Notes under the pieces: model-generated
Databases searched by the model: none
Told to the model about the DNA's origin: nothing
Seen by the model: only the letters and a program-made list of their open reading frames with translations
From: Dictyostelium discoideum
Lineage: Eukaryota
Direction: 5' to 3'
DNA: 64,000 bases
Assembly (NCBI GenBank): GCA_000004695.1
Contig: CM000152.2
Location: 1,344,001 to 1,408,000 of the forward strand
Part shown: one piece after another, positions 1-64,000 of the stretch
How the letters are laid out: every line of letters begins with the position of its first letter
Position numbering within the stretch: position 1 is the first letter of the stretch
Made by a program: the position numbers and the translations under genes

Positions 1-29
1 TATAACAAAATTAAAATAATTATAAATAA

Positions 30-413
30 ATAATAGTTGATAGTGTTACAAAAAGATTTGCAACCAAGAAATCAGCAGGTTCAACTAAAAATGGTAGAAC
101 ATCACAACCAAAGAATTTAGGTCTCAAAAAATCAGGTAATCAATTAGTTTATCCAGGTGAAATTATCATAAGACAAAGAGGTACCGAATTTCATCCAGGT
201 ACATTTGTTGGTATGGGTAAAGATCATACTATTTTTTCAAAAACAATTGGTTTAGTTAGTTTCTCAAAAGAACCAAAATTCCCAGGTTCAAAAAAAACTC
301 GTAGATTCATTTCTGTAGCTCCTTTATATACCAACAATATCAATATCAATACCAATATCGATACCAGTATTGATACCAATGTCAATAATAATAATAGTAA
401 TATAAATATTTAA
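30..413 (+). CDS. Mitochondrial ribosomal protein bL27, 3' part of gene; the first exon(s) lie upstream of the window or are not resolved
   Basis: The frame containing the ORF at 213..413 is open back to position 30 (TAA at 27-29). Its translation is [63 protein letters not shown]..., which matches the bacterial-type L27 core (GGSTKNGRDS...RQRGTKFHPG...G.G.DHTLFA). An AG at 35-36 is a plausible acceptor. No ATG precedes it, so an N-terminal targeting exon upstream is expected. Confidence 0.8.
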
Positions 414-962
414 AAAAAAAAAAATAAAAAATAAAAAATAAGAAAATAATAAAAAAAAAGTATATATATATATAAGAAAAAAAAAACAAACAAAAGATAT
501 TTTCCAAATTTATAAATCTTAATTTTTAAATTAAATCTTTTATTTTTATTTTTTAATAATTATTATTTTTTTTAAAACCAAAAAAAAAAAAAAAAAAAAT
601 CAAACAATCAAAAAAAAAATCAAAAAAAAAAAAAAATAATGATGAGGTGGGAACTTGACACGATAAAAATTCCAATTTTCCGAAGATATTCATGGGAACT
701 CGAAAGCTATCACTTTAGATTTGTTATTTAATTTTTTTAATTTTTTTTTTAATTTTTTTTTTTTTATTTTTTAAACTGTTTTTTTTTTTTTTTTTTTCAT
801 TTCTCCCTATTTATTTTTTTATTTTTTTTTATTTTTTATTTTTTATTTTTTTTTAATAACCCCCAAAATCGAGAAACAAATAAAATTATCATTATTTCTT
901 TCTTTTATAACTTTTTATTTTTTTTTTTTTTCTTCAAAAATTAAACATTAAAATTAAAAACA

Positions 963-2111
963 ATGATTCACCATAAAAAATCAAAGTCACTATATTGGTT
1001 CTTTGTCGGAATTTTATATATTCTGATCTGGGAAACAAGTAAGTATATTAAGTTTAGTAAACTGAAAAAAAAAAAAAAACTTTTTTTAATATTAAAACTA
1101 ATTTAATATTTTAAAAAATTAGTAATTTGTATAGCATATAAAGAAATAGAGAGTGAAAAACAAGTTTATAGAGATATTTCAAAATCAATTTTTCAAAATT
1201 TACAAGAATCAATAGATAGACAATCAAAAGATAATAATAATAATAATAATAATTATGGAATAAATGATGAAGATGATAATATTATTAGAATTGATAAACC
1301 AATTAATGAACCAGATTCACCATCACCATCACCATCTAAAATTATAACAACAACAACAACAACACCAGATTCATTATCAAAACTTTCATCAAAATTTGAA
1401 CCATCATCAATTGTAAAAGATTTAGTTAGTGATTTACCACCATTTTATTTCTCATTTAATGTTACAAACTCGTCAATGACATTACCAATGAATATGACAT
1501 GGGATAAATTCAATGTTTCAGATATTAATATTAGCGCACCACATATTGAATTCCCATTAGATTTCTCTGCAAGTAATATGACATTCAATATTAGTGTTGA
1601 AGCTGAAACATTTCCAATCGCTATGAACCTTATTGCAAACAAAAGTGATGTTCCAATTTCATTGGGTATCTATGGTGCTGATAGTATACCAGTGACTTTA
1701 AACGTTGGTAAAATGGAGGCACCTCTATTAAACTATTTCTTCTTTGCTATATTTGGTTCAATAAATGGGATTTTATTAATTTGGGTTATCATTCAACAAA
1801 TTTGTATTCAAAATTTAAAGAAACGTTTAGATACAATCGATATTTCAAATGATGTATTAAAAGGTAAAAGATATAAAAGAGGAAATGTTTGGTATAAATC
1901 AATCAACTCTGATGATGTTACAAGTGATAATGAAATTTTAAATAATGGTCGTAGTTCAAATCGTGATCAAATAATTGATATAAATAATACTGATAATAAT
2001 AATAATAATAATAACATGAATCAATCATTAATATCAATATGTAAACAATGTGGTCAAACTAATGGTAAAACTAAATTTTGTTTTGATTGTGGATCTAGTT
2101 TAATTAATTAG
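963..2111 (+). CDS. Hypothetical membrane protein with a C-terminal CxxC..CxxC zinc-ribbon; 2 exons, join(963..1038,1123..2111)
   Basis: ATG at 963. A GTAAGT donor follows ...GAAACAA at 1039, and a TTAG acceptor lies at 1121-1122, giving an 84-nt AT-rich intron. The phase-1 join continues the frame of the ORF at 1476..2111. Exon 1 encodes a hydrophobic signal-anchor (MIHHKKSKSLYWFFVGILYILIWET). A second hydrophobic segment (LLNYFFFAIFGSINGILLIWVII) follows later. The protein ends CKQCGQTNGKTKFCFDCGSSLIN. Confidence 0.6.
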
Positions 2112-2297
2112 ATAAAAAAAATATACAAAAAAAAAATAAAAAAAAAGATCTAGATCTTTAATTTCTTATTATTAGTATTGCTATTTAGTAATAGATTAAT
2201 TATAATGAAAAAAAAAAAAAGTATTATATGTTTATTTATTTTGTTTTATTTTATATATTTATATTATTTTTATTTTATTTTATTTTATTTTTTTTTA

Positions 2298-3566
2298 TTA
2301 AAGTTTATTTTTAATTGATTGATTTAAAACTGTAATATCAACAAAATGCCAACAATTATTCATTACACCTCTAAGATTCCAAATATCTTTAACATCTTTT
2401 GGTTGAGTATTTGAAGCAGAATCCCAAGCACGACAAACCAATCTAATTTTTTGATGATCTTTATTTTGTAATTGTGGTAATTGTGTAATGGTATATTTAA
2501 AGAGTACCCAACTCCAATATTTATTACAAACACCTTTATCTTCACCCATTAGCTCGGCATAATCCCAAGTTTCACCACCATCTAAACTAATGTCAACTCT
2601 TTCAACTTTTCTACCACCACCACTAGTTGCGTAACCAGTGATGGTGAATGGAAGATAAAGTGTAGAGTTTGGTGCAGGTATACAAATTGCACTTTGGATT
2701 GACAATTCTTGTAATGATGGTGTTTTATCCCAATACTTTTCGACATTATTCCAATCTACACCATTATGAAATATTTTATAATCCCTACGTTGAAAGAAGC
2801 TTTCACTCTCTTGAGATGACACTGTCACTTTATCCAACCATTTAACACTTCTTGCTCCAATGATACCTGGTGCTATAACTCTTAATGGGTAGCCGTGATC
2901 TCTTGGTAACGGTTCGCCATTCATTTCGTAAGCTAAAAGTACATCACCATCTAAATCCATAGCTTTCTCCATTGTAATTGAACTACCATATGGTTTACCA
3001 TTATCTTCTGGACAACCAAAATCCAATCCCCAAAATACTGCATGTAATGCACCCTCTGTCTTTGTAAATACTTTTGCATATTCTAATATATCCTTTAATC
3101 TACATCCACTCCATGATGCTGTTGATAAACTTGCAATACCCCAACCAACTCCTCTAACTTTTTTATATTCACTCATCATTGTTCTTCTATTACCTGCACA
3201 CTTTTTTTTTTTTTTAAAAATAATTAATAAATATTCAATTTTTTAATAATAATAGTAATAAAATATACTTACTTGAATTGAAGCATTAATTGTAACTTTT
3301 TCAAATTTATTTTTGATATCAGATAATGATAAAATTAATGGATTACCAACTAAACCATCTACTTTTAATGCATATGATTCACCATTAATATCTGGTACAG
3401 GTGCATGATTTCTCACATAAAATTTCTCTGTTGGTGTAATAAATTGTTGAACTAATACATCTTGTCTTGGTTCTGCATTAAATGGTGCTTTAAAATTAAT
3501 TGTAAAATCTGGATCTCTATATGGCTCATTTGCAAAAGATACATTTTGGTTATTATTATGTTGCAT
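2298..3566 (-). CDS. Sulfite oxidase-family molybdopterin oxidoreductase: Moco-binding domain plus Moco dimerisation domain, no cytochrome b5 domain; complement join(3273..3566,2298..3200)
   Basis: Exon 1 (MQHNNNQNVSFANEPYRDPDFTINFKAPFNAEPRQDVLVQQFITPTEKFYVRNHAPVPDINGESYALKVDGLVGNPLILSLSDIKNKFEKVTINASIQ) ends at a GTAAGT donor at 3272. The poly(A)-AG acceptor at 3201-3202 places exon 2 at 3200. This join reconstitutes the conserved sulfite-oxidase motif ...ASIQ|CAGNRRTMMSEYKKVRGV... (human SUOX has TLQCAGNRRSEM). Exon 2 carries the dimerisation domain. The intron is 72 nt. Confidence 0.85.
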
Positions 3567-4298
3567 TTATTATTTTTTTTTTATTTTTTTTATTTATTTC
3601 TTTTTTTCTTTTTCTCTTTTTTTCTTTTTTTCTTTTTTTCTTTTTTTATTTTTTTATTTTTTTCTTTTTCTCTTTTTAATATTTATTTAAAAATTAAAAA
3701 AAAAAAAAAAAAAAAAAAAATTTAAAAATAATATGAATACGTATGTGTGTGGATTATAAAAAATAAAAAATTAAAATTTTTTTTTTTTTGTTTTTTGTTT
3801 TTTTTAATATTAAAAATGAAGAGAATAAAAAAAAAATTAAGTCGAAAATGATAAAATTAAAATTTCAACAAAATTTTAAAAATAAAAAATGATCGGCCTG
3901 GAAAAATAAAAAAACTTCCCACTTTAAAAAAAAAAAATAATATTGGTTTTTTTTTTTTTATTTGTTTTTTGTTGTTTAGTTTAAACTAAATTTAATTGGT
4001 ATAAACAATGATTGTTTGTTTTAATTATATTTAATTTCCAGTTTTTTTTTTTTTTTATTATTATTTTTATTTTTATTTTTATTTTTAAAATTTTTCTTTT
4101 AAATTAAAAATTTTAAATTAAAAAAAAAATATTAGAATTTTAATCCTTTTTTTTTTTAAAAAATTACTTGAAATCATTTAAATTTACAAATGTACTTTAA
4201 TTTTTTTATTTTTTTTTATTTTTATTTTCATTTTTTTATTTTTTTCTATTTTTAGAATTAAAAATTTAAAAATAGATTAGAAAAAGGATAATAGAAAA

Positions 4299-5246
4299 CT
4301 ATTCCCACCAATCCTTAGTAATTGGAATATAACCTTGTTTAATTTTATCAGAAACAAATTCTTCCAAAGTTTTATAAGAAACAGTTGTTGTTGGTGATTG
4401 ACCACTTAAAGAAGTTGAGTTTCTTGTGGGAACGGTAGTACTAGCTTCATTGAATTTAAGTTCTTGATTTAAATTGTTTACACTTGAAGAACGAGAAATT
4501 GTAGGAGAAGTTGTACTACTATTAGTTGGCGATATATTGGAACCTCCACTACTACCACTACTATTTAAACTTGATGCTAAAAGTTCATTTAAATTTTGTG
4601 ATGAACCACTTTTTGGTATATTATTACTTGAATTTGAACTTGAACTACTACTACTACTACTACTGCTACTAACCCTTCTTGGTGGTAAATTTTCAACATG
4701 ATAGCCATGAGAAGATGATTTAATGATTGAATGTAATATTTTTCTATGAGGATCGGATAAATAAGAGAATACAAATGAACCTGGTCTACTATTAGAATTT
4801 CTAATGATGAAACCACCAGCAGGTGCACCAGAAAGTAGAGATGCAACACCTTGAGTTTCAAGTGTTTGAAAGAACCATCTCTTTTCAAATACACCGGCCT
4901 CTTTTAACTTCATTTTTGCTTTTTTCTCTAATTCATGAGCGATATCAGTACCAGGTCTAATGGCAGCCCAACCTCTTAAAGCTTCAGCCCAATTAAAGAG
5001 AGCATAATGATGATTTCTTTTAAGTTTTACAGCAAGTTGAAACTTTTCAATTGCAGACTGATATAATTTTTCAATTTCAGCTTTACCATGTGCTTTGATA
5101 TATGTTTTATTTGAAATTAATCTTGCACGCATTGATAATAAAATTCCCCAATGTGTAAGTATTTCATAATCATCTGGTTTTGATTGAATTGCTACTTTAA
5201 ATTTCTCTGCTGCTTGTATAAATAAATTATCTGCAGAATTTGTTAA

Positions 5247-5306
<60 letters not shown>

Positions 5307-5775
5307 ATTATCATCACTTCCATCATTTGATCCGTCAGGATTATTATTATTATTATTAATATTATTTGAAGTATTATTTGAAGTTGAAGTAGTAGTTGAA
5401 GTATTTGTTGGTTGTTGTGGTTGTGGTTGTGGTTGTTGTTGTTGTTGTTGTTGTTTTGATAATGAAATTGCTTGATGAAATAAACTTACACCTTGTTGAT
5501 AAGGAATGGAGTGAAGAAATTTAACTTTTGGTGTAATAGAAATGATATCATCAGGTTGTATGGATTCACTTTGATCACCCAATTTTTTATATAAACCATC
5601 TCTAAATACAATACCCATCATTTGTGAAATTCTATACAATAACAATTCCAAAGAAAATCCATCTAAATCACAACTTTGTAATAATGAAATACACATCATT
5701 CTATTTAAAAATTTACAAATATCCGGTAAATTAATATTATAATTTATATTATTGTTATTATTCGGATTATTATCA

Positions 5776-5830
<55 letters not shown>

Positions 5831-6881
5831 CTATACTATTATTATTATTATTATTATTTATTAATGGTAATGATCTTAAAAAACTTCTTAATCTATTTTT
5901 AATTTTTCTAGCTATAATTTCAGTATTTATAATTGTTGACAAACGTTGGTCAATTGCATGAAAATCAGTTTTTTTTAAACGTTGTAAATAACGAACGTTT
6001 ATACCTTCACGATGCATACTATCGATTAACATTAGATTTTGAGAAAGTTCCATAATATTTTTACATTTTGTTTTCTTTACTTTTTGATTCATTAATAATA
6101 CAAAACTTGGAATGATATGATTGAGTAAACGTTTTTGTGATCTTTCAACCTCTTCATTGTTTTTATCTCTATCGGGACCAGCAAACTTTGTAAAGGCATC
6201 AGAGGATAGGGGCATCTTTGAACTTCGTACCAATTCGGGTCTAAGAAGTGTATAAAGATGTGAACCTGTTTTACCGGGTATTGGCTTCTCTGGTGGGAAA
6301 ACTCTAGCTGTATCGATTACAACGAAATGATTATCCTTTGTGATATGTCCTTCAATATCGCATGGCCCATATAGAAATGTTTTATTATCGCTCTGACCAG
6401 TATAATGACCTTTTAAATTCAATATTTCACCGGCTTTTCTCATTTTGTCTTCCATCTCTTCGCTTTTATTATAAACTGTTTCACCACCATCATTGGATCC
6501 ATACACCAATGTTTTATCACCATCGATATTAAGTTGAGATGTTGCAATTAATCTATAACCCATATAATCGATCAATGTCATCAATGGTAAAAACAAACCA
6601 TCGATTTGACAATTGAAATATCCCATTAACCCTTTTAATTCATGACCTGCTGACTTCATTGCAAATGCATCGCCACCATAAATACCATAACAATCTACTG
6701 CAAACTTAAAAAATATACCACTCTTTAAATATTTTAATCCACCTGCAACTCCACCTGCATCATATGATGGTATTGTCCATCCACTTGATAATCCTTTCTC
6801 TTGAATAATAGTTACACCATGTTTTGTTGCAACATTTACAAATTCTTCTGCAATTGCTTGAATTTTTTGACTTCTTTTTCT
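4299..6881 (-). CDS. Multidomain protein with an N-terminal Clu (clustered-mitochondria) domain, a central TPR-like region and a C-terminal SH2 domain; the 5' end is unresolved
   Basis: The 786-aa ORF (ATG at 6659) stays open in frame upstream to a TAA at 6882-6884. That upstream stretch encodes a compositionally normal peptide (RKRSQKIQAIAEEFVNVATKHGVTIIQEKGLSSGWTIPSYDAGGVAGGLKYLKSGIFFKFAVDCYGIYGGDAFA, then MKSAGHELKGLMGY...LIDYMGYRLIATSQL), which looks like a Clu-domain signature. The middle of the protein has TPR-like helices (AEKFKVAIQSKPDDYEILTHWGILLSMRARL...NWAEALRGWAAI). The C-terminus has an SH2 domain (WFFQTLETQGVASLLSGAPAGGFIIRNSNSRPGSFVFSYLSDPHRKILHSI...YHVENL, with the FLVR-type Arg) at about 4690..4900. 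The coding region contains long (AAT)n and (CAA)n tracts. No in-frame ATG exists between 6660 and 6881, so an upstream exon or start is needed. Confidence 0.65.
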
Positions 6882-6997
6882 TTATTATCATTATTAAAAA
6901 TAAAATAAAATAAAATAATTAATAAATTTTAAATCTAAAAACTTTTTTTTTTTTTTTTTTTTATAGTTTTTTTCAAATTCTGTGTAAATTTTTCAAT

Positions 6998-8374
6998 TTA
7001 TTGTTGTACATACAAATTTTCATTACCACAATTATGATCCATTTGTAAAGCATTCCAAAAATCTAATGACCAATTTCTAATTGGTTCAGTTGGTTTTTCA
7101 ATCTCTTCCTTTTTAAATAAACTACCTAAACCATTTGAATTATTAATCTTTGTTTTCAACGCTTCTAAATCTCCAATTGATAATTTTTCAAAATGTAAAT
7201 CACCACTACTATCACTCATATTACCTAAACTATTAATTGCTTTTTCTTTTAAATTTGTTGTAGTTGTTGTTGTAGTTGTTGTTGTTGTTGTCGATTCATT
7301 ATTATCGTTATAATTATCATTATCGCTATCACTATCATCTTCATTTGGATTATAATCATCTTCGACATATAGTGGAGATGGAGCTGATCCCATATTTAAA
7401 CTTGACCTATTATTATTAATACCTCTACTACTACTATTTTTATTTTGTAAACTATTATTAGGATTATTAGAATTATTATGAATAAAAGATGGTAATGGTG
7501 GTGAATTACCAATTTGAAAATTTGATAAGTTTGGTAATAAAGTATTTTGAGAAGATTTTAAACCTTCTATCTCTAAAATATTTTTATCCTTTGAAATACT
7601 AACTGGTGCACTTGATGATCTATCTCTGCTATTTCCAATTATATTTATATTTTTATTTATTGATATTGATGATTTTGATGTTGATGTTGTAGTATTTGTT
7701 GTTGTTGTTGTGGTGGTGGTTGTAGTGGTGGTTGTAGTTGTCGAGGCTTTATCTACATTACCATATAATGATTGTTGTTGTTGTTGAGAATTTACTTTAC
7801 CATCTCCACCACCATTAAAGTTATAATATACAGCCTGATTAAATTTTGGAATTGAAACAGGATTATAATGATCTACCCTATTAATTGGTCCCATTGGTAC
7901 CAATACTGGATTACTACATGATATTTCAAATAAATCTGATGCAATTAGAGGTGATTTCTTTAATTTATCAATATAAATAAAAACTTCATTTATTGAAACT
8001 TTGTTATTATTATTATTATTATTTGTTGTAGAAGTGGTGGTGGTAGTGGATGATTTCGAAGATCTTCTTGTTGATGGTGAGGAGGTTGGTGTTGGTGTTG
8101 ATGGGGAAGAGGATGATGACGAAGATGATGATGATGATGATGAATCTGGAGATGTTGCTTTTTTCTTTAAAAAAATTAATAAAATAACATATTTGATAAA
8201 GTTTTCTGAATCATCAGGGTTCTCTTCAAACCTTTTGTGGAGATCTGGTAATGATAATAATAATTCATTTATATCTGTATTTGTTCCCATTTTATTTGGT
8301 GATATTGTTAATTCAATACCACCACCTATCCCTTTTTTACTTTTATTATTTTCATTAACAATTGATGTTGTCAT
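6998..8374 (-). CDS. Hypothetical Ser/Thr/Asn-rich low-complexity protein
   Basis: A 458-aa ORF with a true ATG at 8374..8372. Most of it is homopolymeric S/T/N, with non-repetitive ends (MTTSIVNENNKSKKGIGGGIELTISPNKMGTNTDINELLLSLPDLHKRF... and ...PTEPIRNWSLDFWNALQMDHNCGNENLYVQQ). I recognise no domain. Confidence 0.45.
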   Translation of the reverse strand: MTTSIVNENNKSKKGIGGGIELTISPNKMGTNTDINELLLSLPDLHKRFEENPDDSENFIKYVILLIFLKKKATSPDSSSSSSSSSSSSSPSTPTPTSSPSTRRSSKSSTTTTTSTTNNNNNNNKVSINEVFIYIDKLKKSPLIASDLFEISCSNPVLVPMGPINRVDHYNPVSIPKFNQAVYYNFNGGGDGKVNSQQQQQSLYGNVDKASTTTTTTTTTTTTTTTNTTTSTSKSSISINKNINIIGNSRDRSSSAPVSISKDKNILEIEGLKSSQNTLLPNLSNFQIGNSPPLPSFIHNNSNNPNNSLQNKNSSSRGINNNRSSLNMGSAPSPLYVEDDYNPNEDDSDSDNDNYNDNNESTTTTTTTTTTTTNLKEKAINSLGNMSDSSGDLHFEKLSIGDLEALKTKINNSNGLGSLFKKEEIEKPTEPIRNWSLDFWNALQMDHNCGNENLYVQQ

Positions 8375-8647
8375 GGTAGTATTATTATTTTATTTTTACT
8401 TTTTACTTTTTACTTTTTACTTTTAACTTTTAACTTTTTACTTTTTACTTTTTACTTTTTATATAGTTTGAATTTATTTTTACTTAATTTTATTTTAAAT
8501 GGTATATTAATTTTATTTTTATTATTTTTTTTTAATTTTATGTATTCTATTTATAAATATTGATGTAGTATATTTGAAATGACACTTCATATATTTATAT
8601 ATATAATTGAAAAGAAAAAAAAAAAAAAGATTAATAAATTCAAAAAT

Positions 8648-8678
<31 letters not shown>

Positions 8679-9493
8679 TTATTTGTATAATAAATAAACA
8701 TATAACTCTTGAAGTAAAAGTAATAATAAAAAAAAAAATAAAATAAAATAAAAAAAATTTTAAAAATTGAAAAAAAAAAAAAAATGAAAAAAAAAAAAAA
8801 AATAAAAAAATAAAATAAAAAAATAAAAAAATAAAATTAATTTTATTTCTTTTTTTTTTTTTTTTTTTGGAAATCTTAATATTTTTAAAAATAATAAATT
8901 ACTTTTTTTGTTAAGTGAAAATAAAAAAATAAAATAAAATAAAAAAAATTAAAATTAAAATAATTTTTTGATCAATTATTAACTATGAAATTTCATTGAA
9001 TATTAATTGAATTATAATATAATAATAATTTTGTTTTAGTTTGAGGTGTTCTAGTTTAGTGATTTTGAAAATAAACACTAAAAATTATTTTTATTATTAT
9101 TTTAATTTTATTTTTTTTCTATTTTTTTCTATTTTTAAATCAATTTAAATAAAAAATAAAAAAAAATAATAAAAAAATAAAAAAAAATTGAAAATAAAAA
9201 TTTAAAGGAATAATTTATTTTTATTTAAATTAACAATTAATATATCTAATTTTTTTGATTTTGATATTACAATGACCCAATCCCAAAACTGGCCAAATAA
9301 TTTAAACCACCCAAACCTTTTATAATTTCGGTTATTGAAAAAACAAACGCCGAATTACTTTTGTAAATTGGAAAAATCAAAAACTGATAAATTTCAAAAC
9401 AAATCTGTACTCAATTTTTTTTTTTTTTTTTTTTAATTAAAAAAAAAAGCTTGCAAACTAAAAATAGGATACTTATTCCCCTTTGGTGTGTAC

Positions 9494-9525
<32 letters not shown>

Positions 9526-9560
9526 TTAAAAAAAAATATATCTTTTTTTTCTCGTTTTTT

Positions 9561-9595
<35 letters not shown>

Positions 9596-9770
9596 GACTT
9601 TTTTTTTTTAAAATGAACCAAAATTTTTAATCAGATCTCTGATGGTCGTGAATTAGCACTAGATCAGTCATTAAGGGAAAAAAGAAAAAAAAAAAAATTG
9701 AAAAAAAAAAAAATTATTTTTCCATTACCTCTTTTTAACTATTACCATTTATTTTTTTTTTAAATATGCA

Positions 9771-9801
<31 letters not shown>

Positions 9802-11000
9802 ATTTAAAATGTTTAAGAAAAAAAAAAAAAAAAAAAAATTTAGTAAAAGGTTTTTTTTTAGTTCAACTAAAACCATATGATAATCTAGATTGAGGAGATA
9901 AATTTATGAGAAAAAATGAGGCATATGAAAGTTTATGTTAATCATATGTGACGATTGGGTATATTGAATGGATTATTATAATTATAAAAAAAAAAAAAAA
10001 AAAAAAAATATCTTTTTTTTTCTTTGATTTGGAAAATTTTGGTTTCAACCAATAATTTTTTTTCTTTTTTTTTTTTTTTTTTTTAATTTTTGATTCAGAT
10101 TATTTGTTTAAATTAGTTATAGTAGATATTTATGCCAATTTAGAAAAAAAAAAAAAAAATATATTTTATTTGATTGATTGTTTTTATTTTTATTTATTTT
10201 TTTTTTTTTTTTTTTTTTTCCTTCATTGATAATATTTGAATAGGTTCAAAAAATAAAAAAAATCTTTTTTTTTTTTTTTTTTAAAACCCAAAAGACATCC
10301 AAAACCTATCAAAATTAATCTACTTAACGAGTTTGCTTCCAATTTTTTTTTTTTTTTTTTTTTTTTTTTGGAGATTTAAGAAATAATAGAAAACTAAAAA
10401 AAATAATAAGGAAAATAGGACAAGTGAATAATAAAAAATTCAATATTTTATTAACTAATTCAATAAAATAAAAAAGAAAAAAGAAAAAAAAAAAAAAAAA
10501 TAATAAAAAATAATAAAAATTAATTAATCAGACGAAAAAAAAAAATTTTCAGCCGCTTTGCGAGTCGACTATTTTTGTCAACTGATAAAAAAAAAAAAAA
10601 AAAAAAAAAAACGCTAAAGCTCTTTTCTAAAATTAGACTCAAACGTTTCTCTCGTCAAAAAAAAAAAATTTATTTTTATTTTTTTTTTTTTTATTTTTAT
10701 TTTTTTTTTTTATTTTTTTTTTTTTTTATTTTTTTTTATTTTTTTTTTTTTTTTTTTAAAAAACTCTCTTGTTGCAAACATAAATATAAAACAAACATAT
10801 AATTTTTTAGAAAAAACATAAGATCAAAGCAAAATTTTTTAAATAATAAAGAATAAAAAAAAAAATAATAAACAACATATCAGTCACAACAAATATATCA
10901 AGATTTCTTTTTCAAAATAATAATAAAAATAGAAAGTAAAAACAACAAAAAGGTAAAATCACACACCCACACTAGATTTTTGATTTTCATCATAAATCTC

Positions 11001-11034
<34 letters not shown>

Positions 11035-12066
11035 ATCTATTTTTATTATTATTTTTTTTATTTTTATTTTTATTTTTTTGTTTTGAAATAGATTTATTAG
11101 TTAACGGGTTATCGTATTCCAAAATTTTTTTTTACTTTTTTATATTTTATTTTTTTATTTTTTTTTTTTTTTTTTTTGTAAAATAAATTGTTTTCTTATT
11201 TTTATATTATTTTATTTTATTTTATTTTATTTTTTTAATGATTGATTAAAAAAAAAAAAAAGAAAAAAATAAAGTTATTGTAAAAAAAAAAAGAAAGAAA
11301 AAAAATCTTAGAAAATTAAAAAAAAAAAAAGATATAAAAACTTTCACACACACAACCCACACACACAAACATCTAAAACCAAGATATATAAAAATATCCG
11401 AAATGGTTTTTTATTATTGTATTTTTTTTTTTTTAAAAAAAAATTATTTTTATTTTTTTATTTTTTTTAATAATTAAAAAAAGATTATTAAAAGACAAGA
11501 ATTTCTTTAGTTGTGATTTTTTTTTTTTTTAAACACTTGGAATTAGATTTTTTTATTTTATTTTTTCATTTTATTTATTTTAATTATTATTATTTTTTTT
11601 TTTTCTTCATTACAGTTGGTAAAATAAAAATAAATAAAAAAATAAAAAAGTAAAAAAAAAGACAATACCATTGTGCTTCTTTATTTTATTTTTATTATAT
11701 ATTTATTTATTATTTTTTTTTGAATAATTTCGTGTGATTCAATCTCAAAATGATTGATCACAAAGTGCCTCATTACATTTTTTTTTTTTTTTTTCATAAA
11801 ATCACATTTTGTAAAATCGCATAAAATTTTTTTTTTTTTTTTTTTTTGCAAATTTTTTAAATGAAAAAAAAAAAAAAATCAATCACCAAGTAGTACCCTT
11901 TTCAATCACAACACAAAAAAAAAAAAAATAAAAAAAAAAAAAAAAAAAAAATTTTATATATCTTAATTTTTTTTTTAAAAAAAAATTATAAAAAAAAAAA
12001 AAAAAGTCAATGGGTATAAAAAAGAAATTTTATTCTCCAAAAAAAATAATAATTTAACAACAACAA

Positions 12067-12237
<171 letters not shown>

Positions 12238-12810
12238 TAATATTAATAGTAATAAAATAATACTAACAACAACTTAACACAATAATAAAAATAATTAAAA
12301 AAAAAAAAAATAATAATAGTTTATTTATTTTTTGTATATTTCAAATAACTAATTAATAACAATCAAATAATTTTATTTTATTTTATTTTTTTCATCATTC
12401 TTAGAAGAGGTAAAAATAGGAGAATTGTATTCACAATATTTTTTTTATTTATTTATTTATTTTTAAAATAATTAATTTTCACAAGGCTAATTATAGAGCA
12501 ATGTAATAATTTTTTTTTTTTTTTGTGTTGCTTATTTTTTTATTATTTTTTTTTTCCAAAATTAATTCTTTTTATGTAGTGTATTTTTTAATTACTTTAT
12601 TTAATACAAAAAAAAAAACACTGAACAAAAAACACACATTGGGATGTTAATAGGTTGTTATTAACTACTAGTTCATTCAAAATTTTATCATATTTTTTTT
12701 TTTTTTTTTTTTGTGTGGGGGAAGGGTACTAATTTTCGTATATTAAAATTCAGCTTACATGTGTGTGGTATATTATTGTTTGTCTAAAAATCTATTTATA
12801 CACATACGCA

Positions 12811-12846
<36 letters not shown>

Positions 12847-32505: not shown

Positions 32506-34681
32506 ATTAAATTTATCATCAAATTCATTAATTGAAGTTACATCATTAGGACATTTAAATAAATTAAAAAGATTAATATTGAATAGAAATAATTTAATTG
32601 AATATTCAGTTCAAGGACTTTCATCATTAGTTTATTTAGGATTATGTAATAATAGAATCGATCGTATTACTGATATGTCAGATTGTAAGAAATTGATTAA
32701 TATCGATCTTAGTGGTAACCGATTAACATGTGGTGATGGATTTGATCATTTCTCAAAATTGAAATCATTAAAAGTTTTAGATTTGTCAAGTAATTCAATC
32801 AATTGTTCATTAATTGATTTTCAAAAAAAGATTTTAGAACCGTTAAAGAAATCTAAAACTTTAGAATATTTATCATTTGAAAATAATTTAATTGAAAAGA
32901 AATATGAAGAGTTTAGATTATTTGTAATTAATGAATTACCAAAATTAAAATACTTAAATTGGGTATTAATTTCAAAAGATGAAAGAACAAAAGCTTCAAA
33001 ATTAGATAGTGAAGGTTTCTTTTCAAAACAATTATCAATTTTAAGTGTTACTCCAGTTGTTCATAATAATAATAATCCAAATAATACTGTAACATCAGCT
33101 CAATCTTCACCATCATTAAGTAGTGTATCAACACCAATTCCAACTCCATTAAATACTAGTAGTAATAATATTGGTGGTGGTGGTAGTGGTACTACTACAA
33201 GTGTATCAGTTGGATCATCACCAACAATTAGAGGTATGCCATCATCACCAAATAGTAGATCAACAAGTTTTATTCAACGTAAACCATCGGTTGGTGCAAA
33301 TATGATGCCAAAATTAAATTCTTCCTTGAATAGATCAACTGATTTCCTTGGTAAAGAAAGAGAGAATCATCAATCAACTTCACCATCTTCTTCATCATTA
33401 TCAATATCATCATCATCACAAAATAATAATAGTAATCATCATCATCATCATCCAAAATCAATTGATGAAACACCAGAGGTATTATCACCATTTGATATTT
33501 TACAATCAAAAGTTAATGCAGAGAATTGTTTATCTTCATCACAACAAGATTTAATTGTTAATCATAATAATCTAACAACAGCTAGTCAGATTTTACAAGA
33601 AATTAAACCAACTAAAGAATTAACTAAACAAGAAACTGAAGATTATATTGATATTCTTTTGAATGAATTACAACCAAATAATACAGATTTCCCAACATTT
33701 GCTTCCGTTATTGATCAAAAGGTTTATTTGGATTTGTTATATCGTGCAATCATTGAGGATGCAATTCCAGAGGAACTAATTGAAGAATGTAATAAATCAA
33801 CTACAACTGCTGCTACTGCTGCTGCTGTCGTTGATTTTGTTACACCACAATTAACATCGTTATCATCGTCCTCTTCTTCTTCATCAACAACACCACCACA
33901 ACCACAACTACCACCACCACCACCACAACAACAACAATTAGATTTATCATTACCATTGCCACCAGTTAATATTATTAATATGCCAATGGACGATGATGAA
34001 CTAATTAGTGTACCAACTGATGAGAGTGAATTACCAGTTGTATCGACTATTGTACCATCATTAGTTAAAGAATCATCAAGAGAATCATTATTAGTTACAA
34101 CTATTGATAACTCAACATTATCAACCACTCCACCATTATCATCAACTACACCACCATCACCATCACCAAAATTACCAACTCTTGAAGAAACTATTGAAAG
34201 TGTTGTAACTGCTAAACCATCTTCAACCACCACTACTGCCACTCAAACTAATAAAGTTTCTGGTGGTTCTGCTAAAGAAATTTGGACTAAAATTGATCAA
34301 AATACTGCAACCACACCATCAACTCCATCTAAAAATTTACCAAAAAGATTACCATCTCAATCAAATCTTATTAATAATAATAATAATAATAATGTTATAA
34401 ATGTACCACCACCAACTCAATCAATTTTAAAACCAGTAGTAGGAGGAGGAAGTGGTTCAACACCATCATCACCACAAATGAAACCAATGGCTAAACCAAT
34501 TGCTAAAATTCCAGCAGTTTCCACAACAACCAATACCACCCCAACTTCCACACCAGGTTCACCAAGTAAACCAATTATGAAACCAGTCATTAAAAAAGTA
34601 CCTGCAATCTCATTAAAACAAGATCAACCACCAATTGTATCACCACCACAACCACAACCACAACCACCAATTGTACAACAA

Positions 34682-34720
<39 letters not shown>

Positions 34721-35465
34721 CCACAACAACATTTTAAATCAGAAATTGATAAAGCATTAGCAGATATTGATTCATGGGGAGTTATACCAACAGCACCACA
34801 AGCAGAAATTAAAAAACCAATAATACCACAAGAATTATTATCAAATATTCAAAAAGTTGAAAGTCCAACTGAAATGGTTGAAAATGCAACCTCAAAATTG
34901 GATGAAATGATTATGGAATATCATAATACTTCACCAACTTCTTCACCAACTAATACAAGAAAGAGTATTACACCTGTTCAACAACAACAACCAATTCAAC
35001 AACCAATTCAACAACCAATTCAACAACCAATTCAACAACCAATTCAACAACCAATTCAACAACAACAACAACCACCAATTCAACAAATTGATCAAGTTCA
35101 AAGAATGATTAATAATGAAACTAATAGAATTGGATCAATGATGATATTAGGACAAAACATATCATTACCAAATTGGATAGTACCACATGATCAAATTCAA
35201 GTTGGTAGTAGATTAGGATTAGGTAGTTTTGGTGATTGTTACACTGGTAATGCATTCTCAATACCAACGATTTTAAAGAAATTAAGAACTCAAAGATTTA
35301 CTGATCAATTTTTAGGTCAATTTAAAAATGAAGTTATGCAAATCAGAGAATTACAACATGAAAATCTTGTACCAGTTTCAGGTTGTTGTTTAGATAATAA
35401 TATCTATATCGTTCATCCATATTATGACGCAAGTAATTTACAAACATTATTATTTGAACAATCAC

Positions 35466-35542
<77 letters not shown>

Positions 35543-38125
35543 CATACAATCATCAGTAATGAATTCATTCATCGTGTTTCATTGGGTATTTCAAAAGCAA
35601 TGACTTATTTACATTCACATGATGTTGTACATCGTGCATTAAAATTGAATAATATTCTAATTGATCGTGTTAGTGGTAATGTGTTGGTACGTGATTATGG
35701 TTTCAATTTCGTAAAGGATGGTATTTTCCGTACTGGTCAACAAAGTTCACCTTATTTAGCACCAGAGTTATTCAATAGTAATTGTAACCAATATGACACA
35801 AATTCTGATCAATTTGGATTCGCAATGATTTTATTACAATTATTCACACGTTCACCATTGTTCCAAGATATTCATGTATCTCGTATAACTGATACAATCT
35901 TAAATGGTGTTCGTCCAGAGATACCCGATAATGTTCCATCAGTATTTAGTCGTTTAATTAAAGCATGTTGGAGTGCTGATTCATCAGCTAGACCATCATT
36001 CTTAACAATTTCAAAGATTTTATCACAACCATTTCAACGTATTTTCGCATTATCACCATCAACTACAATTACAAAACCAATTGTTTCAACTGGTAATACT
36101 ACAATTGATAGCAGTAGCAGTAGCAGTGGTAGTGGTAGTAGTAGTGTAGTTGGTTCAGTTAATAGTACAACTATACCACCAGTAAATAATAGTAATACTG
36201 GTAGTACTGGTAGTACAAGTGCAACAGTTAAACATCAATTTAGTGAAACTGGTGAATTAAATAGAAAGATGATTTTAGTATTAGAACGTATTGTTTCAAT
36301 GTTATCAACAGCAGCAGCATCAGCATCAACATCAACAATATCAACTGATTCAATAGATTCAATTAAACGTGCACTTAAAGCATTAGAGAATTTAAGTTCA
36401 CCAGAGAATCATTCATCAATGGTTGGTATTGGATTAATGAGATCATTATGTTTTATTGGTACTATTCATTTAGCAGAAATTGATGAACAATTATTACGTG
36501 TAATTTATTCTCTATCAACTAATGAACAACTATCAAATGAATTCATATTAGCAGGTGGTTTCACACCATTATCACAATGGGTATCATCTTCATCATCATC
36601 ATCAACAAGTGCAAACATTTCATTATTAGCAATTAAATTATTAACAGTATTAGCTGATGAACAACATTTACATCATGTAAGATTAACTGGTATTTTATCA
36701 AGTTTAACTCAACAATTTGTAAATTATACAAGTAATAATCAAAATGGTGGTGGTGGTAGTGGTGGAGGTGTAATTAATGAAACTATTATTTTACAATCAG
36801 TTGGTGCAATGTCACGTATTCTATTGAATCAAGATAATCAAAATCAATTCATTGAAGAGGGTGGTGTATCATCATTATTGAAAATGTTATTAAATTCTGG
36901 TAATAGTTTATCAATGAGAGCATTGTTAGCATTGTGTTGTTTAATCTCAAATCAAAATTGTAAATCACAATTACACAATGCTGGTATCATACCAAAGCTT
37001 ATGGAATTATTAAGTTCACCTCAAAAACTTTTAAGATTACATTCATTAAAAGTAATTGAAACAATGTCAAAAGATATTGAATTTAGAAAATTATTAATTC
37101 AAGATAATTGTTTATCATTATTAGTTAATTTATTATTAAATTCTTATAATGGTACTAATACTGGTATTGGTAACAATACTACTGGTAATAATAATGACAG
37201 TCAAGAATCAATTTGTTCAATTTTATCATGTATCGGTTCATTATTAAAGAATCAAATTGCATTAGAATCATTTTATCAAAGTAATGGTGTTGATGTTTTA
37301 ATTAAACTTATTGGTTATAATCAACAAATTGAAATTTTAGAATCATTATTCCCAGTGTATTGTTTATTAATTAATCATGAACAATCACGTTTGAAATTAG
37401 TACCAACTATTAATCAATTGGTTGAGATCTTGTCAAATTCAACACTAAAAGAATCAATTATAATTTCAATTTTGAAATGTTTAACATTATTCTCGAGTCA
37501 TAGCTCTTGTATTGAATTCATTGAGCAGAGTATGTCAGTTTCAATAGTTTCAACACTACTCATTCGTAATGAGAATAATTATGAAATTAAAATCCATTCA
37601 CTCAGATTCGTAAGTTCCCTCGCAAAGGTTAATAACAAATTGGCTGTCAATATCCATATGATGGGTATCCTGCAAACACTAGTCAACAATCTTTATGACA
37701 AGAATTCCATGATCAAGGATGAGGCAATATCAACCATCTCTTGGTTAGTAAGCTCTCAAGAATGTAGATCCATTTTCTTACAAAAGAATGTTTTACCAAT
37801 GTTATTCGATTTCCTTTCAACTAGAAATGTTGATATCATGGAGAGATTGATTTGGGCAATCTCTTTCTTTGCTCTAGATGATTCTGCTCAGTCCTTAATG
37901 AGAGACAATCAACAATGTATTCAATTCATCGTCAATTGTTTAGATAGACATGAAGAGGTTTTCAAAACACTATCAATTAAAACCATTTTAATCTTATCTC
38001 AAAAACAAATTAATCATCAAGCTTTAAAAAGAGTTGGTGTAGATTTCCAATTGCAAGTTTTATCTTCTTCTTCAAACAGATCAATTCAATTAGCTTCTAA
38101 AAAGATTTTATCTTTATTAAGTTAA
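32506..38125 (+). CDS. Leucine-rich-repeat protein with a central predicted pseudokinase domain and a C-terminal ARM-like helical-repeat region (LRR-pseudokinase-ARM); 5' exon unresolved
   Basis: The frame is open and LRR-like from the acceptor at 32504-32505. The repeats (LNLSSNSLIEVTSLGHLNKLKRLILNRNNLIEYSVQGLSSLVYLGLCNNRIDRITD...LINIDLSGNRL...LKVLDLSSNSI) continue through the listed M at 32579. Long S/T/P/Q-rich linkers follow, including a (PIQQ)n repeat. A kinase fold spans about 35190..36010 (GSRLGLGSFGDCY...IPTILKKL...EVMQIRELQHENLV...VVHRALKLNNILI...VRDYGFNF...SPYLAPELF...RPSF). It has HRA in place of HRD and DYG in place of DFG, so it is probably catalytically inactive. The C-terminal 600 aa are armadillo-like repeats. 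Confidence 0.75.
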
Positions 38126-38560
38126 AAAATTAAATTTATAAAAACATTAATAATAATAATAATAATAATAATAGTAAATATAAAAAAAAAATAAAAAAAA
38201 ATAAAAAAAAAAATAAAAAAAAAGTAATAATAATTTAAAAAAAAATAAAAATTAATCAATTCTAAAAATAGTTTTTTTTTTTTTTGATCTAAACAACACA
38301 AATATTTTTATAGATTTTTTTTAGTCTGAAATAAAAAATAAACATTTCTTTTTTTTTTTTTTTCGGAATTTGGTTATTAAAAAAAAAAATAATAAAAAAA
38401 AAATATTAAAAAAAATAAAAAAAGAATAAAAAAAAAAAAAACAAAAAACAATTACAATACAATGTTGTTATATTTATTTGGAAATAAAAAAAAATAAAAA
38501 AAAATAATATTATATTCCCTCCAAAAAAAAATCACTATTATTTTCGAGTGTGTGTGTGTT

Positions 38561-38606
<46 letters not shown>

Positions 38607-38828
38607 TTATACAAATTCACATGTATAATTAGATAATTTTATTCAAAAAAGGGTGGGTATTTCAATATTATATGTAAATAAATTAATATTTTCATATTTG
38701 TATTTTTTTTTTAATGTGGTATTTTAAATTTATTTATTTTTATTTATTTATTATTTATTTTAATTAGTTTTTTTTTTATTTAATTATTATTTTTTTTTTT
38801 TTACTTTTTAATTAATTTCAATTTAAAT

Positions 38829-38862
<34 letters not shown>

Positions 38863-38985
38863 TGATTTTATTATCGTACCTTTTTAATAATATCAAATAA
38901 ATAATAATAATAAAATAAAGATATAAAAAAAAATATATAATAATAATAATAAATTAATCATTATTAATTTTTTTTTAAAATAAAA

Positions 38986-40020
38986 ATGGAAACAAAAAAT
39001 TTTATTTTAGAATTAGAATATTGTGAAAAAAAAAATAGTGGATCTTCATTATTCGATTATCAACTTTCATATAATAGTATTTTTCCAAAGGAATTAACAA
39101 ATGTATTGACTCCAAATGAATTTTATAAAGTTGTTGATGGAATAAATTCAAAGAGACAAGTATTACCACACCTCTATGTAGCTCTATTATTGCAATCTAT
39201 TTCACTCTACATTGCATTACAATTAATGGTTTTATCAGATTTCGTAAATAGAGAATCTGGTATAATTTTCTTTATCTTTGTTTTATTACATTTATTTAAT
39301 GCAATCACTTTATTTTTGAAAAGTTTTTATGTAAGTATTTTTATTTATTTATTTAAACAAACGCAATTATAATAATAATAAATAAATAAAAAAAAAAAAA
39401 AAAGAATTTTACTAATATTAAAAAAAAAAAAGTATTCTCATAAACAAAAGAAATTTTTAAAAAATATAAACAATCAATTCTTATTTAGAGATGTTATATT
39501 TTCAACAAAATTAATTGGTGAAAAAGGAAGTGTTCTAAGTGTTGGTTTTTTGGGAAGAATTATTTTCTTAATTTTACCATTCTTTATACAATTGAATGTA
39601 ATCTACGATAAAAATCCATCTATAAATACCTTTATTGTTGGTTATTTAATCATTGCAATCTTTATTTTAGTTTGGTTTAGTATTTTAAAAACTTTAGTTG
39701 TAAGTAATTTTTAAAAAAATAAAATAAAATAAAATATAATAAAATATAATAAAATATAATAAAATAAAAATATATTAATCTAACTCTTTTTTTTTTTTTA
39801 AAAAAAAAAAAATAATAATAATAATTAGATGTTTTCAAAGTATAAATATTTAGTAATTGAACCAAATCAAACAATAGATTGTAATAAATTATTTTTATTG
39901 GAATCACTCGTTATCTCTTATAACTCACCAATTAATGAAAATTCATTATTTGAACACACTCAAATCACACCAGGAAATATCTTACCATTTTATCAAGTAC
40001 CTTTATTACCAAAAGTTTAA
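38986..40020 (+). CDS. Hypothetical multi-pass membrane protein; 3 exons, join(38986..39330,39433..39699,39829..40020), with the exon-2 acceptor possibly at 39451 instead
   Basis: ATG at 38986. Exon 1 ends ...LFLKSFY at a GTAAGT donor at 39331. Exon 2 (phase 0 after an AG at 39431-39432 or 39449-39450) encodes ...FLFRDVIFSTKLIGEKGSVLSVGFLGRIIFLILPFFIQLNVIYDKNPSINTFIVGYLIIAIFILVWFSILKTLV. It ends at a GTAAGT donor at 39700. Exon 3 follows a TTAG acceptor at 39827-39828 and reads MFSKYKYLVIEPNQ...LPFYQVPLLPKV. There are four hydrophobic helices. Confidence 0.55.
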
Positions 40021-40036
40021 ACATTAAAAGAGAAAG

Positions 40037-40075
<39 letters not shown>

Positions 40076-40247
40076 AATTGGAAATTTTAAAATTAAAAGA
40101 AATGTGAATAAAAATAAAAAGATTAGATATTTTTTTTAATTTTTTTTTTTTTTTATTTTTTTATTTTTTTTTATTTTGATTTTTTTTTTTTTATTTTGAT
40201 TTTTTTTTTTTTTTATTCAGTGTAAAATAAAATAATAAAAAAAAAAA

Positions 40248-40286
40248 ATGATTGATCATTCATCAACCAATAATACAACCAACAAA

Positions 40287-40350
<64 letters not shown>

Positions 40351-41606
40351 TTAGAATACATAATGAATTAAAAGATGGTAAATTATTAAATGAAAAAGGT
40401 GAATTAAATGAATGTGGAATTTCAACTAAAGTTATTAAAGAATATGATAGAAATTCAATTAAAGTTAAAAATTATAGAATTAAAGAATGGGATTATTATT
40501 TTATTACAAATTCTAGGATTGGTATTGCATTAACATTTGGTGATATTGGATATATTGGGAGTGCAGGTGTAACATTATTCAATTTTGATGAGCCATCTTA
40601 CAAGACCCAATCAGATTTAACCCTATGTCCATTTGGTAAATTTAATTTCCCAAATTATCCACATACAATCCAAAAATTAGAATATAATTCTTCAAAAATT
40701 AAATTATCATTTGAAAATATTAATAATAATGAAAATGAAAATGAAAATGAAAATGAAAATGAAAATGAAAATGAAAATGAAAATGGAATTATAAAACATT
40801 TAAAATGTAATTCAAAAAATTTTGATGGTAAAGGTAATGAATTAATTATTGATATAAAATTAACAAATTTACCAAAACATTCAATGGTAATTGCAACACC
40901 CTTTGATAATTATCCAAATTCATTCTATTATAATTGTAAAACTAATAATATGGTAGCTCAAGGTACAATTAAATTAAATGATAAAACTCATTTATTTAAT
41001 CCTGAAAATTCTTTAGCTGTATTAAGTTTGTAATTTATATTTATTTTTATTTTTATTTTATATTATATTATTTCATTATTAATTATTATTTATCTAAACA
41101 AAAATAATTAAAATAATAAAAATAAAAAAAAAGATTGGGGTAGAGGAGTTTGGCCAATGCTTGAATTAATAACATGGTATTGGGGTAGTTTATCTTGTAG
41201 ATTAGATGATAATGATAATAATAATGATAATTATTTTAATAATAAAACATTTGGATTTAATATTGGATATGGATTTGGTAATACATCAGCAGCAACTGAA
41301 AATATGATATTTTTAGATGGAATAGCTCATAAATTTGATGAAATTAAATTTGAAATACCAAAAAAGTTAGAAACCGATCAAGAAGATTATATGAGTGATT
41401 GGAAATTTACATCGAATGATAAAAGATTAGAAATGACTTTTAAACCAATTATAAATCGTTATGAAAATACAAATCTACTCTTAATTAAGACTACTACCAA
41501 TCAAGTATTTGGTAATTTCAGTGGAACTGCAATCTTAGATGATGGTACTTTAATTAATTTTAAAAATAAATTAGGTTTTGCTGAAAAAGTTTGTAATAAA
41601 TGGTAA
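40248..41606 (+). CDS. Conserved hypothetical protein (possibly a DUF2804-like fold), 417 aa; 2 exons, join(40248..41025,41134..41606)
   Basis: ATG at 40248. There is a GTTTGT donor at 41026 and a poly(A)AAG acceptor at 41132-41133. The phase-1 join ...NSLAVL|N|WGRGVWPMLELITWYWGS... continues into the ORF at 41157..41606. Non-repetitive blocks include WDYYFITNSRIGIALTFGDIGYIGSAGVTLFNFD and MIFLDGIAHKFDEIKFEIP...LLIKTTTNQVFGNFSGTAILDDGTLINFKNKLGFAEKVCNKW. A (GAAAAT)9 tract at 40731..40784 encodes (NE)n. Confidence 0.55.
40731..40784 (+). repeat. (GAAAAT)9 hexanucleotide repeat, coding (NE)n
   Basis: Direct read of the sequence. It lies within the CDS of the 40248..41606 gene. Confidence 0.9.
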
Positions 41607-41675
41607 AAAATAATAATAATAATAAAATAAAAAACAAAATAAAAAATATATATATTTATTATACATATAAAAAGA

Positions 41676-42714
41676 TTATTTATTATTAAACTTATTAAAT
41701 AAGGTTTGTTGAATTTGTTTAATATTTGGTTGAATATTTGTTGTTGTAGTAGTTGTAGTAGTTGTTGAATTATAATTTTTAAATTTATTATTATCGTCAT
41801 CATCATCATCATCATCAATATTAATTATAATTTTATTATTTAAAGATGGTTTTGGTAAATTGTTTAATAATTTTGGTGAAGTGTAAATATCAGTGATTAA
41901 GGAATAAAGTAAATTTGTATCTTTTTGATAAGTTGATCTTAGGTATTTTAAATGTTCAATGCAAGATTGCTCTTTCAGGGTATTAAAGAATGCAGTGTAT
42001 AAATTATAAACGTGACCTTTGTTGCATCGAATTTGAGGGTTATCAGTTTCAACTGATATAATAATTGAATCTATATCAATCCAATAGATATCTCTTTTCT
42101 CTGTACATTCAATTTGATACTCTATGGATTTATTTTTATTTAAATCATAGGTATATTTAAATTCATTACGTCTGAGGAATCTATTAACTGGGCATACAAA
42201 CATTTCATATTGATTCCTTGGATTTAAAACTTTATTTACTAACCCACTAGTATGTAATTCTTTATTATTTAATATTCTACTTATAATTATAGTTGATTCG
42301 ATTACACCATCTATTGAACCTCTGATATCTTTATTCATTGAAAAACAACCCAAAGTCTCTTCTGAAAATTCTCTACATGCACATTCTAATGTACTTTCAC
42401 TCATACCTTCTCTATATCCACCAAAATCACTATACCCTCTTCTTTCATATCCTATTTAAAATATTTTATTTATTTTGTAAATTATAAATTAATATTAACA
42501 AAAATATATTTATAAGAAATAAATAAAAAAAAAAAAATTAGAACAAGATAATTAAATTAATTGGTTATGTTTGAAAAAAAAAAATAAAATAAAAAAAAAA
42601 TAAAAAAAAATGGTATGTTTAAACATATTTACCTATTAAAAGATAAATTTTATCATTAAAAACTGTATATGGAAAAATACCAGCCGCTCCACAATATTTT
42701 TTAGTAACTATCAT
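41676..42714 (-). CDS. Nudix hydrolase, 285 aa; 2 exons, complement join(42633..42714,41676..42451)
   Basis: Exon 1 (MIVTKKYCGAAGIFPYTVFNDKIYLLI, then the G of a split codon) has a GTAAAT donor at 42632. An AAATAG acceptor lies at 42452-42453. Joined, ...LLIGYERRGYSDFGGYREGMSESTLECACREFSEETLGCF gives a canonical Nudix box (G x5 E x7 REf.EE.G). The C-terminal tail is poly-Asp and poly-Thr. Confidence 0.8.
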
Positions 42715-42764
42715 AAATTTTTTTTTTATCTGTTTTTTGTTTATTTTGAGAACAATATATGAAA

Positions 42765-42799
<35 letters not shown>

Positions 42800-42958
42800 A
42801 AAAAATAAAAAAAATAAAAAAAATTAAAATAAAATAGAATTAGATTGTTTCTGTTTTCCAAACAATAAAAGAAATCTAAAAATATATTCCTCCACTTTCA
42901 CTATTATTTCTTTGTAAATTAATTAATTTATGTTTCATTTATTTTTTTATTTGTTTTG

Positions 42959-43000
<42 letters not shown>

Positions 43001-43305
43001 AAATATTATATATGTATATTATATAAATAAAAATTGAAATTAAAAATCTCTTTCTCAAGAAATTCATTATTTTTGGAATATTAAAATTATTTAAAAAATA
43101 TCTGGAATATGTTGGAAATTTGATTTAATTGTTATTTCCATATTTTTTTTTATAAAAAATCCAATTCCATTGCCCTATGTTTTTTTCTTATCTGTCGCAA
43201 TATTTCCATAACAAAAAAAAAAAAAAAAAAAATGTAAAAATAATAATAAATATTTGTTTTTTTTTTAATGATTTTTAAGAGAAAACTATATATCCTTTAA
43301 TTTAT

Positions 43306-44202
43306 TTAGTTGGATTCGAGGACGTTTCTTTCAGAGACGTAGATACCATCTAAGAACTTTCTAACATCCTTGTATTTAATGGCAGATCTTAATTGGATAG
43401 TAGCACATGATTGAGAGAGGAGTTCTAATGAGTTACCAGTTAAAACAATTTCATCTGTTATTTTTTAAAAATAAGAAATTTTAGTATATATGATTTTAAA
43501 AAAACCTTCTTTTTGTGTGGGGAAAATAAAAAATACTAACCCTTAGCTTTTTCGTTACGGTAACAGGTGATACCATCTAATAATTCAATACGACGAACGA
43601 TCTTTTCACCAAAGAAATTACGGATTTCAACAACACGACCACCATCAGTGACAGCAACGTTGATTGGGAAATGTGCATAGACAAATCTCATCTTGTATTC
43701 GTAACCTTTGGTAACACCAGTGATCATATTTTCAATGATAGAGGTGATGGTTTTGATACAGGCAATTTGTTTTCTGTTACCGAACCATAAGTCAACAGTT
43801 AATTCTTTTTTACCAACTAAGTTGATATCGACTGAAGCATGATCGAATGATTTTGATAAGGTACCACGTGGACCAGTTACCTTAACTGAACGACCCTTAA
43901 CATCAACGGTGACTATATATATTGTGTGTGTGTTTGAATGATAATTGATATATATTAATATTAATTCTTTAAAAGTTGATAAAATTTGGGATAGATTCGT
44001 TTCAGTAAAAGGAATGATCACTCATCCACTGTTACAATATCATCAATCCTCAATCATCCATCCTCCATCCATTCAATCTATCATAAATTTGACATAATCT
44101 ATCCTTATATTAACCTAATCTATCCAAATTTAATAAATGAAATGTTATGTACTGACCATTTTCTGGGATTTGGACTTTACGTGAGGAGTTAATTACTTTC
44201 AT
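43306..44202 (-). CDS. rpl9: Cytosolic 60S ribosomal protein L9 (uL6), 188 aa; 3 exons, complement join(44157..44202,43541..43912,43306..43454)
   Basis: Exon 1 ([15 protein letters not shown], then a G) has a GTCAGT donor. Exon 2 follows a TATATAG acceptor and encodes (V)[123 protein letters not shown], ending at a GTTAGT donor. Exon 3 follows an AACAG acceptor and encodes [49 protein letters not shown]. The whole protein is colinear with human RPL9 ([34 protein letters not shown]...). Confidence 0.9.
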
Positions 44203-44869
44203 TATGTGTTTGTTGGTGGCTCTATCACTATCAAATGTGAATGAAAAAATTTGAAAAAAAAAAAAAAACGACCCCCAAAAATTTTTTTTTTTTTTTTTTT
44301 ATTTTTCAATTACGTTTTGAATTCAATTTTTTTTTTTTTTTTTTTTTCGCCCGATTTTTTCTAATTTAACAAAAAGTTTTGTGTGTTTTAAAAAAAATCA
44401 AATAAATAGTGATCAATATTATTATATTAAAAAAATAAAATATAATAGATATTTAAATAAAATAAAAAATTTTAATTTAAAAATAAAAAATAAAATTTAT
44501 ATTAAAGTTTTTTAATATTAAATAAAATTTTATTGTGTATTATTATTATTATTATTATTAAAAAAAAAATAAATAAATAAAAAAAAAAAAAAAAAAAAAA
44601 TAGAAATTAAATCTAAATTTAAAATTAAAAATTCCAAATGGATTATTGTTCATTGTAATAAATCAAACTCATAATATCTATCTCAGGGGTTAATAATAAT
44701 AAAAAAAAAAAAAAAAAAAAAAAAAGTAAAAACAATAGTAATCTAAATAACCTTTTTTTTTTTTTTAATTCTTATTAATTTTATTTTTTTTATTTTTATT
44801 ATTATTATAATTAATTTTTCATATTTTTCATCTTTTCTTTATTTGTTCTTCTTTTTTCAAAACCTGAAT

Positions 44870-44907
<38 letters not shown>

Positions 44908-45107
44908 ATTTTTTTCTTTTTTTTTAATTTTTGTTTTTTTAATTTTTTTTTTTTTTTATTTTTATATTTTACCACACCCGAAAACATATAATTTTATTAT
45001 ATTTTTTGTTTTTTTTTTTTCTTCAAATAAATTACATTAACAAAAATAAAATAAAATAAAAAAAAAAAAAAAAAAAAAAAAAATATATATATAAAATAAT
45101 TAGTATA

Positions 45108-47685
45108 ATGTCAAGTGGTGATAGTAATTTAAAGAGAAGAAGAGGAGGAAATACTGGTCAATCATCAAAATCATATAATACATGGACTGATTATGAAGAA
45201 GATTTAGAAGAATCTGGTGAATTTAATCAATGTATGTTTTATTTTAATTATTTTAATTTTTTATTTTTTTTTTCATAAATTATAAAATAAAATAATAAAA
45301 TAATAAAATAAAATAAAACTATATAAGAAAAAAAATAAATTTTTTTAATAAATTATTAATAAAATTATTATAATAATAATTTTTATTTTTTTATTTTTTT
45401 TTTTAGCAATAAAAAAAACAACAAATACATCAAGTGCAACATTAACATCATCAGAAGAAAAAGGATCACTTTTAGATTATTCAAAGAGGTGTATATTAAA
45501 ACAAGATAATAAATCAAGACCAATTTGGGTTTGTCCAGATGGTCATATATTTTTAGAGACATTTTCAGCAATTTATAAACAAGCATCAGATTTTTTAGTT
45601 GCAATTGCAGAACCAGTTTGTAGACCACAAAATATACATGAATATCAATTAACACCTTATTCATTGTATGCAGCGGTCTCTGTTGGATTAGAAACCAATG
45701 ATATTATTACAGTTTTAGGGAGATTATCAAAATTAGCACTACCAAAAGAGGTTGAACAATTTGTTAGACAATGTACACAAAGTTATGGTAAAGTGAAGTT
45801 AGTATTACAAAAGAATAAATATTTTGTGGAATCTGCATACCCAGAGGTATTGGAATTCCTCTTGAAAGATTCATCAATTGCAACAGCAAGAATAAAACCA
45901 ACATTGGAAGAATCTGTGGTGGATCCAAAAACTGGTTTCATCATTAATAAAGAGGTTGTTACAGGTGCACAGATTTCAGGTGGTTTACAAGCGAATCAAT
46001 CATTGGATCCAGTTTTAAAGAATGATGCACTCTCTAATCTATTGGAGGAGGAGGAAGAGGATACAGTAAATAATTCAGATCAACATTTTCATTCATTTGA
46101 AATTGATCCACAACAAGTGGAAGAAGTGAAAAAACGTTGTATTCAATTGGATTATCCAGTGTTGGAAGAATATGATTTTCGTAATGATACAGTGAATCCA
46201 AATTTAAATATAGATTTAAAGCCAACAACAATGATTCGTCCATATCAAGAGAAATCTTTATCGAAAATGTTTGGTAATGGTCGTGCTCGTTCTGGTATTA
46301 TTGTATTGCCATGTGGTGCTGGTAAATCACTAAGTGGTATTACTGCAGCATGTACAGTGAAAAAGAGTATTCTGGTGTTGTGTACAAGTGCAGTGTCGGT
46401 GGAACAATGGAAATATCAATTTAAACTTTGGAGTAATATAGAGGAGAGACAAATTTCAAAATTCACAAGTGACAATAAGGAAAAGATTAGTAATGTTGCA
46501 GGTGTTACCATTACCACCTATACAATGGTTGCATTTGGTGGTAGACGTTCAGCAGAATCGTTAAAGATTATGAATGAAATTACCAATAGGGAATGGGGTT
46601 TGGTATTATTGGACGAGGTACATGTAGTACCAGCAGCAATGTTTAGAAAGGTTTTAACAGTGACAAAAGCCCATTGTAAATTGGGTTTAACAGCAACATT
46701 GTTACGTGAAGATGAAAAGATTCAAGATTTGAATTTCCTTATTGGTCCAAAACTTTATGAGGCAAATTGGTTGGATTTACAAAAAGCAGGTTTCCTTGCA
46801 AATGTTTCATGTTCAGAAGTTTGGTGTCCAATGACAGCGGAATTTTATAAAGAATATTTAATCAATGATTCTCAAGGAAAGAAGAAACTTCTATATACAA
46901 TGAATCCAAATAAATTCCGTGCTTGTGAATATTTAATTAGATTCCATGAACAAAGAGGTGATAAGATCATTGTTTTCTCTGATAATGTTTATGCACTTCA
47001 AAAGTATGCCAAAGGATTGGGTAGATATTTCATTTATGGACCAACATCAGGCCATGAAAGAATGAGTATTCTCTCGAAATTTCAACATGATCCAACCGTA
47101 AGAACCATTTTCATTTCAAAGGTTGGTGATACCTCTATCGATATTCCAGAGGCAACCGTTATCATTCAAGTTTCATCACATTATGGTTCACGTCGTCAAG
47201 AGGCACAACGTTTAGGTCGTATTCTTCGTCCAAAACCAAAATCTGATGGTCTTTACAATGCTTTCTTTTATTCTTTGGTTTCAAAAGATACTCAAGAAAT
47301 GTATTACAGTACAAAGAGACAACAGTTTTTAATTGATCAAGGTTATAGTTTTAAGGTCATTTCAGAGTTACCTGGTATTGATCAAGAAGTAAACTTAAAA
47401 TATTCTTCAAAACAAGATCAACTCGATCTATTGGCTCAAGTATTGGGTGAAGGTGAAGATAGTGGTAAAAATGAAATTTTAGAAGAAGATTTCGATGATA
47501 TTACTCGTGGTGCAAAGAAATCAAAATCTTCTGCTCCAACAGTTTCAAGAACTACTGGTGGTTCAACTAGAGCATTATCTGGTGGTAATGATATGAACTA
47601 TATGGAATATCAAGCTCCTGCAATTTATAAAAGTATTCCAACTCAACATGCATTATTTAAACAACGTGCTAAAAATAAACAATAA
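45108..47685 (+). CDS. repB: TFIIH/NER DNA helicase XPB (ERCC3/Ssl2), about 800 aa; 2 exons, join(45108..45231,45407..47685)
   Basis: Exon 1 ([41 protein letters not shown], then a T) has a GTATGT donor at 45232. A poly(T)AG acceptor sits at 45405-45406. Exon 2 encodes ...[65 protein letters not shown]..., running into the ORF at 45664..47685 (whose listed M is a TTG). Walker A (VLPCGAGKS), DEVH and motif VI ([11 protein letters not shown]) are present. The protein is colinear with human XPB over its full length. Confidence 0.9.
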
Positions 47686-47720
47686 AAAATAAATCAAAAA
47701 AATAAATCAAAAAAATAAAT

Positions 47721-47758
<38 letters not shown>

Positions 47759-48136
47759 AAAAGAAAAACTAAAAAAAAAAAGAAAAAAAAACTAAAAAAA
47801 AAAAAAAGAAAAAAGGAAATTTCCAAAAAAAAAAATCAATTATTTATTTGTATCTTATTTTTCAATCAATATTTTTTTTTTTTTTTTTTAATAATAAATA
47901 AATAATTATTATTTTTTTTTTATTATTTTTTTTTTAAATTAATATTTGTTTTCTTTTTTTCAATTTTTTTCATTTATTTTTGTTAAAAAAAAAAAAATTA
48001 GTAATAAAAAATAATTTCTAAGAATTATTTAAAAAAAAAAAAACATCAATTTTTTTTTAAACTTTTTTTTTTTTTTTATTAAAAAACACTCGTTTTTGAT
48101 TTTTTTTTTTTTTTTTTTTTTACCTCCCACCAGAAA

Positions 48137-50101
48137 ATGGATAACTCCAAATTATTTTTTAAAGTTTGGAAAAATGTTGTAATAAAACAAAGAATATTTT
48201 ATCATACAAGATTATATAATCTACATAGACTTGAAATATTTATTGATAATATTTCTGAACAAGTTCGACCAATAAAATCTTATCCATTCAAACAATACAT
48301 CCAATCAGTTAGTTTAATGATAGTTAATGATAAATCTCTAGTATTATCAATTATCAATGATTTATTAATTTCAACTGATGGTAATTGTAAATTCTCAATA
48401 TTTTTAGATAATGATGAAAGTGATGATGAAAAGAGTGATGACGAAAATGAAAATGAAAATGAAAATGAAAATGAAAATGAAAATGAAAATGAAAATGAAA
48501 ATGAAAATGAAAATGAAAATGAAAATGAAAATGAAAATGAAAATAAAATATCAAATAATATTATAAAAGTTCCAAGTAATTTTAAAAATTTTGTTTCAAC
48601 TTTTTTAAGTGAAAAAGATTTTCAAGTAGAAATTGATAAAACATTACCTTTGATTAAAATTAATAAATTGGATATTCCAGATTCTATTCAAATTAAACCG
48701 ATTAAAACAAATCTTTTCCCAAATGATATAAATTCAATTTCAATGAGTTTTAATTATGAAAAAGAATTAAAAAATTTACCAAAACAATTAAAACAGTTAT
48801 TCCTTTTCAATAGTTTTTCATTGAATAATGAATCTTTACCAGATGGGTTAGAAAAAATTGAATTTTATGGTGAACAAAAGTTTGAATTTAAAAATGGAAT
48901 TCTACCACAATCAGTTAAACATATTGGCTTTTTTAATGGATTGAAACAATTAATATCAAGTGATTGGTTACCACAAAATCTAGAATCAATCACATTCACA
49001 AAACCTTGTAAGTTAAATGAAAATAGTTTATTACCATTAAAAAATTTAAAATCAATTATATTTGGCCCATCATTTTCAGTCAATGAAGTTTTCGATTTTG
49101 AGAATAGAAAAAGCCTAATTCCAAACTCTGTTACAAATTTATCTATAAAATGTCCATTTGATAATTTATTTCCAAATGTTTTTCCAACTGAATTATTAGT
49201 TTTAAAAACATATCCCAAAGGAGGACCCAGAGCTACTGCCACTGCTAATAATGGTGACAACAACAATAATAATAATAATAATAATAAAAAAGAAATATTA
49301 ACAATTGAAAGTGATGTATTACCTAAAAAATTAATATCATTTACAATGGGACCAAATCAATATTTTAAATCCACAAATTCAATTCCACCAAGTTTAATTA
49401 AAATACATGGTATTAATTCTTTGGAACAATTAAATTTATTACCAAATAGTGTGGTTAATATTTCTTTATCCCGTCAAATACAAAATTTTAAAGCTGGTGA
49501 TATTCCATCACATATTCAAAAATTAAAAATTTTAACAAAAAATGATGGTATATTACAAAAAGGTATATTAAATGATTGTTTATCATTAAAATCTTTAAAC
49601 CTCATTCCAAATATAAAATATATTGAGATTGGAGCATTGCCACCAAAAATAGAGCAATTGGAAATCGGATTTTCTAATGACAAGCAATCACTTTCTTCAC
49701 AACATTCATTACCAGATTCATTGAAAATATTAATTTTAAGAGATGGATCATTTCCAAATAATTTATTTGAAACACCATTTAAAAATTTGGTAGCTTTAAA
49801 AATACATTCACTTTTAACTAAACCATTTCAATTTACTTGCCTTCCTCAATCATTAATGGTTTTAGATATTTCTACTCACAATCCAATTAAATGTAGTGAG
49901 CTTCCAATATCAATCAAATATTTAGTGGCTAGAGGAAATGGAGCACTTTTATTACCACTCCCACCATCTTTAAAATTAATTTTTGTTAATAGTTCTTTTC
50001 TTTATTTAAATAATCAACCAAAAATAGTTGAAACTATATTAAAAACTTTAAATTTTGCTCAAATGACAAAAATATTTGAAAAATTAATAAAATCTCTTTA
50101 A
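48137..50101 (+). CDS. FNIP-repeat-containing protein (Dictyostelium-type FNIP repeats), 654 aa
   Basis: ATG at 48137, single ORF. The protein has repeated LPxSLxxLxFGxxFNxxI-type units (LPDGLEKIEFYGEQKFEFKNGILPQSVKHIGFFNGLKQLISSDWLPQNLESITF...LPKKLISFTMGPNQYFKSTNSIPPSLIKIHGINSLEQ...). A (GAAAAT)17 tract at 48443..48544 encodes (NE)n. Confidence 0.75.
   Translation: MDNSKLFFKVWKNVVIKQRIFYHTRLYNLHRLEIFIDNISEQVRPIKSYPFKQYIQSVSLMIVNDKSLVLSIINDLLISTDGNCKFSIFLDNDESDDEKSDDENENENENENENENENENENENENENENENENENKISNNIIKVPSNFKNFVSTFLSEKDFQVEIDKTLPLIKINKLDIPDSIQIKPIKTNLFPNDINSISMSFNYEKELKNLPKQLKQLFLFNSFSLNNESLPDGLEKIEFYGEQKFEFKNGILPQSVKHIGFFNGLKQLISSDWLPQNLESITFTKPCKLNENSLLPLKNLKSIIFGPSFSVNEVFDFENRKSLIPNSVTNLSIKCPFDNLFPNVFPTELLVLKTYPKGGPRATATANNGDNNNNNNNNNKKEILTIESDVLPKKLISFTMGPNQYFKSTNSIPPSLIKIHGINSLEQLNLLPNSVVNISLSRQIQNFKAGDIPSHIQKLKILTKNDGILQKGILNDCLSLKSLNLIPNIKYIEIGALPPKIEQLEIGFSNDKQSLSSQHSLPDSLKILILRDGSFPNNLFETPFKNLVALKIHSLLTKPFQFTCLPQSLMVLDISTHNPIKCSELPISIKYLVARGNGALLLPLPPSLKLIFVNSSFLYLNNQPKIVETILKTLNFAQMTKIFEKLIKSL
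48443..48544 (+). repeat. (GAAAAT)17 hexanucleotide repeat, coding (NE)n
   Basis: Direct read of the sequence. It lies within the FNIP-repeat gene. The unit and frame are the same as the repeat at 40731..40784. Confidence 0.9.
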
Positions 50102-50182
50102 AATTATGTTAAAAAAATTTGTTTTTTTTTTTTTTATTGATACAAAAAATTTAAGGATAATTTTAAAAAATTTTATTTTATT

Positions 50183-50705
50183 TTATTTTCCATTGTAAAC
50201 TCTTAAGATGTATTTGATTCTGACTTGTTCAATTTTATAGACAATGAATTCATTGTGAGTACATGCTTTTGTTTAGAAAAAAAAAAAAAAAAAAGAAAGG
50301 AAAAGAAAAAAAAAAAAAAAAAGAAAGGAAAGAAAAAAAAAAAAAAAAAAAAAAAGTAAGTAAATTAGAGAATGAAATGATTAAAAAATATTTTAAAAAT
50401 GTAAACTTACAAGTTGAGAGACCAGTCTTTGAAATTTTACCTAATGGTACTACTAAACCATCAGAATCAGAAAGAGGATGATTACCATCTTTGTGAGGAG
50501 CAGCCATACCTAAAGCTTTTGTACTATGGAATGGATGTGGTGCCTCTTCCATATAGGTATCATGTTTCAATTCATTCATGTCACCAAGTGAAACTTCACA
50601 TAATAACATAAGTGCAGTTGGACAATCACTTGATGTGAAACAATAGCTGAATGATTTACTGTAATAAAAATAAAAAAATAAAGGTAAATAATTTGATAAT
50701 AATAA

Positions 50706-50804
<99 letters not shown>

Positions 50805-51481
50805 TAAAAAATAATAATAATAGTAATAATAAATAAATAAATAAATTACACTTACCTAATACAATCAGCAAAATAAATACCTTTACCAAATCTGTAACCA
50901 GTTTTTGGAGCAGATGGTGGAGCAATTCTTAATCCCTGCGAGACAATCGATACGAAATTAGTTAACCTACTACCATGCCATAAGAGTAATCTATTCTTAT
51001 CTTTTGCCCAAGGAGTGAAACGTTCACTTTCATTCTCTCTCTCAAGTGAAAGAATATCTTGAACACAGATATTGGTTCTAAATTGTTTATCTTGACTATT
51101 GGCAACATAATCTACCAAGGTTTTATAAACTACACTATCTTTATCAAGTGGAGTGAGTTTGGTTTTGAGTGTAATATATTGATTTTCAATCATGTTACCC
51201 TCGAGTGATTCAGTTTGCTTCTTAAGATTAGCGGCAATATCAACATCGATAAGAGTTTCAACCAATTGCATCTTGGCTTTAATTAGGTCGACTGTATCAA
51301 TTAATGGTGCAGTTTGATTACCAAAGTTATGAGGGATCAAAGTATAAAATCTAGTTGCACAATCTAAAAGTAAATTACGACTTGGATTAGCTGTGTTTAA
51401 AATGTCTTGAATTTCTGATAAAACCTTTTTAATAATAATAATAATAAAAATAGTTGGTAAATTTAAAATTATATTCAAAAT

Positions 51482-51512
<31 letters not shown>

Positions 51513-53588
51513 CTTACTTTATAACCTTCAATTAATTGTGATTTTTTAATTTTACCTAATGGCATTTTTTCAGTATCAACATTCATAGATTGTAATTGTT
51601 TTTTCATCATTTCAGGATCAAACATTAATTTAACTAAATCTAAAACTCTTTGTGGTAAACCTTCTTTCTTTGGTTCAATTTCTTGAGAGGTTGAAGTTGT
51701 TGTTGTTTCAGATTTCTTTCTCTTTAATACAGTTTCAACCAAGTTTTCTTCTTCCTCTTCATCATTACCATCATCTAAACTAATCATATAGTATTTACGT
51801 GGTAATTTTTTGAATTTATAACGATCTTCCCATTTTTGAGCAGTAAAGTATTCAAAACGCTCAGCAAACTCTGAAAGAGCAGACTCGTAAGAGGAGTAGG
51901 TTGTATCTTTTTGACCACCAATTTGATTGACACCAACACGACCCCATCTTAAATAGACGGTATATCTTTCTTTGCCTCTTTGTTTTAACATTTGAATTTG
52001 GTAGAATCTATTAGAGTTACTTTCAATATCCAAACTATTGAGCATAACATTCATTGCAGTATAGCCATATTTTTCATCATGATGAACATAGATTTCATAG
52101 CCACCATAATTAAAATCGTCATTAACTTTAAGAATGTTTGATCCTGGTTTTGGTTCTTTCTTTGGTACAATGGTTGGTTCTAACTCTCTCTTTTTGGATG
52201 AGGTGGTAGTGGTAGTGGTGGTTTGTCTTTTAACGACTTCAACTGGTTTGAAATATTTTTCAGTGAATAATAAAACATCATCAGCTAATTGAGATGGTGC
52301 AATAATAAATGGTTTTGAAACTAAAGTTTTTCTTAATTCAACACCTTTACCAGTTCTATTACATAAATCTTGAATCCAAGATGGTGGGAAAATTGGAATA
52401 TTATCAATAGCATTTTGAACCTTTTTAGTTTTTTTAGCCTTATTAACTTCCTCTTCACTTGAAATCATTAAAGTTGCATTTAATGGATCTTCAACAACTT
52501 CACCACCATGAGATTGAACTAAAGTTTTAATTTTCGTTGGGGCAATACCTAATACTTTTTCTGCACCAGCAATTGCAACTACCATATTAACACATTCATT
52601 ACCAACTGCTACTTCATCTTCATCTCTATTTGGATCTAAAGAAGATGTATCTTGAGTTTGTGCTTCTCCACTTGCATTTTCTTCAGTTTGTTGTTCCTTA
52701 TCTTGCTCTTGTTCCTCCTCTTCTTCTTCTTCCTCTTCTTCTTCACCAGCATCAGTATATTTTGTAGTTGATTTTGGATAATCTTTTGAATATTTAAAAG
52801 TTGAAAGGAATTTATTTTTTGAAAGATCATCAGGAAATTGAACAGCCCATCTTTCAATTGAATCACCTTTCCAATCACATTTTGTGAAACCTGAAATCCA
52901 ACCTTTACATTGATATTCGATACCATTGAAAAGTATATCGAAATTCTTACAAGTTGGACATCTACCTGGACGACCTTTTAACATCCAATCAGAGAGAGTA
53001 TGAAGTAAATGAACTGGTGATACCTTATCAACATAACCTTTATTATATTGAATGATGTTTTTAATTGCTGGTCCCTTCAAGTTATCGGCAATACTATCTT
53101 TAACTTCCCATAATGCCTTTAAATATTTCTCTCTTTGTACCTCTGATGCTGATTTTGGATCATACTTTTCAGATGAAAAATAAGTTGTTTTAATTGATAA
53201 TTGGTCTTCCCAACGAAGGTATTCCCAGTGAATTAAATCTGTAAATGATGGTACTTGTGGACATTTACATTTTAAATGATGCCATGATACATCCCTAATA
53301 ATAATAAAAAAAAAAATAAAAAAAAAAAAAAAATAAAAAAAAAATAATAATAATAAATAGTTAGTATAAAATAAAATAGGTTTTAAAAATTATCATATAA
53401 TATAAATGAATGATATCATTTGATAATTAAATAATATTAAATACAAACATTCCATCAAAGTGTTTTGATTTTGTTTTATAACCAATACGAACTGCTTCTT
53501 TATTAATACCTCTTTGACAGGTTGAACATGTTGATCTATCACTCTTTGCATATTCAATCTCATAAGGAGATGTATTTTTTGTTGCCAT
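50183..53588 (-). CDS. PARP1-like poly(ADP-ribose) polymerase (zf-PARP, PADR1, BRCT, WGR, regulatory and catalytic domains), about 938 aa; 5 exons, complement join(53449..53588,51518..53294,50856..51424,50411..50658,50183..50265)
   Basis: Exon 1 (MATKNTSPYEIEYAKSDRSTCSTCQRGINKEAVRIGYKTKSKHFDG, then AT of a split codon) has a GTTTGT donor. Exon 2 follows an ATTATTAG acceptor at 53295-53296 and begins (M)DVSWHHLKC. It is a zf-PARP finger; compare human YRVEYAKSGRASCKKC...MFDGKVPHWYHFSCF. Exon 2 also carries PADR1 (KGRPGRCPTCKNFDILFNGIEYQCKGWISGFTKCDW), BRCT and WGR (YEIYVHHDEKYGYTAMNVMLNSLDIESNSNRFYQIQMLKQ...YLRWGRVG). It ends ...IEGYK at a GTAAGT donor at 51517. Exon 3 holds the regulatory domain and the start of the catalytic domain (...LLDCATRFYTLIPHNFG...LLWHGSRLTNFVSIVSQGLRIAPPSAPKTGYRFGKGIYFADCI) and ends at a GTAAGT donor at 50855. 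Exon 4 reads SKSFSYCFTSSDCPTALMLLCEVSLGDMNEL...LVVPLGKISKTGLST and ends at a GTAAGT donor at 50410. Exon 5 reads STCTHNEFIVYKIEQVRIKYILRVYNGK. All phases are consistent. The catalytic motifs H-G-S, Y-F-A and E (in LLCEVSLG) are present. Confidence 0.85.
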
Positions 53589-54093
53589 TTTTCTTTTGCT
53601 ATTAACAATGATTAAAAAAAAAAAAATAAAGAAAAAAAAAAAAAAAATTATTTTTTTTGTTTTTTTTTTTTTCAAATTTCAAAAAAATAAAATAATAATA
53701 AAAAAAAAAAAAGATATTTCTCCGAATTTTAAGATTTCAAAAATTGTCATTATTTAAAGATATTTTTTTTTTTTTTTTTTTCAAGTAAAAAAAACTTTTT
53801 TTTTTTTTTATTTTTAATTATTATTGTTCAAAAACATCTAAAAATTTCTTAATGTACAATAAAAAAAAACTTTTTTTAATTTTTTATTAATTTATTTATA
53901 ATTTAATCATATTTTGGCATTAAATTATTTTACATTTTTTTTTTTTTTTTTTTTAATTATTTTTTATAAAAAAAAGAAACTAACCAACTGAAATGAATTT
54001 CTATAATTATTTGATATTTTTCAATTTTCCTCATCTCTATTGGATCTAATAAATTATTTTGGAAATAATGAATACCATTCTTTGACATAACTT

Positions 54094-54639
54094 TTAAAAT
54101 TGGTAAATCAGTTTCAGTGAACTATTCCTTTGGAATGTTTGATTAAAATATGTTAATTCTATACCCTCTTCTAATAAAATTCTCACTGTACACGAACAGG
54201 TACCATTATATTTCCTAATTCTTAATTCTTTTCCTTTTTGAAATGTATAAATTTTTATTTTATGTGAATTAATTTGAGTGGGAATTAAAATTAAATTAAT
54301 TTCATTCTCAGCTATAGCTAAAAAATTATCATTTGAAACATCTTGAATTTCAATTTTATCATTTATAGATAAATCAATTAAATATTCACCTTTTTCAGTA
54401 TTTTTAATTGGACATTTAAAATAATGATATGATTTACATTTTCTAACAATTCCATATTCTTTTTCACCAATATTCTTTAATATTCTATTATTTCTATATA
54501 ATATATATGGTACTATTAAAAAAATTAATAAAACAAATATAAATAGTATTAAAATGTAAAATAAAAATGGTACTAATAATATCAATATTAATAATATTGA
54601 TAACACAATTATTAATCTAAGTGTTATTCCATTTATCAA
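54094..54639 (-). CDS. Hypothetical membrane-protein gene fragment (TM segment plus conserved-looking C-terminal domain) with an unresolved or disrupted 5' structure
   Basis: The 181-aa ORF has no ATG (the listed M is a TTG) and no internal Met. It encodes a hydrophobic stretch followed by GEKEYGIVRKCKSYHYFKCPIKNTEKGEYLIDLSINDKIEIQDVSNDNFLAIAENEINLILIPTQINSHKIKIYTFQKGKELRIRKYNGTCSCTVRILLEEGIELTYFNQ. Immediately upstream (54640..54760) a different frame encodes an equally coding-like peptide (IGNLPIKAIKSDWFINLEEAKNQCCRKVYDYLIIEPSVAPTLEKEIIDKWNNT*). It ends about 20 nt into the ORF, so the two frames abut without any possible intron. Confidence 0.4.
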   Translation of the reverse strand: MINGITLRLIIVLSILLILILLVPFLFYILILFIFVLLIFLIVPYILYRNNRILKNIGEKEYGIVRKCKSYHYFKCPIKNTEKGEYLIDLSINDKIEIQDVSNDNFLAIAENEINLILIPTQINSHKIKIYTFQKGKELRIRKYNGTCSCTVRILLEEGIELTYFNQTFQRNSSLKLIYQF

Positions 54640-55102
54640 TGATTTCTTTTTCTAGTGTTGGAGCTACACTTGGTTCAATAATTAAATAATCATAAACTTT
54701 TCTACAACATTGATTTTTAGCTTCTTCTAAATTTATAAACCAATCTGATTTTATTGCTTTTATTGGTAAATTTCCAATTTCTAAACTAAATTTACCTTAA
54801 TATTTTTTTTTTCAAAAATTTAAAAAAAATAAATAATTAAGTAAATTTAAACAAAAAAAAAAAAAAAATAATTCAATCATATCATTATCATGTAAAAAAT
54901 TTCTTTCCTTTGATTTATTTTTTCTTCTTTTTCTATTATATTTAAGAATTATTTTAAATAATGAATTTTTCTTTCAATTACAAGATTGTTTAATAGTTTT
55001 TTGAAGTCCATAATTAAAAAATGAGATGTTATATATATAGTAATAGGTTTTTTTTACATTTACCACAATAAATTTGTAATTACAAATTTTAATTTTTTTT
55101 TT

Positions 55103-55144
<42 letters not shown>

Positions 55145-55680
55145 TTACACACAATGCGATAATTCAAAGTCCAAAAAAAAAAAAAATTCAAAAAATAATC
55201 ATATAAATATAAAAATTAAATATAGTTATCAATGTTTAATTTGGAATTTAATAATGGAACCACCAACTGTTATTAACTGTCCTCTGTTCTTTTGAGTGTG
55301 AAAATAAATGAAAATCTTTTTTTGATGTTTTTGGAAATAATGTTGTGATTTTTTTTTTTTTTTTAATTAATTTAAAAACGATATGCAATTCACGAGACAT
55401 TTTAGATATTTTCTGAAAAAAAATATCAACCGAAAATTAATCAATTTTTTTTTTTTTTTTTTTGTTTTTTTTTTGAAAAAAAAAATACACATCTAGATCA
55501 AAATAAAAAAGATTGGTTGCCGAAACTTTTTTTCTTTTTTTTTTAAAACAGATATTTTACACTGAGTTTTTTTTAAAAATTCGAAAAAAAATCAAAATAA
55601 ATCAGTTTTTTTTATTTTTTTCTTTTTTTTTTTATTTATTATTTTTTTTTTTTTTTTTTTTTCAACCATTATTTTTAAAA

Positions 55681-55866
<186 letters not shown>

Positions 55867-55876
55867 TAATAAAATA

Positions 55877-58800
55877 ATGAAAATAATAAATTTAATAATA
55901 TTATTTTTTATATTTTTTATAAATTTAATAAATTGCCAGTTTGAATATGATGGTATTAAAATTTATGATTTAACAGAAAAACAAACTTTAACAAATTATA
56001 AGAGTATACTAAATGTGGGATATTATTGTGGTTTTTATTTAAATTTATTAATCGTAGATGAAAGAGTTGATCAAAGTTTTTATGAAGCAACTTTTTCTTA
56101 TAGTAATTTAGAGGTAATGGTTAACAGTTATAATGTACTTTATGAAAATTCAACATCAAAATTATATCAAGTATTTATTCTTTCCTCGAAAATTGGTATT
56201 ATAGAATCATTATCATTACAAACTTTAATTGATGGTACAATACAATTTCAATATCCATTGGAAAATAATTTAACATGTATTGAAATTGATGTGGATAATT
56301 TAAATATAACAGTACTTCAAAATAATAATAATTTCGATTGGAATGCCTTTCAATCATTCTATGCATTCATTAAAATCCAAGGTTTAATATATCCAGTAGA
56401 AATTGTAATTGGTAATCCATTTTATATAGAACATATTTATAGTGATGTTTATAAAGTTACATTTTCAGAATATACTGGTATAGATTTAATTAAAGATGAT
56501 TTATATAAAGATTGGAATATTTCATTATTTTTCACTTTTGATCAAGTTGAACCAATAAATGTTTATATTCCATCATTCTATGGTAGTAATAATAATAATA
56601 ATATAAATCAAAATCAAATATTAAATTTTGAAACATTTCCAAAAGATACTTTAAATGTCATACAATGTATGGGTGAAAGGTATGGACCATTATTCAAGTT
56701 TACTTTAACTTCTCCAAATATAAAGAGACCATTACAATTTATAGATCAAAATTTTGCTTATCCAAATTTAATATCATCATTGGGTGGTGATAATTATTTT
56801 CAATATATTGGTTATTTCAATACTATGTATGCAAATTATATTTCAGCTACAAATTATACATTTAAAGTTCAAAATAATGATAAAATCCAAGATTTCAATA
56901 CAACTCCTTTAATGATTAAAGATAAATTTACTGGATCTACTAGTTTTCCAATGCATATAGATCCTCCAACTTATTTTATAAATGGACCAAATCTTTTAGT
57001 GGTTTCTATTAATGGTATAAATACAGCACAATATGGTTTGGGATTATTTCATTATCAATATGCTGAAAAAGATATTTACCCAAATGCACCATTTGGTTTT
57101 TCACTTGGTAATAATTTAAATTTTAATTATAATGTATCTTTACCATTCAATTATTTAACTGTATTAAATGACTTTCATCCAAATCTAATATTTCAAGAAT
57201 ATTCAAATTTACAAACTTCAATTGAAGTTTATGATCTTCAAAGAAGAAGTAAATATTATATTTAAACTTTATTTGTATATACATATTACAACAAATTGAA
57301 TATCAAATAACATAACAATATTAATAATTATTAATTTTATTTAAATATCTATAGATTTAACTCTTAAAATTCAATCAATTGATTCTTTAGAACTTATTCA
57401 TTTATATGATTCATTTTTTTTAGTTAGAATTTCTATAATTTCACCAAATGGATTATTTAAAATTGTAATAGATGATAGTATTGAATTTAAATCTTTAGAA
57501 TATTTAGTTTCTGGTACTATATATAATGGAAACTATGAATTTAAAATGAATTTATTTGGATCTTATCTCAAATTTGTTTTATATGATAATGTTGAATTTT
57601 CACAAACTTTTTATGAAGGTGATTATTATTCAATTAATCCTATTAAAAGAATTATTTTACCAGATTTAATTAGTAATGGTAGGTTTTTTTTTAAAAATCT
57701 AATTTATTTTATTAAAAAATTTTTTTTTTTTAATTAACATATTAATCATTATTCAACCCATATATATAGTTAATTTTGATATTTATAAAATTGAAAATTT
57801 TAAATTTTTAAAAATTGATAATCCAATTGATATTACAAATAAATCAATATCAAATAGATTATATTTTAATTATTCAAATATTGATAATGTTAATAGACCA
57901 ATTGGGTTTATATTATTGGATCCATTATCATTTGATACAGTTAATCCATTTTTATCCAATAAAATTTATTATGCGAAATGGGTAAAAGAAATTGGATTAT
58001 TTGTAGTTGATTTTATAATACCTGCAAATACTCAACCAGGTTTATTACCATGGATGTTATATTTTAATTACAATGTTCAATTATTTAGCTCAAATTTACC
58101 ATTGGAAAGTCAATATCAATTGAATGTAACTTCAGACAATGTAGATTTATATGGTCCAATCTTTTCAAAGATTCAAAAATACCCAGGAAATGGTGATTCA
58201 GGTGTTGGCTGGGATATTACAATCTCTGATCCAATTAATGGCTTCACCAATGGATTTATAGTTGTAATGGGGTCAATTGATAATTCAATTTATAATATTT
58301 CAATTGGATCACCAGTTAGAGGTACCCCTGGTATTCAATCATTTGACTATAGTTTAACAATTATTAAACCTGGTGAATCATGTATCAATCAAGATTATGT
58401 TATTACTCAAGTGATTTTATATGATTCTATGGGTGTAAATTCAACATTTTCAATACAAACTCTCTATCCAAATCCTATTAAGAATCCTTTTATAAATTAT
58501 TTAGATGACATTTCAATCAATAGTTTTACTACAACACGTTGTAATTCATTAGATAATACACCACCATCTATTTCAAGTTTTGTAGTTTCAAGAGAATCAA
58601 TTGACCTTTTTCAATCAAATAGAATTGTTGAATTTAATTTTACAATTACAGATGGTGAAAGTGGTATTAAAATAAACTCTCAACATCCAAAAATTTATCT
58701 AACTAGCAAAGATTTAACAATTTTAGAATGTCAAACAAATATTTCAACCATTATAAGTTTATATACTGTTTCCTATTATTGCAGTATTGAATTACCATTT

Positions 58801-60312
58801 AAAGGTAGTGATAGTGGTTATATAATTTCAATTTATGGTTTATTAAATAATGGTGGATCTTATAAAGGTTATTCTTCAGATGAACTAAATAGTTTAAATT
58901 TACCTTGGTATATTGATGTAATGAATTCAATTAATAATAATCCAGTACCCATAATTACCAATACTAGCTCAATCACTATTTATGGTGGTGATTTATGGGT
59001 ATTTGGTTTTGGATTTAATAACAGTCAAACGATTACAGTTGAAATCAATTCAAAACAAATTACAATACCAACAAATTCAATTACTTGTTATAACACTGCA
59101 TTATTAATTTCAAATTTACGACCAACAAATAATTCATTCACCATTAAAGTTGAAAATTCAAATACTTGGGTAGTTTTTCCAATTAATTATAATTTACCAC
59201 CTATAGTTGAAATTACTTCCTCTTCAGAATCTACTTCTTCTTCCTCCTCCTCCTCCTCTTCGGGTTCTGAAATCGAAGATCAATGTTCCATATTAAATTG
59301 TGGTAATAGTAGTCAAGGTTATTGTAATGTTTATTCATGTATTTGTTATAACCCATGGTCTGGAAAAGATTGCACTCAAAAACAAATTGTTATTTCACCT
59401 CCAACTATAAATACTACAGATCCAACATCTAATATTCCAACTTTAGATAATAATAATATTTTATATAATTCATTAATTTCTATTGTATCACTTAGAGAAT
59501 TGGATTTCAATGGAAAGAGTATTAAATCATTTACATTTGATAATAAATGGTTATTAACAGAATTAGGTAAAAACAAGAATCAATACTATACAAATATTAC
59601 AACATCCTCACTGTCAACTCCAAATTTAATGGTTACAACCAATATTACAGTAACATTGGAATGGTTTACTGAATTAACCAGTGTTATTTTTGCTAAAAAA
59701 AATCTAACAATGAATCCATTTTCTGTTAAATATACAATAGAAATTTCTAAATATGCATTTTCTGGCCAATTAAATCAACTTGAATTGGTAATGTCCGCTT
59801 TATTTGGATCTTCAAAAACTAAAGACGTTTGTGCATCTCAAGAATTTATAAGCGAAAATGAAAATGATTATTTAAAAATTCAAATTCAAGATCATTCTTT
59901 AAATGGTAGATTTATTAAACGTGCATATATTGATTCAAAAGTAGCAACTGTTTCAAATGTACTTTTAGATTCTTCTATGAATAAAATTGAACAATCCAAT
60001 GAAATATCACCAAACCAAGTTCAATCTTTTGTTGGAATTATAATACCAATTTACAGTTTTAAAGCATTGATCGACCCTGATTTTAGCGTTTTATTAGATA
60101 GTAATGAAAATACAAATGAAAATAATTCAAATTCTGTTTGTACTAGTGGTTCATCTGGTTTATCAAATTCTCAATTAGCTGGTATAGTTATTGGATCCTT
60201 TGGTTTTGCATCTGTTATTGCAATTTCAATTGCTTACTATTTTTATAAAAAGAGAAAAAATCAAAATTTCATTAAAAATGTTCAAACTAAATTAAAACCA
60301 ATGAACCAATAA
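55877..60312 (+). CDS. Large secreted type-I transmembrane glycoprotein (about 1412 aa) with an EGF-like Cys module and a single C-terminal TM helix; 3 exons, join(55877..57248,57355..57678,57770..60312)
   Basis: ATG at 55877 with a signal peptide (MKIINLIILFFIFFINLINCQ). Exon 1 ends ...DLQRR (plus an A) at a GTAAAT donor at 57249. Exon 2 follows a CTATAG acceptor at 57353-57354 and is in frame with the ORF at 57546..57737; it ends ...LISN (plus a G) at a GTAGGT donor at 57679. Exon 3 follows a TATATAG acceptor at 57768-57769 and joins the frame of the ORF at 57916..60312 (listed M is a TTG). Many N-x-S/T sequons are present. The EGF-like module reads CSILNCGNSSQGYCNVYSCICYNPWSGKDCTQ. The TM helix (LAGIVIGSFGFASVIAISIAYYFY) is followed by a short basic tail (KKRKNQNF). 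Confidence 0.7.
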
Positions 60313-60419
60313 TAATAATAATAATTTGGTGAATAAAAATGGTTTTTATCGATAATAATTAAATAAATAAAAGCACACACACATGAATTTTTTATAAGGA
60401 TAAATAAAATTTTATTATA

Positions 60420-63320
<2,901 letters not shown>

Positions 63321-63660
63321 TTTGTTTTTATGAGTTTTGTTTTTTATAAAAATAAAAAAAAAAAAAAGTAAAAAAATAAGAAAATAAAAATTTCATTTTC
63401 AAAAAATTTAATAAAAAAAAAAATATTATTATTTTTTGTTAAATAAATAAAATAAATTTATTTATTTATTTTTTTATTTTTTATATTTTTATTTATATTA
63501 ATTTTTGTCCAATTTAATTTATAAATATTAAACTATATAAAATTAAAAAAAAATGAAACATTTGATATAATAATGATTTTCATCTCCATTCTTGTTTTTT
63601 AATTTAATTTTTCACTTATGGAATTGATGATTTCTCAAATTAAAAAAAAAAAAAAAGGAA

Positions 63661-63692
<32 letters not shown>

Positions 63693-63771
63693 TTTTATTA
63701 AATTAAAAATTTGTGTGATTTTCACATGGTTTAAATTATCCTTCAACAAAATAAATAAAATAAAATAAATA

Positions 63772-64000
63772 ATGATAAAAATAATATTATTAATTTTATT
63801 AATAACAATAATAAAATTAATTAATTGTATAGAAGTTGAAGGAAATTCAAATGATAAACAACTATTATTATTAGATAATAAATACCGAGAGAAGGAACCA
63901 ATTGGATTAGAGAATATATTATTTGCAAATAATGAAGATGTAATTAATAGAGGATTGGGTAAATTAAAAGATCAGGGTATTATTTGCAAGGGTGGTAATA
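63772..64000 (+). CDS. 5' end of a gene for a predicted secreted protein (signal peptide), truncated by the window end
   Basis: ATG at 63772. The translation is MIKIILLILLITIIKLINCIEVEGNSNDKQLLLLDNKYREKEPIGLENILFANNEDVINRGLGKLKDQGIICKGGN.... It has a hydrophobic leader with a likely cleavage after C-I-E. The frame is open to the window end. Confidence 0.4.
   Translation, partial: MIKIILLILLITIIKLINCIEVEGNSNDKQLLLLDNKYREKEPIGLENILFANNEDVINRGLGKLKDQGIICKGGN

Follow-up and report, generated by a model that had tools for sequence, protein, structure and literature searches.

Which protein combines, in a single chain, a Clu domain with a TPR-like region and an SH2 domain at its C terminus, and how much of its gene lies in the open frame between positions 4299 and 6881? 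Both questions are raised by the minus strand of the 64,000-nt window, the whole stretch of DNA that was analysed here, which has a G+C content of 22% and resembles Dictyostelium in its plentiful poly-Asn, poly-Ser and poly-Thr coding tracts. A tRNA scan of the whole window found none. The original prediction did not know the architecture from the CLU/TIF31 family and placed the 5′ limit of the region at 6881. According to our reconstruction, the gene extends over two exons from 8374 to 4299 and encodes a product of 1313 amino acids. The locus is almost certainly cldA (DDB_G0278895) of D. discoideum, or an essentially identical allele, and encodes the non-catalytic SH2 scaffold CldA.

Gene structure and identity of the locus

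Read on the minus strand, the frame is free of stop codons from 6881 until the TAG at 4301-4299, and bases 6881-6880 form the AG acceptor of an intron. The supposed 5′ limit is thus an intron boundary, and the coding sequence continues at 8374-7014. With the 134-nt intron taken out, the spliced coding sequence comprises 3942 nt, and its sole stop codon is the terminal one. The alignment with the orthologue of P. violaceum passes the exon junction without a gap (MDHNCGNENLKRSQKIQ versus MDHNCGNESLIRSQRIQ) which, together with the in-phase intron, identifies 4299-6881 as exon 2 only. Exon 1 consists chiefly of low-complexity Ser/Thr/Asn tracts and also encodes conserved blocks as well as ~20 residues from the start of the CLU domain; its N-terminal blocks are kept in the D. 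purpureum orthologue. The features of the gene and its product are as follows.

7014..8374, minus strand: cldA coding exon 1, with the ATG at 8374-8372, encoding aa 1-453 and two bases of codon 454
6880..7013, minus strand: cldA intron of 134 nt, GTATGT...AAAG, 10% G+C, phase-compatible
4299..6879, minus strand: cldA coding exon 2, ending with the TAG stop codon at 4301-4299
6288..7075, minus strand: CLU domain (aa 434-651; Pfam PF13236), split by the intron and beginning in exon 1
5778..6029, minus strand: CLU-central or eIF3_p135-like segment (aa 738-821; Pfam PF12807), leading into a poly-Asn tract
4896..5240, minus strand: TPR-like helical-hairpin module (aa 1001-1115), predicted with AlphaFold and Foldseek, resembling plant Tom20
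4701..4877, minus strand: N-terminal part of the SH2 domain (aa 1122-1180; Pfam PF00017), with strand A, helix A, strands B-D and the next strand
4380..4685, minus strand: Ser/Asn/Thr-rich insert of 102 residues (aa 1186-1287) which, according to alignments, splits the SH2 domain
4302..4379, minus strand: C-terminal part of the SH2 domain (aa 1288-1313, SYKTLEEFVSDKIKQGYIPITKDWWE), predicted to provide helix B and the last strand

Profile searches with the conceptual protein against Pfam bore out the predicted combination of domains in one chain. Both the CLU domain (E=9.6e-58, 196 bits, profile positions 1-222 of 225) and the SH2 domain (E=6.5e-7, 29.8 bits compared to a gathering score of 21, profile positions 1-59 of 77) were found above the cut-off. 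Among the matches listed, the combination of CLU, eIF3_p135 and SH2 was also present in two EukProt entries and, at 66% and 62% identity, respectively, in D. purpureum DICPUDRAFT_158242 and P. violaceum CYY_001877.

The same architecture has been reported for CldA (DDB_G0278895, formerly ChaA), which is described as containing a Clu domain and an SH2 domain as well as TPRs close to its C-terminal end (PMC2906285), and the assumption of an undescribed combination therefore had to be given up. CldA is listed there at 145 kDa, and the calculated mass of our reconstructed protein is 145,204 Da (145.2 kDa). Furthermore, counted from the ATG, the gene spans 4076 bp with the stop codon and 4073 bp up to the last sense codon, while the published tagging construct of cldA, which lacks the stop codon, contained the ‘genomic fragment 298-4073 bp’ (PMC2906285). 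As the tracts that determine the length of cldA are length-variable simple repeats, a base-exact match to 4073 bp is strong evidence for the D. discoideum cldA locus. The catalogue of Dictyostelium SH2-domain proteins comprises 13 members, namely four STATs, five kinases, CblA, FbxB, LrrB and CldA (PMC2906285). The list given in the original prediction (STATs, Shk kinases, CblA, LrrB and FbxB) amounted to 12 members and left out the thirteenth, CldA, which is the very gene that the present locus matches by mass, gene length and architecture.

This identification rests on these three properties and the papers of Sugden et al., not on a residue-by-residue alignment: an exact-sequence look-up of the spliced protein in a protein collection gave no match, and a D. 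discoideum entry was absent among the matches listed in homology searches with the full protein, where low-complexity words limited the search to 8000 candidates, and with the TPR+SH2 segment. The cldA gene, its architecture, a binding partner and its knockout phenotype are already known and were published in 2010-2011 (PMC2906285, PMC3085826); in the full-text library searched, no paper on CldA or DDB_G0278895 was found beyond Sugden et al. 2010 and 2011. As a discovery, the present locus carries little weight, since it rediscovers a published gene.

The SH2 domain and its low-complexity insert

The SH2 segment reached 35.6 bits when scanned by itself and matched the SH2 domains of SHP2, RasGAP and Crk in a PDB sequence search (E ~1e-4). 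Its FLVR arginine, which had been recognised in the original prediction, is R1147 (codon 4802-4800) within GGFIIRNSNS and corresponds in the alignment to that of SHP2 and RasGAP, and the strand-D histidine, H1170, aligns with the histidine of the RasGAP ‘HFRI’ motif. R1147 is invariant in the seven aligned sequences, i.e. CldA, four orthologues and the relatives P0010 and P0011, an alignment that leaves out the fragment P0012. The second (helix-A) arginine of Src-type SH2 domains is missing.

The insert that follows the N-terminal part differs in length among species, has pLDDT values below 40 and contains a conserved FNEAxTTxPTR motif close to its end. Behind it, the C-terminal tail SYKTLEEFVSDKIKQGYIPITKDWWE is strongly conserved among orthologues, in which the SH2 core and this tail are almost invariant. 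When the insert was deleted in silico, the SH2 match grew to profile positions 1-75 of 77 and 40.9 bits. Sequences without such an insert were also found. A query with the low-complexity-free TPR+SH2 segment returned only three short metagenome/Logan fragments, and this query did not return the orthologues already found with the full protein. On its 5′ side, the homologous region of these fragments reaches the end of the contig or comes within ~150 nt of it. Uncultured relatives with an uninterrupted SH2 domain are about 45-58% identical and lie on contigs with ~41% G+C. In P0010 and P0011, the same Tom20-like TPR module as in CldA is followed by an SH2 domain that runs continuously (profile positions 1-74 of 77) into the corresponding tail, ...Y.TLEDFV.AKSN.GYIPIV.KWW. 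The AlphaFold model of P0010 has a mean pLDDT of 80.5 and superimposes on the SH2 domains of SHP2 and RasGAP with ~2 Å over 84-105 columns (E ~1e-5), the TM-score relative to the target being 0.65-0.71 for isolated SH2 domains.

The insert-deleted profile match, the contiguity in P0010 and P0011 and the predicted fold of P0010 indicate that the SH2 domain of CldA is completed by the tail and is, as far as these models go, complete but interrupted, ahead of helix B, by a loop of low complexity. Helix B itself is inferred from the profile and the relatives, because the model of the native SH2 region in the last 315 residues has low confidence (pLDDT 40-55). The split of the SH2 domain is not mentioned in the passages of PMC2906285 and PMC3085826 that were available to us.

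It may be argued that the SH2 domain is degenerate, being structural or independent of phosphotyrosine, and that the insert has abolished phosphotyrosine reading. Such a loss would fit the native Pfam match that ends at position 59 of 77, the low pLDDT of the native region and the missing helix-A arginine, and at least one Dictyostelium SH2 domain, that of STATb, is known to be atypical (PMC2906285). Nevertheless, we consider a degenerate domain rather unlikely. The FLVR arginine, the strand-D histidine and the entire core are invariant in all five aligned dictyostelid sequences, and the metagenome relatives, whose core differs elsewhere, retain the strand-D histidine as well as F(I/F)IRNSNSRPG, the motif of the pocket. 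Moreover, the C-terminal helix is conserved and removal of the insert restores a match to 75 of the 77 profile positions. The insert itself would sit in a surface loop of variable length, and the contiguous relative P0010 is predicted to fold as a canonical SH2 domain.

Clu and TPR-like regions in relation to the CLU/TIF31 family

Downstream of the CLU domain, the eIF3_p135 profile matched with E=6.3e-8 and 33.3 bits compared to a cut-off of 22, and the orthologues give the same match. The Pfam search of CldA revealed no match to CLU_N (PF15044) at E<=1, a domain that is present in the CluA-like dictyostelid protein P0009, and no canonical C-terminal array of the TPR_12/TPR_10 type. A PDB sequence search found no solved relative of the Clu region. 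P0009, which combines CLU_N with TPR_12-type repeats, is 25% identical to CldA.

For the region between the Clu part and the SH2 domain, AlphaFold modelled six helices arranged in confident hairpins (aa 1001-1115; pLDDT 72-94; model of the last 315 residues). The best PDB match of this module in Foldseek was Arabidopsis Tom20 (1zu2; E=5.7e-3, probability 1.0); numerous TPR domains ranked behind it, with probabilities of ~1.0 and E-values of at least 5.7e-3. The Pfam profiles TPR_2, TPR_11 and TPR-S remained below threshold (E=0.06-0.14), as did TOM20_plant (E=0.021). The label ‘TPR-like’ of the original prediction is justified for the modelled fold, and not for the sequence profile. The resemblance to Tom20 is an aspect that the available passages of PMC2906285 and PMC3085826 do not mention.

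The CLU/TIF31 family, represented by Dictyostelium CluA, yeast Clu1, Drosophila Clueless and human CLUH, has in common with CldA the order PF13236, PF12807 and helical repeats. CldA adds the C-terminal SH2 domain and a long low-complexity N-terminal region, and it is devoid of CLU_N and of the long TPR_12 array; canonical CLU/TIF31 proteins do not have this architecture, as had been predicted. One could nevertheless assume that CldA is a functional member of this family, an mRNA-binding and mitochondria-distribution factor that gained an SH2 domain. Both the shared CLU and eIF3_p135 domains and a TPR-like module that is nearest to a mitochondrial import receptor of plants would suit this assumption, and the parallel domain order with CluA was remarked on by the authors of PMC2906285. 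Besides the missing CLU_N domain and TPR_12-type array and the low identity to P0009, however, Dictyostelium owns a separate bona fide cluA (PMC2906285, PMC3085826), lrrB- cells showed no mitochondrial clustering (PMC2906285), and the known phenotype consists of a handful of altered transcripts and a partial mound arrest (PMC2906285, PMC3085826). A CLU/TIF31-like function is thus unlikely, and the RNA/mitochondria-associated scaffold that the original prediction envisaged found no support in these observations. A reading as a true CLU orthologue was rejected on account of the domain content, the 25% identity and the separate cluA gene.

Judging from sequence comparison, CldA belongs to the Clu-domain superfamily as a dictyostelid paralogue and is not an orthologue of CLU/TIF31. 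Clu-domain paralogues without an SH2 domain are CldB (DDB_G0276091), H. album PPL_00531 and D. purpureum DICPUDRAFT_152393; the Clu/eIF3_p135 core of the latter two is ~39% identical to that of CldA. Pfam assigns further domains to some Clu-domain paralogues, among them a villin headpiece, LRR and SPRY.

The position of the CLU domain across the intron also bears on the gene model. An upstream ORF of 458 aa (8374-6998) ends with a stop codon of its own at 7000-6998, a few codons past the GTATGT donor at 7013, and the earliest in-frame ATG of the exon 2 frame is located at 6659; the 74 codons (222 nt) 5′ of this ATG are open and code for conserved CLU sequence. That the locus consists of two genes, a low-complexity ORF at 8374-6998 and a separate Clu-TPR-SH2 gene starting at 6659, is suggested by the ORF finder, which lists both ORFs apart, and by the stop codon of the upstream one, yet it deserves scarcely any credence and was rejected: a start at 6659 would cut off ~95 residues of the CLU domain, including the conserved ones encoded by the 222 open nt (Pfam profile position 1 corresponds to aa 434 in exon 1), a consensus GTATGT...AG intron links both ORFs in phase, in D. 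purpureum and P. violaceum, the proteins remain collinear over the junction, and only the joined model fits the published length and mass of cldA (PMC2906285).

Proposed role of CldA and comparison with known systems

The link to phosphotyrosine signalling that had been proposed for the protein agrees with published data. Purification of LrrB, an adaptor with SH2, LRR and 14-3-3 elements, recovers both CldA and its paralogue CldB, which has no SH2 domain, and the association requires the intact arginine of the LrrB SH2 domain and is much greater after treatment with pervanadate, i.e. with raised tyrosine phosphorylation (PMC2906285). Co-immunoprecipitation of LrrB-GFP and CldA-CTAP was reciprocal (PMC2906285, PMC3085826). 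In the cldA knockout, the growth-phase genes cinB, ttdA and abcG10 are under-expressed as in lrrB-, albeit more weakly (PMC2906285), and many cldA- aggregates stop as flattened mounds (PMC2906285, PMC3085826). Phototaxis and late development of cldA- cells are unlike the lrrB- phenotype (PMC3085826). As cldA- cells do not show the late defects of lrrB-, the partnership of CldA and LrrB is confined to certain stages.

Based on these data, we propose that the SH2 domain of LrrB recognises a phosphorylated tyrosine in CldA or CldB. The SH2 domain of CldA itself probably binds a further phosphotyrosine ligand, because its FLVR arginine and strand-D histidine are kept. The Clu and TPR parts might serve as an effector or localisation surface, and CldA, CldB and LrrB would form a small SH2 adaptor network that acts on the expression of specific genes. 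It may further be speculated that the Tom20-like TPR module and the split SH2 domain form a conserved signalling cassette that predates Dictyostelia, that this cassette connects phosphotyrosine signalling, by way of the Clu core, with a mitochondrial or mRNA role of the CLUH kind, and that the lineage-specific Ser-rich insert acts as a regulatory, for instance phosphorylated, loop. We regard this reading as a whole as very doubtful.

To our knowledge, the Dictyostelium SH2 network to which CldA belongs is the only one outside animals that has been studied functionally, and it is this membership that keeps the locus of interest. Useful additions of the present analysis are the corrected two-exon model, the recognition that a low-complexity insert divides the SH2 domain, and the resemblance of the ‘TPR’ part to Tom20.

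Compared with CldA as described by Sugden et al. (2010, J Biol Chem 285:22927; 2011, Dev Biol), the present locus agrees in architecture, in the mass of 145 kDa and in the length of 4073 bp, and no difference was detected in the portions of these papers considered here; its high AT content and its many simple repeats are also what one expects for D. discoideum. Among metazoan SH2 domains, the C-terminal SH2 domain of SHP2, the N-terminal one of p120RasGAP and that of Crk are the best matches in sequence and fold, and they share the FLVR arginine and the strand-D histidine with CldA. They differ from it in that the identity is ~30% and that CldA carries its 102-residue insert before helix B and has no helix-A arginine. 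Furthermore, metazoan SH2 domains are, according to PMC2906285, not combined with Clu or TPR, the two partners that accompany the SH2 domain in CldA.

Sequences flanking cldA and other ORFs of the window

Window positions 8388-8461 consist of 10.7 tandem copies of a heptamer, TTTTACT as read on the + strand, 14 nt upstream of the start codon of cldA, the minus-strand gene for the Clu-SH2 fusion protein CldA. On the gene strand the unit reads AGTAAAA, and the repeat is presumed to lie within the cldA 5′ UTR or promoter. The next gene beyond the 3′ end of cldA, likewise on the minus strand, is sulfite-oxidase-like (2298-3566); it has Oxidored_molyb and Mo-co_dimer domains, and its two ORF pieces are probably separated by a short intron. 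In each of two large ORFs a protein-kinase domain occurs together with armadillo (ARMC5-like) repeats at the C terminus; the two lie on opposite strands with about 11 kb between them and may be paralogues. Three further ORFs are recognisable neighbours.

ORFs of the window
3243-3566 and 2298-3179, minus: sulfite-oxidase-like gene, two pieces
17340-21461, minus: kinase-armadillo
32579-38125, plus: kinase-armadillo
14187-14840, plus: RGS domain
24428-25840, plus: tubulin-tyrosine-ligase family
48137-50101, plus: FNIP repeats

A motif inside the SH2 insert

Towards the end of the insert that splits the CldA SH2 domain lies the short motif FNEAxTTxPTRNxTSLS (window 4380-4460, aa about 1261-1287). 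In the alignment it is kept in all dictyostelid orthologues, while the remainder of the insert is not conserved. The motif may serve as a docking site or a target of phosphorylation.

Relatives of the TPR and SH2 cassette

Uncultured-organism contigs encode relatives of the Tom20-like TPR plus SH2 segment.

Cassette relatives
L001, 147-908: Logan SRR30000138, 41% G+C
L002-L004, 6-626: uncultured-organism contigs

These cassettes show 45-58% identity to that of CldA, and their contigs end before the point where any upstream Clu domain would be visible. They share with CldA the C-terminal ...GYIPIxKxWW ending, whereas their SH2 domain is uninterrupted and that of CldA is split by the insert.

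Follow-up and report, generated by a model that had tools for sequence, protein, structure and literature searches.

Gene Structure and Identity

The window analyzed here, a 64,000-nucleotide stretch of Dictyostelium discoideum DNA, contains on its forward strand an intact gene composed of two exons, 32167..~32357 and 32506..38125 (Table 1). The interval 32506–38125, which the initial annotation had delimited, corresponds to exon 2 and not to the whole gene, which begins at the ATG at 32167. The frame of exon 2 is uninterrupted from 32506, directly after the AG acceptor, to the TAA at 38123–38125, and its C terminus (...ASKKILSLLS) agrees with the ends of the orthologs. The conserved N-terminal cap, MSLKGSLKLPAAPKDK...FIDLSEGIYLLE(K), comes from exon 1. 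Joining the two exons yields a 1936-residue product, the N terminus of which is colinear with the orthologs.

The locus is the catalogued gene DDB0230124, a member of the ARMK family of the TKL group. Over the first 399 residues given for DDB0230124 in Table S2 of the Dictyostelium kinome catalogue, the exon 1–exon 2 product is identical, and the motif strings TILK, HRALKLNN, and DYG are also the same in that entry, which is predicted to be inactive with the remark “lacks D166” (Goldberg et al. 2006, PLoS Genet 2:e38; PMC1420674). In that classification, ARMK denotes the “armadillo-repeat containing kinases”, a TKL-group family of two members that is separate from the ROCO family and is labeled Dictyostelium-specific (Goldberg et al. 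2006; PMC1420674). The reading as a pseudokinase, its motif strings, and the naming of the family after armadillo repeats have all been in print since 2006 and are not new. Within the literature searched, ARMK is named together with Dictyostelium in the 2006 kinome paper only, and no biochemical, genetic, expression, or functional data on ARMK were found.

A one-base frameshift at 32354–32357 probably masks a conserved 14-residue LRR segment in the catalogued gene model. This segment, SDDFMKSCTNVIKE, lies in the +1 frame with respect to the ATG and aligns with N/SDDFL/MKSC(T/P)N..KE in nine of the nine homologs in which the N terminus is present, including those from Balamuthia and Protostelium. 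Deletion of one A gives a 1949-residue model with no internal stop, and a canonical donor, GTATGT, follows the segment directly at 32398; the intron of the catalogued model begins at an atypical donor, GTGATG, at 32358. The catalogued protein would then lack this conserved LRR segment because either the reference sequence or the gene model is probably in error. If the apparent frameshift is real, the AX4 allele is altered: a recently damaged copy with a one-base insertion would encode a protein that is truncated after ~64 residues, or that is made only by way of a GTGATG splice deleting part of the first LRR. Such damage would account for a conserved segment out of frame with the ATG, for an in-frame reading that meets a TGA at 32359–32361, and for a catalogued model that requires a noncanonical donor while GTATGT sits exactly where an ortholog-like model needs one. 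It is nonetheless very improbable. The other 1848 codons are intact, an assembly error in the homopolymer run is at least as likely, and the hidden segment is free of stops and 13/14 identical to that of P. violaceum, so any lesion would have to be very recent.

Table 1. Positions of features of the DDB0230124 locus within the window
Feature	Position	Strand	Remarks
Exon 1, catalogued model	32167..32357	+	ATG at 32167
Probable one-base frameshift and hidden coding segment	32354..32397	+	AAAA run 32354-32357; three-frame translation
Intron	32398..32505	+	AT-rich; T30 run (TRF); AG end at 32504-32505; sequence and phase calculation
Exon 2	32506..38125	+	Rest of coding sequence; TAA stop 38123-38125
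~6 leucine-rich repeats and cap-like end (SDS22-like/LRR_9 type)	32507..33004	+	Pfam
Linker, ~700 residues, low-complexity	33047..35176	+	No Pfam domain, no Roc, no COR
LD-like motif YIDILLNEL, fits LDxLLxxL	33644..33670	+	Regex versus composition shuffles; kept in dictyostelid orthologs
Poly-Gln tract (CAA)19	34675-34731	+	TRF
Third, weaker LD-like motif EIDKALADI	34742-34768	+	Regex
Second LD-like motif KLDEMIMEY (ATSKLDEMI...)	34895..34921	+	Kept in dictyostelid orthologs
(PIQQ)n repeat, 12-bp unit CAACAACCAATT x8.5	34985-35086	+	TRF score 169; regex
TKL-type kinase fold (pseudokinase)	35177..36046	+	Pfam match ~35195-36019
Gly-rich loop GLGSFG	35216..35233	+	GxGxxG intact
β3 Lys (TILK, K988 of catalogued model)	35276..35278	+	Kept; aligned to B-Raf VAVK Lys
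αC Glu (E1006)	35330-35332	+	Aligned to B-Raf fknEv Glu
Poly-Asn insert (AAT)27 in kinase domain	35466-35546	+	TRF; orthologs without insert
Catalytic loop HRALKLNN	35630..35653	+	Ala (GCA, 35636-35638) at catalytic Asp position; Lys kept
Catalytic-loop Asn	35651-35653	+	Kept; B-Raf and family alignments
DYG replacing DFG	35693..35701	+	Asp kept; B-Raf and family alignments
APE motif	35759..35767	+	Kept; B-Raf and family alignments
Armadillo-repeat solenoid, ~13 repeats, 40 predicted helices	36227..38122	+	Pfam Arm, AF2

LRR Domain and Linker

The N-terminal LRRs proposed in the initial annotation are recovered when the N terminus is scanned alone: LRR_4 (49.3 bits, 4.8e-13), LRR_8 (46.8 bits, 2.5e-12), and LRR_9 (39.0 bits, 8.1e-10) all score above their Pfam cutoffs. 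The LRR region is followed by a long linker, presumably disordered, in which TRF locates both the (PIQQ)n repeat and the poly-Gln tract that had been noted there.

The linker also contains short, amphipathic LD-like motifs. The pattern [LIF]D.[LIMV][LIMF]..[LIMFY] occurs 24 times in 13 family linkers, compared with 0.31 occurrences expected from shuffles, a count that is inflated by orthologous copies. The features by which a paxillin-type LD motif is recognized in sequence, namely an LDxLLxxL pattern, placement in a presumably disordered region, and enrichment over chance across the family linkers, are found here, and the recurrence of the motif suggests candidate interaction sites.

The arrangement of LRRs N-terminal to a TKL kinase is that of the ROCO proteins, and the locus could be regarded as a ROCO/LRRK offshoot in which the LRR and the kinase remain after loss of Roc-COR. 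In keeping with such a descent, the best solved sequences for the LRR region are chains that carry the deposited name “Rab family protein” (5il7, 6hlu, and 8r4b; E=3.9e-21), which we take to be the Roco protein of Chlorobium tepidum, whereas the next family matches at E=2.7e-14. Repeat consensus, however, inflates scores between one LRR and another. Pfam hmmscan returned no COR and no Roc, Ras, or other GTPase family at E<=1 over the whole frame, and in the linker alone (33281–35200, 640 residues) nothing but a noise match at E<=10; the low-complexity linker is all that separates the LRR from the kinase. None of these families was detected in seven homologs either, including those from Dictyostelia, Balamuthia, and Protostelium. 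For the kinase domain, the best solved matches are RAF, CTR1, and tyrosine kinases, with no chain named Roco or LRRK among the 60 matches listed, and ARMK was set apart from ROCO by Goldberg et al. (PMC1420674). A ROCO ancestry is unlikely, and the architecture of LRR, TKL kinase, and ARM without Roc or COR is distinct from that of ROCO/LRRK, as the initial annotation had held.

Pseudokinase Domain

The kinase fold is central in the protein (residues ~955–1244 of 1936). In the exon 2 frame, PK_Tyr_Ser-Thr (PF07714, E=1.9e-34) outscores PF00069, and the best solved sequence for the domain in HMMER is B-Raf (E=1.8e-22); the best solved relatives, among the 60 matches listed, are RAF, CTR1, and tyrosine kinases such as ABL and CSK. 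The AF2 model of the domain (pLDDT 77.6, pTM 0.77) has a confident core and in Foldseek superposes on B-Raf with a TM score of up to 0.88, normalized to the target, as well as on other TK/TKL kinases. The poly-Asn insert occupies model residues 116–142, almost all with pLDDT <50, and is placed between the predicted C-lobe helices 107–117 and 147–166.

The HMMER alignment with B-Raf positions each of the catalytic motifs. At the catalytic loop, vvHRAlklNNili falls on iiHRDLKsNNIfl, and further downstream vrDYGf falls on igDFGl. Because HRA sits on HRD, the catalytic Asp has been swapped for Ala and has not shifted; no acidic residue is found elsewhere in HRALKLNN. The β3 Lys, the αC Glu, and the APE motif each align with their B-Raf counterparts (ptilKkl on vavKml, fknEv on fknEv, and ylAPEl on wmAPEv). 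The substituted and retained residues are thus those that had been read from the sequence initially. Goldberg et al. count a kinase domain as a pseudokinase when one or more of K72, D166, and D184 (PKA numbering) is missing (PMC1420674); in DDB0230124 the missing residue is D166, the Ala being aligned with the Asp of the B-Raf HRD motif.

Armadillo Tail

The long armadillo-like tail that had been described C-terminal to the kinase is borne out by both sequence and fold. In the exon 2 frame, Pfam Arm (PF00514) scores 34.3 bits against a cutoff of 20.6, and the AF2 model (pLDDT 88.1, pTM 0.74) is an all-helical solenoid, for which the best folds are axonemal doublet-microtubule chains, β-catenin, importin-α, and designed ARM proteins. 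The best specific Pfam match of the region is ARM_ARMC5 (PF24768), which at 49.5 bits is below its cutoff of 79.9.

Family Distribution and Conservation

Judged by sequence, the ARMK-type family is not restricted to Dictyostelium. Full-length orthologs are found in D. purpureum, P. violaceum, T. lacteum, C. fasciculata, and H. album, and homologs outside Dictyostelia are found in Balamuthia mandrillaris and Protostelium nocturnum. In an alignment of 13 family members, the β3 Lys, the catalytic-loop Asn, the DxG Asp, and APE are invariant, and the αC Glu is not strictly conserved (Arg in Heterostelium, Asp in Tieghemostelium). The HRD-Asp position is Ala, Ser, Thr, or Gly in 12 of the 13, with the Asp kept only in Balamuthia (HLD/DFG). 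The DxG motif reads DYG, DYA, DFA, or DFG, the Gly being replaced by Ala in six members.

Across the pseudokinase domain, identity is 77% with D. purpureum and 45% with group 1/2 species, values near those of the LRR and ARM regions; the corresponding figures for the linker are 51% and 23–24%. Conservation of the kinase domain at a level near that of the LRR and ARM regions points to purifying selection, even though the catalytic base was lost long ago.

Proposed Mode of Action

The observations are best accommodated, with good though not full confidence, by an LRR–linker–pseudokinase–ARM protein of ~1940 residues that acts noncatalytically. The residues that would serve nucleotide and metal binding, namely GxGxxG, the β3 Lys, the αC Glu, the catalytic-loop Asn, and the DxG Asp, are all present in the kinase fold, and with Ala in place of the Asp that acts as catalytic base, a noncatalytic mode is the most likely one. 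We infer that DDB0230124 lacks phosphotransfer, binds nucleotide, and has a scaffold role. In this view, the pseudokinase domain would be a conformational or docking module, probably a nucleotide-binding one, while partners would be recruited by the LRR, the ARM, and the linker motifs.

“Scaffold pseudokinase” is a prediction from sequence. The label “inactive” is predictive too, since HER3 and JAK2 JH2 both lack the HRD Asp and yet remain weakly active. With this precedent, DDB0230124 could be an atypical kinase that is capable of weak phosphotransfer, or of phosphotransfer by an alternative mechanism, despite the Ala. The residues kept for nucleotide and metal binding fit such an activity, as do the His and Arg of HRD, the Ser/Thr-kinase Lys of HRxLK, and the strong conservation over the whole kinase domain. 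Residual activity is nevertheless unlikely. Since the HRD-Asp position is Ala, Ser, Thr, or Gly in different lineages, there is no conserved substitute residue, and HRALKLNN offers no acidic residue in its stead; the DFG Gly has become Ala in six members, and Goldberg et al. predicted the domain to be inactive (PMC1420674).

The noncatalytic reading can be extended, tentatively, to the family as a whole. In this extension, which is possible but less likely than not, ARMK would be an Amoebozoa-wide family that combines LRRs, a linker with LD motifs, a kinase, and ARM repeats. Because Balamuthia keeps HLD and DFG, the family would descend from an active kinase, with loss of the catalytic base both ahead of the dictyostelid radiation and in the lineage of Protostelium. 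The recurrent LD-like helices of the linker would be functional docking or autoregulatory elements that bind, for example, an ARM or LRR surface of the same protein or partner proteins. If so, ARMK would constitute a natural series for studies of the transition from kinase to scaffold. ARMK is a pseudokinase family in a tractable model organism, and the Balamuthia homolog, with its catalytic residues, may allow active and inactive forms to be compared inside one architecture.

Comparison with Known Systems

The second ARMK member, the paralog DDB0230038, likewise lacks D166 (HRSLHPKN) and has DYG. Over the ~400 N-terminal residues compared, DDB0230038 contains LD-like motifs and, unlike DDB0230124, no obvious LRR. 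With respect to the tail, the ARMC5-type threshold of 79.9 bits is passed by the Balamuthia homolog (112.4 bits) and by a further homolog, P0019 (89.8 bits), but not by DDB0230124, which has no BTB domain and the fold matches of which are generic for ARM solenoids.

Similar to DDB0230124, ULK4, the active relative of which is STK36/Fused, combines a (pseudo)kinase with C-terminal ARM repeats, and ULK4 has been read as a noncatalytic scaffold that still binds ATP (bioRxiv 10.1101/2020.06.18.159293). As in ARMK, some protist homologs of ULK4 retain canonical residues that are lost in other lineages. ULK4, however, carries its kinase, one of the ULK family, at the N terminus, whereas that of DDB0230124 is central, with no ULK among the solved relatives listed. 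In ULK4 the catalytic Asp is kept, but the Lys of VAIK and the Asp of DFG are missing (bioRxiv 10.1101/2020.06.18.159293), a residue pattern opposite to that of DDB0230124, and ULK4 has no LRR.

The likeness to RAF/KSR lies in the kinase domain, for which B-Raf is the best solved match both by sequence and by fold. KSR is itself a TKL pseudokinase scaffold. Identity in the structural alignments is ~25%, however, DDB0230124 lacks the RBD, C1, and CA domains, and its flanking LRR and ARM regions are unrelated to the RAF/KSR architecture.

With ROCO/LRRK proteins (Dictyostelium Roco1-11 and human LRRK1/2), DDB0230124 shares great size, a multidomain build, and LRRs placed N-terminal to a TKL kinase. 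ARM repeats are present in LRRK2 as well. The differences are that the ARM region of DDB0230124 is C-terminal rather than N-terminal, that the catalytic Asp is absent, and that neither a Roc GTPase nor a COR domain lies between the LRR and the kinase.

Catalog identity of the gene

The gene studied here corresponds to an entry in "The Dictyostelium Kinome" (Goldberg et al. 2006, PMC1420674), which describes six Dictyostelium-specific TKL families, among them ARMK, the "armadillo-repeat containing kinases", listed with two members in the supplementary table. The 399-residue portion of DDB0230124 given in Table S2 is identical to the model comprising exon 1 and exon 2, and the present finding thus rediscovers this catalog entry (PMC1420674). 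Table S2 classifies DDB0230124 as TKL / ARMK / kd with predicted activity "i", assigns the motifs TILK (VAIK), HRALKLNN (HRD), and DYG (DFG), and adds the remark "lacks D166"; the adjoining entry, its paralogue DDB0230038, has IVMK, HRSLHPKN, and DYG, and likewise "lacks D166" (PMC1420674). The comparison with the catalogued kinome suggested in the initial annotation therefore identifies an ARMK member that is predicted to be inactive (PMC1420674). Since 2006, the prediction of a pseudokinase, the motif strings, and the link to armadillo repeats have been on public record. In the literature library searched, ARMK is named together with Dictyostelium in no other paper, neither DDB identifier occurs in any other, and no functional work on DDB0230124, DDB0230038, or ARMK was returned beyond that catalog. 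Small additions to it are the wider distribution in Amoebozoa, the retention of the catalytic Asp in a Balamuthia member, the occurrence of LD-like motifs, and a problem in the gene model; these could serve as a starting point for work on an uncharacterized pseudokinase family.

Domain architecture

The order of LRR, kinase fold, and ARM domain that was initially proposed is recovered by Pfam matches to LRR, kinase, and Arm families and by AlphaFold2 models of the kinase and ARM regions. When scanned alone, the N-terminal 244 residues match LRR_4 (49.3 bits), LRR_8 (46.8), and LRR_9 (39.0), all above the respective cut-offs, and by eye comprise approximately six repeats and a cap-like end. Pfam scanning of the long frame returns the kinase region (PK_Tyr_Ser-Thr, E = 1.9e-34; Pkinase, E = 6e-31) and the ARM region (Arm, 34.3 bits, with a cut-off of 20.6), together with a match to ARM_ARMC5 (49.5 bits) that falls under the cut-off of that family. 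The kinase model, encoded by 35120-36130, has a mean pLDDT of 77.6 and a pTM of 0.77, with 153 residues at a pLDDT of at least 90; confidence is low in the activation loop, at both termini, and across the poly-Asn insert. It can be superposed on B-Raf and further TK/TKL kinases, the TM score (normalized to the target) reaching 0.88. The C-terminal 632 residues are predicted to form an all-helical solenoid of 40 helices, or about 13 ARM repeats (pLDDT 88.1, pTM 0.74), whose best fold matches are chains of the axonemal doublet microtubule, beta-catenin, importin-alpha, and designed armadillo proteins.

The (PIQQ)n repeat and the poly-Gln linker noted previously were both recovered by Tandem Repeats Finder (see table). 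The poly-Asn insert, which was missing from the initial list, lies in a low-confidence stretch of the kinase model between two predicted C-lobe helices. As it is absent from all orthologues, it represents a D. discoideum-specific expansion that is tolerated inside a folded domain.

Features of the studied gene and of its surroundings (window positions)
Feature	Position	Strand	Detail	Source
LD-like motif	33644-33670		YIDILLNEL (within EDYIDILLNEL)
Poly-Gln tract	34675-34731		(CAA)19	Tandem Repeats Finder
Further LD-like motif	34742-34768
LD-like motif	34895-34921		KLDEMIMEY (within SKLDEMIMEY)
(PIQQ)n array	34985-35086		12-bp unit x8.5	Tandem Repeats Finder
Poly-Asn insert within kinase domain	35466-35546		(AAT)27	Tandem Repeats Finder
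CLU / eIF3_p135 protein	4302-6659	-	also SH2 match	Pfam
Second kinase + ARM-like gene	~17343-22175	-
Long microsatellite	22290-22370		(CA)n / (CACG)n, minus-strand reading
Tubulin-tyrosine-ligase family protein	24428-25837	+		Pfam
ERCC3/XPB helicase	45664-47682	+		Pfam
PARP	50855-53080	-	PADR1-WGR-PARP	Pfam
ComC-like protein	57916-60309	+	DUF7034 + DUF7035	Pfam

Catalytic motifs

The best solved relative of the kinase domain is B-Raf (E = 1.8e-22). In the HMMER alignment of the two, vvHRAlklNNili pairs with iiHRDLKsNNIfl, vrDYGf with igDFGl, ptilKkl with vavKml, fknEv with fknEv, and ylAPEl with wmAPEv. Because HRA aligns on the HRD of B-Raf, the catalytic Asp is, as the initial annotation held, substituted by Ala (GCA, 35636-35638) and not displaced; a shifted Asp is ruled out by both the B-Raf and the family alignments. 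The same alignment bears out its reading of DYG in place of DFG and of a retained β3 Lys, αC Glu, and APE. Also kept are GLGSFG as the Gly-rich loop, both the Lys and the Asn of the catalytic loop, and the DxG Asp. The initial observation is borne out on every point that could be checked. The HRD Asp is likewise absent from HER3 and JAK2 JH2, and the HRD His and the Tyr that substitutes for the DFG Phe would be conservative for the regulatory spine.

With the nucleotide and metal ligands kept and the base missing, the domain may bind nucleotide without efficient phosphotransfer, and we consider it probably non-catalytic. Residual or atypical kinase activity, by which the protein would be a weakly active enzyme, could draw on these same ligands but would have to proceed without the catalytic Asp, and is unlikely. 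The simplest model for a non-catalytic domain that lies between an LRR horseshoe at one end and an ARM solenoid at the other, in a protein with a long, flexible linker region, would be a scaffold or allosteric regulator. We infer this role in agreement with the initial annotation, whose interpretation is reasonable, and Goldberg et al. suggested the same, in general terms, for the kinases that they predicted to be inactive (PMC1420674).

Conservation in the ARMK family

The family was recovered by an exhaustive HMMER search with a kinase+ARM query, which returned 42,301 proteins at E ≤ 0.001; nearly all are ordinary kinases, and a small set spans both domains. A word-indexed search with the kinase+ARM, ARM-alone, and LRR-alone queries returned the Heterostelium orthologue alone and missed the D. 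discoideum and D. purpureum entries. Negatives of this search on Dictyostelium proteins are unreliable, and low-complexity words probably swamped the candidate lists, limited to 8000 sequences, of the kinase+ARM and ARM-alone queries. Orthologues are found in D. purpureum (71% identity), Polysphondylium violaceum, Tieghemostelium lacteum, Cavenderia fasciculata, and Heterostelium album, and homologues beyond Dictyostelia in Balamuthia mandrillaris, Protostelium nocturnum, and three further assembly-derived proteins. The kinase domain is followed by ARM in all seven homologues scanned by Pfam (six from the HMMER set and the Heterostelium protein), and an N-terminal LRR is present in six of the seven, the ENA-derived P0105 being the one without.

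No variation is seen in the 13-member alignment at the β3 Lys, the catalytic-loop Asn, the DxG Asp, or APE, and the DFG triplet drifts (DYG, DYA, DFA, DFG). The position of the HRD Asp is occupied by Ala in D. discoideum, D. purpureum, P. violaceum, and T. lacteum, by Ser, Thr, or Gly in eight others, and by Asp solely in the Balamuthia mandrillaris protein (P0023, KAL6057077.1), which has HLDLKSKN alongside DFG. Its sequence suggests an active ancestor, with later loss in the other lineages. Identities to D. discoideum in D. purpureum, Cavenderia, and Heterostelium, respectively, are 81, 50, and 55% for the N terminus and LRR, 77, 45, and 45% for the kinase domain, 69, 38, and 42% for ARM, and 51, 23, and 24% for the linker. 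The kinase domain, without its catalytic base, is thus as tightly conserved as the interaction domains; at the level of sequence, this pattern is consistent with selection for a non-catalytic role and speaks against decay.

Linker motifs

Amphipathic motifs resembling the paxillin LD motif (LDxLLxxL) are present in the linkers of 11 of the 13 family members, including those with the working labels P0009-P0013, P0019, P0023, P0072, P0100, and P0105. Together, the 13 linkers contain 24 matches to the pattern [LIF]D.[LIMV][LIMF]..[LIMFY], a count inflated by orthologous copies, versus 0.31 expected from composition-preserving shuffles. In distant members, the motif is also seen at positions that are not homologous. 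The portion of the paralogue DDB0230038 considered, approximately 400 N-terminal residues, contains MSELDDLLNEML, YLDTLLNDM, and LLDEMIESF, and FD(D/E)I(F/L)(D/G)ML is found four times in one further homologue.

Gene structure and a probable frameshift

The interval 32506-38125 of the initial annotation matches exactly an open frame that is stop-free from 32506, directly preceded by AG, up to the TAA at 38123-38125; this is exon 2, and the gene begins upstream, at an ATG at 32167. The ATG exon spans 57-64 codons and, joined to 32506, yields a 1936-residue product. This exon is taken as real because its product, KLPAAPKDKVRNITKFPV...KDVRPIFQKLSYPVFIDLSEG, aligns colinearly with the N termini of the homologues; an exact-sequence look-up of the 1936-residue model in the protein collection found no identical entry. 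The window is rich in AT, with a GC content of mostly 27-34% over the ARMK coding region versus 10-19% in sampled intergenic stretches. An antisense ORF of 172 residues (33724..34242), opposite the repetitive linker, encodes a low-complexity product rich in Gly, Val, Asp, and Ser and was judged not to be a gene.

Every homologue with an N terminus present contains the consensus ...LE(N/S)DDF(L/M)KSC(T/P)N..KE-LNLSSNS. In D. discoideum, SDDFMKSCTNVIKE, identical to P. violaceum at 13 of 14 positions, is encoded at 32357-32398, one base (+1) off the ATG frame. A canonical donor, GTATGT, comes next at 32398, and its phase fits exon 2 exactly (ga/a = Glu). The catalogued model of DDB0230124 uses an atypical GTGATG donor at 32358, by which 14 residues at the start of the first LRR are skipped. 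At the AAAA run at 32354-32357, gaaaagtgat is present, whereas gaaagtgat would preserve the frame, and a model with one A deleted gives a 1949-residue protein that is colinear with all orthologues. Judged from the sequence, a one-base frameshift in this run is probable and would reflect an error in the reference at the homopolymer or else a lesion that arose very recently in AX4.

Other genes in the window

On the opposite strand, about 10 kb upstream of the ARMK gene, there is a second kinase and ARM-like gene, with an N-terminal kinase domain in which GKGGFG, HRDIK, and DFG are intact, a weak ARM_ARMC5 match in its C-terminal part, and a long (CAT)n run in one intron. A tandem relationship to the ARMK gene was rejected, as the BLASTP match has E = 0.04, the kinase is of a different type, and HRDIK and DFG are intact. 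The long microsatellite is situated in AT-rich intergenic surroundings just upstream of the putative ATG of this neighboring gene. The five other large ORFs have the appearance of ordinary genes, of housekeeping or Dictyostelium type.

Comparison with ROCO proteins and ULK4

The two domains that define the ROCO/LRRK family, Roc and COR, were both searched for and neither was found, and the architecture is distinct from that family, as initially proposed. No Roc or COR family matches the whole frame at E ≤ 1, the 640 residues from LRR to kinase give only a noise match at E ≤ 10, and neither domain is present in the seven homologues scanned; these Pfam scans rule out a Roc or COR domain hidden in the linker. 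Descent from a ROCO protein that lost Roc and COR is improbable. Among solved structures, the LRR matches best the "Rab family protein" chains 5il7, 6hlu, and 8r4b, presumably the Roco protein of Chlorobium tepidum (E = 3.9e-21 versus 2.7e-14 for the next family); however, LRR scores are driven by the repeat consensus, and the best solved relatives of the kinase domain are RAF, CTR1, and tyrosine kinases rather than Roco/LRRK chains.

In our view, the closest functional analogy is ULK4, which similarly combines a pseudokinase with C-terminal armadillo repeats and still binds ATP (bioRxiv 10.1101/2020.06.18.159293). Some protist ULK4 orthologues keep catalytic residues that are lost in metazoan ULK4 (bioRxiv 10.1101/2020.06.18.159293). 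Unlike the ARMK protein, ULK4 has an N-terminal kinase domain of the ULK family, keeps the catalytic Asp but lacks the Lys and the DFG Asp, and has no LRR. The resemblance between ARMK and ULK4 is one of analogy, not of membership.

Follow-up and report, generated by a model that had tools for sequence, protein, structure and literature searches.

A very probable non-processed pseudogene upstream of a PARP gene in Dictyostelium discoideum, with differently lesioned orthologues in sister lineages

The window analyzed here is a stretch of 64,000 nucleotides from Dictyostelium discoideum (assembly GCA_000004695.1, contig CM000152.2, positions 1,344,001 to 1,408,000 of the forward strand), and all positions are counted from its first letter. 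It is AT-rich (22% G+C), with a stop probability of 0.093 per codon, and dictyostelid-like in composition. A PARP gene (50852-53675, minus strand), syntenic in all relatives, has an N-terminal exon with MATKNTSPYEIEYAKSDRSTCSTCQRG (zf-PARP), after which comes an ORF of 742 codons that continues across an intron. A large gene on the plus strand (55877-60312) contains ORFs of 462 and 798 aa; its orthologue in D. discoideum ACTFIW is a protein of 1408 aa with ComC_SSD and several DUF domains. An ATG-initiated ORF of 654 aa was also present at 48137-50101 (plus strand), and its positional counterpart in D. citrinum showed a weak match to FNIP repeats. Directly upstream of the PARP gene, on the same strand and divergent from the large gene, the following features were identified.

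53957..55011, minus strand: the whole relic, of two-exon origin, very probably a pseudogene; ancestral ATG at 55011-55009 and ancestral stop at 53959-53957, from tblastn and DNA alignments
54889..55011, minus strand: exon 1 relic in frame B, 18 nt shorter than in relatives
54949..54951, minus strand: in-frame TAA at exon 1 codon 21, from translation; the Logan haplotype likewise reads AAT TAA
54887..54888, minus strand: destroyed 5' splice site, GT to AT; GT in ACTFIY, ACTFIZ and both D. citrinum loci
54796..54888, minus strand: AT-rich intron relic of 93 nt, aligning to the sole intron of the intact gene at locus L007
54785..54786, minus strand: 1-nt deletion four codons into exon 2, which moves the ancestral reading to genomic frame A
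54617..54796, minus strand: frame A; matched by residues 47-95 of the intact protein P0001 at 61% identity
54647..54651, minus strand: run of five A's with a +1 insertion (four A's in all five relatives), the true junction of frames A and B
54496..54630, minus strand: coding relic of a two-helix transmembrane hairpin (orthologue residues 100-144), from AlphaFold helices mapped via tblastn coordinates
54094..54651, minus strand: frame B, beginning KKSLINGITLRL; covers the transmembrane hairpin and the larger part of the C-terminal domain and ends with 12 out-of-frame codons and TAA
54140..54141, minus strand: second 1-nt deletion, at codon 263 (AATC-AAAC against AATCAAAAT), leading from frame B into the frame of A and C
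54122..54124, minus strand: TAT to TAG nonsense change at codon 269 of the ancestral frame; TAT (Tyr) in ACTFIW and ACTFIZ
53957..54121, minus strand: frame C (the genomic frame of A), FTETDLPILKVMSKNG to SWLVSFFYKK and a stop; the C-terminal 54 codons, matched by P0001 residues 251-321 at 76% identity

Translation of the minus strand in three frames agreed with a sequence-only reading of this DNA, which had described two abutting coding-like frames. Frame A (codon starts mod 3 = 1) reads GKFSLEIGNLPIKAIKSDWFINLEEAKNQCCRKVYDYLIIEPSVAPTLEKEIIDKWNNT up to a stop at 54619-54617 (also given as GKFSLEIGNLPIK, ending in IIDKWNNT and the stop), and in frame B (mod 3 = 0) an open stretch of 185 codons starts at about 54651 and ends with the TAA at 54096-54094. 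Frame B was without Met, as had been stated, and encoded a hydrophobic stretch of about 45 aa followed by a non-repetitive part of about 125 aa; the overlap of the two frames measured about 33 nt rather than 20. Two features had escaped that reading: a third coding piece on the minus strand (FTETDLPILKVMSKNGIHYFQNNLLDPIEMRKIEKYQIIIEIHFSWLVSFFYKK and a stop, 54121..53957), which returns to frame A, and the TAA interrupting exon 1. The ATG at 55011 opens the peptide MDFKKLLNNL in frame B, which continues with VIERKIHYLK up to the TAA at 54951-54949. A splice donor placed directly after MDFKKLLNNL, at GTAATT (about 54990), did not hold up: these six letters code for Val-Ile, and they do so in all orthologues (NNLVIERK). 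Since the 93 nt of the intron relic are divisible by three, the long ORF shares genomic frame B with exon 1 and with the first four codons of exon 2. In mononucleotide shuffles, open stretches never reached 185 codons, which puts frame B far beyond chance; stretches of at least 59 codons appeared about 35 times, so that frame A is insignificant by itself and its assignment rests on homology.

For homology searches, frames A, B and C were fused into one query. Single proteins matched 99% of its length (E-value 7e-128), including P0001 (324 aa, D. cf. discoideum ACTFIZ) at 78% identity, P0002 and P0003 (329 and 330 aa, D. citrinum), and P0006 (325 aa, D. firmibasis) at 47% identity. A Logan ORF of 170 aa was 99% identical to frame B. 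Conversely, tblastn of P0001 on the window matched residues 1-20, 47-95, 93-267 and 251-321 in alternating frames, with 85% identity over residues 1-20 and 61-83% over the three exon-2 pieces (83% for residues 93-267).

ACTFIZ (D. cf. discoideum) and two genomes of D. citrinum were found to carry intact syntenic copies, each encoding one continuous membrane protein of 324-330 aa. In its intact form the gene is divided into two exons by a single intron of about 143 nt (at L007, a span of 1118 nt for 324 codons). In ACTFIZ, ACTFIY, ACTFIW and D. citrinum the gene is the direct upstream neighbour of PARP. The window shows the same order, with PARP exons at about 50.8-53.6 kb of the minus strand, and the DNA on both sides of the locus aligns for L007, L008 and L013; these copies are orthologues. 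The D. firmibasis copy is a paralogue located elsewhere, next to an SNF2 helicase gene and within a tandem cluster.

These comparisons bear on whether the pieces could be two or three independent small genes. Every piece is open in its own frame, as such genes would be, but frames A and B are without Met and the pieces are contiguous within one exon in four relatives. The sequence-only reading had proposed to see whether the two peptides are contiguous in other dictyostelids, and they are so, in one frame and one exon, in the orthologues P0001, P0002 and P0003; the probability of independent genes is vanishingly small. Introns of the GT...AG type joining A to B or B to C were also considered and rejected: no plausible donor precedes the frame-A stop, and the corresponding junctions lie inside one exon in the orthologues.

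Lesions were placed by base-level DNA alignment to the orthologous loci of the relatives, and the window was found to carry at least six disabling changes relative to these copies. In exon 1, where relatives read LKDPNHNSLHYNIEKEEK, the window reads LK(stop)FLNIIEKEEK; the net loss of 18 nt corresponds to one or two deletions, the alignment being ambiguous. At the donor, the window has TACATG/ATAATG against ATG/GTAACC, ATG/GTAATA and CAA/GTAATA, and the acceptor AG of the intron is kept at 54797-54796. The exon-2 deletion is seen in GTAAATTTAG-TTTAGAA of the window compared with GTAAATTCAGATTTAGAA (L008), GTAAATTTAGAATTAGAA (L013) and GTAAATTTAAATTTAGAA (L007), and it brings a TAG at 54783-54781 into the mRNA frame. 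A MAFFT global alignment had put this deletion at the acceptor; local comparison puts it between 54786 and 54785. At the A-run, the window has CTAGAAAAAGAAATC and the relatives CTTG-AAAAGAAATC. The frame A described by the sequence-only reading thus corresponds to 45 codons between the exon-2 deletion and the A-run insertion (ancestral coding part 54785..54652), and its tail EIIDKWNNT, up to the stop, is out-of-frame read-through. According to the structural model described below, this part encodes beta-strands and helix alpha-2 of a predicted domain resembling a double-stranded RNA-binding domain (dsRBD). The predicted domains of the parent protein are shared among the frames, with the second half of the dsRBD-like domain in A, the hairpin and the larger part of the beta domain in B, and the last strands and terminal helix in C.

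Six Logan contigs from six sequencing runs (SRR26869257, SRR26869258, SRR26869268, SRR28564540, SRR28564541, SRR28564542) were 99.7-99.9% identical to the window and carried all lesions, differing from it only at three SNPs and in the length of one T-run. An otherwise intact gene disturbed by assembly or sequencing indels might have been suspected since short A/T runs hold two of the three single-base changes, one in the A-run at 54651-54647 and the other in a CAAA stretch at 54141. However, every lesion was recovered in six contigs assembled independently from six runs, which excludes an assembly error as put forward in the sequence-only reading, and the GT to AT and TAT to TAG substitutions and the 18-nt loss are atypical of homopolymer errors; we consider such an artefact exceedingly unlikely. 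The six contigs represent one haplotype, making two haplotypes of the window's lineage in total, and an intact allele could still segregate in its population.

Programmed ribosomal frameshifting or another form of recoding that yields a full-length protein was the further option raised for this locus. The A-to-B junction does fall within a GAAAAAG run, and all three pieces remain recognizable as coding sequence. Recoding would nevertheless require three frameshifts of different sign, read-through of TAA 54951 and TAG 54124, and splicing of an AT-AG intron, and these requirements are conserved in no relative: ACTFIZ and D. citrinum have plain ORFs with four instead of five A's at the junction, and ACTFIY and ACTFIW are without the indels of the window. 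The junction would need a +1 shift, and to our knowledge GAA AAA GAA is not among the +1 sites described for Ty1, antizyme or Euplotes. Nor are the frames otherwise intact, given the two in-frame stops, the lost donor and two more indels. With its destroyed donor and in-frame stops set against plain ORFs in relatives, we rejected recoding, whose probability is close to negligible.

The region 53957..55011 is very probably a non-processed pseudogene with at least six disabling lesions, at its ancestral position upstream of the PARP gene, and the locus is a case of ordinary gene decay, not of recoding or assembly error. It shows homology to a functional gene (P0001, 61-85% identity in four pieces), it carries a TAA at codon 21, GT to AT at the donor, three single-base indels (-1, +1, -1) and a TAG at codon 269, and these lesions are present in the organism, as seen in the six Logan contigs. 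Synteny with the PARP and upstream genes places it at the ancestral position, and this position together with the retained intron shows that it is not a retrocopy. The preferred interpretation of the sequence-only reading, a frameshifted gene or pseudogene, was borne out by orthologues that encode both peptides contiguously; its picture of a single recent frameshift was right in that the gene is frameshifted, but there are three changes of frame within a decay involving multiple lesions.

The ancestor was a gene of two exons and a short intron, encoding about 325 aa with a predicted dsRBD fold, membrane hairpin and beta-rich C-terminal domain. In the lineage of the window it has gathered an early stop with the loss of 18 nt, the GT to AT change of the donor, three single-base indels (-1, +1, -1) and a nonsense codon, each an independent lesion. 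The single-base indels carry the recognizable coding sequence between genomic frames, in the order B, A, B, A, and the abutting frames arise from these switches. Normal initiation can yield no protein beyond an N-terminal peptide of 20 residues, and the locus has probably lost its protein function. Its loss was plausibly tolerated owing to redundancy with intact paralogues of the family elsewhere in the genome.

A dead protein gene might still be kept as a non-coding RNA, for the 20-residue peptide from the old start, or as a promoter or spacer for PARP and the divergent gene. The relic retains its ATG, an upstream region with T-runs and TATA-like sequence and an AT-rich 3' end, and the sequence between the lesions is still 90-97% identical to that of relatives. 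Such retained similarity is, however, as expected of a young pseudogene. There is no sign of extra conservation, with ORFs as the features sought, and over its full length the 2-kb interval aligns with L007 at 76% compared with about 90% for the flanking genes; a retained role of this kind is very unlikely.

Beyond the disabling lesions of the pseudogene, 16 substitutions could be polarized to the window branch, 5 synonymous and 11 non-synonymous. P128L, Y244C and P290Q hit positions that are invariant in the four intact proteins, which may be a sign of relaxed constraint on this branch. Pairwise dN/dS was 0.45-0.64 among intact copies (0.36-0.64 over all pairs), indicating a constrained but fast-evolving gene; between the window and its relatives it was 0.39-0.49, no higher than among intact pairs, as a crude statistic on a short branch.

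Lesions were also found in the orthologues of D. discoideum ACTFIW (GCA_054859355.1; L013:5001-6025) and D. cf. discoideum ACTFIY (GCA_054859205.1; L008:4001-5033). The ACTFIW orthologue has an 8-nt loss over the junction of exon 1 and the donor (no GT), a -1 indel at codon 71 and CAA to TAA at codon 306, and is without the exon-1 lesion, the three indels and the TAG of the window. The ACTFIY orthologue has a -1 indel at codon 145 and GAA to TAA at codon 268. The single-base indels in these long-read assemblies could be assembly errors, which is less likely for the nonsense substitutions. Of the four lineages sampled in the discoideum complex, three thus carry different disabling lesions, with ACTFIZ and D. 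citrinum intact, and since the lesions in ACTFIW and ACTFIY differ from those of the window, the gene has decayed repeatedly. Deposited gene models bridge the lesions by apparently invented introns (P0020, 278 aa; P0005, 250 aa). In a comparison of window positions 47000-61500 with L013, identity was 96.6% in the upstream coding gene and 91-93% on the PARP side; set against the 99.7-99.9% of the Logan contigs, these values place the window and ACTFIW in distinct lineages of the species complex. A literature search on the new Dictyostelium assemblies turned up nothing pertinent.

The earliest of the lesions may have been the one that removed the splice donor. GT is absent at the donor in both the window and ACTFIW; its position is deleted in ACTFIW, so that a shared and a separate loss look alike. 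Codon 290 is CAA in the window, AAA in ACTFIW and CCA elsewhere, and together with the missing donors this would fit a first hit in the common ancestor of the window and ACTFIW.

The parent protein belongs to a small family that appears confined to group-4 Dictyostelium species: a profile search of 1.84 billion representative proteins recovered 12 members only (E <= 0.001), and all members whose source was looked up were 'hypothetical proteins' of group-4 Dictyostelium. Pfam searches with the three window pieces and four intact relatives returned only sub-threshold noise, and a PDB sequence-profile search gave no matches. Three paralogues form a tandem cluster beside an SNF2-type helicase gene (L012:1-4050 in ACTFIW, L011:1406-5332 in D. 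firmibasis), and by tblastn the SNF2-adjacent members of ACTFIW L012 were 42% and about 30% identical to P0001. Short family models in other strains (P0013, 276 aa; P0015, 247 aa; P0016, 185 aa) may represent more decay or poor gene models.

An AlphaFold model built from the alignment of 12 sequences had a mean pLDDT of 79.9 and replaced an earlier, poor model from four sequences (pLDDT 45). Residues 1-85 adopt an alpha-beta-beta-beta-alpha arrangement followed by a linker, two hydrophobic helices span 100-118 and 120-144, and a beta-rich domain (149-300, pLDDT about 80-95) precedes a C-terminal helix. Fold comparison of the C-terminal domain gave SH3-like partial matches only. The predicted N-terminal domain has the alpha1-beta1-beta2-beta3-alpha2 fold of a dsRBD, although the dsrm HMM (PF00035) matched none of four members at E <= 10; one family member showed a weak match to Dicer_dimer (E = 0.09). 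The dsRNA-contact motifs (the GPxH loop and KKxAK at the start of alpha-2) were absent from the alignment inspected, in which alpha-2 starts with N-L-E-E-A-K or F-K-G-V-S-E. This absence of the canonical RNA-contact motifs points to a putative, non-canonical dsRBD that would bind protein.

On a more speculative reading, this would be a conflict-driven family of fast turnover with a membrane-tethered dsRBD fold, restricted to group-4 Dictyostelium, and the independent inactivations in three lineages out of four would reflect adaptive or balancing loss of the kind known from immune or recognition genes, not the neutral decay of a redundant duplicate. We regard this as unlikely.

In an annotation, 53957..55011 is to be given as a single pseudogene; two or three separate ORFs, or a patched gene model, would misrepresent it. 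The pseudogene itself is ordinary and well supported and leaves current understanding unchallenged; of minor interest are that sister lineages show repeated, independent decay and that the parent family has an unusual predicted architecture. The locus offers a clean, datable case of a young, lineage-specific gene that has decayed repeatedly within the D. discoideum species complex, and the uncharacterized family, with its predicted dsRBD fold, membrane hairpin and beta domain, is open to study where the PARP-adjacent copy is intact.

Among known systems, the predicted N-terminal domain is closest to the dsRBD (PF00035, dsrm), especially to the non-canonical, protein-binding dsRBD2 of DCL4, DRB7.2 and dsRBD5 of Staufen. 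It differs from dsRBD proteins in its lack of a dsrm sequence match and in its predicted tethering to a membrane hairpin, which is unusual. The two overlapping frames that jointly encode one protein resemble programmed +1 frameshift genes such as antizyme, Ty1 and those of Euplotes, whereas the window locus has many other lesions, a shift that is not conserved and no recognized shift site. Primate GULO exemplifies the non-processed pseudogene at an ancestral locus, and the window locus is like that class in its syntenic position, its intron relic and its several independent lesions. In contrast to a strictly unitary pseudogene, diverged paralogues (25-42% identity) persist in a related D. discoideum genome, and unlike the GULO type, the sister lineages of the window have also decayed independently.
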